Shown piece by piece: positions 1 to 57,611 of a stretch of DNA of 57,611 nucleotides; within the stretch, counting starts at the first letter, position 1; every line of letters starts with the position of its first letter. Location of the stretch: positions 64,001 to 121,611 of IMG/VR virus record IMGVR_UViG_3300023314_000004. One strand, 5' to 3'. Source of the stretch: a virus. Lineage: Duplodnaviria; Heunggongvirae; Uroviricota; Caudoviricetes. Position numbers and translations under genes: made by a program. The notes under the pieces were generated by a model that had not been told where the DNA came from, searched no databases, and saw only the letters and a program-made list of their open reading frames with translations.

Positions 1-222
1 TCTTCTAATAGAGGCTACTCTCAACTAGCGCCATTTTCTCGTAGTACAGGAGATAATAATGGGAATGAGGCTTATACTATGTGTGTGGTTGCAGGTACAG
101 CTGATGTAGGACTTAGTTCCCCATCTATTTCTGGCATTTCAATTCAAAGCTCAGGAGGTGGTCAACCTCACACAAATCTTCATCCATCTATAGGTTGCTT
201 ATACATTGTATATCTTCCATAA
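1..222 (+). CDS. C-terminal end of a tail-collar/baseplate-like structural protein (partial, runs off the left edge)
   Basis: Frame 1 is open from base 1 to TAA at 220-222 and ends ...SSGGGQPHTNLHPSIGCLYIVYLP, resembling the GGGQPHNNxxPy...yIi C-terminal motif of tail-collar-domain proteins. Missing from the ORF track. Confidence 0.6.
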   Translation, partial: SSNRGYSQLAPFSRSTGDNNGNEAYTMCVVAGTADVGLSSPSISGISIQSSGGGQPHTNLHPSIGCLYIVYLP

Positions 223-233
223 AAAATATTAAT

Positions 234-1973
234 ATGCCTTGTCAGGATTGTAATGATAATTATCCTTTAAATTTTACTCCTTTAAATATAGGAGGATGTG
301 ATGGTTGTGGAGATTGTATGTCTACAAAAGGATTTTGCTATAATGGACCAAATCTAGATTGCTCTGGTATAGAAACAGGAGATAGTTTAGACGTTGCCTT
401 TTCTAAGCTGGATGAACAAATGTGTTCAGCTATAGGAGATTATTCTGCCTATCAGAAGAATTGTCTACCAGCATGGTTTGGTGCTCCAATATTAACAGAA
501 GCAACATTCGTAGATGCTATTACATCCTACACTTGTACTATAGCTACTAATTTACAGACATTTACAGGGGTGACGTTTCCTGCTTTTCAGGATGAAGTGA
601 CAGCTGAAATAGAAGCTATCACTGGTCCTGGTTTAGTTTGTACTTCAGCAGGTGTTATTATATCTGACAGCTTACAAACTGTATTGACAAAATATTGCAC
701 TAAGTTCTCTGATATAGATGAAGCTTTAGATGTCTCTACAGCAGATTGGGACGGATGTTTCACTGTAGGAATTGCTCCTACCACTGTACTAGAAGGATTT
801 AATGAAGTATTATCTCAGATATGCCAAGTGAGAACTTTAGCTTTAGCTGGGGGTTCAGTGCTACCTACTTTTAATAACGTAGGAAGCTGTCTTGCTAGTC
901 CAACCACTACAGACACTTTAGTAGCTACTATTAATAAAATTAAAACTCGTCTTTGTGCTACTGACACTTACCTTGGAGGTAATGTAGATTGGGGATGCTT
1001 AACAGCTCTAGACGAAACCTTAGAAGGTAATGTTCAGTTTATAGCTCAAACATTAAATGATCTATCTGAAGTTAAAACAACATTCAGTGCAGATTTTGTT
1101 GTAGAAGCTACAGATGAAGATAATCCTTGTGCAGGTGTAACAGTGTCTTTAGCTACACCATTAACAGGAGACAGATTTGTTGCTTATGATAGTGGAGACA
1201 CTTCTCCAGGCACTCTTGTAGATAAAATAGTTGCAGGAATAGGTATAGACCTATCTGAGAGTGATGATACTAATCAAATGCTTATCAGCTCTACAGGTGT
1301 AGTTGCTGGTAGCAACACTGATACAGATCCTGCATATCTTATTGATAAATTAAATGGTAGTTCTAATAGTGGTATTAGCATAGTACCAACTTACAATCCT
1401 ACCACTAAAAAAGTAGATTTAAACATTGTAATAGACGAAGCACAATTATGTTTCTTATTTGGTAATTGCAGTGGTGGTATTTGTACCAGCTATACAGTTA
1501 CACCTGTAGGAGCTTCTGATGGAGTTAACTATGTGGATTGTGATGGAAATACTATTAATCTCACTATAACAGGAGCTACAACTTTCTGTGCTAAGATAAA
1601 CACTGTCTATGCGCCAGCTTCCACTATAGTAAATGTAGGTAGCTGTACACCTAATCCAAACACTTCAGGATTCTTATTAATAAATAACAGCTCAAACATA
1701 CAAGTAAGCTCAGTAAACACTGGAGGATCTACATTCTATACAACAACAGACGGAGCTTATCCAGTAGGACCTGGAGCCACTTTAGTAGGTGTTGGTGTTA
1801 CTTCTGCTGCTGTAAGAGTGGTTGTAGCTTCAGGATCTGGTGTAGTTAAATTGTATAAAAATAACATACTACAACAGACATTAACAGTGAGTGGAGCTGG
1901 TAACTATACATTCACAGCTGTAACATTTGCTCCTGGGGATAGTATGAAAGTTATAGCTGATGTAGCTCCTTAA
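234..1973 (+). CDS. Cys-rich virion structural/fibre protein (about 579 aa)
   Basis: The track ORF starts at 195 inside the upstream gene; ATG 234 (MPCQDC) follows an A-rich leader. Cys-rich helical repeats, two D..P.(T/Y)L.DK(I/L) repeats, beta-rich Thr/Gly C-terminus. Confidence 0.55.
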   Translation: MPCQDCNDNYPLNFTPLNIGGCDGCGDCMSTKGFCYNGPNLDCSGIETGDSLDVAFSKLDEQMCSAIGDYSAYQKNCLPAWFGAPILTEATFVDAITSYTCTIATNLQTFTGVTFPAFQDEVTAEIEAITGPGLVCTSAGVIISDSLQTVLTKYCTKFSDIDEALDVSTADWDGCFTVGIAPTTVLEGFNEVLSQICQVRTLALAGGSVLPTFNNVGSCLASPTTTDTLVATINKIKTRLCATDTYLGGNVDWGCLTALDETLEGNVQFIAQTLNDLSEVKTTFSADFVVEATDEDNPCAGVTVSLATPLTGDRFVAYDSGDTSPGTLVDKIVAGIGIDLSESDDTNQMLISSTGVVAGSNTDTDPAYLIDKLNGSSNSGISIVPTYNPTTKKVDLNIVIDEAQLCFLFGNCSGGICTSYTVTPVGASDGVNYVDCDGNTINLTITGATTFCAKINTVYAPASTIVNVGSCTPNPNTSGFLLINNSSNIQVSSVNTGGSTFYTTTDGAYPVGPGATLVGVGVTSAAVRVVVASGSGVVKLYKNNILQQTLTVSGAGNYTFTAVTFAPGDSMKVIADVAP

Positions 1974-2002
1974 TAATTTTGATTAACTATCTTTCTAATT
2001 TA

Positions 2003-2034
2003 TTTGGAAATTCCAATAATAGGTGTTACATTTG
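2003..2034 (+). promoter_or_regulatory. Bacteroidota sigma-A-type promoter P1
   Basis: TTTG (2003-2006), 20-nt spacer, TACATTTG (2027-2034): exact match to TTTG-N19-21-TAnnTTTG. Confidence 0.7.
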
Positions 2035-2061
2035 TTCTACCTATTATGAATAGGGTTTCTC

Positions 2062-2142
2062 CTTAGAACGAGAAAAAATAAATTAGGGATTACAGAATTA
2101 TTTTTATATCTTTGTGTTCAACTCACAATTTCTCGTTCTAAG
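2062..2142. repeat. Perfect 14-bp inverted repeat with 53-bp spacer
   Basis: CTTAGAACGAGAAA (2062-2075) and TTTCTCGTTCTAAG (2129-2142) are exact reverse complements. Confidence 0.9.
2083..2114 (+). promoter_or_regulatory. Possible promoter P2 lying between the 14-bp inverted repeats
   Basis: Consensus -7 box TATCTTTG at 2107-2114; the -33 position 20 nt upstream reads TTAG (2083-2086), one mismatch from TTTG. Confidence 0.45.
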
Positions 2143-2146
2143 CATT

Positions 2147-2177
2147 AAGCCCCACTCGTAAAAAGGTGGGGTTTTTT
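2147..2177 (+). terminator. Rho-independent terminator
   Basis: CCCCAC (2150-2155)/GTGGGG (2166-2171) stem followed by TTTTTT (2172-2177). Confidence 0.75.
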
Positions 2178-2179
2178 GC

Positions 2180-2461
2180 TTTATACACATAAACATAAAG
2201 CAATCCTGTTTTTAAGTCCCTTAATAAAAACATGTGATTAGGGAAACTGTAATAGTGGATAATGGTTTGAAAGATTCTATTACAGGTATGGACTGAGGAA
2301 TAAATATCGCAATGACTTTACCGTGTCAACGATTACCTACAAGCTAGCAAGCTCTTCAGATCTCGTATAAGGTGTATGAATCCCTAGGTTCACTAAATAA
2401 AAGAAGCTACAAGAACTCCTCTTGTAGGTATAGACGGTAGTGTGTCTAATAGAAACCATTA
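2180..2461 (+). ncRNA. Candidate structured non-coding RNA or cis element (unassigned family; strand uncertain)
   Basis: No sizeable ORF seen; perfect complementary pairs 2247-2255/2277-2285, 2260-2268/2453-2461, 2334-2343/2421-2430, 2407-2414/2420-2427, 2431-2435/2443-2447. Confidence 0.3.
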
Positions 2462-2489
2462 ATCATTTTTAATAATTTTGGTTAATATA

Positions 2490-2521
2490 TTTGGTTTTCT
2501 CATTCTAATTACCTAGTTTTG
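2490..2521 (+). promoter_or_regulatory. Bacteroidota sigma-A-type promoter P3 for the metallophosphoesterase gene
   Basis: TTTG (2490-2493), N20, TAGTTTTG (2514-2521), 33 nt before ATG 2555; the -7 box lies within an inverted repeat CCTAGT-tttgt-ACTAGG (2512-2528). Confidence 0.7.
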
Positions 2522-2554
2522 TACTAGGGCTTATTTATAACTTAAACTTAAAAG

Positions 2555-3781
2555 ATGCCATTAACAGAACAATTAAAAAATCTTTTGCATTTGAAGAAAT
2601 CAAAAGCTTATTATGCAAAGAAACTTAACATAACAGAAGAAGAAGTGGATGAATTATTGAAAGAGCTTAGGGGATCTTCTACAAATTTTGTACACACAGT
2701 TGGAACTCCCATCATACCATGTACTATCACTTATACAAATTCTCAAAAGGTTGATAATGATAAAGGAACTTTAGCTTCAGAAGTAGAACTGGATTTTGAA
2801 CCTAAGAACAATGAAGAACTAGCAGAACTACATAAAATAGATTTAACTAAATATAAAATCTCCTCTTATTGGAGTAAGCTTAAATCAAATGGTAAATTCA
2901 CCTCTTCAGTATTCGCCACTCTCATTAAGCCTGAAGATTACAGCATTAAAGATTTCGAGAAATTTCTTGAATCATATACACCTACACAAACTGCAATTAT
3001 AAAGAAAGAAGTAGATTGGCGTAAAAATACAATAGATTTAGAATTATCTATATCTGATTTTCATTTAGCTAAAAAAACTCTAGAAGGAGAAACTCTAGCT
3101 AATAAAAAAGAACAATATATAAATACAGTAATTGATCTAGTATCAAAAGTAGACAGTATCTATACTATAAATAAATTAGTATTTCCTATTTCTAATGATT
3201 TCTTCCATACAGATAATTATCAAAATCAGACAACTGCTGGTACACCACAGGATGTGTTAACTAGCTATGACCATGAATATGAAGTAGGATTTGATTTACT
3301 AGTTAATACGATTTATTACTTATATGGTATGAGCACTAATTTAGAAATCGTATTAGTACAAGGTAACCACGATAGGACTAAATCATTTTATTTAGCTCAT
3401 GCTCTAGAAGTTTACTTTAAGCAAAATAAAGCTATCTCTTTCAAAAGAGAGCATTCAGTTACTAAATCTACAGTGTTAGGAAATACATTTATTGGCTATC
3501 ATCACGGCAATTGCAAAATTGATGATCTTCCTTTATTATTTGCTACAGGTAAAGATAGTCAAGCATTTGGTAATGCAAAATACAGAGAAGTGCATACAGG
3601 AGATAAACATCATTACATGGCTAAGGAAATTAAGGGTGTTAGAATTCAACAAATGCCCTCTCTTTCCGGAACTGATAGGTGGCATCAGGATAACAATTTT
3701 GTTAATTCAATACGTGCTGGTATAGCTACGGTTTATGATCCTATTAAAGGTCGTATTGCAGAATTTGAATCAAGAATATAA
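2555..3781 (+). CDS. Calcineurin-like metallophosphoesterase with N-terminal HTH-like segment
   Basis: Metal-binding motifs SISDFH, ISNDFFH, GNHD, GYHHG, HTGDKHH; N-terminus YYAKKLNITEEEVDELLKEL is HTH-like. Confidence 0.8.
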   Translation: MPLTEQLKNLLHLKKSKAYYAKKLNITEEEVDELLKELRGSSTNFVHTVGTPIIPCTITYTNSQKVDNDKGTLASEVELDFEPKNNEELAELHKIDLTKYKISSYWSKLKSNGKFTSSVFATLIKPEDYSIKDFEKFLESYTPTQTAIIKKEVDWRKNTIDLELSISDFHLAKKTLEGETLANKKEQYINTVIDLVSKVDSIYTINKLVFPISNDFFHTDNYQNQTTAGTPQDVLTSYDHEYEVGFDLLVNTIYYLYGMSTNLEIVLVQGNHDRTKSFYLAHALEVYFKQNKAISFKREHSVTKSTVLGNTFIGYHHGNCKIDDLPLLFATGKDSQAFGNAKYREVHTGDKHHYMAKEIKGVRIQQMPSLSGTDRWHQDNNFVNSIRAGIATVYDPIKGRIAEFESRI

Positions 3782-3984
3782 TGCAGGTATTTTATCATAA
3801 TGAGGAAGAAAAATTAGCTTTTGAATACACAAATGAAGTTTGGAATACCCTTTTTCAAACTGGTATTATGTGGGGTAAACATATACTTACAGATAAATCA
3901 AAATGGAGAATAGCTCAATCAATTTATAATGAAAAATATAGCGACAAATTACCTAGTAAATATTTAGAATCATACTTACCTTAA
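3781..3984 (+). CDS. Hypothetical protein (67 aa)
   Basis: ORF coupled to both neighbours (overlaps the stop at 3781, abuts ATG 3985). Confidence 0.6.
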   Translation: MQVFYHNEEEKLAFEYTNEVWNTLFQTGIMWGKHILTDKSKWRIAQSIYNEKYSDKLPSKYLESYLP

Positions 3985-4680
3985 ATGCAAACACTAAGAC
4001 AAACAATATCTAATCTTAGGCAAAATAATAAATTGCTTGCCTCTGATGTCCTTATATCAGATAGATTTCTTGCGTCTGAGATTAGAAACGCAGCCAATCT
4101 TATTGTTACACAGCAGACTAACAAAAGACAATTATGGAGTAGCCCTAATGTATTCACTCCTATTTTGTGTTTGGAAATGGAACAAGTTCCTATTACAGAC
4201 TGTTGTGATTTTCAATCTGATATAATGGTTGCTAGGTCTAAAAAGAAACTCCCTAATATTGGAGAAGGTATATGGGGACTGGCTGTACAAAGAGTTACAG
4301 GACTAGATAATTCTAAAACCTTTCTTGAAGTAACACCTAAAAGACTTGAGAATATAGTAAAACTCAAGCTATTAACTAATAGACTGTATTATTGGATACA
4401 GAATAATTATTTGTATATTTCTAATCCAGACACTCTTTCAGTAAACCTATTTGCTTATTTTACAGAAGATGTACCAAATGACATTCTATTTCCAGGAAAA
4501 GATTGCAATTGCTCCACTCCTCCACCAATATCTGATATATGTGTAAACCCTCTCGATAAACCTTTCTATTTCATGGCTAATCGTATGAAGGATCTAGAGG
4601 ATATAGTAACAGAAAGAATTTCAAGGAATTTTTTAAAATTGCAAGATCAAAAAACCAGCGACAACCAAGAGGGTAATTAA
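3985..4680 (+). CDS. Putative tail ring/adaptor structural protein
   Basis: 231 aa; position just upstream of the IHF-like, tail-tubular and muzzle genes as in crAss-like tail blocks. Function inferred mainly from synteny. Confidence 0.5.
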   Translation: MQTLRQTISNLRQNNKLLASDVLISDRFLASEIRNAANLIVTQQTNKRQLWSSPNVFTPILCLEMEQVPITDCCDFQSDIMVARSKKKLPNIGEGIWGLAVQRVTGLDNSKTFLEVTPKRLENIVKLKLLTNRLYYWIQNNYLYISNPDTLSVNLFAYFTEDVPNDILFPGKDCNCSTPPPISDICVNPLDKPFYFMANRMKDLEDIVTERISRNFLKLQDQKTSDNQEGN

Positions 4681-5150
4681 TGAGAAAAGCTAGAGAATAC
4701 AGAACGACATCTAGAGAGGTATATAAAGCCTTTAAACTAAAACATCCAGAATTAAAACTTTCTTATGTTGAATGGTGTAATATTATATATACATTCAATT
4801 ATGGTTTTAGAGACTATTGTTTAGAGACAGGAGAGAAGGCTAAATTCCCTTATGGATTTGGAGATTTCTGTGTTACTAAATTTAAACCTAAGAAAACTGC
4901 CATACTTCCTAACGGAGATGAAATAATTAATCTTACGGTTAATTGGAAGAAAACAATGGAACTTGGTAAGAAGATATACCACATGAATTTTAATACAGAG
5001 GGTTTTAAATTCAGGTGGCTTTGGAGTATAGGTTCGTGTAGATTTTACAAGCATGACATATGGAGTTTTAAACCTTCCAGAGTTTCTTCCCGTCTTATCA
5101 AACATTATCTGGATAATAACTATCAACACAAATACCTCAAATGGAAATAG
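4680..5150 (+). CDS. IHF/HU-like DNA-binding protein
   Basis: Basic 156-aa protein with helix-helix start and GEKAKFPYGFGDFCVTK beta segment resembling the HU/IHF fold; crAss-like phages encode IHF-like genes at this position. Confidence 0.55.
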   Translation: MRKAREYRTTSREVYKAFKLKHPELKLSYVEWCNIIYTFNYGFRDYCLETGEKAKFPYGFGDFCVTKFKPKKTAILPNGDEIINLTVNWKKTMELGKKIYHMNFNTEGFKFRWLWSIGSCRFYKHDIWSFKPSRVSSRLIKHYLDNNYQHKYLKWK

Positions 5151-6005
5151 ATGAGTGATTACTACAAATATAATTTTATATCCCCTGAACCAACCTTAGC
5201 CTTAATTCGAGAAGAACTAAGAAGCTATTTAGATACAGGAGCTATAGATGATTTAGTCTGGGGAATTTATATTGATAAATGTCTCCGTAAGTTAGGAAAA
5301 GGAAGCTATGATATTGTCTCTGCTGTTCTTGATATGTGTGATTTTGAAGCTCGTCTACCAGACGACTTTTTTAGTGTTAGGGAAGCATGGTTATGTACAT
5401 CTGTACAAGATAGCTATCAACTTCCTTCAGCTGATTATCAACAAGTTAAAGTAGGATCTACATCAACTAATCTCACTCCGGATAAAACATATTGTGACAC
5501 TACATGTACTCCTGATGTAATATCCCTTGTTTATAAGACCACTCATCAAGTGTTTAGGCAATTTAATAGACAATACCTCCTTAAGCCTGGAAATATTAAT
5601 ACTAAAAGTAAATGTCATTCTGATTGTGCTAATTTTGGAGCAACAGGTCCTGAGTCCTTTGATATAAGAGATAATAAATTTGTTACAACTTTTAGAGAAG
5701 GAAATGTTTATCTCCTATATTATTCTCAAACTTATGATCCATCAGGCTATCCATTAGTTCCTGATGATTTTAGAATATTAGAATATATAGAGCTTTTTAT
5801 TAAACAAAAAGTATTTGAACAACTTTCTAATCAAATAGTAGATGAAACCTATAATCAAATACAACAGAAAGCTCAACAATATAAACAGATGGCAGATGAG
5901 GCATTTATAATGGCTCAGGTGGAATCTAAAAAAGATACAATATACAAGAAACACCAAAGAATTAAAAGAACTCAAAATTCACTTAATAAGTATCTTATTC
6001 CATAA
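5151..6005 (+). CDS. Tail tubular/ring protein (P22 gp4-like role in crAss-like phages)
   Basis: 284 aa, directly upstream of the 1578-aa stabilization protein; YPLVPDD...EYIE..IKQKVFE C-terminal helical motif typical of such ring proteins. Confidence 0.6.
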   Translation: MSDYYKYNFISPEPTLALIREELRSYLDTGAIDDLVWGIYIDKCLRKLGKGSYDIVSAVLDMCDFEARLPDDFFSVREAWLCTSVQDSYQLPSADYQQVKVGSTSTNLTPDKTYCDTTCTPDVISLVYKTTHQVFRQFNRQYLLKPGNINTKSKCHSDCANFGATGPESFDIRDNKFVTTFREGNVYLLYYSQTYDPSGYPLVPDDFRILEYIELFIKQKVFEQLSNQIVDETYNQIQQKAQQYKQMADEAFIMAQVESKKDTIYKKHQRIKRTQNSLNKYLIP

Positions 6006-9000
6006 TGGCTGAATCCAATATCAATAATACACCTTCTTCTGCTGCTTTAGGACTGAATTTAGATAATATAATGTCTCAAATTCGTCCTTCTCAATACACC
6101 TATGCTCTTAATGCTGTCATTCAGGGATTTGATGGTAATAGTGTCACTGTACAAAATGAGGAAGGAAATATACTTTGTACAAATCTTCCGGAAGGATATA
6201 AAGTAGTTGGAGCTAGAAATATATTAGAAAAAGATCTTATTGTATTTTGGTTAGCTACAGAAGATGAATTAAATTCTGAGATAGGTGTTGTAAACACTAA
6301 CACATGTCTCTACACTAAAAAAATAAATGATCCTTGTATAGGACTTTCTCTAAATCATCCTATATTAAAATCTGTATACAGGCTCACTCACAGAGGGACA
6401 GAAGTTTATTGGACAGATGGAAATATGCCTAGAAGGTTCATAGATTTGGATAACCTGCCTTTCCTGGAAACTACAGGACCAGATTGTCAGAATGTTATTA
6501 CAACTGAAATAGATTGTAATAAAATGAATGTACAACCTAACTTCTCCATTCCAGAATTAGAAATAACAGATGTAGACAGTGATGGAGAAACGGAAGCTGG
6601 TTCTTATCAGTTTGCCATACAATATGCTAATGCACTTTCAGAAGCATACACTTCTTATTATTCTGTAACTAATCCTATAGGGCTTTTTGACCCTACTAAA
6701 ATAACACAAGATTTTAACTACAAGGTTAATAAATCTATTGATATTTTAATATCTAATTTAGATCAAAGTGGATATTATGATTATTTTAATTTAGCTGTTA
6801 TTAAAACAGTAAATAATATCACCACTCCATATTTAGTTGGGACATATAAGATTACTTCCACTCAGCAAAAAATATCTTATACAGGACAAAATCAAACACA
6901 AGAAGCACTTTCTCTGGTGGATATAAATGAAAAATACCCTGTATATGCTACAGCTAATGATGTAACAACAGCTCAGGATATTCTTATATGGTCAGATTTA
7001 GTAGCTGAAGAAAGAATTAATTATCAAGCTATAGCTTCTCAAATAAAACTTCTTTGGGAAACACATAGATTAAAATACGAAGAGGCTTATCAAAAGCCAG
7101 AACTAATCTATCCTTACAGAGGGTATATGAGGGATGAGGTATATCCATTTGAGGTATGTTTCCTCTTAGATAATGGTTTACAGACAGATGGATTTCATAT
7201 TCCTGCTCGTGTAGCTATGGATACAGATTTAGAAATTGTTTCTAATGAAGATAGTCTTATAGATAGAGAGAAATGTGAAGAAGCAGAAATATTACGTAGA
7301 TGGCAAGTTTACAATACAGCCACACTTACAGGATTTTCTGATGAATTTCAAAATGCTGCTGACGATTGTTATACAGGAGCTTATCAATATGGAGAGTTTG
7401 CTTATTGGCAATCAGAGGAACTCTACCCATGTGATATAAAAATGTGGGGAAGTTTAGCTAACACACCTATTCGTCACCACAAATTTCCAGATAGTGTTAT
7501 AACACAAATACATGACACTGAATACATCTACCCTATAGGAGTGCAAGTTGATATAAATCAAATCAATCAGCTTATACAATCCTCTTCTCTCACTCAAGAT
7601 CAGAAAAACAGTATAGTAGGTTTTAAAATATTAAGGGGAAATAGAGCAAATAATAAATCTGTAGTAGCTAAAGGTCTTATTCACAATGTATTAAAATACA
7701 CAGCTAAAAATAATCAAATTGACTACACCTCAGGATCTGGTGGTGGAAACTATTCTGCCAATCCTGTATATGGTTTAGTAGATAGAGCTTTAGATTTAGT
7801 GGATAAAGCTTACAAAACTATAGTACCTATTTTTGATACTAATAGGGAAAGGCTGGAAAATGTCATGGACACTTTAAATTTTGCCAAGACATACCCAACT
7901 AATTCTCCTATTTTTACTGCTAACATACAGTTTGCAATTAACAAAATCAATGAAGAACTAGGAGATCCAAATAATGATACTGAAGTAGCTTATTTACAAG
8001 GTGCTTTAGAAGTGCTCAATTCAGCTTTACAAACAGCAGATGCCTATTCACAATTAGGGGATTTAAATATAGATGAAATACCAGAAGTAGATAGCAATGA
8101 ATATTACTACCCTAATTATCTTTTTAATGATATAAGAGCAAATGATCCTTATTTAGATAATACAATTGTAGACGAATCATCTAAAAGCAGATATACTTTT
8201 CACTCACCTGATACACATTTCTATCAACCGTCTCTAGGTACAATTCTTAAATTAGAAACAGCAGAGTCTGGTTTCTCTAATGGGCATATAGTAGAAGTGA
8301 AAAAGCATTCTAAATACCAATTTGTAAATTCTACAGCTTATATTTCTGCACTAATAGCAGGTGTATCAATTGGATTTGCTTCAGGTACTTATGGACTTTC
8401 AACTAATGTCTTTAATGGTACAGCTGCTATGACGGCTTATCAAGCTATAGTAGACATTATATTTAAAATAACTCCACATAAGAATTTTGCATACCAATAT
8501 AATGCAATAGGTAATTACACTCTCTCAAAGCCAGTGCTCAACAATGGTAATAAGCAAAGAGCTATTGATATAGGAAGATATTTACAATCAGGAGTGGAAA
8601 GTGTAGGAGATAATCTTAGAATAAACAACTATCAAAGAGAAAACTCAGTTTATGTAAAAACTAATCTTCCTCTTCCATATGTAAATGAAGTGTCTGGAAT
8701 AACAGATATTTCTAAGACTCTCATCCCTTCATATGATATATTCTCATGGCCTATTTCTTCTTATTATGCTTCCATAAAAAAAGCTTTTAATAACCAATAT
8801 GGACAGATATATTCTTATGATACAATAGACACAGGATTTCAAAGATCTCTCAACCCCAATGCACAATATAAAAAAGAAACAATATTTGGAGGGGATATAT
8901 TTATAAATCAATTTGCTTATAAATCTAAAATTCCTTTCTTTATAGATAATAGAGTGGGAGAACCAGATGATTCTGATATATCTTATAATGAACTCTCTAA

Positions 9001-10741
9001 TGTAGGTAGAGTGAAATATTGGTTCTCTACAGATGCAACAGAAAGAAACTCTGTTCTCAATTCTATATTTGGTGTTAAGGCTCATAGGTTTTATTGGAAC
9101 AGAAGTTCTTTCTTCTCAGATAATGGATCTATATTCCTGTTTGCTTATGGTATACCTAACTTCTTTTGTGAATCAGAAGTGAATGTAGATTATAGACAAG
9201 CCTATAATGATAAAGAAGGAGATTTTTTCCCTAGAGTGAGCAAAGGTATTCCAGATGATTGGTTACAGGAATATAATGTAAGTATAGCTAATGATAATAC
9301 TTATCTTTATAATAAGAGTTTTTCAAAACAAAACCAATACACTAATACATTTACTCACCTTCCTCCGGATTTCTTTGAAGATGTAAATAGAGAAAGCCAA
9401 CCTTATAGAGCTATATTTTCTGAAAAGCAGGAAGAAGTAATTAACTATAGGAGAAATAATTGGCTTGTATATAGACCAGCTGCTAAATTTGATTTCCCTC
9501 AAAATTATGGAAAGCTTACATCTCTTGATGGAATAGAGAATAAACAAGTGTTGGCTAGGTTTGAAAACAAAACTCTCCTGTATAATGCATTACAAACTAT
9601 AGCAACTTCTACAACTCAGGCTTATTTAGGTCAATCCCTATTTTCTCAGCAGTCTCCTCCCCTTGATTATGCTGATACAGATTTAGGTTTTGTAGGATCA
9701 CAACACAAGTTCCTACTTAAAACTGAATATGGTCATATCACTATAGATTCTAAAAGAGGGCAAATATTTATCCTTTCAGGACAACAAGCTAAAGAAATTT
9801 CAAATGAGAATGTATCTAAATTTCTTACAGAATTCCTTCCATTTGAAATACAAAAAGCTTTTTCTACATATAACATAGATAATCATTTCAATGGTGTAGG
9901 ATTACATGGAGTGTACGATTCTAAATATGATAGAATTCTCATCACTAAATTAGACTATAAACCTCTCCTTCCTCTAACATTAGAGAATAACAAATTCTTT
10001 TATCAAAATCAGGAAGTAGAATTAACTGATACACGTTATTTTTGTAATAATTCTTTTACACTTTCTTACAGTTTTATAACTAATTCCTGGTCTAGTTTTC
10101 ACTCCTATCTGCCTAATTACTATATAGGATCAACTAATTGCTTCTATTCAGGAAACACTAATTTATGGAAACACAATTCAACTTTCACTCTTTTTAATAA
10201 CTTCTATGGAACTATTGCTCCTTATATCATCGAATACCCGATATATTACAAGGGAAATGATGAGATATTACAAGGAATTAAAGACTATTCTAAGATATTA
10301 AAATATACAGACTACCAAGAATTTGTAGAGACAGATGACGAATATTTCTCAGAAGCAATTATTTACAATAACCAACAATGTTCAGGAACCTTAAAGCTCA
10401 CTAAGAAACCTAAGAATAATCTTCAAAGCTATTCTAAATACCCTGTCTACAATACAGATAGTAAAGAAATACTATTTACTAAATCTAACAGTTTCTACAA
10501 TTTTAACACTTTCTGGGCATTACAGAAAAACTCTCAACAACCTATGTGGCTTAAAAGTTGTGAATCTCTTTCTATATATAAAGAACTTAATAATTCTAAT
10601 ATGAACTATTCTAAGCGTTCTTTTAATAAAGCCCCTCTAATGGCAAAAGACACACGTATTAGACTTATTAATAACACAAAGGACAGTTTAAAATTTGTTT
10701 CTCAGTTCATTATTTCTTCATCCCAAATATCTTACAAATAA
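6005..10741 (+). CDS. Tail stabilization / muzzle protein
   Basis: 1578 aa, beta-rich; GSYQFAIQY, RGYMRDEVYPF, IRHHKFPD, FHSPDT, GGDIFI, SFHSYLPNYY segments match my recollection of crAss-like stabilization proteins; consistent synteny. Confidence 0.7.
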   Translation: MAESNINNTPSSAALGLNLDNIMSQIRPSQYTYALNAVIQGFDGNSVTVQNEEGNILCTNLPEGYKVVGARNILEKDLIVFWLATEDELNSEIGVVNTNTCLYTKKINDPCIGLSLNHPILKSVYRLTHRGTEVYWTDGNMPRRFIDLDNLPFLETTGPDCQNVITTEIDCNKMNVQPNFSIPELEITDVDSDGETEAGSYQFAIQYANALSEAYTSYYSVTNPIGLFDPTKITQDFNYKVNKSIDILISNLDQSGYYDYFNLAVIKTVNNITTPYLVGTYKITSTQQKISYTGQNQTQEALSLVDINEKYPVYATANDVTTAQDILIWSDLVAEERINYQAIASQIKLLWETHRLKYEEAYQKPELIYPYRGYMRDEVYPFEVCFLLDNGLQTDGFHIPARVAMDTDLEIVSNEDSLIDREKCEEAEILRRWQVYNTATLTGFSDEFQNAADDCYTGAYQYGEFAYWQSEELYPCDIKMWGSLANTPIRHHKFPDSVITQIHDTEYIYPIGVQVDINQINQLIQSSSLTQDQKNSIVGFKILRGNRANNKSVVAKGLIHNVLKYTAKNNQIDYTSGSGGGNYSANPVYGLVDRALDLVDKAYKTIVPIFDTNRERLENVMDTLNFAKTYPTNSPIFTANIQFAINKINEELGDPNNDTEVAYLQGALEVLNSALQTADAYSQLGDLNIDEIPEVDSNEYYYPNYLFNDIRANDPYLDNTIVDESSKSRYTFHSPDTHFYQPSLGTILKLETAESGFSNGHIVEVKKHSKYQFVNSTAYISALIAGVSIGFASGTYGLSTNVFNGTAAMTAYQAIVDIIFKITPHKNFAYQYNAIGNYTLSKPVLNNGNKQRAIDIGRYLQSGVESVGDNLRINNYQRENSVYVKTNLPLPYVNEVSGITDISKTLIPSYDIFSWPISSYYASIKKAFNNQYGQIYSYDTIDTGFQRSLNPNAQYKKETIFGGDIFINQFAYKSKIPFFIDNRVGEPDDSDISYNELSNVGRVKYWFSTDATERNSVLNSIFGVKAHRFYWNRSSFFSDNGSIFLFAYGIPNFFCESEVNVDYRQAYNDKEGDFFPRVSKGIPDDWLQEYNVSIANDNTYLYNKSFSKQNQYTNTFTHLPPDFFEDVNRESQPYRAIFSEKQEEVINYRRNNWLVYRPAAKFDFPQNYGKLTSLDGIENKQVLARFENKTLLYNALQTIATSTTQAYLGQSLFSQQSPPLDYADTDLGFVGSQHKFLLKTEYGHITIDSKRGQIFILSGQQAKEISNENVSKFLTEFLPFEIQKAFSTYNIDNHFNGVGLHGVYDSKYDRILITKLDYKPLLPLTLENNKFFYQNQEVELTDTRYFCNNSFTLSYSFITNSWSSFHSYLPNYYIGSTNCFYSGNTNLWKHNSTFTLFNNFYGTIAPYIIEYPIYYKGNDEILQGIKDYSKILKYTDYQEFVETDDEYFSEAIIYNNQQCSGTLKLTKKPKNNLQSYSKYPVYNTDSKEILFTKSNSFYNFNTFWALQKNSQQPMWLKSCESLSIYKELNNSNMNYSKRSFNKAPLMAKDTRIRLINNTKDSLKFVSQFIISSSQISYK

Positions 10742-13700
10742 TGCCAGATCCAAAAAATATAAAAAAATTCTATAAGGATTATTTAAATTCTCCTAATTAT
10801 AAAAAAAGGCTTACTAAGCAAGGATATAAAAATGTAGATCAAGTTATAAAAGATAGACAAAATAATCTAAATTCTACATCTGTAATTAATGTACTTGGAA
10901 TAGGAAATAAATATATACCAAAAAACAAAGCTGTAAATATAGATGATGAAGAGTTAAAAAAATATGGTAATACAACTGAGTCTACTTTAACTCATGAGTA
11001 TTCCCATGTAATAGGGAGTATGTTAGCAAATATGCCTGGTATAAAAAATACAAATTTAGCTTTAAATAAAAATGAAGTTTCTTTTATAAACTCAAAAAAT
11101 AAGTATAGAAATATTGATACTAACGCTATGCCTATTGAAGAGCAAGGAGTAATAGACCATGATTCCACTCCTTTTGAAGCTAAAGCAGATATAGATACTT
11201 TAAGATATTATCTTAAAAAAGATAATATATATGATACGGGAACCCAAGAATTTAATCAAGAAATACTAAACAAAGCTAAATCTAAATATAAAGATAATAA
11301 AAATATAAATAGAAGTTTTAAAGGTTTTTCTGATAAGGATTTGATTGATATAATGAATAATGTAGCTGTCAATGACAAACAAGATACACTTATGGCAAAA
11401 AAAGGAATAAATATATCCAAAAAAGCTCAGTCAGGACTTATACTTAAAAAAGATCAAAATCCTTTTTATGGTAATGATCCTATGTTTGATCCTGCTGATA
11501 TGCAGCGTCTTCCCTACAATCCAGAATTAGCTCCTTGGGCAGGGCCAGCTCCTACTGCTAAAATCAATCCATCTTGGAAAGGATCTAGACCAGATCAAAA
11601 AGATAAAAAGAGAACAGATCCCACTCCTTATATATTAGGTTCTTTAGCTTTAATAGATGCTGCTCTTCCTAAAGGAGATACCAATCCTGATTATGTTAGA
11701 CCAGAAGATTTGCCTACATACAATCCTCTTCCCTATGGCACTGGCTCTCAAGCTATTATGAAAAAAGGTGGAAAAATTAAGGACAATGAAGGATATAGAA
11801 AATCTAATGTAAAGAATTTTACCAGTAAGAAAATAATTGATTCTAACCTAATAGATACTACAGATATGAGTGTTCCTGCCATTTTAGCTAATGGTAAGAA
11901 ATTATATAACAATACAGGAACTCATTTCATTCCAGGAGATCAAGTAGAAGAAATCCCTCTCCTTCAGAAAGGAGGCAAAGTACAACCTATCATAACCAAC
12001 AATCCTAATGATAAAAGATTAAAGGCTTATAATGATAGTTTGACACTATATAATGCAAATGAAAAAGATTTTCATACTTTAAATTCTGGAATATCCGGAA
12101 ATGATTGGGAAAAATTAGTAGATAGTTTTTATAACCCAGACGGAACTGTAAATCCTTCTTTACCAAGGGAAGCAGCTTATCAAAATTTAAAAAAATTAAA
12201 TAATAAAAATCCTGAGCCTGTTCAAAGAATATCAAAAAAATTTACTGAAAATTATAGTGGCACTGTGTATAGGTATAAAAAACCAATTCAACCAATTCAA
12301 TATAAAAAACCAGCTTCGATAGTAAAAGATAAAACTGATGAATTTATTGCGGAATACAATAAAATACATCCGCCTATTTATATAAGTGATCCTAAAGATC
12401 CTAGATTAAATATGTATACAGAAGCTGGCAATCAATATTTATATAAAGCTCCTAAACCAAAAGCTGAACATACATTATTAAGAACAAAATATAAACCTGA
12501 ATTAGCAAATGTAAATCCTCAACAAGTAGGACTTCCAAATCTACCACAATTAGATTTAACTCAGAAACCTACACAATTCACTGTAGATAATAATGGTAAG
12601 CCTCAATACTTTAATACATATGATCAATGGAAATCTTATGTAGATAGTAACAGTATTCCTTTTAAACAGGAAGCTGGTGATAAAAGTTCAGCTCAAGCTA
12701 ATTACTTCCAAGATGGAGGTAATATGTTCACTACAGCTCCATATACTCAAGGACAACTAAGAGGTATAGGTGGATTTCCAGGATGGGAAGACTATCCTCT
12801 TACAGATTATAAAAAGAAAGCTCCTAAAGGAATGTCTCAGGTTGAATACCAACAAGTAATGAACAAGCTGGACTTTCTTAAAAATAACACTCCGGATAGT
12901 AATGTTTATCACTTAGATGATAGTCACTATTCTATTAATCCAGTAGCTGCAAATCCAGACTATGTAAATAAGGGTGGTAATATTAAATCCTACAACTCAG
13001 GAGGTGTACAAACACATTCAGGTGGTAACGCTCCTCAAGTAAGTTATAATCCTATAGATGGTGGGATGGGAGAATTTCAAGGTAAGTCACATTCTGACGG
13101 AGGGATACAATCTTCTTTTCAAGGTAAAGCTTTTGAGGCTGAAGGTGGAGAACCTTATAGAATTGATGGACAAGGAGATTTAGAAATATTTGGAAATCTC
13201 ACTAACCCTCTTACAGGATCTAAATTTAAAAAAGATGCTAAGATGATAGCTAAAAAAGAAAAGAAAACTCAAACCTATATAGATTTAGGAGCAGAGTTAG
13301 TAAATACAGCAGAACCTACAAAGGATAAGTTTGAATTATTAAAATTCAACTCAGGTACAGCTATGCTTAAGGGAGGACTTTCTAAACAGAAAGAACTTGT
13401 ACAATCTAAAGAACAGCTTTCTAAATTACAAAAGCTAATGCTTTCTCAAGAAACTAATTATGCTGAAGATGGTGGTTTAATTAAAGCTCAAAAAGGTGCA
13501 ACTGTATCTGGAAATAAATATCAATCTATTATAGATAAATATGCAAGTCAATATGGAGTGAATCCTCAGACTATAGCTAAAATTATTAATCTTGAATCAG
13601 GGTTTAATCCTACACAGGTTAGTAAAGCTGGAGCTAAAGGTATTATGCAATTTATGACACCTACAGCTAAATCTTATGGATTAACGGAAGCTCAGTTAAC

Positions 13701-14871
13701 TTCCACGAATCCCGCTGATATAGAGGCAAATATAGCTGCTGGAGTTAAACATTTTTCTAGTTTATTAAAACAAAATGGTGGAGATGAGAAACTTGCTGTA
13801 GCTGCTTATAATATGGGGCAGGGTAATGTAAACGATTTTAAAAGAAGCTCTGGTAAAAAGAACTATACAGGAGAAGATTTAATACAAAGACTTGATTGGA
13901 AAAATCAAAATCAACCTTCTAAAAAAGGTAATCTTGCTCAAAATCAAACAAGAGAATATTTAAAAAATATCTTTGGAGATACTCCAAATCCAGAACAATT
14001 TAGACAGCAATACTATTCTCCTACAGACATACCTCAAAAAGACTATTGGACTCCAGAAAATCCCTATAAATCAGCTCCTCAAGCTGCACCGGCCAATCCT
14101 GTAACACCACAACCTTATGATTTTAATTTTAAAAATCCACCTAATCCTACAAGAGAGCCAATAAATACAAATCCTTGGGAACAACTTCTTCCAGCTGTAC
14201 CAGCTCTAATAGATAGAACTGATTCTGTACAAATGCAAAAGCTTAATCCAGATTTATATTCTCCATATTCTGTGGATTTTCAGGATAGGAGAAATAGAAA
14301 TACATCTCAATTTCAGGGAGTTAAAAAAGCTATAGCTTATGATCCTTCAGCTCAAGGAGCATTATCAGCTCAAATGTATGAGGCAAACAGTGGTATAGAT
14401 GCAGAAGAGTTTAGAACCAATCAAGCTATTTTCAACGACACTCTTAATAAAAATGTCACTCTCCTTAATAATACTAAGGAAAAGAACTTACAATTAGCTG
14501 ATACTCAATACGTTCGTCAAGCTACAGCTAAAGGTAATACAAGAGATAGGAGAACAGAAGCATTAGTTCAGGTGTCAGATATATTAGCTAAGAATGCTTT
14601 AGAAGATAAAACTCTCAACACCTACCGTAATCTATTTCCTAATTATAATTTTGATGAAAATCAGCAATTACAATATATAGGAGATAATCCTCTTATCTAT
14701 GGTAATTCAGGAGCTATAGGTAGCCCTAGTAAAACTGTTGTTACAGAGACTGAAGGTAAACCTAAACAAACTAAAACCACCTACGATAGTATAGGAAGAG
14801 CTAGATTTAAAAAATTCAAAGATGGTGGAGATCTATCTCAGTCTAAGCTTACAAGATTAATGTATCAATAA
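10741..14871 (+). CDS. Virion cargo/ejection protein with zincin HExxH motif and soluble lytic transglycosylase (SLT) domain
   Basis: HEYSH at 10993-11007; SLT motifs IINLESGFNP (catalytic Glu codon 13594-13596), GAKGIMQFM, AVAAYNMGQG (about 13510-13970); GKSHSDGG...EAEGGE motif; repeated xxxGG motifs. Confidence 0.75.
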   Translation: MPDPKNIKKFYKDYLNSPNYKKRLTKQGYKNVDQVIKDRQNNLNSTSVINVLGIGNKYIPKNKAVNIDDEELKKYGNTTESTLTHEYSHVIGSMLANMPGIKNTNLALNKNEVSFINSKNKYRNIDTNAMPIEEQGVIDHDSTPFEAKADIDTLRYYLKKDNIYDTGTQEFNQEILNKAKSKYKDNKNINRSFKGFSDKDLIDIMNNVAVNDKQDTLMAKKGINISKKAQSGLILKKDQNPFYGNDPMFDPADMQRLPYNPELAPWAGPAPTAKINPSWKGSRPDQKDKKRTDPTPYILGSLALIDAALPKGDTNPDYVRPEDLPTYNPLPYGTGSQAIMKKGGKIKDNEGYRKSNVKNFTSKKIIDSNLIDTTDMSVPAILANGKKLYNNTGTHFIPGDQVEEIPLLQKGGKVQPIITNNPNDKRLKAYNDSLTLYNANEKDFHTLNSGISGNDWEKLVDSFYNPDGTVNPSLPREAAYQNLKKLNNKNPEPVQRISKKFTENYSGTVYRYKKPIQPIQYKKPASIVKDKTDEFIAEYNKIHPPIYISDPKDPRLNMYTEAGNQYLYKAPKPKAEHTLLRTKYKPELANVNPQQVGLPNLPQLDLTQKPTQFTVDNNGKPQYFNTYDQWKSYVDSNSIPFKQEAGDKSSAQANYFQDGGNMFTTAPYTQGQLRGIGGFPGWEDYPLTDYKKKAPKGMSQVEYQQVMNKLDFLKNNTPDSNVYHLDDSHYSINPVAANPDYVNKGGNIKSYNSGGVQTHSGGNAPQVSYNPIDGGMGEFQGKSHSDGGIQSSFQGKAFEAEGGEPYRIDGQGDLEIFGNLTNPLTGSKFKKDAKMIAKKEKKTQTYIDLGAELVNTAEPTKDKFELLKFNSGTAMLKGGLSKQKELVQSKEQLSKLQKLMLSQETNYAEDGGLIKAQKGATVSGNKYQSIIDKYASQYGVNPQTIAKIINLESGFNPTQVSKAGAKGIMQFMTPTAKSYGLTEAQLTSTNPADIEANIAAGVKHFSSLLKQNGGDEKLAVAAYNMGQGNVNDFKRSSGKKNYTGEDLIQRLDWKNQNQPSKKGNLAQNQTREYLKNIFGDTPNPEQFRQQYYSPTDIPQKDYWTPENPYKSAPQAAPANPVTPQPYDFNFKNPPNPTREPINTNPWEQLLPAVPALIDRTDSVQMQKLNPDLYSPYSVDFQDRRNRNTSQFQGVKKAIAYDPSAQGALSAQMYEANSGIDAEEFRTNQAIFNDTLNKNVTLLNNTKEKNLQLADTQYVRQATAKGNTRDRRTEALVQVSDILAKNALEDKTLNTYRNLFPNYNFDENQQLQYIGDNPLIYGNSGAIGSPSKTVVTETEGKPKQTKTTYDSIGRARFKKFKDGGDLSQSKLTRLMYQ

Positions 14872-14897
14872 TTTTTATTAAGCAATCTTTAATACAA

Positions 14898-14929
14898 TTT
14901 GGTAATCTCATTCAAATTGTTTAATATTG
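14898..14929 (+). promoter_or_regulatory. Near-consensus Bacteroidota promoter upstream of the 856-aa ejection protein
   Basis: TTTG (14898-14901), N20, TAATATTG (14922-14929; one mismatch), in the only intergenic gap of this block. Confidence 0.45.
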
Positions 14930-14955
14930 TATAACTTTCTACAAAAAATAACATT

Positions 14956-17526
14956 TTGGCAAATTTTACACAGTCAAGACCAATTCAATATAAAGATTAC
15001 GTAGCAATGAACCCCGTTCAAGCTATGGTAGAAGTTGGTGTGCAACGTGAGCAACAATTAGCTCAAGGTGTACAGAAAGTAAATTCATATTTTGAACAAA
15101 TTTCAGGACTTGATGTTGCTAGAGATGTAGATAAGCAGCATGTACAGAATAAACTTAACGAATTAAAAACTGGTATCACCACTCAACTATCTGGAGATTT
15201 CTCTGATCAAAGAATAGTTAATCAGATTTCTGGAGCAGCTAATCAAATTTATAAAGATCCAACCATTCAAAATGCTGTAATATCCACAGCAAGCTTAAGA
15301 AAGGGTTCTACAGAAATGGATGAAGCTCGTAAGAAAGGAGAGAATGGTCCAGCAAATGATTATTATTTTAATAGAAAATCTCAAGAATATTTAAGTTCTA
15401 CAGATCCTAATGCTTCTTTTAATTATAAATACGAAAAATATAACAACAACCAGAAAGAAGTAGAGAGTATATTAAAGGCTATATCTCCTTCAGGGACCTT
15501 GACAGATGAAGCTTTTACCACTGATAAGAATGGTAATAGAGTGTTAGCTGATTCTGTTATACGTAATGGATTTAAAGGAGTGAAGCCAGAACAAATTAGG
15601 GCAGCTTTAAGAGCAGGGCTTTCTCCTCAAGCATGGAGACAATATGAATTAGATGGTGTATATAATTTTTCTAATCTTCCTCCAGAACAATTTGCTTCTA
15701 CAGTTCAGAAAGAATATGCTAGTGTAGCAGATCAATATAAAGAAAAAATACGTCTTATAGATAATGCTGTCACTACTTCAGGACCAGAGAAAGCTAAATT
15801 ACAAGAACAAAAAGATACTCTTATAAAAGAATTAGGGCAACTAAAAAATGAATATGATGGAGTGACATCTACATTTGCATTTGGAGACACTGATTCAGGT
15901 AAAGCTAAATTACACACTCTGCGTTCTATTAATAATTTAGCTGCTGCTTATTCTTATGGGGAAATACAACACACCTATCAAGGAGACACTCCACAACAAA
16001 TGGAGAAATGGAGACAGGATAAAGCTCAGGATTGGAATAAATTCAGTCTTAAATACCAACAAGATGAGAGACAATTTGAATTAAATAGAGCAGATAAAAA
16101 GAAAGAACTTGATCTTAAAGAAAAAGAACTTAAAGGTAACTTTGGTTCACTCTCTACACCTTTTGGGAAAGATGAAACTCCAGCTATTACAATGGAGAAA
16201 TTCAAAGAAACTACAGATGCTATAGGAAATGAAATTAAATCTAATAAAGATCAATTTATTTCTTTAAATAATTTAAACCCCAACTCAACTGAAGGTAAAG
16301 ATTGGTATAATGCTCGTATGCAAAACTTTTTACAAAAAGGTGGAGCAGGATTAACAGCTGTAGAGAGAGAACATTTCCAGGCTGTTGCAGATAAACAAAA
16401 AGAATATGACAGTAATTTAGCTGTAGCATCTACTATAAACCAAGAAATAGCTAATAATCCAGATTTTAAAAAAATAAATGATTTCATTCCTAAGGATGCT
16501 AAAACAGTAATATATAGAGAAGGTAGTTCCAATTATCAATATTCTCCTCAAGATTTCATAGCTTTTAATTCTAAAAGAAATAAATATATTATAGACGTAC
16601 CTTCAGCAGGAACAGGCGGAGCAGGAGATACAAGAGTAGATTTTGCAAAAGCTAAGGCAGAACTTACAGACAAAGAATATAAATTATTTGAAATATCTTT
16701 TAATGGACCCAAAGATGCTAGTCAAGCCACTGTAAGGCAATATATGGATAATTATAGAGTTGCTGTAAATCAACCTTACCAGCAAGAGCTAGCTAAACAG
16801 AGAGATTTTGTAGATCAAAAATTAAATGAAAAAGTACTAATAAATCAAGCTACAGTTACAGGAATACCTATCACTAATCCTAAAGATAAATCAAATGTAA
16901 ATAATCTTATCTCTCAATTCTCTATATATGCAGATACACATAATGGTAAAATAGGAAATACTTCTTCAGAAGATCTAAATAAACTTCTGAAGGATGGGGA
17001 TAAAACAGTTAGTTATCAAACATCGTTAGGAACAAGATTTCAACAACCTGTAAATAACTTAATCATAACAGGATCAGATGGCTCTACACATACTATACCA
17101 TTAACAGAAACTCAAAGACAAGAAGTATTTGGAAATAGCTATACAGCCACTCCAGAACAAAAAGCTTTTGCCCCTATAGCTCAACAAATACAAAAATCAG
17201 GTGGCTATTCTACATCTATGGCAGGTAAACCATATTTAAATGCAGCAGATTTTAAGTCTGTTAAAAATTATGGTGTACAAGCAGATGTAATTAAAAGTCC
17301 CACTTCAGGTAAGTATACATTACAAATAAGTGTATATGATCCTATAACAAATGCATTAGTACCTAATATATCTTTTCCTGCACAAGGATTGATAGATGAT
17401 ACTAAAGTAGTAGATGTTCTAAATAGGCTTGATGACCAAGCTATATTTCAATTAATAAATAATAGAGTTCCTTCTGCTCAGGAATTAAATGCTTTACAAC
17501 AAGCAGCTCAAAAACCAAATTATTAA
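14956..17526 (+). CDS. Putative ejection (virion cargo) protein, TTG start
   Basis: 856 aa, helical/coiled-coil, lies between the SLT cargo protein and the vRNAP; start codon TTG after an A-rich leader; stop overlaps ATG 17526. Confidence 0.55.
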   Translation: MANFTQSRPIQYKDYVAMNPVQAMVEVGVQREQQLAQGVQKVNSYFEQISGLDVARDVDKQHVQNKLNELKTGITTQLSGDFSDQRIVNQISGAANQIYKDPTIQNAVISTASLRKGSTEMDEARKKGENGPANDYYFNRKSQEYLSSTDPNASFNYKYEKYNNNQKEVESILKAISPSGTLTDEAFTTDKNGNRVLADSVIRNGFKGVKPEQIRAALRAGLSPQAWRQYELDGVYNFSNLPPEQFASTVQKEYASVADQYKEKIRLIDNAVTTSGPEKAKLQEQKDTLIKELGQLKNEYDGVTSTFAFGDTDSGKAKLHTLRSINNLAAAYSYGEIQHTYQGDTPQQMEKWRQDKAQDWNKFSLKYQQDERQFELNRADKKKELDLKEKELKGNFGSLSTPFGKDETPAITMEKFKETTDAIGNEIKSNKDQFISLNNLNPNSTEGKDWYNARMQNFLQKGGAGLTAVEREHFQAVADKQKEYDSNLAVASTINQEIANNPDFKKINDFIPKDAKTVIYREGSSNYQYSPQDFIAFNSKRNKYIIDVPSAGTGGAGDTRVDFAKAKAELTDKEYKLFEISFNGPKDASQATVRQYMDNYRVAVNQPYQQELAKQRDFVDQKLNEKVLINQATVTGIPITNPKDKSNVNNLISQFSIYADTHNGKIGNTSSEDLNKLLKDGDKTVSYQTSLGTRFQQPVNNLIITGSDGSTHTIPLTETQRQEVFGNSYTATPEQKAFAPIAQQIQKSGGYSTSMAGKPYLNAADFKSVKNYGVQADVIKSPTSGKYTLQISVYDPITNALVPNISFPAQGLIDDTKVVDVLNRLDDQAIFQLINNRVPSAQELNALQQAAQKPNY

Positions 17527-20500
17527 TGCCAGATCCACAAGTTCCATTACTCGACCAGTTTCAATTAGATGATGCTTTCTCTAAATACACTGGTAGTGTT
17601 ATAGACCAAAAAATACAATCTCCTGCTTTTCAGGGACTAAATAATCCTTCCCCAGATATATTGGGAAGTAAACCACTTTCTTCTCTAGATCAACTCACTC
17701 AGGACATTCTTTCTCCTACAAAAGGTAATGGTACTCAAGGACCAGGTGGCAAATCTATACCTCTCTCTCAATTAAACAATCAACCTTTTGATATATATGA
17801 TCCTTCCTTGGAAGGAAAAGATGAGGATATACTTTCTTTAAATCAACCATTTCTTAATAAAGCTGCAAATGGGCTGATTAAAATGGGAGGTATAGCTGCT
17901 AATACAGTGGTGTCTTCTACATTAGGAACTATTAATGGAATAGGAGAATGGATTAATACAGGTAGATTTTCTTCTTTTATAGATAATGATTTTAACAAAC
18001 AGCTGGATGAGAATATGAAAACTCTAGAAGCTGCATTTCCACATTATAGAACTTCCCATGAAAGGGAAGGTTCATGGTATGAGCCAGAAAATTTATTTAC
18101 AGCTAATTTCTTATTTGATAATATAGTTAAAAATTTAGGTTATTCTATTGGAGCTGCTGCTCCCGCATTAGCTGTGGGTAAAGCCCTTAATACATTAAGA
18201 ATATCCTCTAAATTATTTGCAGCTGGTGAAGCTCTTACAGCTACAGAAATATCTCAAGCTGCTTCTCAATTACCTAGAGTGCAGCAATTAGGCTATCTCG
18301 AAGGTAAATTCTCTCAATCCATAGGTAAAGCCCTAACTAAATTAGGTGCTCCAGCTGTAGGAGGAAAAGAACAAGCTGGTACATTAGTAAGAGGTATTGC
18401 CTCAGCTCTCTCTTCTGTAGGTGAAGCTTCTATGGAAGGATATAATAATTTAAACGAATTCCGTCAGAAAAAAATAGAAGAATATAAACAACTAAATGGA
18501 ATAGATCCTACAGGACAGGATTTAGAGGATATTAACTCTCAGGCTAGAGATGTAGCAACTTCTTCTTTTGCCCTTAATATGGCTCTCCTTTCAGGAACAG
18601 AATATGTACAGCTTCCTAAGATATTTTCTTCTACCTTTAAAGGAGAGAAAAATCTCCTTAACCGTACTGTACGTAATGCAGAGACTGGATTGCTAGAAGC
18701 TCCTAAACAAACACTATTAAGAAAAACAGCTAATGTAGCTGGACTAGCTTTTAATAAAGCAGAAGCTTTTGAAGAAGGTGCTCAATACACTATTCAAACT
18801 GGTACACAAGATTATTACAATAAAAAATACAAAGGTCAGGATACTGATTTTCTTTCTTCTTTATTTACAGGAGTGGGAGAAACTCTTTCTACAGATGAAG
18901 GACTAGAAAACATCTTTCTTGGGGGACTTTCCGGAGCTTTAATGACAGCTAGAGGTAAGTTTTTAGAAAATAAAGAAAAATCTTCTAATACTTCTCAATT
19001 TGTAGCAGATGCTAATAAAACTCAATTTAATCAATTCCTTAAGGAAGGAGTGGATCAGGCTAATAGAGCTACAACTTTACAGGAACAAAGAGCCAAAGCT
19101 ATCCGTCAGGGAGAAATATTAGAATCTAAAGATTTAGAATTTGACTATGCTCATAACTATCTTTCTCATAGGATTAAATGGGGAAGATTTGATTTAGTGC
19201 AGGATGATATTAATTCAGCTAGGCAACAAGCTTCCACTCAGGAAGGGTTTATAGCTTTACAACAAGAAGGTAAAGCAGCAGAAAATGACACTCAAGCTAC
19301 ATTTCTGGCTCGTCTCAATAATATAGAAATAAATGCTAAAAATGTAAGGGATCAATATGAATATCTTAACAATAAATATACAGGAACTTATTCTCCAGAA
19401 GTAATAGATAAGCTTGTATATACAGCTTCTAAAGTTAAAGACTATGATCAACGTATTCCTGAACTCTCAAGAGATCTTCTTGCCCAAGGTATACAAGTAC
19501 AAAATGTCTTAGAAGAAGCCCTTTCTCTTCCTATATCTGAAAGGGAATCTCGTAAAAACCTATCTCAATATCAAAAAGATGTGATAGCTTCACAAACTGA
19601 AGAACTATCTCCACTAAAAGAAGCCCTTAAAAATATTAATTCTCTTCAGACTGTTTCTGAAGTGAAGGATGATCTACGTCAAAAATTACAAGATGTAATA
19701 GAAATAGCCAATCGCAGAGCTGATTTTATTAAAGAGTATGATAGTATAAAAACAAATCCTTCAACTTATACAGAAACAACATCCACTCCAGATATTATAG
19801 CCCCTACTGTTAAAATTAAAACTAGAGATGGAGAAGAGGATTTAATAGTGGGAGAAGAATATTTCCTCGGAAATGTTGTAGATTATACCAAAGAAGGAAA
19901 AGAAGTTTATAGATTTCCTAAATTAACCATACTAGGAGAAAATTCTGATGGCACTATCAAAATTAAAGATGGTAGCGGTCAAGTGAGAGATGTATCTAAA
20001 GATGTATTAGCTGATTATAAGTTAGGTAAAGTGAGTGACACACTTAACAATAAGAAAGCTAAATTCTTTATGGAGAATGTTAATACCATATTTGAATTTA
20101 ATTTTGGTAAGGGAAAAACTAAAATAGGGAGGCTAGAATATTCAAATAAGAATAGGACTTTAATATTTGTTTATAAAGATGGCAAAAAAATAAAAAGAAT
20201 TGAAGTAACAGGCGATCAGTTTGAAGCTCAAGAGGGCTATAAACAAGCTATGATCGAACCCATAGGTGACTTAACAGCAGCACAGCAGGAATCTTTGAAT
20301 GCATTTAAAAAAGAAAAAGACGACAGAACTAAAGCTAAAAGAGAAACTAGACTTAAAATAATCACTGAAGTATTTGATGAAACTTCCTCTAAATTAGAAA
20401 AAACTAAAAATCTATTACAGCAGAAATATTCTGAATTAGAGAAAGTAATTTCTGATTTACAATCTTATGAGAATAAAATAAAAGCTGGAGACTTAACTAA

Positions 20501-23500
20501 TAGAAATAATTTTAAAAGCTCTACTAACAAAGCTATTAAAGCAGCTAATCGTTTGTCTAGAATGCAAGAAGACTTAAGATTAGAAATTCAAGAATTAGAA
20601 GCAGAGCAAGAAACACTAGAGTTTAATGAAAGCTATTTAGCAGACATGGCTCAAAATATTGATGAGCTACCAACAAATTCTTCCGAATTCCTAGAGGAGC
20701 TAAATGATCAAGTTCTTGATTTACAAATACTTCATGAAGAGACAGGCAAACAAATTAATAAAATTTCTTCATTAATTGATAAAGTAGAAAATGCTTTAAA
20801 ATCTGCTATTGATTTTGTTCTTGATACACTTAAATCATTCTCTTCTAAATACCCTAAAGTACCTACAGCAGGTGGACAGGAATGGGTAGATTTTCTTAAA
20901 GCAAATCCTAATTTCTTAAAATTACAACCTAATTTTAAAGAGGATTTACGTACTACAGAAGAATTAATTTCTGATATAGAAGATTTTGACATATCTCCAA
21001 CTGAAGAAAAATCCAGAGAATTAAGAACTCAACTAGAGTCTCTTCAATCTGATCTATCTTCTATAGAAAAAGAACTTGCTATAAAAGAACAAATACTTTC
21101 TAAATTCCAAGGAGCTGTACAAGAATATAAAGAAGCAGAAAAGAAAAAAGAAGCTTTTGCTAAAAATAAAGCTGTTCAACAAAAATATTTTCAACAGCAA
21201 AGATCTAATGAAAATCTAGCTGGTGATCCTATAGAAGAAAGTAAAGAACAAACTTCATCTAAAAAAGATTTAGCCTTTGCTCTTGTAACTTCTACAGATC
21301 CAGCGTGGGAAGCTACAACTAAGGATAATAATTTTCATAGGAGACATCAAACTTTCTTATTTAATTCTACGTCAACTAATCCACAAGTATTTTCTCAGGA
21401 AGAATATAATGGAGTTAAAGCTAAGGACAGACTTAGAATACTTCCTATCACTTCTAATACATACAAAGAATTAGGATTTCCTGAAGATTGGATAGAACCT
21501 GAATATAGGTTTAATGGCTCTAATGCAGATGTAGCAGCTATAAGATATGTTTATGTTCTTGAGGAAGGAGCTAAACTTTTCTTTGTTTCAGAAAATGGTC
21601 AGAAAATCTCAGAAGTAGGTAGTGGAAACTCTCTCAACCCTTCCGAAATTATTTATAGTAATGCAACAACTACAACCGACAAAGACTTTACAAATAAAGA
21701 TAAGCTTAGTGAGAGTGAATTAAAAACATATTGGGGAGGTGTTAGAAAAGATATATTTAATATTAATGGTAATAGTATATTAAATTTTAAAGGGTTAGAA
21801 TTTAGAACATCTAGAGGATTTCCTTTTCAAATACCAGGAGAAAATAGGCAAACAACTGTCTTAGAAGCTAAACTTGCTTCTCAGGAAGACATAGATAATA
21901 ATCAAGTGGTGGAAGTTCCTACAGCATCAAGTAGATTTCCAGCTGGTATTCCTATATATAATTTTAATGGCAATACAGTTTTTCTTAATAATAAAAATTT
22001 TACAAGAGAACAAGCTACAGATATAGTAGATGTACTAACGTATGCAGCTTCTCATAATGAAGGACTTACTAATGAAGTATTTAACTATCTTAGGAATGTA
22101 CTTTATTTTTCTACATCTGTAAAAGGAGAAGTTAAAAGAAATCAAATATTCCTTAAAGATCAAGATGGATTTCCTATACTTGTAGTAGGAGCTAATCAGG
22201 TAGAAATACCTTTTATAGGATTTTCCACTGAGGATGGTAATGATTTAGTTAATAAAAGAGAAGAACTTATATTAGCTATAGAAGGAATGTACCATCATGT
22301 AAATAACACTTCTCTTAAAAATAAAGCTCCTTTCACAGAATTACAAGTAGTTGATGGGGAATTAAAAACTAAGAAAGCATGGAATAGTTATCAGAACTAT
22401 TTACTTTCCGGACCACTAACAACTAATATTGTTATACCTCAGGAAGGAGAAATACCTATCCGTGAGAAATATTCTATAGTTTCTTTCCCAAAAATACAAG
22501 ATACATCTTTTAAACCTACAGAAGCTCCTAAACCAGCTCCAAAAGAAGAAGTAAAAGAACAACCTAAAGGTAAAACCCTAAAAGCTAAATCTAATAATAT
22601 AGATTTTACTTTCAATCTAACGGATACAGAAGCTACTATAACTTCAGCCATAGATGCAGAGGGAAATGAACTCGTATCTGTTATACCTCCAGATGCAATA
22701 GAAAGTATACAAAATGCTTTCTTTCAGGCTAATAAACCTAAACAGCCTACTGTAAGTAGTGAAGTTGAAAACATAGAAAGAAAAAGAAAAGAAAGTTTAG
22801 CTTCTATAAAAAGAGAAGTTAGAAAAGTAATGGGAGAAGAAAATACTTATTATCTAAGTAATTTACCAACTCAATATAAAAATGCCCCTCTTGGGGATTT
22901 TAGCGAAAATGGTTTAAAAGAAAAGATTAATGCTAAATATGATGCAGAAATAGCTAACCTTTCAAAAACAGGAAATTCTACAGACGACTCTTTAGATTTA
23001 TTAAATGGAGCTACAGGAGACTATATAGATGAAGATCAGTATAGATCTACTCTCTCTCAGTTTAAAACAGGAGATAAAGCAGCAGAATTAGCAGAAGTGA
23101 GAAGAATGTTACCAAATGTAAATATACAGATGGTAGATAATCTTATAAAAATGATAGGTGGAGGTCAAGCTTGGGGAGCTGCACGTTCAGGATTTATAGA
23201 ATTATTTAAGGATGCTCCATTCGGTACAGCATTCCATGAAGCTTTTGAACAAGTGTTTAATTGGGTGTTGTCTCCTAGTCAACAACAAGACCTAGTTACA
23301 GAATTTAAAACCAGGCAAGGTAATTTTACTACATTTGAAGGGACATCTAAACCATTCTCTGAAGCTACAGCTAAAGAAGCTAAAGAGCAAATGTCTGAAG
23401 AGTTTATCGACTATAAAGAAAACACTCCTGCTGCAACAAACAAGATATTACAATTCTTTAAAGATCTTTGGAGCCTTGTAAAGAGTATATTTCAATCTAA

Positions 23501-26500
23501 GCCTGAAACACTGGCTAATGTATTTAATAAATTAAATCAAGGACAATATGCTAATATAGCTCCTAGAGAAGCTTTAAATATAGAATATAGAGAAAGAAAT
23601 GTACAAGGAGAAGCTATTTCTTTTGTTAACACTGTATTAGCAGGTATGACAGCTGATATATTTATTAATAAATGGAAATCCGATGTTTCTCTTATCCTTG
23701 ATCTTGAGGAAAAACCAGCAGCTGCCACTAAACAATTATTTGATGATCTATTAGGTAGACTTACACAATACTATGAAAATCCTCAAAATCAAAGTGGCGT
23801 AATATCTTATTTTAAATCACAATTAGATAAAGCTACAAGTCCAGAAGAGAAAGCCTCAGTAGTAGAACAATTTACAGCTGTAAGAGATGCATGGAAAAGA
23901 GTGAAAGCTCAATGGGGAAATTACACAGAAGATCTCAAGTCTTTCTTAAAAGTATTTGATATATCTTTTCAAGTAGATGAAGAGGGTAATATCCAAATAG
24001 TTCCTGAAGAAGAACTGGACGATAAAAATCAACTTGAATACGTAGAAGACAGCATGACAGTAAATGCTAAAAATTCTGCTTCTAAAGTTGTTAAACTTCT
24101 TATGGCTACAGTGGCAGATTCAGAATTTGTTAAATCCACTATAATTAATTCTCTTCAAACAAGAGATTTAGCTCAGACTAGACCTATTCGTGATAATGTT
24201 ATGAGAATGAGGATGTTAGCTCCTTATGCTAAGTTGTTTAACTATGTGTTATACAATACAGCTAATGTTCCAGGTATTTATAATATGTTTGATAAACTTA
24301 CTAACTTATCAACAAATACTAATTTAAAACAAAATGCCAATTTAAAATCTCTTCTTGACAGACTTAAGTATAATTCAGAAAAAGGATTTGAAGGTCTTTC
24401 TGTTCCTGAAATAAAACTATTACTTAAATTAGAAAATGCTCTTTCAAAACAGAAACCTTCTTTTGTTAGACAACAATTAACAGAGGATGGTAAAACTGTA
24501 TTTAAGTTTTCCAATATATATGACAGAACGTCACAATTATCTGAACAATGGAATAATGGTTTAAAATCCCTTAAATATGTTTCTCTTAAAGGAGATGATA
24601 TAACATTTGATAAATCTATATTAGCTAATGATCCTTATATATTCCTATCTAATTTAAATATACCTATCACTAGGAATAGTTTTCCTCTTTCTAAAGAAAA
24701 AGAATTACTTGCTCAAGTAGATGTAATCAAAAAATTAGTTTCTGACCACACTACAAAACCAATCGGATTAACATCTAAAGGCAAGAAATTAGGAGTGGAT
24801 AGTCGTATAGCTGCTTTAGCTAAGTTCTATGTACAGAATATAGAAGGAGAAAGTACAGAATCTCAGCATTTAAATATGTCAGGCAAGGTAACAGCTAATT
24901 TTGTCCTTCCTAATTACATATCTCATGTACTTTCTGATGTTAATATAGCTCCTACGTTAGAAAGATTTATTGAGTTAAATCAACAATATAAGGATATATA
25001 CATGGGAAATTCTTATTTCCTAAATAACATCCTTTATAAAAATGGACAGAAAAACAATCCTCTTTCCATCACTGTACTTGAAGGTAAAAATATATATGCC
25101 GATAATCGTCCTACAGATAAAATGAATGAAGGAGAGAGAATGCTTTATGAGATTAATAACAATCTTAATGGAGTGTACTACACCCTCATGCCTTCAGATA
25201 GTAAAACTGAATATGGTTTAAATGTAGGTAATTTAGTTCCTGAAACCTTTTTTAACTCTCAAGGTAAAGCTAAAGCTACATCTGATTACGTAGATCAAAT
25301 GTATAGTTCCTATTTAAATGAAATAGATTTAGTTAATGACTATGAAAATAGGAAAAATATATCTGCTCTCACTAGAAAAGTAGATGGGGTGGAAGTAGGC
25401 AAACAACTTCGTTTCTTTAAATATATTCTTGACAATCCTAAAACCACACTTTCAAAAGAAGAATTTAGAACTAGATTACTTAACTATATAACAGAACAAG
25501 CAAATACTAATATACAAGATTTAAAATCCTGGAAGATAATAGATGGTAACACTGTACATGGTATGGATGCCAATTTTATGTCCAGAGTATTTAACAGAAA
25601 TGATAGACAAGCTAACCTTTCTGCTCCTCAAATTCTAGAACTTTTTCAATACAGGGAAATGAATTATGTTTTTTCTAATATAGAAATGCATAAACTTTTC
25701 TTTAACGATCCTGCACAATATAAGGATGAACTTAAAAGAACTAAATCTTTTATGTCAGGTAGAGAATATGCCCATGTAGATACACTTGAGGACAGTCGAG
25801 GATTAAATCAAGCTCTTAATAACCAATTAAACAAAGGGTTAATTAAAACAGACCCTGGTTATCACCAATTTAAAAATCACTTAAATTCAGTTACTATAAG
25901 GGAAATACAAACTGTTTCCAAAGAATTTGATAATATAAAGAAAGTATTAGGAGCTAAGGCAGATAAATATTCTAAAATGGAAATTGCAGATGCTCAAAGC
26001 TGGATGACTGGTAATGCTTATAGAGAAACGCTCTACAAATCTGGAGGTAGGTTTACTGCTCAACAGGAAGAGCTACATCAATGGTTATTAGCTTTTGAAC
26101 GTTCTGATAAATCTAAATTAGGTACATACACCTATTCTTCCAAAGACCTTCAAGCTCAGGATGAAAAAACTCTATCTCTTCCTATTCCTAGTACAGATAA
26201 GCATATAATGTATGTATTAAAACCTATTGTTTCTGGAACTAAATACCAGGATGGCATAGCTATACAATACTTATATAAAACTTCTACAGCACCTCTATAT
26301 TATTATTTTGTTAAAAATACACCTCTGGAAGGAGTTTATAATAAAATTACAGAAAAGAATATTGACTTTTTAGCTATGGAAAGTGCTAATAAAGTAGGTA
26401 TTTTAAAAAATAACACTCTTTCTCTCTTAAACGAAGAAGGACAAGTGTCTCAAGAATTTGATAGTGTAATTACCACCCCAATAGATTTTAAATACTTGGT

Positions 26501-26510
26501 ATACAAGTAG
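17526..26510 (+). CDS. Giant virion RNA polymerase polyprotein, N-terminal part (interrupted by frameshift)
   Basis: 2994 aa; Gly/Ala-rich hydrophobic N-terminal helices, coiled coils, degenerate zincin HEAFE (23235-23249); C-terminal motifs DELKR, DAQSWM...YRE, LKPIVSG, KTSTAPL, ESANKVG resemble the first half of crAss-like vRNAP. Confidence 0.75.
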   Translation: MPDPQVPLLDQFQLDDAFSKYTGSVIDQKIQSPAFQGLNNPSPDILGSKPLSSLDQLTQDILSPTKGNGTQGPGGKSIPLSQLNNQPFDIYDPSLEGKDEDILSLNQPFLNKAANGLIKMGGIAANTVVSSTLGTINGIGEWINTGRFSSFIDNDFNKQLDENMKTLEAAFPHYRTSHEREGSWYEPENLFTANFLFDNIVKNLGYSIGAAAPALAVGKALNTLRISSKLFAAGEALTATEISQAASQLPRVQQLGYLEGKFSQSIGKALTKLGAPAVGGKEQAGTLVRGIASALSSVGEASMEGYNNLNEFRQKKIEEYKQLNGIDPTGQDLEDINSQARDVATSSFALNMALLSGTEYVQLPKIFSSTFKGEKNLLNRTVRNAETGLLEAPKQTLLRKTANVAGLAFNKAEAFEEGAQYTIQTGTQDYYNKKYKGQDTDFLSSLFTGVGETLSTDEGLENIFLGGLSGALMTARGKFLENKEKSSNTSQFVADANKTQFNQFLKEGVDQANRATTLQEQRAKAIRQGEILESKDLEFDYAHNYLSHRIKWGRFDLVQDDINSARQQASTQEGFIALQQEGKAAENDTQATFLARLNNIEINAKNVRDQYEYLNNKYTGTYSPEVIDKLVYTASKVKDYDQRIPELSRDLLAQGIQVQNVLEEALSLPISERESRKNLSQYQKDVIASQTEELSPLKEALKNINSLQTVSEVKDDLRQKLQDVIEIANRRADFIKEYDSIKTNPSTYTETTSTPDIIAPTVKIKTRDGEEDLIVGEEYFLGNVVDYTKEGKEVYRFPKLTILGENSDGTIKIKDGSGQVRDVSKDVLADYKLGKVSDTLNNKKAKFFMENVNTIFEFNFGKGKTKIGRLEYSNKNRTLIFVYKDGKKIKRIEVTGDQFEAQEGYKQAMIEPIGDLTAAQQESLNAFKKEKDDRTKAKRETRLKIITEVFDETSSKLEKTKNLLQQKYSELEKVISDLQSYENKIKAGDLTNRNNFKSSTNKAIKAANRLSRMQEDLRLEIQELEAEQETLEFNESYLADMAQNIDELPTNSSEFLEELNDQVLDLQILHEETGKQINKISSLIDKVENALKSAIDFVLDTLKSFSSKYPKVPTAGGQEWVDFLKANPNFLKLQPNFKEDLRTTEELISDIEDFDISPTEEKSRELRTQLESLQSDLSSIEKELAIKEQILSKFQGAVQEYKEAEKKKEAFAKNKAVQQKYFQQQRSNENLAGDPIEESKEQTSSKKDLAFALVTSTDPAWEATTKDNNFHRRHQTFLFNSTSTNPQVFSQEEYNGVKAKDRLRILPITSNTYKELGFPEDWIEPEYRFNGSNADVAAIRYVYVLEEGAKLFFVSENGQKISEVGSGNSLNPSEIIYSNATTTTDKDFTNKDKLSESELKTYWGGVRKDIFNINGNSILNFKGLEFRTSRGFPFQIPGENRQTTVLEAKLASQEDIDNNQVVEVPTASSRFPAGIPIYNFNGNTVFLNNKNFTREQATDIVDVLTYAASHNEGLTNEVFNYLRNVLYFSTSVKGEVKRNQIFLKDQDGFPILVVGANQVEIPFIGFSTEDGNDLVNKREELILAIEGMYHHVNNTSLKNKAPFTELQVVDGELKTKKAWNSYQNYLLSGPLTTNIVIPQEGEIPIREKYSIVSFPKIQDTSFKPTEAPKPAPKEEVKEQPKGKTLKAKSNNIDFTFNLTDTEATITSAIDAEGNELVSVIPPDAIESIQNAFFQANKPKQPTVSSEVENIERKRKESLASIKREVRKVMGEENTYYLSNLPTQYKNAPLGDFSENGLKEKINAKYDAEIANLSKTGNSTDDSLDLLNGATGDYIDEDQYRSTLSQFKTGDKAAELAEVRRMLPNVNIQMVDNLIKMIGGGQAWGAARSGFIELFKDAPFGTAFHEAFEQVFNWVLSPSQQQDLVTEFKTRQGNFTTFEGTSKPFSEATAKEAKEQMSEEFIDYKENTPAATNKILQFFKDLWSLVKSIFQSKPETLANVFNKLNQGQYANIAPREALNIEYRERNVQGEAISFVNTVLAGMTADIFINKWKSDVSLILDLEEKPAAATKQLFDDLLGRLTQYYENPQNQSGVISYFKSQLDKATSPEEKASVVEQFTAVRDAWKRVKAQWGNYTEDLKSFLKVFDISFQVDEEGNIQIVPEEELDDKNQLEYVEDSMTVNAKNSASKVVKLLMATVADSEFVKSTIINSLQTRDLAQTRPIRDNVMRMRMLAPYAKLFNYVLYNTANVPGIYNMFDKLTNLSTNTNLKQNANLKSLLDRLKYNSEKGFEGLSVPEIKLLLKLENALSKQKPSFVRQQLTEDGKTVFKFSNIYDRTSQLSEQWNNGLKSLKYVSLKGDDITFDKSILANDPYIFLSNLNIPITRNSFPLSKEKELLAQVDVIKKLVSDHTTKPIGLTSKGKKLGVDSRIAALAKFYVQNIEGESTESQHLNMSGKVTANFVLPNYISHVLSDVNIAPTLERFIELNQQYKDIYMGNSYFLNNILYKNGQKNNPLSITVLEGKNIYADNRPTDKMNEGERMLYEINNNLNGVYYTLMPSDSKTEYGLNVGNLVPETFFNSQGKAKATSDYVDQMYSSYLNEIDLVNDYENRKNISALTRKVDGVEVGKQLRFFKYILDNPKTTLSKEEFRTRLLNYITEQANTNIQDLKSWKIIDGNTVHGMDANFMSRVFNRNDRQANLSAPQILELFQYREMNYVFSNIEMHKLFFNDPAQYKDELKRTKSFMSGREYAHVDTLEDSRGLNQALNNQLNKGLIKTDPGYHQFKNHLNSVTIREIQTVSKEFDNIKKVLGAKADKYSKMEIADAQSWMTGNAYRETLYKSGGRFTAQQEELHQWLLAFERSDKSKLGTYTYSSKDLQAQDEKTLSLPIPSTDKHIMYVLKPIVSGTKYQDGIAIQYLYKTSTAPLYYYFVKNTPLEGVYNKITEKNIDFLAMESANKVGILKNNTLSLLNEEGQVSQEFDSVITTPIDFKYLVYK

Positions 26511-26578
26511 ATACAGCTTCTAAAAAAGAAGAACAAACTCAGGGATCTCAGCTCACTAAATTAGCTGTAATTGATCTT

Positions 26579-29500
26579 ATGGATAATGGAATTCCTGTAG
26601 ATTTCATAAAAGCAAATTCTAAATTGAATGTAGATGAAATAAGAGAAGCTTGGGCTAAATCTCCAAATAGTAAAATATCTTCTCTTATTAAAGAACATAA
26701 TGACACTCTTATAGCCTTAGCTATTAAAAGAAGTGAGAAAATCTTTAATAAATTAGGTATTAAGAAAGATGAATTTGGTTATTCTTACAGGGATAAAGCT
26801 GTAGTGGCAGAGTTTATACTTTCTGAGTTAGAAAGAAGAGAACTTCCAGATAATATCAAACAAGGGATAGGAGTTAAATACAATCCAGATACAAATCAAA
26901 AAGAATTTATCAACCCTCTCGAAAGTAATGTTAACTATGCTAAGATTAAACAAATTCTTTGGAGTGTAATAGAAAAAAATCTCACTCGTCCTAAAATGTC
27001 TGGTGGACCTAAAGTACAGATGTCTGTAGCAGGTACAGGAAATATTAAGAAAACTACTATAAATGGTAAGGATGTTTATGTAGATGACACTCTTAAATTC
27101 TATTCTCAAGGAGAAGGTAAAACTAATGCCTGTGAAATAGATCTTCCTTATTTCTTTGGTCAGGAGCTTAGAGCTAAATTCCCACAATTCTCTACAGATG
27201 AAGAATTTCATTCTCATCTAATAGATTACTTAAATAAGACAGAAGAAGGCCAATCTCTTCTCACTGGCATAGGTTTCCGTATTCCTACACAAGGACTTAA
27301 CTCTATAGAATATTTTAAAGTGAGGAAATTCCTTGCTCCTCAATTAGGAGATGTTGTGATTCTTCCAGCTGAAATTACTACTAAAGCTGGTTCTGATTTT
27401 GATGTGGATAAACTTAACATGTACTTAAAGAATTGGTACATAGGTAAATCTGGCTACCCTAAAGTAGTTAAATTCCGTAATATTAATTCTAACTCTACAC
27501 AAGAATTAACTGATTTATACGAATACACTCTTAAAAATAAAAGAAAAGCATGGGATAATAATCAATCTGTTTCTAATTTGTTTGGAGATATATTCCCTGA
27601 CTCTCAGGAAGATATTGAATATGCCCCCTCTTTAGAGGAATTCTTAGAACAATCTAAAGGTAAATCTTCCTTAGAGTTAAATTCAGAAGAAGCACTCCAA
27701 AATAAATACTATGAAACCTTAGAAAATCTTATTTCTCTTCCAGAAAACTTTGAAGCTCTCATAACACCAAATGATGCTTCTCAGATGGACAACCTTTCTC
27801 AAGATATACAGAAACTTACTAATAATATAGACAAAGACATCACTCCTGGAGATTTGATTAATAGTAATTTCATGGCTAAAAAAAGGAATACTATGCTTGC
27901 CTCTAAAGGAAGTGTTGGTATATCTGCTGTATCTTCTACTAATCTAGCACTCAATCAGCTTAATGACATTACTATAGAAGTACCTAACAGCTATGTTAAA
28001 AATAATGTAAAAATAAGACTTCCTCACAACACTATAAATGGTAAACCTTCTCTTTCTTCCATAAAAACCACCTCTCGGGATTTTATATCAAACATAAATT
28101 CTCAGGTAACAGATGGTACAGTGGATGTGGCTAAAAAAGAATGGCTTCCACGTATGGGCTTTACAGATAAAATGATTTCTACAGCTCTCTTAATGAATAA
28201 ATGGGGAACTCCTATTCGTAATATTGCCTTCTTCTTAAACCAACCTGCTATAAAAACCTACATGAAGGAGCAAGAGATATATGAAACTATGTCTCTATAT
28301 AACAGAAACCTTCGTAAGAAAAGTCAATATGAATTACAAGATCATGTAAACAAAATAATAGCTCCAGGTCAAAATATATTTGCTCTTCGTAAAAACAAAC
28401 CTCAGGAATATACTCTTAAGATGTTAGAAGCTATGATTTCTAAAGCTCCTAATGAATTAACTAAACCAGAGCAAGCTTTACAATTACAAATATTAGATGA
28501 TTTTCTTGGCTATCAAGCTATGGCTTGGCAATTATTTAATGTTGTACAAGGATATAACTATGATACATCTCGTATTACATCTCCAGAAGATGTATATGCT
28601 AAAGAAATAGCAGAAGAAAAAGCTTATAGTTCTACAGTGGATTCCTATTCTAAGTTTGTTAATAACACTTATATAGGAACAATTCGTAATAGTGTTAAAG
28701 ATATTAATAATGCTTTAAAGTCCCTTCTCAACACACAAGTAGGAGAAGCTGGTAATATTATAAGAAGTATGTCTTTTGATCTTAAGAAACATAAGGGTAT
28801 AGGAAATAATAAAGATAATTATTCAAAATATATGAATAAGGCAGAAGCTGCCCTTATAGATTATATTGTACAGAATGCAGCTACAATTAATTCTCAGCCT
28901 CTAAACACTTTTATTAAACCACTACTTTCTTCAGCTGCATCTTCAGCTCATTATATACAAAAACTTAAACAGGATATATATAATAATTCTGAACATCCTC
29001 TTAGAAATAACAAGTTTCTCCAAAATATTATAACAGATATAGATGTAACTAATACATCTCCTTCCACTGTATCTATTGCTGAACCAGATTTTGATACATT
29101 CACTTCAGATAGCTATACAGATCAATTTAGAGAACTTCTTTCTTCAGGAGCTACAGTACAATTAACAACACCAAACACTGCTCGTACAGTGGGGCAAGTA
29201 TTTGAAAATCTAGTTGTTGCTCAAATATTGCAGAATGGTTCTTCTCGTAAAGCTGGATCATTTTTCCATCTAATTCCTAATGAAATTTATAATGAATATG
29301 CTTCACCAGTATTAAATAATATAGCCATTTCTCTTTCTAACTTTTACGATAATGGTTTATTCTACAGAAATAATGCTAGAGATACCAAGCTGGTTCCAGT
29401 GTTAAGACCTGATTATGAATCTCTTACAGGAGAAAATGAATTTTCTCGTATTCCAGTGAACGGTAAACCTATCCTATTTGTTAAGTCTGAAAATTATCTA

Positions 29501-29896
29501 ACCTATCCTTTCACTAAAATAGTGGATAGACAAACAGGTAAGATAAGGCTCTATAAAAGAGTAGATTCTTTTGATGACTATGGACAGAGATCGCCAGTTC
29601 TTATTAAGAAATCTTCTGGAGAGGATATAGATAGCTCTGTAGTACAAAATGTTGCTTATCAAGAAGTTACAGTTTTAGGCTCAGATAAAGTACAGGAATA
29701 CTATGCAGATTCCCTCACTTCTGCTTACAGTCCTAAAATAGAAGAACTTTCTGATGCCTCTATTATTAGAGCAATAGAAGCTACAGGACTTAAAACTTCA
29801 TATAAAAATATTTCCTCCCTTGAGGAAAATGAATTACCTTTAGAGGATACAATTACACCTCAAGATAAAATAAACTCCTGCTTAGGAAAATTATGA
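26579..29896 (+). CDS. Virion RNA polymerase catalytic part (DxDxD double-psi beta-barrel)
   Basis: GFRIPTQG and KAGSDFDVDKL (DFDVD at 27395-27409) are the crAss-like/phi14:2 gp66-type vRNAP signature. The frame is open from 26492, 87 nt upstream of this ATG. Confidence 0.9.
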   Translation: MDNGIPVDFIKANSKLNVDEIREAWAKSPNSKISSLIKEHNDTLIALAIKRSEKIFNKLGIKKDEFGYSYRDKAVVAEFILSELERRELPDNIKQGIGVKYNPDTNQKEFINPLESNVNYAKIKQILWSVIEKNLTRPKMSGGPKVQMSVAGTGNIKKTTINGKDVYVDDTLKFYSQGEGKTNACEIDLPYFFGQELRAKFPQFSTDEEFHSHLIDYLNKTEEGQSLLTGIGFRIPTQGLNSIEYFKVRKFLAPQLGDVVILPAEITTKAGSDFDVDKLNMYLKNWYIGKSGYPKVVKFRNINSNSTQELTDLYEYTLKNKRKAWDNNQSVSNLFGDIFPDSQEDIEYAPSLEEFLEQSKGKSSLELNSEEALQNKYYETLENLISLPENFEALITPNDASQMDNLSQDIQKLTNNIDKDITPGDLINSNFMAKKRNTMLASKGSVGISAVSSTNLALNQLNDITIEVPNSYVKNNVKIRLPHNTINGKPSLSSIKTTSRDFISNINSQVTDGTVDVAKKEWLPRMGFTDKMISTALLMNKWGTPIRNIAFFLNQPAIKTYMKEQEIYETMSLYNRNLRKKSQYELQDHVNKIIAPGQNIFALRKNKPQEYTLKMLEAMISKAPNELTKPEQALQLQILDDFLGYQAMAWQLFNVVQGYNYDTSRITSPEDVYAKEIAEEKAYSSTVDSYSKFVNNTYIGTIRNSVKDINNALKSLLNTQVGEAGNIIRSMSFDLKKHKGIGNNKDNYSKYMNKAEAALIDYIVQNAATINSQPLNTFIKPLLSSAASSAHYIQKLKQDIYNNSEHPLRNNKFLQNIITDIDVTNTSPSTVSIAEPDFDTFTSDSYTDQFRELLSSGATVQLTTPNTARTVGQVFENLVVAQILQNGSSRKAGSFFHLIPNEIYNEYASPVLNNIAISLSNFYDNGLFYRNNARDTKLVPVLRPDYESLTGENEFSRIPVNGKPILFVKSENYLTYPFTKIVDRQTGKIRLYKRVDSFDDYGQRSPVLIKKSSGEDIDSSVVQNVAYQEVTVLGSDKVQEYYADSLTSAYSPKIEELSDASIIRAIEATGLKTSYKNISSLEENELPLEDTITPQDKINSCLGKL

Positions 29897-32800
29897 TTTG
29901 TCCAAATACAAATAGCCCAGAGTGGAAAGAACTAGTTTCTAAAATAGGAACTTACAGAGCATTTGAAGAATTTATAAGGATTGGGGAAATACCAAATCCA
30001 AATAATTATACAGATGAATATACAGGTGTAAATACTACATTAAAAGTATTTAATGCTCTTACTTCCCCTAAAATAGAACAATTCTTTACTTCTCAATATC
30101 TAAAGGGGAATAAAGAAAAATTCTATAATGAAGTGAAAGCTATAGCTGGCTCTCAACAAACTGAGATGTTAAAGAACTTAGGAGATTTCTCCACTCTCAA
30201 TGACATGATTTCCAGCCTATTAGCTAATACAAGCTATACTATAGAAGTTAATACTGCTAAAGAGGGAGGAAATACAGGTAAAAATCAGGGTGTAGCTATA
30301 GCTGAGGCTAGAAGATCAGGTCTAACTTATGGAACAGTAGAATTTAATAATTTTATAAAGGATTACTTAGAAAAAAATGACGAAGAATACATTGAAAAAT
30401 CTACTTCCTACTATTCAAATCTCACAGTTTCGGGTGGAACTAATTATACAGAAAATGAAATAGCCACTCCAGCTATTATTCCTTCTATAAAAGGACATGC
30501 TCAGTTTGCTACAGATAAAGGAATAGGTTGGTTTAGAAGTGATGATAAAGTAAATAATCCTAATTTAGCAAGAGCTACTAAAATATGGCAAGAATATGTA
30601 GATAGAAATGCTTCGGAGGAAGAAATGACTAAAGTAAATGAAATGTATAATGAAGAAAAAGCAAAAGGAATACCTACTAAAACTCGTAGAATACTAGAAG
30701 TACAAAGTGATTTATTTCAGAAAGGTAGAGATAAGGATTTACTTGTAAATACTGATAATAAAATTCTTGATGGTAAAGATCAAAAAAATGAAAATGATTA
30801 TTATGTAGAAGATGAATATGATGATGGTCAATTTAGGATAAAAACTCCAGAAGGTATCTATTTTAGAAGTAATAATAATTATTTATTTAGGCCAAATAAT
30901 GGTACTGTTAAAGATAATAGTCAAGTATCAAAAAACGTATACTTTTCTAAAATAAAAGAAACACAAGGCATAGGAATAAAAGAAAATCAATTCTTACAAC
31001 TTCTAAATAAAGATAATGCTTGGGTAACATTCTTTGTTAAATCCATTATACAGGATAGTATTAAAAAAGAATATGAGAAAGTATTATTCCCTGTAGGAGA
31101 TACAGCAGCTAAAATTGAAGGCCATTCTACAGTTACTGAATATGTAGAAGTTAAAGAGAAAAGAAAACAAGAAATAATTGAAGAATCTAAAATTCCTCAA
31201 AAAAGTGAATCATGGAGTATAAGTTGGAAAGGTGAATGGGGAGGAATTGGAGGTATTTATGATACAAAAAAAGAAGCTGAAGATTATGCTAGAAGTGCAG
31301 GATATTCAGATTTTTCAAAGTTAGCTTTTAAAAGAAGTCAAATAAAACCTAGAGATTTTAAAATAGAATTAGATCAATTAGAAAAAGAAATAGAAGATGC
31401 TAAAGCAGGTAAATTAAAAATATCTTCTATAGCTAATTTCTATGAAAAACATATATTTAATATACTTAATAAACTTGGTACTGTTAAAAAAGTACAAGAT
31501 GAATATGGCAATAGTTGGAATGAAATAGATTTAAGTGAACAGAAAATAAGAGAATCTAGCACAAATATTTTATTTTCTCAGGGAAATACACTCTCTAAAG
31601 CTTCTGCTGCTACAGTGGAAAAAGTTAAAGAATGGCTCACTCGTTTAGGTATAGACATTCAAACTTTAGATACCGAAAGGTATAATGGAGTGAATGGAGT
31701 AGCTCAATTATTGAGCAATACTATTCAAATAGCTGAAGGAAAAGAAAATGTAGCTTTGCCAGAAGAAGGATTTCACTTCATAGTGGAAATACTTAAATCT
31801 ACCAATCCTATTTTATATAAAGCTATGCTTAATAAAATAGGTAATTATGCTTTATATAAAAATGTATTAGATAGTTATGGACAAAATAAAGCCTACCAAA
31901 ATGTAGATGGTTCTTTAAATATAATTAAACTTAAAGAAGAGGCTATAGGTAAAGTGCTGTCTGAATACTATATACAATCAGAAGATGGTATACAATCTAA
32001 ATATCTTGAGCAAACTAATTCTTGGTGGGAGCAAATTAAAGAATGGTTTATGGCTCTTATTAATCATGCAGAATTCAATCCATTCCAGGAAACTATAAAA
32101 CAATTGCCTAATATAGAAGGAAGTCCTCTAAAAGCCTTGGCAGATAGAATAGATCTTTCTGCTATAAAATCAGGTGTTTACAGACAAGTAATACAGGACG
32201 AAATAGAGAGAGGTAATTATTTAGAACCTCTGAACATGCTTAGAGATCAACTATCTGATCCTAATTCCTATGCACCTACACTAAGAGATTTCCTTAATGG
32301 AGACAGACAACTAGCTCAGGAGATAATGAATTCTGACCTATTTCAAATAGCCACTACTAAAGTGGATGAAGTATATAATAAATTTATAGAAGAGGATAAA
32401 AAATTAGCATTAGTAGGTCAAGGAACTTCTGATAGACATTACACCTATAATGGTGAAGGACATATTAAATCTGTTACGCAAAAAATTGATGATAGTAAAA
32501 GATGGGGGGAACCCACTCCAGAACAAATATTAAGAACGTCTCAAACAGGAGAATGGGGAACTGAGGGTCATAATTTCATTGCTAATTATATTACAGAAAA
32601 TCTTATAGATGAGAATGGTTTTAAAAGAGCACAACCTCTTAATACAACTGTTCCCACTCCTATCAATCCTGCAATACAGAACAAACTTAGGGATTTTGCC
32701 TCAGAATTAATTAATTCCTATCCAGATGGTACAAAATTCCTGATAGAAAAAAAAGTAATAAATCAAAAAGAAAAAGGAGGATTAGCTGGAACAGTAGATT

Positions 32801-35800
32801 TTGTAGCTGTATTTCCTGTAGGAGAAGATGTTAAAGTAGATATATTAGATTGGAAATTCGTTAATATAGCTGAAGGATCTGAAGATATTCCTTTCTATAA
32901 AATAGAAAAATGGAAAAAACAGATAGGAGAATACATCACTATAGTTAAACAATACGGACTTACTTCTAAACAATTAGGAAAAGCTCGTATGGTCCCTTTT
33001 GCTACTAAATATATTTATAATAAAAAAGGAGATGATAAATCAGGGATTAAACTTTCTTCTATAGAAATAGGTGATAGAGAAACTAAAAAACTATATCTAC
33101 TCCCTGTTCCTTCTAATGAGGAATCTACAGGTAATTCCCAAATAGACAAACTCCTCATTTCCCTTAGAGGTCAGTATAAGAAAATATATGATAAACCTGT
33201 ATCTGAACAAGAAAGAGCTACTAAGAACGAACAATTAAACCAATTAGCTCGTTCTATAAGAACTCTCCATATTCAAATGAATTTTGATCCATTAGCTATA
33301 GAGGGCATAAGATTTGAATTAAATGCAGATAGAATAATTAATAAACTTACTAAAGTAGATTTTTCTAAACTTCCTCTGTCTGAGATTAACAATAACTTAA
33401 AAGAACTGTTAGAATTAGAAAAGACAGCTGAGACATATTCTGATTTAGATCAAGTGTTTATATCAGCCTATCCTAAGGATGAGCTAAATGATGAACAAAA
33501 GAAAACACTTACAAAATTTGAGAAAGTAGCTAAATCTACAGATAGGTTAATTCTGGCAATTAGAGATTTACAATCCAGTGCTTCAGCAGCTATAGCTATT
33601 AAAGAAGGAATTTTAAAAACTTCTTTAGAAGAAGCTACAGAAAATATTCTTTCCCCGGAATTAGAATTGCAAGGACTAGGTAAAACCTTCCTTGAAGGAA
33701 CTCAATTGTCTAATAGAGTTATTAACTTAGCTAGCAATCTACTCTTAAACAGCAAGAGTAAACAATATCAGGAAGAAAGAAAATTAGCTAAACAATTTGA
33801 AGACTTATTCACTCCTTTCCTAGAGGCTACTAAATCTCTTAAAGATCCTATAGATGCTATTAGGGATATGTCTTCTTCTACTTTAAAGCTTATTCGTAAG
33901 ATAGATAAACAAGTTTATAAGGACGCTCAGGAAGCTAGAGAAGGTAAAAATAAGAAATTCTTTTTAGAGAATATGGATATGTCCATATATAACAAATTAG
34001 TTGAGGACAAAATGGCATCTTCTACTAAGAATATAATGGAAACTTTGTATAGTAATGATTCTACTGAAAATCTGGATATACAAGAAGGGAACATAGAAAA
34101 ATTACGTAATTCTATAGATATTAATTCAAAGGAATTTAACGGTTGGAATGATTATAATTTTAAATATTTCTTCAACCAAAGTATAGATGAAGCTAAACAC
34201 ACTTCTAACGAATATAAGGAGATGGCTAGAAATCCTGCCATTTTAGCAGTGTGGAATTTTTATACTAACCTCAATAAAAGAGCTAGAGATAGTGGATTTA
34301 TTGATAAACAAGGATTAGGATTTATAGCTCTTATACAAGGAAATATTATAGAAAGACTGTCTAAAGCTGATAATATATACAAAGAAACTCAAAAATTAAT
34401 TAAAGATGGGTATATTGTAAATGTAAATGAAAGACTTTCTCATGCTCAAATTGATCCTGAAACTGGTAAAATAGTAAAAAGAGTACCTAGATTATTTACA
34501 ACTACAGATAAAGAAATATCTCAACTATCTAAAGACCTTTCTAAAATAACAGGACCTTGGATACATGCCCTTCTTTCTTATGAGACACAATCTGAATTAG
34601 AAAACATTCTGCTCACTTTACACGAAGTGGAACAAAGTAAAGGACATTTACAATTAGATCCTGCTACCAAAAAAGTGATATTTGAGAATAGTGAACCTAA
34701 AATGTTTGAGGGAAATGAGAAAAATGCTGCTCTCCTAGAAAAAATGATTGATGACTATATATATGGTATAACTGAGGATAACAACACTCTCCTCGATGCA
34801 GCTATATCTAAAGGAAAGGGAACAGAGGAAGAGAAAGAAAAGAAGAAACTTCAAGGTAAAAAAATACTCCGAGCTGGTAATGCATGGACACAAATGCTTG
34901 CTACAGGTGGTAAACTTATGGTAGCTCTTCCTAACTTTGTGGGAGGTAAATTACAGGCAGCTATTAATGCAGGAACTTTCTATAAAGGAAGAGAATTTGA
35001 AAAGAACACTAATCTATTAATGATAGGACAATCCCTATCTAATGTGGATAAAGCTCTTATTCATATGATACATCCACTAAATGAGGATGTGTCCCTGGAA
35101 AATACTCGTAATATAGCTAAAAAACAATCTACACTTAAATGGTTATCAACTTGGTCTATACAAGATGCTATGCAGTCAATGAATAGGTTTGGAGATAGAA
35201 TGTTAGAAATGACTAATGCTAAGACATTTAATGACAATTCTATGATAATGGATGGTAAAATTATAAATATACGTCAATATGTAGGTAGACAAGATGCAAG
35301 AAAATATGGACTTTCAGAATCAGAAAGAAGAGAAATAGAAGGAACTTTTGAACAAAGAGTGAAGGATTTAAAAGAAAGCTCTTCCCTCTCTAAAACTCTG
35401 CAATTTAATGAACACGGAGAATTAGATATACCTGTCTCTCCGGAAGAATTAGCTAAATATAGAACACTTGTTGTAGAATATGGTAGAAAAATATCTGGTC
35501 AAATGTCCAGAGATAATAAAGCTGATTACACTAGATCTGCTATATTCCGTTCTTTCATGATGTTTAAAAACTGGATACCTAAACAAGTATCCCTTAGAAC
35601 TCTTGATATTAAGAAAAATAATGAATTAGATACTTGGGAATACGGTAGAACTCGTCTGTTTGTAAAAGTTTGGTCTCATCTTGGATGGAGAAATATTCTC
35701 TCTATGAGAAATATCATCTCTGGCAATGAGAAAGGGTTAGCTACTATGAAAGAAATATTGGATGAAAAGAAAGAAGCCTATTACCAAGCTACAGGTCAAG

Positions 35801-36294
35801 AACTAGAAATTACAGAGGAAGAATTTTATGATTTAGTACGTAAAGAATTATATTCTCAATCTAAAGAACTCACTATGCTTTTAGGTGTTCTTTCTTTATT
35901 CCTCTCAGCTAAATTAGCTGCTCCGGATGATGACGATGATGAAATTACTAAGAATAGGTATAAATGGTGGAGAAAACTCACTAATAAAATATCAGATGAA
36001 GTAGCCTTTTACTATAATCCCGCTTCAGCTGATAGTATCACTCGTGGTTCAATCATCCCATCTTTAGGATTATTAAATAAAGTACAGAAGTTTATTAAAT
36101 CTCTTGAAGAAGAAACAAGAGGACATGTAATAGACGATGAAGATTTAATAGATAAAAATCATCCCCTTAAATATTTCTTTAATATAGTTCCAGGAGCATC
36201 TCAGCTTCAAAATGAAATACTACCTTATGTAGCTCCTGACATGGCTAAAGATATGGGCATTAGGGTGACAGAAGAAGCTCGTCAAGGACAATAA
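29893..36294 (+). CDS. Giant ejection protein / vRNAP partner with PD-(D/E)xK nuclease-like domain
   Basis: 2133 aa; ICPN...EWKEL N-terminus, EVQSD motif, degenerate zincin EEGFH (31762-31776), GTEGH...IEKK...GTVDF...ILDWK nuclease-like motifs (about 32550-32860), hydrophobic C-terminal helices. Confidence 0.7.
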   Translation: MICPNTNSPEWKELVSKIGTYRAFEEFIRIGEIPNPNNYTDEYTGVNTTLKVFNALTSPKIEQFFTSQYLKGNKEKFYNEVKAIAGSQQTEMLKNLGDFSTLNDMISSLLANTSYTIEVNTAKEGGNTGKNQGVAIAEARRSGLTYGTVEFNNFIKDYLEKNDEEYIEKSTSYYSNLTVSGGTNYTENEIATPAIIPSIKGHAQFATDKGIGWFRSDDKVNNPNLARATKIWQEYVDRNASEEEMTKVNEMYNEEKAKGIPTKTRRILEVQSDLFQKGRDKDLLVNTDNKILDGKDQKNENDYYVEDEYDDGQFRIKTPEGIYFRSNNNYLFRPNNGTVKDNSQVSKNVYFSKIKETQGIGIKENQFLQLLNKDNAWVTFFVKSIIQDSIKKEYEKVLFPVGDTAAKIEGHSTVTEYVEVKEKRKQEIIEESKIPQKSESWSISWKGEWGGIGGIYDTKKEAEDYARSAGYSDFSKLAFKRSQIKPRDFKIELDQLEKEIEDAKAGKLKISSIANFYEKHIFNILNKLGTVKKVQDEYGNSWNEIDLSEQKIRESSTNILFSQGNTLSKASAATVEKVKEWLTRLGIDIQTLDTERYNGVNGVAQLLSNTIQIAEGKENVALPEEGFHFIVEILKSTNPILYKAMLNKIGNYALYKNVLDSYGQNKAYQNVDGSLNIIKLKEEAIGKVLSEYYIQSEDGIQSKYLEQTNSWWEQIKEWFMALINHAEFNPFQETIKQLPNIEGSPLKALADRIDLSAIKSGVYRQVIQDEIERGNYLEPLNMLRDQLSDPNSYAPTLRDFLNGDRQLAQEIMNSDLFQIATTKVDEVYNKFIEEDKKLALVGQGTSDRHYTYNGEGHIKSVTQKIDDSKRWGEPTPEQILRTSQTGEWGTEGHNFIANYITENLIDENGFKRAQPLNTTVPTPINPAIQNKLRDFASELINSYPDGTKFLIEKKVINQKEKGGLAGTVDFVAVFPVGEDVKVDILDWKFVNIAEGSEDIPFYKIEKWKKQIGEYITIVKQYGLTSKQLGKARMVPFATKYIYNKKGDDKSGIKLSSIEIGDRETKKLYLLPVPSNEESTGNSQIDKLLISLRGQYKKIYDKPVSEQERATKNEQLNQLARSIRTLHIQMNFDPLAIEGIRFELNADRIINKLTKVDFSKLPLSEINNNLKELLELEKTAETYSDLDQVFISAYPKDELNDEQKKTLTKFEKVAKSTDRLILAIRDLQSSASAAIAIKEGILKTSLEEATENILSPELELQGLGKTFLEGTQLSNRVINLASNLLLNSKSKQYQEERKLAKQFEDLFTPFLEATKSLKDPIDAIRDMSSSTLKLIRKIDKQVYKDAQEAREGKNKKFFLENMDMSIYNKLVEDKMASSTKNIMETLYSNDSTENLDIQEGNIEKLRNSIDINSKEFNGWNDYNFKYFFNQSIDEAKHTSNEYKEMARNPAILAVWNFYTNLNKRARDSGFIDKQGLGFIALIQGNIIERLSKADNIYKETQKLIKDGYIVNVNERLSHAQIDPETGKIVKRVPRLFTTTDKEISQLSKDLSKITGPWIHALLSYETQSELENILLTLHEVEQSKGHLQLDPATKKVIFENSEPKMFEGNEKNAALLEKMIDDYIYGITEDNNTLLDAAISKGKGTEEEKEKKKLQGKKILRAGNAWTQMLATGGKLMVALPNFVGGKLQAAINAGTFYKGREFEKNTNLLMIGQSLSNVDKALIHMIHPLNEDVSLENTRNIAKKQSTLKWLSTWSIQDAMQSMNRFGDRMLEMTNAKTFNDNSMIMDGKIINIRQYVGRQDARKYGLSESERREIEGTFEQRVKDLKESSSLSKTLQFNEHGELDIPVSPEELAKYRTLVVEYGRKISGQMSRDNKADYTRSAIFRSFMMFKNWIPKQVSLRTLDIKKNNELDTWEYGRTRLFVKVWSHLGWRNILSMRNIISGNEKGLATMKEILDEKKEAYYQATGQELEITEEEFYDLVRKELYSQSKELTMLLGVLSLFLSAKLAAPDDDDDEITKNRYKWWRKLTNKISDEVAFYYNPASADSITRGSIIPSLGLLNKVQKFIKSLEEETRGHVIDDEDLIDKNHPLKYFFNIVPGASQLQNEILPYVAPDMAKDMGIRVTEEARQGQ

Positions 36295-36368
36295 CCTATT
36301 ATTGCCATATAAGCTCCACATATAATATATTCCTTGTTTTATTCCTTTATATAAATTACTTTTACAAC

Positions 36369-37385
36369 ATGCCCTGTAAGATAGACTTATGTTCCTATTC
36401 ACCTGTGAAATCTTGTGATGCCTTAGGTATTAACCAAAGGTTTAGCTTGTTATTTGAGGAAGTATGTGCATTAAAAAATACAGGAAATAGTTATATCCTC
36501 CCTATTGCAACATCTTCTATACTTGGAGGAATAAAAGTTGGTACAGGATTAACTATAGATCCTATTACAGGCATACTCTCTACAACTATAGTTCCTACTC
36601 AAGAGTTATTTCAAGCAGATATTACTGTCAGTTTGGCAGGAGGCAAAACATTAGGAAGATATACAAATGGACAAGTAATTGAATCTCAAGGACTTACAGC
36701 AGAAGAAGTAATTAATTTACTAGCTCATGAATACAGCTCCCCTACTTTCTCTTCTTTCCTTATACAAGGACAAGCAACGACAGTGGAGGTAGGGACAGTG
36801 CTAACAACTCCTGCAACATTTGTTTGGGGAATAAATACTAATTCAGGAATTGTAAATACAATAGATATTAAGGATGTTACAGCTGGAACTACACTAGTTT
36901 CTAACACACCAAATGATTTATCACAATCTGTAGCTTTAGGTCCTGTTACATTTACAACAGCAGGAGCTACAAGAATATATAAAGGAACATTGCACGATAC
37001 AGGTACTTCACCATCAGATGTGGATTCTCTTCCATTTACTGTCACTGGTAGATTTTATAGGTTTTGGGGAGCTGTTGCAATAAGACCAGCTAATTCAGCT
37101 GCTGTAAGATCTCTTAATTCTGGATTTCAAGTTCCAGGGAATACTTTTGTTCTTACTACAGGAACAACTCAAAATAAATTTTCTGTAAATCTACCTCCAG
37201 GTGTAACAATAACATCTGTTATAGATACAGGAAACTTAAATGTTAATATAACAAGTGAATATGTCCTTGTAGGAACAGTGATAGTTACAGATGCTGGTGG
37301 TTCTGCCCGTGTGTATAATCAATACGAAATGAATACAGCTGTTCCATATAATTTTTCAACCACTCATTCTATAACCACTTCCTAG
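36369..37385 (+). CDS. Head/tail fibre-type structural protein
   Basis: YILPIATSSILGGIKVGTGLTID fibre repeat motif; Thr/Gly-rich Ig-like beta C-terminus. Confidence 0.6.
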   Translation: MPCKIDLCSYSPVKSCDALGINQRFSLLFEEVCALKNTGNSYILPIATSSILGGIKVGTGLTIDPITGILSTTIVPTQELFQADITVSLAGGKTLGRYTNGQVIESQGLTAEEVINLLAHEYSSPTFSSFLIQGQATTVEVGTVLTTPATFVWGINTNSGIVNTIDIKDVTAGTTLVSNTPNDLSQSVALGPVTFTTAGATRIYKGTLHDTGTSPSDVDSLPFTVTGRFYRFWGAVAIRPANSAAVRSLNSGFQVPGNTFVLTTGTTQNKFSVNLPPGVTITSVIDTGNLNVNITSEYVLVGTVIVTDAGGSARVYNQYEMNTAVPYNFSTTHSITTS

Positions 37386-39290
37386 ATGCCATTTAATATA
37401 CCCTTTGGAATAGGAAGAGTAAATCCAGTTCCTCTACAAAAAGATTATTATAATACTAGTGATACAGTTTATACAGATATTGCTCAAGTAAATAGTCAAA
37501 TACCTCAAGTACTTAGATATGTAGGTCTTACGGTAAATATTGGAACAGATGAATATTGGTATAAGAATGGAGTTACTAACGGAGACTTAATATTAAAACA
37601 ATCCGGAGGAGGTGGAGGTAGTGTAAATTCTGTAACAGGAACCTATGTAAATAACACAGATCCATCTAATCCTGTAGTATTAGCTCAAAATTTACAGGAT
37701 ACTACAGACATAGGAGCAACAACGACTAATCCTATATTTATAAATAGTGATTCTGGTAAAATTGAAATAACTGCTACCACTGATAATTTAAAATCAGCTA
37801 AACTTGGTGTAGATGATAGCAGTGGTTACTTATACTTAAGTGGTCCATTATTACAAAATTCCACTCTTAAAGTTGATAATATTGATGCTTTTACACCAAG
37901 AATTCATCAACTTCCAAATATAGATGGTAATTTAGCTGTTTCAGTTAACGGAACATTTGCAGATACAGCTGGTAATATAACATTAATTATTCCAGATACT
38001 GGTGTGCAATCTGTAACAGGAGATGCTGTTGATAATACAGATCCTCTTAATCCTGTTATTAATTTTCCAAGCAGTACATTAAATTTACAAGAAGTTACTG
38101 ATAATGGAAATACCACTACAAATGATATAACTATAGGTGGAATTTTACAAGTTGGAAGTTACATAAATTCCTTTGGTTTTATAAGAACTACTAGTAGTTT
38201 CTTAGGAGTTGGTCTTACTTTAGCTCCTGCCATTGGCACAGACAACACCTATATTATAAGTGTATGTGATACTTTTAATAATAAATTTGCATTATATGGT
38301 ACACCACAGGGATACACTGGTGGATCAGCTGGATTTGAAAATGGGGCTACTTGGATATTAGACTCAGAGCAAGGACGTGTTAAAACTGATCATTTAATAG
38401 CTAGAACAGATATAACTTTAGTAGCAGGGGCTTCAAATGGTTATGTTCTTACATCAGATGTAAATGGAGTGGGTACATGGCAACCTTCTTCAGGTGGAGG
38501 TGGTACGAACTACTGGACTGCTTCGGGAGATAATATATTTAACAATAATATTGGAAATATTGGAATAAATAATTCAAGTCCTTCTGAAAAATTAGATATA
38601 ATAGGTAGACTTAAAATACAAACTGGAATCGACGATGATGGTTTATATGTAGTTGCTGAAGAAAGTCAAAATGTTAGAATATCCTTAAGTAGAGAAGATG
38701 AAGAAGGAGCTGGTAGAATTATTTTAGTAGATGCTTCAGATCAGGGAACAGTATATTTAAATGCTAAATCGGGTGGTTCTATTGGAATAGGAGCTAATCC
38801 AGATTTAGGTATTAACTTACAAGTAAATGGTAATTTAAGATTTATTACAGGAGCAGAAGGAGCTAATAAAGTATTAACTTCAGATTCAGACGGTAATGCA
38901 GAATGGATGCTACCTTCAGTAAGTGCTGGTGTTCAAACAGTTACAGGAACTCTGGTGGATAACACTGATCCACAAAATCCAATTATTAATGATACAATAC
39001 TATCTAAAAATGTATTTGTAAGTTCAGGTACAAGTCAGGCTTACACGATTCCAGCAGGATTTACACTAGATAAAATAATTGTAGCTCCCCCCTCTAATTG
39101 CAATCCTATTGTTTCCTATACAGCAGGAACTACAGGAGATATAATTCCTCAAGACTTATCCACTCCAGTAACTGCTACAGATGGTATATTATACGTAGTC
39201 AATTTATTAATGCTAACAGCTAAATCTGTCACAGTTTCCTCTATACCTGTAGGAACAACAGTTACATTTATTAAAATGGATATATCATAA
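37386..39290 (+). CDS. Tail fibre protein with internal repeats
   Basis: Three V(N/Q)(S/T)VTG..V(N/D)NTDP.NP repeats, two LQ(D/E)(T/V)TD.G.TTTN repeats, two VLTSD..G...W repeats, IGIG.N-type fibre motifs. Confidence 0.7.
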
Positions 39291-40873
39291 TGAAAAAATT
39301 ACTTACCATATTGTCGTTATTTATCTGTATTGGAGTTAAATCTCAAACAATATCAGGAGATAAAGGCTATTTTAGAGGTTCTGTACAGTTAAAAACTGTA
39401 CCTGTAACAGATTTTCAAACAGACACCACTTTAAGATTAAATTCAAAACTTCCCACTTCTAAAGCAGTGTGGGATTTTGTAACAGGTAGAACAATAATGC
39501 TTACAGCTGATGCTCCATTATTTTGGAACGGCAATCAAATTAAAATAGATAGTAATACAACTAAAGGATATACAACAAGATTTCAAACACAAAAATCTAT
39601 TGACAGCCTATCTGCTTTGAAATTTTCAGTAGTTGGAGGCACTCTTACAGGAACAGCAGGATCTGGATTTTTAGGTTTACCTGTACAAAGCTCCATTCCT
39701 TCTTCTCCTTCTTCTGGATTGAGGATATATTCTGATGCTGTTGGAAGGCTATCATGGATTAATACATTAGGTTTTTCAAGGACAATAGCATCATATGGAT
39801 TAACCGGCAACAGAATATATCGTGTATATGATAGGGATTATACTTTTGCTGATAGTGCTGATGTGGATAGGCGTTGGTCTTTAATTGGTAATTCTGTAGC
39901 ATACACCGAATTTATTGGATCTACTAATCTTCGACCTTTAAGATTCAGAACTAATAACATTCAAGGCATGGTGCTTGACAGTTTGCAGCGTCTTGGTATT
40001 GGCACTGACACTGTAAATTCTAAACTGAATGTCGTAACAAATGGAATTGGAGCTACTGCTACTAATTCTGCGGGCTTAATTTTAGAAAATAAAGCTACAT
40101 CATCTGTTGGAGCAGTTCAATATTCTCCACCACTAGTAATGTTGGGAACTGGATGGAATACAACAACAGGAGCTTCTTATATTGGAGGATATAGAATGAT
40201 GGCTACTCCAGTGAGCACAATAGGAACGGGAATACCAACAACAGGTTTAGTAATTCAGCAAACTACAGATGGGACGACATGGGCTAATATTGGAACAATT
40301 AATATTATAAGTGGTGTCCCCACTTTTACAATGGGAAGTAATGTATTTGGAAATGCTAGTGTAGCAGGAATTTCTTACACTGCACCTGCTTTAATTGCGA
40401 CTCAGACATTAACGGTTTCTGGTGGTAATACATTCTCGACAGGAACAAATACGAGTGAAACTTTTACAATAAGAAAAAATACCACTAATACAGGTGGTAC
40501 AAATACATCATCAAGTTTATTAATCAACCCCACTTACAATAACTCTGGAGGTACAAACACAGTTTATGGTATTAGATATGCTCCGTCATTATCTAATTTA
40601 ACAGGAACTACGCATAGAGCAATTTTAACAGAATCTGGAACTGTTCTATTTGGTACTGTATCAGGTCAAGTCGGTATTGGTGTCAATTTAACTCCTGCTG
40701 CTTCAGCTATAGTGGACATCACTTCTACTACACAAGGATTTTTACCACCTAGAATGACGCAAGCTCAGAGAAATGCAATATCTTCTCCAGCTGAAGGACT
40801 TATGATTTATCAGACAGATGGTACAAAAGGTTGGTACGGGTATGATGGTTCTTCTTGGGTTATATTAAATTAA
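39290..40873 (+). CDS. Fibre-like protein with Sec signal peptide
   Basis: N-terminus [18 protein letters not shown]|Q; C-terminal [37 protein letters not shown]...YDGSSW motif of Bacteroidota trimeric fibre-like proteins. Confidence 0.7.
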
Positions 40874-40879
40874 TTTATC

Positions 40880-41680
40880 ATGATAGAGATTCTTTGGCTC
40901 ATTCTAAAAGTTTTGATTTTATTATCAATAGCTCTTGTTTATACAAATAATTGTAAAGGTCAAATGCTTAGTGCTCCAGGTAATTATAATCCTTATAATA
41001 TAGGAACTACATATGGAGCAAGAGATACTGCTTGGATTAAATTTGGCAGTGACAGCTTATTTGGTAGAAACATGGAGACAGGAGTTATGGAATTTAAAGG
41101 AATTGCAAATCCTGTAAGAAGAACACCTATTGATGTAATTATAGGATTTCCTTCTTATTTAAAAGATTCTACGATACTTGGACCATTATTCACTCAATCT
41201 AATGTAGTGAAACAATATAAAAACGGGTATAATAAAAATGCTACATTATTAACAGATAGTGTTAATGAAGGAAATAATTTATATTTTACAAATTCCAGAG
41301 CAAGAACAGCAATTTCCTTAACAAATACGTCAGGAGCAGTTAGTTATAATTCCTCTACAGGTGTTATAAATATACCTACAGCTAACGACTATACAAATAC
41401 TGTTAACACTGTTGGAGATAGTGCAGTATTTTATCTTACTTCAGATAAGACATTATCAGGAACAGCTTTATTTACTACCACTCCATATATAAATCCCGTA
41501 GTTAATAATGTAAATGGTAATTACACTTTTGGGTGGACACTCTCAGCTGATAAAAAGACATTAGTGGTTAAAAGCAGAGTGGCAACTAACACAGCCGTTA
41601 TAGCTCTTTTAGGAATTTCTGTTTTAGGTAGCACACAACCTGTTACAACAGGAACTCCAATACAAATATTTGCAAAATAA
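40880..41680 (+). CDS. Signal-peptide/membrane-anchored structural-like protein
   Basis: Hydrophobic N-terminus ending CKG|Q; TDSVNEGNNLYFTNSRARTAIS motif as in phage fibre proteins. Confidence 0.55.
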   Translation: MIEILWLILKVLILLSIALVYTNNCKGQMLSAPGNYNPYNIGTTYGARDTAWIKFGSDSLFGRNMETGVMEFKGIANPVRRTPIDVIIGFPSYLKDSTILGPLFTQSNVVKQYKNGYNKNATLLTDSVNEGNNLYFTNSRARTAISLTNTSGAVSYNSSTGVINIPTANDYTNTVNTVGDSAVFYLTSDKTLSGTALFTTTPYINPVVNNVNGNYTFGWTLSADKKTLVVKSRVATNTAVIALLGISVLGSTQPVTTGTPIQIFAK

Positions 41681-42993
41681 TGGCTGAAATAACTTTACAA
41701 GCTACTACAGAAGATATAATTATATCATCAACTATCATGGTTGAAGCTGGCCAAACATTAGTGTTTGGTAAAAATCAAGTGGTAAAATTTGAGAATGGTG
41801 GTAAAATAATGGGCAATGGTAGACTATTAGGAGGAATTATTTCTGCTCCTTTAACCAGACAAATATTTGGAGAAAATGTTATTGTAGATTTTGAAAACAC
41901 ATTTGATACAGCAACAAGTCTTGGCTGGTTTGTTACTCCAGGTAGTGTAGATAATTATAAAGGGATTAACAATGCAATACAAACTATTTTAAGAAATAGC
42001 AATAGATTAAGATATTTATTTGTCCCTAAAGGAGTGTATACACATAGTCAGCCTATAAAAATATGTGATTTAAATGATGCTGAAACAGCATATAATCAAG
42101 TGACAATAAAAATATGTGGGGAAACTAGCTATTGGGACAGCTCACAAGGATCTATATTTAATTATACAGGGTTAGATCAATTTGCTCTAGGAATTCAAGT
42201 TGGTAAGGGTGTAGAGATTGCTCATTTACAGTTCAATGGTAAATATATATCTCCGGATATTTCTAACCCAACTAAACTTTTATCAGTATATAAGACAACT
42301 CCAGCTACTTATGACAATCTGTCAAATAAAACTACAGGTGATTATGCAGCTATAAAGATTGATTTTGATGAATTTAAAACAAGAAGTGGTTCTACAGGAC
42401 TTCACATTCATGATATAATCATTTATAATTTTTCGACAGGAATAGCTCTCAGTCAAAATTATAGAACTCAAAACGACGAAATAAATTTATTTGAAAGAAT
42501 ACAGTTTAAAAATGTTAAGATGGGCGTTTTAACAGGACAGGCTCAAGAAAAACTAAATATTTTTAGAGGTTTGTATAGTTGGGGTCAAATGCATACATTA
42601 TTTTCTGCTGGTAAAACAGGAGCTAAACAATGTGGTTTCTACAAAATAGAGGATGTTAATATAGCAGGAAATTGCATAAGATTATTTGACATAGATCAGG
42701 GTGGTTGGTTCCCAATATGTATTACTAATGTTTATGCAGAAAATATATATTGTATAGGAAATCTTTGGTCAACTATAGGACTTAACCTAACTTTGACACA
42801 ATCAGTGATACAACTAAGAAAAAAATCAGAAGTAGGAGAGAGAGAAATTGTGTATGCTGCCGGTTTAAATGTTGAAATGTCTTATTTAAATTTAAGATAC
42901 TATGATGATTTAAACACCAATATTGAGGTTAAATTAAGGAGTGGTGCTTCTTTTGTAAAATCTTATATTCCAAATCCACTAAAATATAATTAA
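41680..42993 (+). CDS. Tailspike-like right-handed beta-helix (pectate-lyase-like) protein, putative depolymerase
   Basis: DNYKGINNAI...LFVPKGVY..SQPIKI motif typical of Pectate_lyase_3-like N-termini, followed by I/V-rich beta-helix repeats; no signal peptide. Confidence 0.6.
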   Translation: MAEITLQATTEDIIISSTIMVEAGQTLVFGKNQVVKFENGGKIMGNGRLLGGIISAPLTRQIFGENVIVDFENTFDTATSLGWFVTPGSVDNYKGINNAIQTILRNSNRLRYLFVPKGVYTHSQPIKICDLNDAETAYNQVTIKICGETSYWDSSQGSIFNYTGLDQFALGIQVGKGVEIAHLQFNGKYISPDISNPTKLLSVYKTTPATYDNLSNKTTGDYAAIKIDFDEFKTRSGSTGLHIHDIIIYNFSTGIALSQNYRTQNDEINLFERIQFKNVKMGVLTGQAQEKLNIFRGLYSWGQMHTLFSAGKTGAKQCGFYKIEDVNIAGNCIRLFDIDQGGWFPICITNVYAENIYCIGNLWSTIGLNLTLTQSVIQLRKKSEVGEREIVYAAGLNVEMSYLNLRYYDDLNTNIEVKLRSGASFVKSYIPNPLKYN

Positions 42994-42995
42994 AA

Positions 42996-43220
42996 ATGCC
43001 AGCAGTAGAAACAATTATCAAAATTAAAGTAGGAGCACCTATTAGGTACACAACTACAGATCCAATTGTGATTAATTATGTCACTGGATCAGGTACATCT
43101 ACTAATATTAATGATGCCTATGTTTATCCAAGTTTAGCTTTAGCTGAAGCAGCGATTGTTGCAACAGGAGAAGATCTTGAAACAGGTAGACTAGGAACAA
43201 GACCTAGACCTCATGCTTAA
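42996..43220 (+). CDS. Small hypothetical structural protein (74 aa)
   Basis: In-operon ORF with A-rich leader, stop overlapping the next gene. Confidence 0.55.
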   Translation: MPAVETIIKIKVGAPIRYTTTDPIVINYVTGSGTSTNINDAYVYPSLALAEAAIVATGEDLETGRLGTRPRPHA

Positions 43221-43695
43221 AAGAATTAATAACATGACCCTAGCCTTAATTGGGGTCATGTTCTTTGAATTTCCTTCTTTATTATTTGATGTTATTAATC
43301 AATTAGGTTTTGAAGATTTCATAATTAAAAAAGCTAGTTGGATTTTAAATGAATTAACAGGTAAAGTAGAGAAAGGTGTAGATTACACATTTTCTTTATT
43401 ATTATCTAATATTGGAGAAAATATAAGAGATTTAGCTTTCACTTACATACTACTTAGACTTTCTACTAGTAAAAACTGGCGTAGATTTTGGCTTTGCTAT
43501 ATAGATTTTATAATGGTTAATTTTGTATTTGATATTTTAACAAATCCATATGAATTTCACCAAGAAAAACTAATAAACGCTCTAATAGCTGTTATTATAC
43601 ATATAATACTTTATAAATATAAAAATGAAAAAGATATTAACTACTTTATTGATCCTATTGATATTAGGAACGACACAGGCTCAGACAGCAGGTAA
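43213..43695 (+). CDS. Hypothetical multi-pass membrane protein
   Basis: Three to four hydrophobic segments; overlaps the next gene by 71 nt. Confidence 0.55.
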   Translation: MLKRINNMTLALIGVMFFEFPSLLFDVINQLGFEDFIIKKASWILNELTGKVEKGVDYTFSLLLSNIGENIRDLAFTYILLRLSTSKNWRRFWLCYIDFIMVNFVFDILTNPYEFHQEKLINALIAVIIHIILYKYKNEKDINYFIDPIDIRNDTGSDSR

Positions 43696-44839
43696 GCAAT
43701 TTGCTTGGAATTTTGTAAAGTTTAAAAATCAATGGACTACAGGCTATACTTGGGGACTACTATATCTACCTAAAAGTTTCTACAGTGATACAACTAAAAA
43801 ATATCCAACAATAGTTTTTTCACATGGTTTAGGTCATCAAGCAAATCCAACTACACAACTAACAGCAGAAACTCTTTTACCTAAGAATGGGTTGCCTCAG
43901 TTAATTAAAGATGGCACTGTCACACCTGTTTATATTGATCCTGGAGATGGGAAAGAATATGAATTTATTGTTGTCTCTTTAGAGGGAGATTTTGGTGCTC
44001 CTTTAGCAGCTTTCTCCGAATTTGCTGTAAATAACGATAGCCTCATATCTAAAAGAATAGATAGAAATGCTTTATACTTAACAGGATTATCAGCTGGTGG
44101 TGGTGAAGTATTTAATTGGGTGTTGACATCAAAGGCTTTTGCTAAAGAAGTAGCAGCTATTGTTCCAATGTCTTCTGTTTATTGGGCCACTGCTTTAGAA
44201 AATAACTTTGCATATCCTAATGATGATAGTGTTAAAGTTTGGGCATTTCACGGACCAAATGATGCAACTACATCTTATGCAGCTAGTAAAACATTTACAG
44301 ATAAAGTGAAAGGTTCTCGTCTTACACCACTTCCAGTGTCCCATAGTAATTGGAACTCTATTTATAATGGTCTATACAAGGAGAATTTTGTAGTAAATGG
44401 TGTTACAAAAAGTCTTAATATATATGAGTGGATGCTTTGGAATAGAAAAAATCGACCTGTTGCTGTTAATAAAGTGCCTACAGTGAGAAGTTTTAAGACT
44501 CAATATACATTTCCTTCTACATCTATTTCTACCACTATAGACGCTACTGATAGTGATGGTGTGATAAAGACATATCAATGGATTAAACCTAAAACAGGTG
44601 TAACAGGTGTTAAGGATAGTACAGCTAAAACTACAGAAATATCAGCTATGGTTCCAGGGGAATATTCTTTTAATATAGTTGTAACAGACGATAAAGGGGC
44701 TAAAGGTTATGGTGTTATTACATTAATAGTGTTAGAAGAACCTACAGTACAGCTTGGAGAATTTAATTTTAATGGATGTGTATTTAAGTTTTATGGCAAG
44801 AAATCTTCTCCTAAAACTGGTACTTATATTATACAATAA
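43625..44839 (+). CDS. Secreted alpha/beta-hydrolase (esterase-like) with C-terminal PKD-like domain
   Basis: Signal peptide MKKILTTLLILLILGTTQA|Q; oxyanion FSHGLG, nucleophile elbow GLSAGG (44084-44101), WAFHGPND (Asp), SHSNW (His); PKD-like DSDGVI..YQW...PGEYSF..VVTDDKGA. Confidence 0.8.
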   Translation: MKKILTTLLILLILGTTQAQTAGKQFAWNFVKFKNQWTTGYTWGLLYLPKSFYSDTTKKYPTIVFSHGLGHQANPTTQLTAETLLPKNGLPQLIKDGTVTPVYIDPGDGKEYEFIVVSLEGDFGAPLAAFSEFAVNNDSLISKRIDRNALYLTGLSAGGGEVFNWVLTSKAFAKEVAAIVPMSSVYWATALENNFAYPNDDSVKVWAFHGPNDATTSYAASKTFTDKVKGSRLTPLPVSHSNWNSIYNGLYKENFVVNGVTKSLNIYEWMLWNRKNRPVAVNKVPTVRSFKTQYTFPSTSISTTIDATDSDGVIKTYQWIKPKTGVTGVKDSTAKTTEISAMVPGEYSFNIVVTDDKGAKGYGVITLIVLEEPTVQLGEFNFNGCVFKFYGKKSSPKTGTYIIQ

Positions 44840-46743
44840 TGAAATACATATTAACTATATTATTGGCCTCTATCTGCTTATTTACAAAAGCTCAGGCTCC
44901 TCCTATGAATGATGTATTTGTAGGAGAATACCAAAATAGTTTTAAAAGTATATTTGATCGTGTTTACATGACTGCAAATACAGGTGGAATTATTTCTTTA
45001 GAGGATTGCGGACTTAGTGGAATCACTTACGGTGGTGGTGGCCAATATCATAACATTGCAGGTAAGGGATCTACCAAGCAAATCTGGGATTTACGTAGGA
45101 ACACTGCTCAAAATAAGGTGATTACTAAGATTACTAATTTAGATGGTACAGATTTCTTATGTGATAGTGCAATTGGATTTTTCCAGTCTAACTTATATAT
45201 TAAAAATGGAGAAATTTGGTACAGTTCCAATTCTGTAAACGTAGATGGTCGTGACCCTTTAAATCAAAATGGAGGTGTGGATAATCGTTATCCTTATCCG
45301 TTAATACAACCACCTGGTAGCAGAACTGTTATAGATGTTGTAGCAGGAGCAAATACACCGCCTTCAGGAGCTATAGCAATAGTAAGATGTTCTGATAATA
45401 CATTATGGCAGTATGATAGAACTAGAACAACTCCTATTCAACTATCTTACTCTGGTACTTTATTGAAAGTAACACAAGTGGGATATTTTGCAACAGTGAT
45501 TGAAACTACTACAGATTTATTAGCTAGAGGTTATTTTGCTTCTTATGTAGGAGGAACTAACCTTACTCAGAATGGACCTTTCACATCTATAAAAGCTAAA
45601 TATGTAGCAGCAGGGGTTAAATTTCCATTAATTGAACTAAAAGGTGGTTATCATACAATGGGTATGATTGATGCTCTTAATAACCAATATTGGATGGGTA
45701 GTAATGTCAATGGTGAATTTGGTAATGGCTTAGAATACAATCCTTATAGAACAAGACCTACTTTTCCTTGGCTTTGGAATTTTGCTAATGGTGAACTAGT
45801 AGCTACTGCTCCTGTTTATATTCCAGGTAAAATACAACACTTATATCTCACTCCAAATATTGCTTTCTACTCATTCGTAATGGATATGGGAGGTAAATTA
45901 TACTCTAAAGGACGTAATAAAAACTATTCTCTTGCTAATGGTGAAGCTTTAGTAATTGGTAATGGAACAGATGCTGGTGGTGGTCAAGATAAATTTCCTA
46001 ATGGTTTAGATCAACCTTTTGATGGAGAAATCAATCTAAATGCTAGGTATGTATTAAGAGTGTTTAACCCTTCAGTTCAACAAGCTCCAAGAGCTTCTGC
46101 TGGTATAGATCAATACATTACAACAGATACTTCAAGACTTTGGGGACAGGGTAGTAGTAAACAAGAAGGTACAATTACCTCAAGATTTTGGACTCAGCTT
46201 TCAGGACCAAACACTGTATCAATAGCAACAGCAGCTATAGCAAACACTCCTATATCTGGATTAGTTGCCGGTACTTATACATTTGAAGAAAGGGTAACAG
46301 ATCAAAATGGTGTAATAGATAGAGATACAGTTTCTGTAACAACAACATTTACACCTCCTACAACACCAGATATTACAAACACTTATTCAGCTTTTGTATA
46401 CAGCTATATACAAGGAAATGGCCCTTCTTTACAATCTAACACTTTTAGTATTTTAGGTAGTAGCCTATCTCCTACTTCAGGAAATATCATTGTTACACCT
46501 TCTACAAATTTTGAAGTTTATGATGGATCTACATGGCAATCTAGTGCTTTTAATATAGCTTATACTGGAGGAACTATTTCTACATCTAGTATATACAGAA
46601 TTAGATTAAAAGCAGGACTAACAGCAAATACTTACTCGGAAAATATTACAATCAACGGAGGTGGAGCATCTTCAACTATTCCTGTAACAGGTTCAGTATT
46701 ATCTGCTCCTACAGGTCCTAGTTGTATATGTACTACCAATTAG
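44839..46743 (+). CDS. Secreted RCC1-like beta-propeller protein with PKD-like and Ig-like domains
   Basis: Signal peptide MKYILTILLASICLFTKA|Q; RCC1-like repeats (YWMGSNVNGEFGNG, LYSKGRNKNYSLANG); PKD-like ASAGIDQ...WTQLSGP...GLVAGTYTF..VTD; C-terminal Ig-like domain. Confidence 0.7.
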   Translation: MKYILTILLASICLFTKAQAPPMNDVFVGEYQNSFKSIFDRVYMTANTGGIISLEDCGLSGITYGGGGQYHNIAGKGSTKQIWDLRRNTAQNKVITKITNLDGTDFLCDSAIGFFQSNLYIKNGEIWYSSNSVNVDGRDPLNQNGGVDNRYPYPLIQPPGSRTVIDVVAGANTPPSGAIAIVRCSDNTLWQYDRTRTTPIQLSYSGTLLKVTQVGYFATVIETTTDLLARGYFASYVGGTNLTQNGPFTSIKAKYVAAGVKFPLIELKGGYHTMGMIDALNNQYWMGSNVNGEFGNGLEYNPYRTRPTFPWLWNFANGELVATAPVYIPGKIQHLYLTPNIAFYSFVMDMGGKLYSKGRNKNYSLANGEALVIGNGTDAGGGQDKFPNGLDQPFDGEINLNARYVLRVFNPSVQQAPRASAGIDQYITTDTSRLWGQGSSKQEGTITSRFWTQLSGPNTVSIATAAIANTPISGLVAGTYTFEERVTDQNGVIDRDTVSVTTTFTPPTTPDITNTYSAFVYSYIQGNGPSLQSNTFSILGSSLSPTSGNIIVTPSTNFEVYDGSTWQSSAFNIAYTGGTISTSSIYRIRLKAGLTANTYSENITINGGGASSTIPVTGSVLSAPTGPSCICTTN

Positions 46744-46754
46744 AAAGGACATGA

Positions 46755-47087
46755 ATGAAAAATCTCAAATGGTTTCAATGGCTTTTGTCTCTAGACAAAG
46801 ACAAATTGGTATTGGTTTTGTTGTTTATAGGAATGAGTTATTTATATTTCAATCTTAAATCTTCACAAACCGAGAACAATGGTTTAAAAGATGAAAAATA
46901 TAAATATGCTCTTACCCAATTGAGAGCTTGTGACAGTATTAATGCTATTCTTAAAGCAGAAAATATTCAATTTTACAAAGATCAGATTAAAAGATTAGAA
47001 GAAAATCTTTCTAAAATAGATACAGCTATCAGGGTTAATAAAACTGTAATCCAAGATAACATGAAACTATTAAAGAAATTGAAATGA
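46755..47087 (+). CDS. Membrane protein with coiled coil (holin- or spanin-like)
   Basis: One N-terminal TM helix (LVLVLLFIGMSYLYF) followed by a coiled coil. Confidence 0.45.
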   Translation: MKNLKWFQWLLSLDKDKLVLVLLFIGMSYLYFNLKSSQTENNGLKDEKYKYALTQLRACDSINAILKAENIQFYKDQIKRLEENLSKIDTAIRVNKTVIQDNMKLLKKLK

Positions 47088-47296
47088 AATTAAGATCAGT
47101 AACCGTAGCAGCATTTTTATATTTATTAATATGGCCTCCATCCGTAGGTGATACTCAACCTATTGTCCATCATGAGCTAACGTATAAAGAAAAAATAGAT
47201 TCGTTAGAATCAGAAAAAAATAATAAATTGCAACTCCTAAATACACAAGAGGAAACAATTAAAATATTTAATAAGTTATGGAAAGAAAGAAAATAA
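47084..47296 (+). CDS. Small exported/membrane coiled-coil protein
   Basis: Hydrophobic N-terminus VTVAAFLYLLIWPP; ATGA-coupled to the upstream gene. Confidence 0.5.
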   Translation: MKLRSVTVAAFLYLLIWPPSVGDTQPIVHHELTYKEKIDSLESEKNNKLQLLNTQEETIKIFNKLWKERK

Positions 47297-48036
47297 TTGG
47301 GGGAGCTGTTATAGCAGTGTTAATATTAGTTATTATACTTACTCAAACTTGTAAAAAACCTAAAAATGATGTTATAGAGGATATATCTGTTCCTATTTCT
47401 CAAAATACAGAACAACTATATATTAATGATAGCTTAAAAGCTGTCAAACAATCAATACTCTTAGCTGAAAGTAAGCAAACTATAAATAACTTACAAGACA
47501 GTATTGAAAAAATAGTTTCAGCTTATGCTCAAATAAAACCTACAACAGTTATTAGGTATGTAGAAAATTCTACATATAAAGATAAAGTGGGGCAATATCA
47601 GGACAGCCTATCTACTCTCATTGATACACTTATTTCTCTTAAAAATCAGAATGTAGAGTATACAAAATATATAAATTCTAAAACAATTCCTTACGTTATA
47701 TCAGATAAGTGGTTTACACAAAAAGGTTCATTTGATCTTAAAGGAAGTATTAAAATAGATTCTCTTAAAATAATTAGTGAGCCTTATGTGATACTAGGGG
47801 AAAAAGGTAAATGGTATCAAAGGAAAACCATTACAGCCTTAGTAGGTAATAAAAATCCTAATATAGTGCAAAATAATTTACAATCTTTCACATATAAACC
47901 AAAAACTCCTGTCCAATTCTCTGGAGGTCCAGTTATATTAACTAATGGAACTCAAACCAGTGTTGGAGCAGGAATAACAATTAAAAAAGGCTTACTAAGC
48001 TTAACAGTAGGTTATCAACTTAAAAATTTAAACTAA
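47278..48036 (+). CDS. Putative spanin-like envelope protein
   Basis: TM or lipoprotein-like N-terminus (IILTQTC-KKPK), periplasmic-type coiled coil, amphipathic C-terminal beta strands ending LTVGYQLKNLN. Confidence 0.5.
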   Translation: MERKKIIGGAVIAVLILVIILTQTCKKPKNDVIEDISVPISQNTEQLYINDSLKAVKQSILLAESKQTINNLQDSIEKIVSAYAQIKPTTVIRYVENSTYKDKVGQYQDSLSTLIDTLISLKNQNVEYTKYINSKTIPYVISDKWFTQKGSFDLKGSIKIDSLKIISEPYVILGEKGKWYQRKTITALVGNKNPNIVQNNLQSFTYKPKTPVQFSGGPVILTNGTQTSVGAGITIKKGLLSLTVGYQLKNLN

Positions 48037-48371
48037 TGTCAACATTTCAACCAATCAATGTATTTGACTTTTTAAAAGAATTTGTGACAAGACTTGGGAA
48101 AAAGAATCCTAAATTCTTCACTATCCTAAGCTACATTCTTACAGCTGCTGGTTTGATCACTGGTATTCCTGCTTTCTTGGAATATACAGGTGTAGTTCTT
48201 CCTGAAGCTTTACAAGTATTATCTAGTAAAGTAGTTGCTTACGCTGCTGCTGTAGGTGTGTTTTTAACTAATCTTACAGTGGACGATGCTACAGAAGTAG
48301 CAGCTGCTGAACCAGAAAAACTTCCTGTTACAGCTAAAGCTGAGAATAACAAAGTAGTAGAAGGTAAATAA
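48036..48371 (+). CDS. Putative holin
   Basis: 111 aa, two TM helices after a basic GKKNPKFF segment, charged C-terminal tail. Confidence 0.5.
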   Translation: MSTFQPINVFDFLKEFVTRLGKKNPKFFTILSYILTAAGLITGIPAFLEYTGVVLPEALQVLSSKVVAYAAAVGVFLTNLTVDDATEVAAAEPEKLPVTAKAENNKVVEGK

Positions 48372-49126
48372 TGGAAGTAGGACTTATTACATGTTATATA
48401 GGAAGAAGTAGGTATATTAAACGTATACTTGCTTCTTTTCTAGCTCAAGATTATGAAGGTCATATTACCTTACTACTTTATCACAATGGTTGTGCAACAC
48501 ATGAGCTAGGAAAATTTGATATTCCGAACAATAGAAAAATAATTCTCATTAATAATTGCAAGGATTTAACTACAAATAATAGTTACACTAGTACAGGAGC
48601 TATATTTAGAGATGCATTATCCCTATTACCTAAAGTGGATGTTGTAAATTTCTTTGATAGTGATGATTTGTTTCTTCCTAACCACGTATCTGAGGGAGTG
48701 AAGGGTTATTTAGAAGGAGGAAAATTGGCTTATAAGCCTAAATATTCCTATCATACATATTTAGATAGTTTTTCTTTAGAGGAGAACAATATGGAACCTT
48801 CTGTATTTGTTAGTTATGATCATCTAAAATTTATGGGATTTGCAGAAGTAAGTGCTTCCTATCACCAAAAATGGCTCACTCCTTTACAGACAAGTAAAAC
48901 TATCTACGATAAAGAAGATGGAATTCCTACTTTTCTATACGATTGGACTAGAGGACATAACACTTATAAAATATCTGGTGCAGGAGATGATTCAGAAATA
49001 AACTTTCAAAATCATAGAAATTGGGAATCTTCTATTATAGAAGAAACAATACTAACACCTATTTCTGGAGAGGAACTAAATAAAGAATATGAGAAAATTA
49101 GAGATAATATCTTGTGTAACAAATGA
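48371..49126 (+). CDS. GT-A fold glycosyltransferase (GT2-like)
   Basis: LITCY.GR...LASFLAQDY N-terminus and VNFFDSDD DxD motif. Confidence 0.75.
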   Translation: MEVGLITCYIGRSRYIKRILASFLAQDYEGHITLLLYHNGCATHELGKFDIPNNRKIILINNCKDLTTNNSYTSTGAIFRDALSLLPKVDVVNFFDSDDLFLPNHVSEGVKGYLEGGKLAYKPKYSYHTYLDSFSLEENNMEPSVFVSYDHLKFMGFAEVSASYHQKWLTPLQTSKTIYDKEDGIPTFLYDWTRGHNTYKISGAGDDSEINFQNHRNWESSIIEETILTPISGEELNKEYEKIRDNILCNK

Positions 49127-50150
49127 GAAGAGATATTGGTGGGAAACTAAAGTGTTACTTAATAATCTCACTTCTCTAGGATATACAAGTATTCACATCC
49201 TCCTATTCGTTAGAAAAGGACAAGAAGTTCTTCCTGAATGGAAAGAAATAGCAGATAAACACAATCTATTTATCTTAGAAGATAACAAAGACATATACAG
49301 AATATCTCAAGCTTTTCAATACACTCCTTTATACAGGTTTTATCTCCTACAGGAGTATTTTAAAATTCATCCTGAACTAAGTGATGAAGCTATATTTTAT
49401 GTCGATACTGACATTATATTAGATAAATATATAGATTTCACACCCTTCCTTCAAGATGATATTAACTATCTGTCTTGGACAGGAAATGAAGATAGATCTG
49501 ATAATTATCTCTGGCAGCCTTATTTTGATTCTAAGCTTAATCAAGTAGATCCTCTGAAGATAGAGCAATATAAAAAACTAGATATATTAGAACGTCTAGG
49601 TTTTATGTGTGGCACATCGAGAGATGTAATTACAAGGAATAATAGCAATACTGGAGGGGCACAATATCTCCTTAAAAACATCACTTCCCAATTTTGGACA
49701 GATTGTTTTAATAATTGTTGTGAAATAAAAACCTATCTCACTTCTATAAACCAAATCTTCATGAAAGGAGATAGTTATATAGAGAAGGAAAATAATGGTT
49801 TCCAGTCTTTTTGTTCGGATATGTGGGCTGTATTTTACAATTTATTGGCTAAAAACATGCCAGTAAAATGTCCGAAAGAATTTGATTTTGCTTGGAGTAG
49901 TGATCCAATATCTAGATTAGATACATGTTCTATTGTACATAATGCAGGTGTATCCTTAGAAGAGAAAATAAAAGTTCCTTATAAAAATGAATATTTAGAT
50001 ATTCCACTTTTCTATAAAGGAAAATATGTAGAATACACTCCATTTGATGATATGGAGAATTTAATTACAATTTATCAACACCCAATAGCTAAAAACTATT
50101 GTAATAACAAATATATACACGAAATAATTAAAACCCAAATAAATGGCTAA
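49089..50150 (+). CDS. GT-A fold glycosyltransferase-like protein (second GT)
   Basis: IFYVDTDIIL DxD motif, GGAQYLLK, SDMWA, IVHNAG motifs. Confidence 0.6.
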   Translation: MRKLEIISCVTNEKRYWWETKVLLNNLTSLGYTSIHILLFVRKGQEVLPEWKEIADKHNLFILEDNKDIYRISQAFQYTPLYRFYLLQEYFKIHPELSDEAIFYVDTDIILDKYIDFTPFLQDDINYLSWTGNEDRSDNYLWQPYFDSKLNQVDPLKIEQYKKLDILERLGFMCGTSRDVITRNNSNTGGAQYLLKNITSQFWTDCFNNCCEIKTYLTSINQIFMKGDSYIEKENNGFQSFCSDMWAVFYNLLAKNMPVKCPKEFDFAWSSDPISRLDTCSIVHNAGVSLEEKIKVPYKNEYLDIPLFYKGKYVEYTPFDDMENLITIYQHPIAKNYCNNKYIHEIIKTQING

Positions 50151-50544
50151 TCAATTGTATAGTTTTACTAGGTTAGATTCTTCAGGCAGAGTAGTTGCAG
50201 GATCAACAGTAGTACGTAAAAAAATGCCTAAGACAGGCAGATGGAGACAAGATTTATCAGAAGTTTGCTGTCAAGCCCCTCTGACATCCTTATTAACTGG
50301 TAGTGTCACTTTAAACTCTTCTGATGTTACATTCACACTATTTTGTGATGGTGTAGCTGTTGCTGTATTGGCTTCTGGTCAAGCAGGAACTACATTAGCT
50401 AGTGAAATAACTATAGCAAATAACAAGTTCTCTGCTTATGGGGAGTTTACAGCTAATGGTACTGTTCAAGCTGATTTACGTCTTAAAGACGATATTGCTG
50501 ATGGTTTATGTCCAGGAGGAGTTGTCACTTTTACAATTAGCTAA
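50143..50544 (+). CDS. Conserved-type small structural protein
   Basis: RLDSSGRVVAGS.V.RKKMPKTGRW...CC N-terminus resembles a motif I recall from Bacteroidota phage structural regions; beta-rich C-terminus. Confidence 0.5.
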   Translation: MANQLYSFTRLDSSGRVVAGSTVVRKKMPKTGRWRQDLSEVCCQAPLTSLLTGSVTLNSSDVTFTLFCDGVAVAVLASGQAGTTLASEITIANNKFSAYGEFTANGTVQADLRLKDDIADGLCPGGVVTFTIS

Positions 50545-50828
50545 TGCAAGTTATATATAGATTTGTTACTGTCTTGCCTGAAAATGAGAAGAGTTACTTC
50601 TCTGTATTGGAAGGTTTGATTAATTCTGTAGATGAATTTTCTACATTGGAGATAAGGAGAAATTTAGATAACTATTCCTTTAGGATAGCTACTTCTTCTC
50701 CTATTTACAGATCCTCTCTTATAGAGGAACTTAATAAGCTTCATAACTTATTTCGTATTAAAGTAGATTTCTCGAAGAGTATGAAAACCACTTCTACAAT
50801 TTCTTATAAAATAAATTTTGTCAATTAA
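50544..50828 (+). CDS. Hypothetical protein (94 aa)
   Basis: TAATG-coupled ORF. Confidence 0.6.
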   Translation: MQVIYRFVTVLPENEKSYFSVLEGLINSVDEFSTLEIRRNLDNYSFRIATSSPIYRSSLIEELNKLHNLFRIKVDFSKSMKTTSTISYKINFVN

Positions 50829-50848
50829 GGATTTTTCTTTAGTTTTGT
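50817..50848 (+). promoter_or_regulatory. Bacteroidota sigma-A-type promoter for the Acb2/Tad1-like gene
   Basis: TTTG (50817-50820), N20, TAGTTTTG (50841-50848), 20 nt before ATG 50869. Confidence 0.7.
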
Positions 50849-50868
50849 GTAAACAAATTAATTAAAAT

Positions 50869-51153
50869 ATGTCAATAACAGCAGGAGGTCCTAGACCAAT
50901 TTTAGAAGAAACTAAACAACAAGAAACTCCACTCTCTTTTGGAGAGCAACTAGTAGGAATTAAATTTAATCCAAGTGGAGATGATGATGTAAATGAGGTT
51001 AAACAATTAGCAGCTAAAATAGCTAATATTGTTAACGACAAATACCAATCTTCAGAGAGTTCAAAGTTAAGTAAATTAATCTATGAACGGTCTATGGGAG
51101 AAATCTTAAATGCTCAAATGAATAGTGTGAAATTTTTAACTTTAAAGTACTAA
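50869..51153 (+). CDS. Candidate Acb2/Tad1-like helical-hairpin protein (immune-signal sponge)
   Basis: 94 aa; FNPSGDDDVNEVKQLAAKIANIV...GEILNAQMNSVKFLT two-helix pattern resembling the Acb2/Tad1 hairpin family by recollection. Confidence 0.45.
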   Translation: MSITAGGPRPILEETKQQETPLSFGEQLVGIKFNPSGDDDVNEVKQLAAKIANIVNDKYQSSESSKLSKLIYERSMGEILNAQMNSVKFLTLKY

Positions 51154-51389
51154 TGGAAAAAATAGAATATAGTCCAGAAAAATCATACACCTGGAAAGTA
51201 GAAGATCAATTTAATATATCAGGTAAGGAATTGGAAGTGTTACATAACACCCTTTCAAGTATCTTTAATACAAACTTACCACAGGCACAAATGTACGTGA
51301 TGCTTCATGAATGTTTTAAAATATCCTCAGCCTTAATTCAACGATCTGTTGAACAAGGGATTATAAAAGAAGCAGAAAATAAACAATAA
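51153..51389 (+). CDS. Hypothetical protein (78 aa)
   Basis: TAATG-coupled; last + strand gene before the terminator. Confidence 0.6.
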   Translation: MEKIEYSPEKSYTWKVEDQFNISGKELEVLHNTLSSIFNTNLPQAQMYVMLHECFKISSALIQRSVEQGIIKEAENKQ

Positions 51390-51393
51390 AATT

Positions 51394-51421
51394 AAAGGGA
51401 GATGTAAAGTCTCCCTTTTTT
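51394..51421. terminator. Bidirectional Rho-independent terminator at the junction of the two arms
   Basis: AAAGGGAGA (51394-51402)/TCTCCCTTT (51410-51418) stem, T-run downstream and A-rich run upstream, between convergent genes. Confidence 0.8.
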
Positions 51422-51422
51422 A

Positions 51423-51896
51423 TTAGAAATTTGGATATATAATATTCATAAGTTTTATAAAATCCTCTAAACTTTTTAAAGAATTTTCATAATCTGTATA
51501 GGTTATATTAACATAAGGTTTACTAAAAAATACATGAGTTGATAATGGTAATAAGTTTAAAATAATATTATATTTTGTGTCTTCTTTTCCATTAACAATT
51601 GTTCCCCCTAAGTTAATTAATGCTAGATTATCATTAAAAATATATTTGTTAATATAAACAATGCTATCTCCTGTTTCTTTACTATAAATACTTGAAGTGA
51701 GGAATGTTTCTCCCTTAGCAACAGGCATAAAATTCATAGTGTAACATCTATTCTCCTCCCAATTTTGGTAAATATTTCCAAATCTATCAGCTATAACTAT
51801 CTTATTGCCTTGATTAGGCTTTATATATAAACTATCCTTACATATTTGAGCTTTTGCTATATTAAATAGAAGCAGTAGTGTCAGTAATTTTTTCAT
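51423..51896 (-). CDS. Exported hypothetical protein
   Basis: Better start at 51896 than the track's 51929: MKKLLTLLLLFNIAKA|Q signal peptide. Confidence 0.6.
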   Translation of the reverse strand: MKKLLTLLLLFNIAKAQICKDSLYIKPNQGNKIVIADRFGNIYQNWEENRCYTMNFMPVAKGETFLTSSIYSKETGDSIVYINKYIFNDNLALINLGGTIVNGKEDTKYNIILNLLPLSTHVFFSKPYVNITYTDYENSLKSLEDFIKLMNIIYPNF

Positions 51897-52152
51897 CTTT
51901 AATCTTTTGAAATACATAAAAATAAGCATTTACAGCAGGTATACCATACTTTTTATAAGCTTTTTTAACTCTTCTGGCGTGATTAACCTTATGAGTGACA
52001 ATTTCACCAATTCTCCATTTCTGCTCTTCTTCATTCCACTTAGGTCTGTCATATTTCTCTAAAGCATAATATTCTCTTACAGGCAGCTTCTTGGCTGCTT
52101 TTTTAATTGCTCTAATAATGTGCTTTGGCTTTTTAATTTCTTTTTTCTTCAT
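51862..52152 (-). CDS. Basic hypothetical protein (96 aa)
   Basis: Lys/Arg-rich ORF in the coupled - strand operon. Confidence 0.6.
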   Translation of the reverse strand: MKKKEIKKPKHIIRAIKKAAKKLPVREYYALEKYDRPKWNEEEQKWRIGEIVTHKVNHARRVKKAYKKYGIPAVNAYFYVFQKIKDEKITDTTASI

Positions 52153-52528
52153 ATTTAATTTTTATATTTTTAATAAATTCCCTATATTTAGGATGCTCTA
52201 CAGCAGATCCTTTTTCATTATGTTCATCAAAGGTAACTAAAATTATGTTCCATTTCTCATATTTTAAATCTGGATACATACTTTTTTCTAATGCATGATC
52301 AAAATGATAGCTTCTAGGTTCAGATCCTAACCATTTTCCTGATAGCTCTGAATAGTTTTTTCCACCAACTTTCCTCTCTTCCCATATCTCCAGGAACATC
52401 TCCCACATCCTCTCTAAGTCTTCCTTGTCCTGTTGTTTCTGTTCCGTAGTTTTTACAGGCTTCTTCAATATTTTCCTGGATTTGTTCAATCCTTTCGTCC
52501 CTTTCTTTAAAGGTGTTCTTTTCAGCAT
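52133..52528 (-). CDS. HNH-like (NinG/Rap-type) endonuclease
   Basis: FDHAL...WNIILV..DEH gives H-N-H spacing; basic MLKRTPLKK N-terminus typical of NinG-like proteins; Zn-binding Cys residues absent. Confidence 0.55.
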   Translation of the reverse strand: MLKRTPLKKGTKGLNKSRKILKKPVKTTEQKQQDKEDLERMWEMFLEIWEERKVGGKNYSELSGKWLGSEPRSYHFDHALEKSMYPDLKYEKWNIILVTFDEHNEKGSAVEHPKYREFIKNIKIKYEEKRN

Positions 52529-52832
52529 TTCTAAAATATATTGTTTTAACTACTTTATCTATTGGATCTATGGCTAAAAACATCCATACTCCTTCTTTAT
52601 ATTTTATTCTCACTACGACATCTGTAAGCCTATGCCCTTTTAACTTTCCTATATAAATATTATCTCTTGTTATTCTCAACCATTTAGGAGCTAATATTAG
52701 TTCTCCAGTGGTTCTTTCTCTCAACCTCTCATTAGCATGTTTTGTATATTTCAACTCCATAATATCTGGATAATCTACATGCTTTTTAAGAAGTTGTTTT
52801 CTTCCTAAATATCTTATATCCTTGTGTAGCAT
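52320..52832 (-). CDS. RelE/DUF4258-like putative ribonuclease
   Basis: YTKHANERLRER motif and ...VVKTIY terminal strand; C-terminal 209 nt overlap the HNH-like gene in another frame. Confidence 0.4.
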   Translation of the reverse strand: MLHKDIRYLGRKQLLKKHVDYPDIMELKYTKHANERLRERTTGELILAPKWLRITRDNIYIGKLKGHRLTDVVVRIKYKEGVWMFLAIDPIDKVVKTIYFRNAEKNTFKERDERIEQIQENIEEACKNYGTETTGQGRLREDVGDVPGDMGREESWWKKLFRAIRKMVRI

Positions 52833-53014
52833 TTCCCAAATTTACTGTTGAACAGATCAATAAGCTCGTTGGTTGATTTCCTAAAGGCAGCACTAGGCCG
52901 ACCTTTAGGTTTATTATCAATCTTATTTTCTATTAAATCTGATAATTCAGAAGCACACATCTCTATAAGCTCTATTTCTCCATCTTCCTGATCATAATCA
53001 ATATTCTTTTTCAT
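52814..53014 (-). CDS. Hypothetical protein (66 aa)
   Basis: Likely start MKKNIDY at 53014, overlapping the stop of the upstream small ORF. Confidence 0.55.
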   Translation of the reverse strand: MKKNIDYDQEDGEIELIEMCASELSDLIENKIDNKPKGRPSAAFRKSTNELIDLFNSKFGKCYTRI

Positions 53015-53165
53015 GATATTTAAGTTTTGCATCTAAATAAATTGGAAATACGTCCATTACATCTATTAAACCTAAGGATTCATAATCTTCAATAAAAGCA
53101 TTCAAACCATCTTGTATATCATCTATATCTAAATGATTCACTATCATTCTAATAAATTCTTTCAT
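52998..53165 (-). CDS. Small acidic hypothetical protein (55 aa), missing from the track
   Basis: ATG at 53165, MKEFIRMIVNHLDIDDIQDGLNAFIEDYESLGLIDVMDVFPIYLDAKLKYHEKEY, TGA at 53000-52998; fills the gap between dut and the next gene. Confidence 0.55.
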   Translation of the reverse strand: MKEFIRMIVNHLDIDDIQDGLNAFIEDYESLGLIDVMDVFPIYLDAKLKYHEKEY

Positions 53166-53171
53166 AGTTAT

Positions 53172-53690
53172 TTATTTACCTGTTGAACCAAATCCACTTT
53201 CTCCTCTACTAGTTTCAGAAAGTTCTCCTTCCTCAAATTCAATAGTTGGATATGGCATAATAATTAATTGACCTATTCTATCTCCTATTTCATATTCTAC
53301 AATTGGCTCAACAGGCTGTAGTAAAACATTTCCAGGATCTTGTAATTCACTCAAATTTCCCCAAGTAAATCGTAATTTTATACTTCCTCTATAAGTACTG
53401 TCAATTACAGCTACAGAATTGCAAAGATACAAATCTGTCTTACTTATAGAACTACGAGGAAAAATCAATCCTACATATCCTTCTGGTATTTCAATTGCTA
53501 AACCTGTATCGTATTCCACATATTCCACAAAATCATATAAATCTTCTATTTCTTCACACTCCCTATTTTCTTTGCCACTTCTACATACCTCGGACTTGCT
53601 AATAGCTACAAGATCCATTCCAGCATCTCCTTCTTGACTATACTTCGGTATCTGTGCTAATGGGTTCAGTTTCTTTATCTTTACTTTCAT
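53172..53690 (-). CDS. dut: Trimeric dUTPase
   Basis: All five motifs present: GDAGMDL, GLIFPRSS, VIDSTYRG, GDRIGQL, RGESGFGSTG. Confidence 0.95.
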   Translation of the reverse strand: MKVKIKKLNPLAQIPKYSQEGDAGMDLVAISKSEVCRSGKENRECEEIEDLYDFVEYVEYDTGLAIEIPEGYVGLIFPRSSISKTDLYLCNSVAVIDSTYRGSIKLRFTWGNLSELQDPGNVLLQPVEPIVEYEIGDRIGQLIIMPYPTIEFEEGELSETSRGESGFGSTGK

Positions 53691-54687
53691 TCTTTTGATT
53701 TTTAATATTTTCTATAATTTTTATTTTTATCTCTTCAAAGAAATCCTTATTGTCCGTAATCATCTCCTTAAAATCTCCTTCAGGGTATTTATTATTGTCA
53801 TATGTCACTTGTCCAGCTCTAATTGACCATATTTTATACTCTTTGCCTAACTCTAATACATCCTGTAAATTATCAAATCCAATTCCAAATATTGTATCAA
53901 ATATAGCTTCCCTATAAGGGATAAAAGTTTTATTCTTAGTAGTACGTAATGTTGTATTAGTACCTAAAGTTTCATCTCCTTCTTTATTAAATCTTCTTGT
54001 AAGATCTAATATTACATCAGCGATATATTCAATTGCAAATCCGCCTGGAACTGTCCTATTATCCCCAAACATTTTACCTGGATCTACTCTATATTGACAA
54101 ATAGCTACAAGACAAGTATTATTATCTACAATAGCTCTTTTAAGTCTTGGATAGTTATCTGAATTAAATTTAGCTTTTTTACCAATATTTTGTGCTCCAG
54201 GTTCTGCATCTGTAATAGATTTAGGAACTAACATACTGTCGCTATCAATAATAATAAGATCAATTTCTCCTGTTTTAACTAAATCTAAAGCTATTTTCAT
54301 ACCTTCTTCCCCATTAGCTGGCTGACATAACAAGAAGTTTTTACCAAATCTTACACCTAACTCATGAAAATAACTAATATCAACAGCACTTTCACTATCA
54401 ATATATAACACTTTACCACCTTGTTTTTGGCAATTCGCACTAAGATGCCCACATAAAGTAGATTTATTACTTCCACTCCAACCTTTAACCATATATACTT
54501 TTTTCTTAGCAAATCCACCTATACCTAAAGCCTTATAGTCAATACTAATATTACCTGTAGGTATCACTTCATAAACACTTGCTTCAGCTTCAAAATTCAC
54601 TATGCTATTTTTACCATAGGTTTTATTTAACGCTGCAAGAGTATCTTCTAAATTTAATTTCTCTTCTTTTTCTTTTTTAGCTGCCAT
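53638..54687 (-). CDS. recA: RecA/UvsX-like recombinase
   Basis: IPTGNISIDYKALGIGG, Walker A variant GWSGSNKST, YIDSE, CQPANGE, Walker B IIIDS, QYR...G.MFG.....PGG, KNK. Confidence 0.9.
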   Translation of the reverse strand: MAAKKEKEEKLNLEDTLAALNKTYGKNSIVNFEAEASVYEVIPTGNISIDYKALGIGGFAKKKVYMVKGWSGSNKSTLCGHLSANCQKQGGKVLYIDSESAVDISYFHELGVRFGKNFLLCQPANGEEGMKIALDLVKTGEIDLIIIDSDSMLVPKSITDAEPGAQNIGKKAKFNSDNYPRLKRAIVDNNTCLVAICQYRVDPGKMFGDNRTVPGGFAIEYIADVILDLTRRFNKEGDETLGTNTTLRTTKNKTFIPYREAIFDTIFGIGFDNLQDVLELGKEYKIWSIRAGQVTYDNNKYPEGDFKEMITDNKDFFEEIKIKIIENIKNQKNESKDKETEPISTDTEV

Positions 54688-54752
54688 ATTTATTTGTTTA
54701 ATAATTCTAATACTCTTTCTTTATTTAATTCTTCTATACTTGCAATTTACAA

Positions 54753-54790
54753 ATAAAAAAGGAGAAGACCTAAATCTTCTCCTTATTTTT
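54753..54790. terminator. Rho-independent terminator downstream of nrdJ (bidirectional shape)
   Basis: AAGGAGAAGA (54759-54768)/TCTTCTCCTT (54775-54784) stem flanked by an A-run and a T-run. Confidence 0.75.
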
Positions 54791-54849
54791 ATCTATTATT
54801 TTTTATTGTGTAATAAATACTATTAATAATATTTTGCACCATTCCATCA

Positions 54850-56592
54850 TTAGCTGCCACAAGTACCTCCTTTTGAAATATCACAAATATCAAAAAATTC
54901 TTCTTTAAATTCTTGTCCTTCCTGACTTTTAGCTTCAAAATAGTCTACAATAGTTAAAGGTTGACCACCTCTACTTCCATCTGGATAACAAGTAAATCCT
55001 CTAAGTCTTACAGCATATTTAGCCAAAACATGAGCAAAATCATTGACTCTGGTGTCATTATTTAATGCTGTTCCCCAACTAGGGATATTAATAGTTGATG
55101 AAATAGACATATCTACATAATCTTGGACATCAGCCTGAAATTTAATTCTTCTTTCATAATCATTAGCTAAACTTAAAGCTGTTTCAATTTTATAAGGATC
55201 AATACCATATTCTTTAATAAGAAGTTTAGCTGTACCGTCAATTACATATTGATAATGCCATTCTTTTTGACCTTTTAAATATCTTCTTTTATAAGCTACA
55301 GCAAATAAAGGCTCTATACCTGTAGTAGTTCCTGCCATTATACCAATAGTTCCTGTAGGAGCAATTGCTCTATATGCTACTGGTTTGTTAATATTTAATA
55401 CTTCTGCAAGCTCATTAGCTCCTATTTCTGATTGTATTTGATACTCTTTAAGCCATTGATGTAATTCTGGAGTTACTTCATATCTTGCCCCTCTCTGTAA
55501 TAGCCATTCATGAACTCCCATAAGTCCTAATCCAAGTCTTCTATTCTTTTCTCTCACTTCATATACCTTTTGATAAGGGAGTTCAGCTACCATAGTACCA
55601 CATAATAGAAATTTTCCAACTAAATAACATACTCTAGACATTCTTTCTTTTGTCTCAATCCTCGACATATTAACACTAGCTAAATTACAAACATCACTAT
55701 CATCCTCACTTGTGACTTCAGTACATGCGTTTCTTAAAGTTTCATTAACTTTCTCAAAGAAATTAAAACTGAATCCAGGTTCACCTGTTTTTAATGCTTG
55801 TCTACAATTTTCTAAAAAAGTAATAGGAATTTTAACAATATTTAAAGCAAAAATAGCATTTTTACCTCCAGTCTTGTAAATTTCTAGTAAATCAGAGAAT
55901 GGCATACCATATATCTCCTCTAGAAAATCATTATCATAATTTAAAGAAATATTAGTCATATCTAATGGAGCAGGATAATTAAAATCTTTTTCTTTTAAAT
56001 CTCCAATAGTCATTTGTTTTCCATTCTCATCGTAAGCTCCTGAAACAGGCATAGAAGACCAATCCTTACAATGTAAGAATTCTCCTGCATCTCCATGTTT
56101 CCAACCTAAAGAAGCATATATAGCACTTCTCCTTGAACCACCTTGTATAACTTCTCTACCCTGTTCATTAACCATTTTCATTTTACTGATGGGTCCACTA
56201 GCTGTTCCACCTGTTCTTTTTATTGGTGTTCCCTTAGCTCTATAAACAGTATAATTATTACCAATTCCACCACCTGTCATAAGACAGCTTTCAGCCTTCC
56301 AGCTTAAATTAGCCCAATCTTCTCTACTATCCTCCAAACTTCTTAATAAATAGCAATTATTAAAAAATTTATTCATACGTCCTGCATAATACAAATATCT
56401 TCCACCAGCAATAAATTCCATATTGCTATGCATTTCTATTAGTTCGTCTTTTTCTTCTCTGCTAATGTAGTCTCTACATACATCTTCAATTAATGTTTTA
56501 CTAAGTTCTCCCCAATTTTCAGCTCCTTCATGCTTATATTTATAATTAAATATATTCTCTGAAAATTCGGTCCTAAAATATTTTTTCTCCAT
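54850..56592 (-). CDS. nrdJ: Class II (adenosylcobalamin-dependent) ribonucleotide reductase
   Basis: NNCY, GGSRRSA, RNACTE (NxCxE), LGLGLMG, AIAPTGTIG, TTGIEP, C-terminal CDISKGGTCGS Cys pair; no NrdB or NrdG nearby. Confidence 0.9.
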   Translation of the reverse strand: MEKKYFRTEFSENIFNYKYKHEGAENWGELSKTLIEDVCRDYISREEKDELIEMHSNMEFIAGGRYLYYAGRMNKFFNNCYLLRSLEDSREDWANLSWKAESCLMTGGGIGNNYTVYRAKGTPIKRTGGTASGPISKMKMVNEQGREVIQGGSRRSAIYASLGWKHGDAGEFLHCKDWSSMPVSGAYDENGKQMTIGDLKEKDFNYPAPLDMTNISLNYDNDFLEEIYGMPFSDLLEIYKTGGKNAIFALNIVKIPITFLENCRQALKTGEPGFSFNFFEKVNETLRNACTEVTSEDDSDVCNLASVNMSRIETKERMSRVCYLVGKFLLCGTMVAELPYQKVYEVREKNRRLGLGLMGVHEWLLQRGARYEVTPELHQWLKEYQIQSEIGANELAEVLNINKPVAYRAIAPTGTIGIMAGTTTGIEPLFAVAYKRRYLKGQKEWHYQYVIDGTAKLLIKEYGIDPYKIETALSLANDYERRIKFQADVQDYVDMSISSTINIPSWGTALNNDTRVNDFAHVLAKYAVRLRGFTCYPDGSRGGQPLTIVDYFEAKSQEGQEFKEEFFDICDISKGGTCGS

Positions 56593-56616
56593 TCGTTTGT
56601 TTTTATTTAAAAAGTT

Positions 56617-56649
56617 AAAAAGGGAAACGAATTTACATCCATTTCCCTT
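56617..56649 (-). terminator. Possible terminator upstream of nrdJ
   Basis: AAGGGAAA (56620-56627)/TTTCCCTT (56642-56649) stem with a T-run on the - strand. Confidence 0.45.
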
Positions 56650-56671
56650 AATAACCTATACATTTTAAAAT

Positions 56672-56944
56672 TTATTTTTCATCCAATTGATGAAGTATCA
56701 TCATACAATTCGCTACTACACCATAGAAATGACCATTTTCCTGTTCATCTGAATAATTCCCCTTCATAATTTCCATGAAATGTCTAGTGAGAGCTTGTTT
56801 AAGCTTTTCTACATTCATAGGCTTTTTCCAATTATAAGGTTCATATTTCCCTTTATTCATAGCCATTCTTTTAGCTAAACCTTCTATAAATTCCCATGAT
56901 AGCTCATAATCTAGCTTTCCTTCTATTTCTTTAGTTCCCTCCAT
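56672..56944 (-). CDS. dATP/dGTP diphosphohydrolase-like protein (DUF5664-like)
   Basis: ELSWEFIEGLAKRM...KY..YNWKK.......ALTRH...D.E..HF..V.AN.MMI pattern matches this family by recollection. Confidence 0.65.
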   Translation of the reverse strand: MEGTKEIEGKLDYELSWEFIEGLAKRMAMNKGKYEPYNWKKPMNVEKLKQALTRHFMEIMKGNYSDEQENGHFYGVVANCMMILHQLDEK

Positions 56945-57266
56945 TTTCTAGTAATTTAAAAGCTTGTTCAAAAGCTGCTTTTTCACATTCTGATCTTGAT
57001 ACATATTCATTCTCAGAATATTTTACACATTCTATTGTATATGACCATTCTGGGTAGTAATAAATAGTTATAACATGCCCTTCTTCATCGAAAAAATCGT
57101 ATAACATTCTATTATTTCCCTCTACAAATGCCTGAACAGCTCTATCTACTAATTCTTGTGTAATTTCTGGCTTGTCTGGATTGTTTTCAAACATAGCTTG
57201 TTGAGCTTTTATTAGAAATTTTTTAGCAAATTCCTCTAATTTCTCTTTACTTTTAGGTCCTATCAT
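56931..57266 (-). CDS. Hypothetical protein (111 aa)
   Basis: Coupled ORF in the - strand operon. Confidence 0.6.
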   Translation of the reverse strand: MIGPKSKEKLEEFAKKFLIKAQQAMFENNPDKPEITQELVDRAVQAFVEGNNRMLYDFFDEEGHVITIYYYPEWSYTIECVKYSENEYVSRSECEKAAFEQAFKLLENGGN

Positions 57267-57445
57267 AATTTAGATTTTAAATACTCTAATTCCTCACAAT
57301 CTAAATTCCGGATGAGAGCTATTTCAAATTCCTGCAATATCCTCATAGCTTCATCTAAAGGCATTAGATTTGTTGGTCTTTTCTTTTCCCTGTCTATATA
57401 TTCATAAGCTTGCAGCTTATTTAAATATTCTAATGTAACACTCAT
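57263..57445 (-). CDS. Hypothetical protein (60 aa)
   Basis: Coupled ORF with ATGA-type overlaps on both sides. Confidence 0.55.
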   Translation of the reverse strand: MSVTLEYLNKLQAYEYIDREKKRPTNLMPLDEAMRILQEFEIALIRNLDCEELEYLKSKL

Positions 57446-57609
57446 ATTAATTTCTTTTGTGTAATTTCATTAAATATCTCTCTTTCTTCGTACCGTTCCC
57501 AATACTCATCTTCTTCATAATTAAATTCTAATCCATAAAGCTCATTCCAAAAATTAGCTAATCGAGGATCTTTCTTATAAATCTGATGTTGAACTGTTAA
57601 ATCTTCTCC
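57442..57609 (-). CDS. C-terminal fragment of a protein entering from the right edge (partial)
   Basis: Open frame GEDLTVQHQIYKKDPRLANFWNELYG...QKKLI, with its TGA overlapping the ATG at 57445. Confidence 0.55.
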   Translation of the reverse strand, partial: GEDLTVQHQIYKKDPRLANFWNELYGLEFNYEEDEYWERYEEREIFNEITQKKLI

Positions 57610-57611
57610 AT

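Follow-up and report, generated by a model that had tools for sequence, protein, structure and literature searches.

Tailed-phage particles, including their fibres, are thought to be built in the cytoplasm. A Gln residue at +1 of the SPase I cleavage site is a phylum-specific feature of the Bacteroidota. In the Cellulophaga phages phi10:1 (gp091–gp095, NC_021802.1) and phi18:3 (gp085–gp087, NC_021794.1), runs of three to five consecutive leader-bearing proteins close the tail module and immediately precede the holin or endolysin genes. The leaders of these proteins were checked and display MK, a hydrophobic stretch and then (A/S/G)Q. Seven of the eight proteins (gp095 is the exception) carry the annotation structural, “based on experimental MS/MS proteomics analysis”; envelope proteins that co-purify with virions can also be picked up by MS. 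A discussion of the leaders themselves was not found in print.

Porphyromonas gingivalis prophages have five Q-rule genes of unknown function that encode predicted SPase I substrates with Gln at +1 (Matrishin et al. 2023, PMC10367356). These were interpreted as a sign that the phages exploit host secretion, and as possible envelope modifiers. The Bdellovibrio MAT fibres are exported, phage-fibre-like modular trimeric adhesins that act outside the cytoplasm (Caulton et al. 2024, PMC10769870). No published account of export signals on phage tail-fibre-type genes was found.

The DNA analysed here (the window, 57,611 nt) is from an uncultured 122-kb crAss-like phage of Bacteroidota. It contains a block of nine tightly packed + strand genes that resembles the Cellulophaga runs. 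Four of the nine (39290, 40880, 43625 and 44839, named by start coordinate) bear predicted leaders. The block and its 3′ boundary are as follows.

36369–37385, + strand: leaderless fibre, N-terminus Cys-rich; first of the fibre genes to follow the giant virion proteins, and conserved
37386–39290, + strand: leaderless fibre-like protein, 634 aa, with repeated fibre motifs and no hydrophobic N-terminus
39290–40873, + strand: leader-bearing fibre-like protein, 527 aa; Sec leader (VKS↓Q), variable middle and C-terminal PTL_trimer domain (PF26696)
40880–41680, + strand: leader-bearing fibre-like protein, 266 aa; CKG↓Q leader, NLYFT..RAR fibre repeat (~100–165) and tailspike-type C-terminal beta-sandwich (~167–266)
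41680–42993, + strand: leaderless protein, 437 aa
42996–43220, + strand: small open reading frame, 74 aa
43213–43695, + strand: predicted membrane protein, 160 aa, with 3–4 hydrophobic spans
43625–44839, + strand: leader-bearing alpha/beta-hydrolase esterase; leader TQA↓Q, PKD domain, no T9SS tail
44839–46743, + strand: leader-bearing RCC1-like beta-propeller (~20–420); leader TKA↓Q, PKD domain (421–501) and ~130 C-terminal residues
46755–48371, + strand: lysis-type cassette bounding the block; 46755 (TM/coiled-coil), 47084 (small hydrophobic), 47278 (lipoprotein-like, LTQTC) and 48036 (holin-like)

Junctions in the block are 1-nt overlaps or gaps of 2–11 nt (39290/39290, 40873–40880, 41680/41680, 42993–42996, 43213/43220, 44839/44839 and 46743–46755), with the exception of a 71-nt overlap of 43213–43695 with 43625–44839. 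By our estimate, a 160-codon open frame such as 43213 is very unlikely to arise by chance at 31% GC. A 13-bp hairpin (43231–43262) and a Bacteroidota-type promoter-like match (43493–43525) are situated within 43213.

The N-terminus of 36369 is matched by a 217-aa protein in relative L108, and the giant fibres of most relatives begin with a comparable Cys-rich stretch. The N-terminal 121 aa of 37386 show 31% identity to a 632-aa protein in relative L102. The designation of 41680 as a tailspike in the first-pass annotation could not be confirmed, as this protein has no match in Pfam, PHROGs, NCBIfam or PDB sequences. The three genes directly 3′ of the block (46755, 47084 and 47278) also encode membrane or exported proteins and are read here as a lysis cassette. 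Genes whose N-termini resemble that of 47278 (a TM segment ending in ..QRSC or ..RGC) adjoin endolysin-like genes in relatives such as L092, L094 and L110. Among the three, 47278 alone has such look-alikes, and the likeness is our own reading, since BLAST gave no match.

Export leaders and O-glycosylation motifs

The translated N-termini bear out the proposal that four genes of the block have Bacteroidota-type Sec leaders, with cleavage predicted before Gln. The leaders of 39290 (MKK, a 13-residue h-region and VKS↓Q), 43625 (MKK, an h-region and TQA↓Q) and 44839 (MK, an h-region and TKA↓Q) were read directly from the sequence. That of 40880 is atypical, with its first basic residue only at K10, a longer hydrophobic stretch and CKG↓Q as the site. 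Each of the four leaders conforms to the −3/−1 small-residue rule, and Gln occupies +1 in every case. In the database, 43625 is modelled as 393 aa, consistent with a TTG start at codon 12 that cuts the leader; the ATG at 43625 was taken as the true start because it gives a complete canonical leader. By a heuristic count of our own, SPase I/Gln-type leaders are present in about 7 of about 165 open reading frames of the 121.6-kb genome, and four of these are within the nine-gene block (hypergeometric P about 1e-4).

The Bacteroidota O-glycosylation motif (sequon) is D(S/T)(A/I/L/V/M/T) (PMC8550257). The four leader-bearing proteins together display 16 sequons vs. 6.2 expected (none of 5000 shuffles reaches 16), whereas 18,463 leaderless residues of the same phage have 58 (59.0 expected). 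By protein, there are 5 vs. 2.2 expected in 39290, 5 vs. 0.85 in 40880 and 4 vs. 1.3 in 43625; the 44839 propeller is not enriched (2 vs. 2.0). Leaderless genes are at expectation (36369, 1 vs. 1.3; 37386, 4 vs. 3.8; and also 41680), and the exported lysis proteins 46755, 47084 and 47278 have 8 vs. 1.0. Leader-bearing PTL fibres in IMG/VR show 60 sequons vs. 21.6 expected and leaderless ones 107 vs. 122. In the 40880 family the numbers are 108 vs. 54 for leader-bearing members and 15 vs. 17.5 for leaderless members. This bias appears to be an independent signature of periplasmic exposure and supports export.

It could be argued that these N-termini are not export signals and that the proteins stay in the cytoplasm for classical tail assembly, with the N-terminal helix serving in assembly or anchoring, or being cleaved off by a phage protease. 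This would agree with the classical view of fibre assembly and with the atypical leader of 40880, and predicted leaders on P. gingivalis phage capsid proteins have been treated as prohead-protease substrates (PMC10367356). However, in three of the four cases the leader is a textbook substrate of SPase I, phylum-specific Gln included, this Gln is kept across dozens of diverged 40880-family members, and a periplasm-specific glycosylation motif is enriched only in the leader-bearing members of two families. The cellular homologues of 43625 and 44839 are also secreted. Cytoplasmic retention is thus very unlikely. Export by the host Sec/SPase I pathway is supported by the canonical leaders, by their retention in two fibre-module families and by a sequon enrichment confined to leader-bearing proteins.

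Origins of the four leader-bearing proteins

PF26696 is precomputed on a database protein identical to 39290, and the Atlas names the same domain. The alignment of 39290 has 14 invariant columns, all within the last ~50 residues (479–523). The PTL_trimer domain is carried by >500 viral contigs; leaders are found in 18 of 51 database proteins with this domain at the C-terminus, and in 8 of 47 distinct complete proteins of this type in IMG/VR.

The 40880 family has 926 cluster representatives at E ≤ 1e-3. Among short members of the C-terminal-domain family, a leader with Gln at +1 was read by us in ~33 of 46, and two more have lipoboxes. The AF2 model of 40880 has a block-mean pLDDT of mostly 96–98 over residues ~171–266. 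Nine of its top 11 VIA-align matches are phage or pyocin tailspike, fibre or receptor-binding proteins (Z 5.8–8.1), and most of the nine fall in the C-terminal domain of the matched protein. No relative of the C-terminal domain turned up in two pattern scans covering 185,579 species genomes, and the family therefore looks viral. 39290 and 40880 are phage-fibre mosaics, best read as proteins of the receptor-binder type.

Proteins with a leader and a PTL_trimer domain exist on long, presumably chromosomal contigs as well, several labelled Bacteroidota, where the neighbouring domains are Fib_succ, DUF1566 and YadA-head. Bacteria do have exported trimeric fibre-like adhesins (PMC10769870), and the products of the block might likewise be exposed at the surface of the infected cell or of outer-membrane vesicles, in the manner of the Bdellovibrio MAT trimers, changing host adhesion or vesicle targeting. 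The chance of this is slender indeed: there is no recognisable means of crossing the outer membrane (neither a lipobox nor a T9SS tail is present), and the 40880 family is of viral appearance.

The other two proteins are of a different kind. 43625 has 666 homologues, the best one being about 30% identical, and those that are named or assigned to a taxon are mostly Bacteroidota esterases, many with PKD domains and T9SS tails. Its own PKD domain (PF22352) gives E 1e-9. In the alignment the HG motif, GxS156xG, D213 and H240 are invariant, leaving the triad S156/D213/H240 intact. The 44839 propeller has Atlas structural matches to RCC1-family clusters (TM 0.68–0.71); heading the list (TM 0.69) is an RCC1 protein from Bacteroidota that has a T9SS tail. 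Sequence homologues of 44839 align mainly to its PKD region (E 5e-13), and the C-terminal ~130 residues gave no match. A T9SS C-terminal sorting domain was sought in both proteins and is absent, unlike in many cellular relatives.

The conserved triad of 43625 and the RCC1-like models of 44839 (TM about 0.69) uphold the esterase and propeller assignments of the first-pass annotation. Its description of the exported proteins as host-like fits these two; it does not fit 39290 and 40880, which are built from phage tail-fibre modules. The best reading of 43625 and 44839 is that they represent copies of secreted host proteins that act on glycans or bind them, the esterase being active-looking.

Distribution and possible role of the block

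Conservation of the cluster was checked in 30 related phages, over 5–10 kb downstream of the giant protein (about 0.6–4 kb in a few short loci). Neither the leader block nor any large leader-bearing protein was found in any of them. The block is therefore a lineage-specific insert and not a conserved system, and it is best read as a cassette in the hypervariable host-recognition (fibre) region, with the conserved leaderless fibres on one side and the lysis genes on the other. The modules of the four genes occur singly elsewhere. With this absence and the different origins of the four genes, the idea of one co-adapted system is not supported. In unrelated viral contigs, leader-bearing fibre genes are last in the tail module and are followed by small membrane-protein genes, and in several of these loci by endolysin-like genes (e.g. 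L030, L048, L062 and L081–L085).

A host secretion signal on two fibre-type and two host-derived sugar-acting proteins makes maturation in the periplasm, rather than in the cytoplasm, probable. The favoured reading, held with modest confidence, is that the block encodes host-recognition or glycan-acting proteins which are exported, mature in the periplasm and encounter the particle or the cell surface upon lysis. From the sequences we infer export, processing, glycosylation and joining of the virion. The four late proteins would be made as preproteins and exported via the host Sec pathway; SPase I would cut before Gln, and a host cyclase would turn this residue into pyroglutamate. The mature proteins would fold in the periplasm, where three of the four are probably O-glycosylated. 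43625 and 44839 should stay there until lysis because the T9SS tail is lost. At lysis the leader proteins would come into contact with the cell surface and with particles built in the cytoplasm. Those of the fibre type would most likely attach to the virion as accessory fibres, in the way that the leader proteins of phi10:1 and phi18:3 appear to do, and the enzymes would act on surface glycans, either virion-bound or free. We know of no mechanism that would attach a fibre from the periplasm to a tail. The atypical leader of 40880 and the lack of sequon enrichment in 44839 also count against this reading.

Since the 30 relatives do without large leader-bearing proteins and this phage has leaderless fibres (36369 and 37386), the four may be dispensable accessories and not virion parts. 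They could be exported non-virion factors that accumulate in the periplasm and are freed at lysis. The esterase would strip or edit acetyl or acyl groups on surface glycans, and the fibre-type and propeller proteins would bind receptors on debris or neighbouring cells. By such receptor-destroying or receptor-masking logic progeny would be spared re-adsorption, superinfection blocked, or neighbouring cells primed. The evidence for export serves this alternative equally; the intact esterase triad, the presumed infectivity of relatives without the block, the adjoining lysis cassette and the possible envelope modifiers of P. gingivalis prophages (PMC10367356) are consistent with it. Without a lipobox or T9SS tail, however, the proteins have no way to the outer surface ahead of lysis, and free binders would mask receptors on the next hosts too. 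A decoy of the phage's own receptor binder is unsupported, because no tip domain is common to the leader proteins and the leaderless fibres. In addition, analogous leader-bearing proteins of two cultured phages are listed as virion proteins. A non-virion role is thus possible but rather unlikely.

Comparison with known systems

The MS/MS-listed fibre and lyase proteins of the two Cellulophaga phages give indirect support, by analogy, to the first-pass suggestion that the exported proteins may decorate virions at lysis. This link is an analogy only, since no sequence similarity was detectable between these proteins and those of the window. The Cellulophaga runs include fibre-type proteins and glycan-cleaving enzymes (pectate lyases), whereas the domains of the block are different, namely esterase, RCC1 and PTL_trimer. 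The leader proteins of phi10:1 seem to be its only distal tail proteins, whereas here leaderless fibres coexist. Sequons are not enriched in phi18:3 gp085–gp087 (3 vs. 9.8 expected) and are few in phi10:1 gp091–gp095.

The P. gingivalis phages with Q-rule genes are temperate and, unlike the block, their proteins have not been described as tail-fibre-type or as parts of a virion module. The Bdellovibrio MAT fibres are cellular and displayed on the predator's own surface, and are not encoded in a phage virion module. The T9SS-secreted PKD esterases of Bacteroidota share ~30% identity, catalytic residues, a PKD domain and a Sec leader with 43625, and the T9SS-secreted RCC1-propeller proteins share the RCC1 fold, a PKD domain and a Sec leader with 44839. 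The phage proteins differ from these relatives by the missing T9SS sorting domain and by their location in a phage late operon.

The C-terminal domains of the Pam1 tailspike (7EEA), AP22 gp53 (4MTM) and LKA1 gp49 (4RU4) superpose on that of 40880 (Z 6.5–8.1), from which a common fold only can be claimed. To our knowledge, tailspikes and fibres of this type, which have an enzyme domain that modifies receptors and a lectin-like C-terminal domain, have no signal peptides and are assembled in the cytoplasm. Phage tailspikes and fibres do share with the block the same logic, the pairing of an enzyme with a surface-glycan binder.

The leader-bearing gene block

The fibre region lies in the terminal 57.6 kb of one 121,611-bp contig (GC ~31%). 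The virion module of the window encodes giant proteins of 1376–2994 aa. A 1578-aa virion protein has distant kin in Leptolyngbya phage Lbo-JY46 (33%) and displays 29% identity to Cellulophaga phages phi4:1 and phi17:2; it also has kin in a crAss-type gut phage. The gene run extends from the giant-protein genes to a strong bidirectional terminator at 51394–51418. The open reading frame positions and tight packing described in the first-pass annotation are borne out on reading the window. Genes are named by their start coordinates:

39290, + strand: 527 aa, fibre-type, leader-bearing; C-terminal PTL_trimer (PF26696, "phage tail like trimerisation region")
40880, + strand: 266 aa, fibre-type, leader-bearing; NLYFT..RAR fibre repeat and a C-terminal domain of ~100 residues
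41680, + strand: leaderless putative fibre
42996, + strand: open reading frame of the block
43213, + strand: product with 3–4 hydrophobic spans (translation)
43625, + strand: 404 aa, leader-bearing; alpha/beta-hydrolase (putative esterase) and PKD domain
44839, + strand: 634 aa, leader-bearing; predicted RCC1-like propeller, then a PKD domain, then a C-terminal part of ~130 residues

A 13-bp hairpin (43231–43262) is found directly after the 42996 stop, inside ORF 43213. Also inside this ORF, ~100 nt 5′ of the esterase gene, is a Bacteroidota-type promoter-like match, TTTG..TAATTTTG, at positions 43493–43525. The esterase and propeller genes might be transcribed from a start of their own, but this idea of an internal promoter was dropped: matches to the motif number 6 in the window, where 2.8 are expected, which is not significant.

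The presence of signal-peptide-like N-termini on four of these proteins had been proposed from the sequence. Leaders (Sec/SPase I signal peptides) were called here with our own heuristic and by reading N-termini by eye. By translation and heuristic, all four N-termini are leader-like, with predicted cleavage sites VKS↓Q (39290), CKG↓Q (40880), TQA↓Q (43625) and TKA↓Q (44839). The features of the Bacteroidota SPase I Q-rule (Bochtler 2018, PMC5837995; PMC10653852), i.e. a basic n-region, an h-region of ~10–15 residues, small residues at −3/−1 and Gln at +1, are present in all four, in 40880 atypically. The leaders of 39290, 43625 and 44839 are canonical on translation, with MKK or MK followed by 13–14 apolar residues. 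That of 40880 has an n-region without an early charge and a long hydrophobic stretch broken by K10; its close homologues also begin with hydrophobic leaders, and these end in AQ. By the heuristic, SPase I/Gln-like open reading frames number ~7 of ~165 genome-wide and 4 among the 9 block-region genes (P about 1e-4).

The database gene model of 43625 has 393 aa and fits a TTG start 11 codons downstream. The complete leader is obtained only from the ATG at 43625. The shorter model appears to avoid a 71-nt overlap with 43213.

No fitting lipobox with Cys at +1 is found in any of the four leaders, in which they differ from the lipobox-bearing, receptor-blocking superinfection-exclusion lipoproteins of the T5 Llp and phi80 Cor type. 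Lipobox variants are present in the 40880 family, e.g. the database proteins P0364 and P0367.

Further small genes, with leaders of the Sec or lipoprotein type, are found at 51423–51929 (− strand) and, outside the window, on the − strand at genome positions 41370–41708, 36452–36646 and 39174–39380; MKKLLTLLLLFNIAKA↓Q is one example among all such genes. Several further exported proteins are predicted to be encoded outside the fibre region.

Identity and distribution of the block proteins

PTL_trimer was assigned by the family model together with a conserved motif ending ...AI..P..GL, and 39290 has both. PF26696 is precomputed for P0136, a database protein identical to the 39290 product, and is not reported for 39290 by the local Pfam copy. 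Alignment A1 of 39290 has 14 invariant columns, all within residues 479–523. The domain is encoded by more than 500 IMG/VR contigs.

The 40880 sequence has 926 relatives in a library of 1.8 billion proteins. AlphaFold models its C-terminal domain (~171–266) with pLDDT mostly >95 (56-row alignment). In VIA-align, 9 of the 11 top rows are phage or pyocin proteins of the tailspike, fibre or receptor-binding kind, most of them aligned in their C-terminal domains. The rows include Pam1, AP22 gp53, LKA1 gp49, phi297, phiAB6, K1 lyase, R2 pyocin, K64-1 S2-4 and the Oekolampad RBP. The model is suggestive of a tailspike or fibre tip, at Z values of only 5.8–8.1, which are not proof; every Foldseek E-value is >1e-3. 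A cellular family was considered and rejected, as 185,579 species genomes, scanned twice by pattern, yielded no relative of the C-terminal domain by the patterns used.

Searches of 50,697 deposited phages (blastn and tblastn, block and single genes) gave no match to 40880, 43625 or 44839, and for 39290 the PTL_trimer end alone was matched. Pfam, PHROGs and NCBIfam are silent on the block proteins except for the PKD domains. An all-against-all blastp of the late proteins shows no domain common to leaderless and leader-bearing ones, and a decoy of the phage's own fibre tip was rejected on this basis. The sole shared match is a weak one between the PKD domains of 43625 and 44839.

The earlier reading of 43625 as an esterase agrees with its sequence, which has a nucleophile elbow, a catalytic Asp and His and an oxyanion HG motif. 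In alignment A6, H67-G68, G154-x-S156-x-G158, D213 and H240 are all invariant. The catalytic part has no Pfam match at E<=0.01 and scores 18–19 bits with NCBIfam PHB-esterase models, whose cut-offs are 108–150. It can be placed in the alpha/beta-hydrolase superfamily because homologues at E 1e-41 carry Abhydrolase_2/PHB-depolymerase-type Pfam domains and because of a match to PDB 3DOH at E 1e-3. Homologues with names or taxa (~30% identity) are mostly Bacteroidota esterases, e.g. of Chitinophagaceae and Sphingobacteriaceae, and many carry PKD domains and T9SS tails.

The Atlas model of 44839 has a TM of 0.68–0.71 to ten RCC1 clusters, and an RCC1 protein of Bacteroidota that bears a T9SS tail heads the list of matches (TM 0.69). 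Pfam WD40_RLD gives E 0.005, far below cut-off, and the single-sequence AlphaFold model has a pLDDT of only 32. No match was found for the C-terminal ~130 residues.

A T9SS sorting domain (PF18962/TIGR04183, or type B TIGR04131) is not found in the four leader proteins (Pfam E<=0.01, NCBIfam E<=0.1). PF18962 is present in many cellular homologues of 43625 and 44839. These two are read as captured host secreted proteins that have lost their T9SS tails.

Thirty IMG/VR phages share the 2133-aa protein that precedes, 25 at 39–48% and five at 26–28% identity. Downstream of it, these relatives encode fibres with a Cys-rich N-terminus, often giants of 2000–3300 aa, and then a lysis cassette; single giant leaderless fibre genes encode 1766 to >3200 aa with the N-terminus MN.TCS..PCP... 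PTL_trimer, the LYFT repeat and PKD occur in the relatives solely as modules within leaderless fibres. The esterase and propeller are absent downstream of the 2133-aa protein in all 30, where the PKD module alone matches, in leaderless proteins. There is no leader-bearing open reading frame of at least 150 aa in these loci except a lysis-cassette protein of ~156 aa. The block is absent from the relatives and is therefore a lineage-specific insertion in a hypervariable host-recognition region. The suggestion of a co-evolved cluster, which was to be judged by conservation in related phages, is thus not upheld.

Stop-codon recoding in the relatives was considered and rejected, as the stretches poor in open reading frames are giant fibre genes running past the locus end. 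Low-complexity repeats in these genes yield spurious overlapping open reading frames.

Among the 30 relatives, ~8 with sufficient DNA downstream have homologues of one or more of the genes 48371, 49089, 50143 and 50544. These genes are kept, whereas the fibre block upstream of 48371 is not. No Pfam family match at E<=0.01 was found for 48371 (a GT-A glycosyltransferase according to the first-pass annotation), or for 49089, 50143 and 50544.

Export, O-glycosylation motifs and a proposed role

Export appears to be real because the leader is a family trait, because the esterase and propeller have secreted cellular relatives, and because sequons are enriched. Among short members of the 40880 family, about 33 of 46 have leaders with Gln at +1, two have lipoboxes and about five a different, leaderless N-terminus. 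In the database set of proteins ending in PTL_trimer, 18 of 51 have leaders.

The sequon is the Bacteroidota O-glycosylation motif D(S/T)(A/I/L/V/M/T) (PMC8550257), and this glycosylation takes place in the periplasm (review PMC12871550). Expected numbers come from composition-preserving shuffles.

Sequons observed and expected in leader-bearing and leaderless proteins
Four leader proteins: 16 observed, 6.2 expected (16 reached in 0/5000 shuffles)
Three exported lysis-cassette proteins: 8 observed, 1.0 expected
Remaining 18,463 residues of late region: 58 observed, 59.0 expected
Leaderless fibres 36369, 37386, 41680: at expectation
Leader-bearing PTL fibres, IMG/VR: 60 observed, 21.6 expected
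Leaderless PTL fibres, IMG/VR: 107 observed, 122 expected
40880 family, leader-bearing: 108 observed, 54 expected
40880 family, leaderless: 15 observed, 17.5 expected

Three of the four leader proteins are enriched individually, the propeller 44839 being the exception. The contrast between leader-bearing and leaderless proteins holds in both fibre families, since the PTL and 40880 counts each show it. The four proteins fit predicted substrates of the Bacteroidota general O-glycosylation system. Non-functional leaders would be hard to square with the conserved Gln at +1 and the sequon contrast, and are considered very unlikely; export and processing of the four proteins are most probably real. 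Disulfide-dependent folding was rejected as a reason for export, as Cys is absent from the mature forms of both 39290 and 40880.

The lysis-cassette proteins (46755–47087, 47084–47296 and 47278–48036) display the highest sequon richness in the window. The N-terminus of 47278 is lipoprotein-like (LTQTC), and similar N-termini, with a TM segment ending ..QRSC or ..RGC, adjoin endolysin-like genes in related phages. 47278 may be a glycosylated spanin-like component.

In the role proposed here, the four proteins would mature in the periplasm. Pyroglutamate and glycans stabilise host proteins (PMC10653852) and could likewise stabilise exported phage proteins in this compartment. Contact of the exported proteins with particles and the cell surface would come only at lysis; 39290 and 40880, the two fibre-type proteins, would then most likely attach to virions as accessory fibres, and the esterase and propeller would act on surface glycans, either virion-bound or free. 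Virion association is proposed by analogy with other phages, and the scheme as a whole is somewhat favoured. The main rival, in which the same exported proteins are purely free factors that destroy or mask receptors, is rather unlikely. Display on the surface or on vesicles, as with the MAT fibres of Bdellovibrio (PMC10769870), is highly improbable, there being no recognisable route across the outer membrane.

Many Bacteroidota tailed phages, including the present one, could tentatively be proposed to build host-recognition gear outside the cytoplasm, by Sec export, a pyroglutamate cap and host periplasmic O-glycosylation, with its attachment to particles, by then complete in other respects, delayed until the envelope ruptures at lysis. 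Tailed-phage assembly is wholly cytoplasmic in the textbook account, and a signal peptide is commonly read in annotation as "not structural". If the proposal is true, virion assembly is a two-compartment process, with fibres, tailspike-type binders and receptor-modifying enzymes joining at lysis, and models of lysis and particle maturation change. The annotation rule fails if fibres and enzymes pass through the periplasm with host glycans. Host-range prediction for Bacteroidota phages would also be affected, and recombinant fibres for phage engineering would need export and possibly glycosylation. The phages concerned include those of gut Bacteroides and of fish-pathogenic Flavobacterium as well as crAss-like phages.

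In P. gingivalis phages, prophage genes of unknown function have been noted to carry Q-rule leaders (PMC10367356). A literature search yielded no published description of signal peptides on tail-fibre or tailspike-type proteins. Particular to the present block is that the leader cassette, missing from all 30 relatives, stands alongside leaderless fibres and joins two mobile fibre modules to two captured host enzymes/binders without T9SS tails. The window shows that leader-bearing modules move between unrelated phages and can be joined to secreted enzymes captured from the host, which have shed the T9SS tail.

Leader-bearing fibre genes in other phages

Forty-seven distinct complete IMG/VR proteins ending in PTL_trimer were examined, and 8 of them have canonical leaders. 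A hydrophobic leader-like N-terminus was found in five of five IMG/VR loci examined for the 40880-type domain, that of locus L081 being without a clear SPase I site. In those contigs the leader-bearing fibre genes close the tail module; small membrane-protein genes come next, and several loci then also have endolysin-like genes. They are often two or three consecutive genes (L048, L062, L084), and some of the proteins match tail-spike or "virion structural protein" PHROGs or tail fibres of cultured phages.

One example is L084, an unrelated 53-kb viral contig. Three successive leader-bearing proteins are encoded at L084:5703–10294, right before an endolysin-like gene: a 226-aa protein with a PTL_trimer-like end, a 1046-aa tailspike-like protein and a 263-aa protein with a 40880-type C-terminal domain. 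L084 thus pairs the same modules as 39290 and 40880.

The cultured crAss-like Cellulophaga phage phi14:2 has a fibre cluster (g080–g086) without leaders. In podovirus phi18:3, gp085, gp086 and gp087 start with MK, a hydrophobic stretch and SQ or AQ, and are located immediately before the lysis genes. Their record lists them as structural/tail proteins "based on experimental MS/MS proteomics analysis". In siphovirus phi10:1, all five of gp091–gp095 have leaders; they are located after the tape-measure and distal-tail genes and are followed by holin-like genes. Two of these five are pectate lyases and one is a "tail fiber protein"; four have MS/MS support. The records of both phages reportedly derive from Holmfeldt et al. 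2013 (PNAS).

The phi10:1 gp093 (L120) and phi18:3 gp086 (L118) sequences show 83% identity over the first 118 residues, signal peptide included. The pairs gp092/gp085 and gp094/gp087 are likewise related; the two phages, one a siphovirus and the other a podovirus, infect the same host. Since gp092–094 and gp085–087 are related, the leader-bearing cassette seems to be passed on whole between phages whose tails differ.

The window proteins have no meaningful match to the Cellulophaga phage proteins (blastp, E<=1), so that the comparison is one of analogy only, and phi18:3 gp085–087 are not sequon-enriched, unlike the four proteins of the block taken together. Phi10:1 gp091–094, phi18:3 gp085–087 and the block have in common a leader with Gln at +1, and their genes close the tail module, ahead of the lysis genes.
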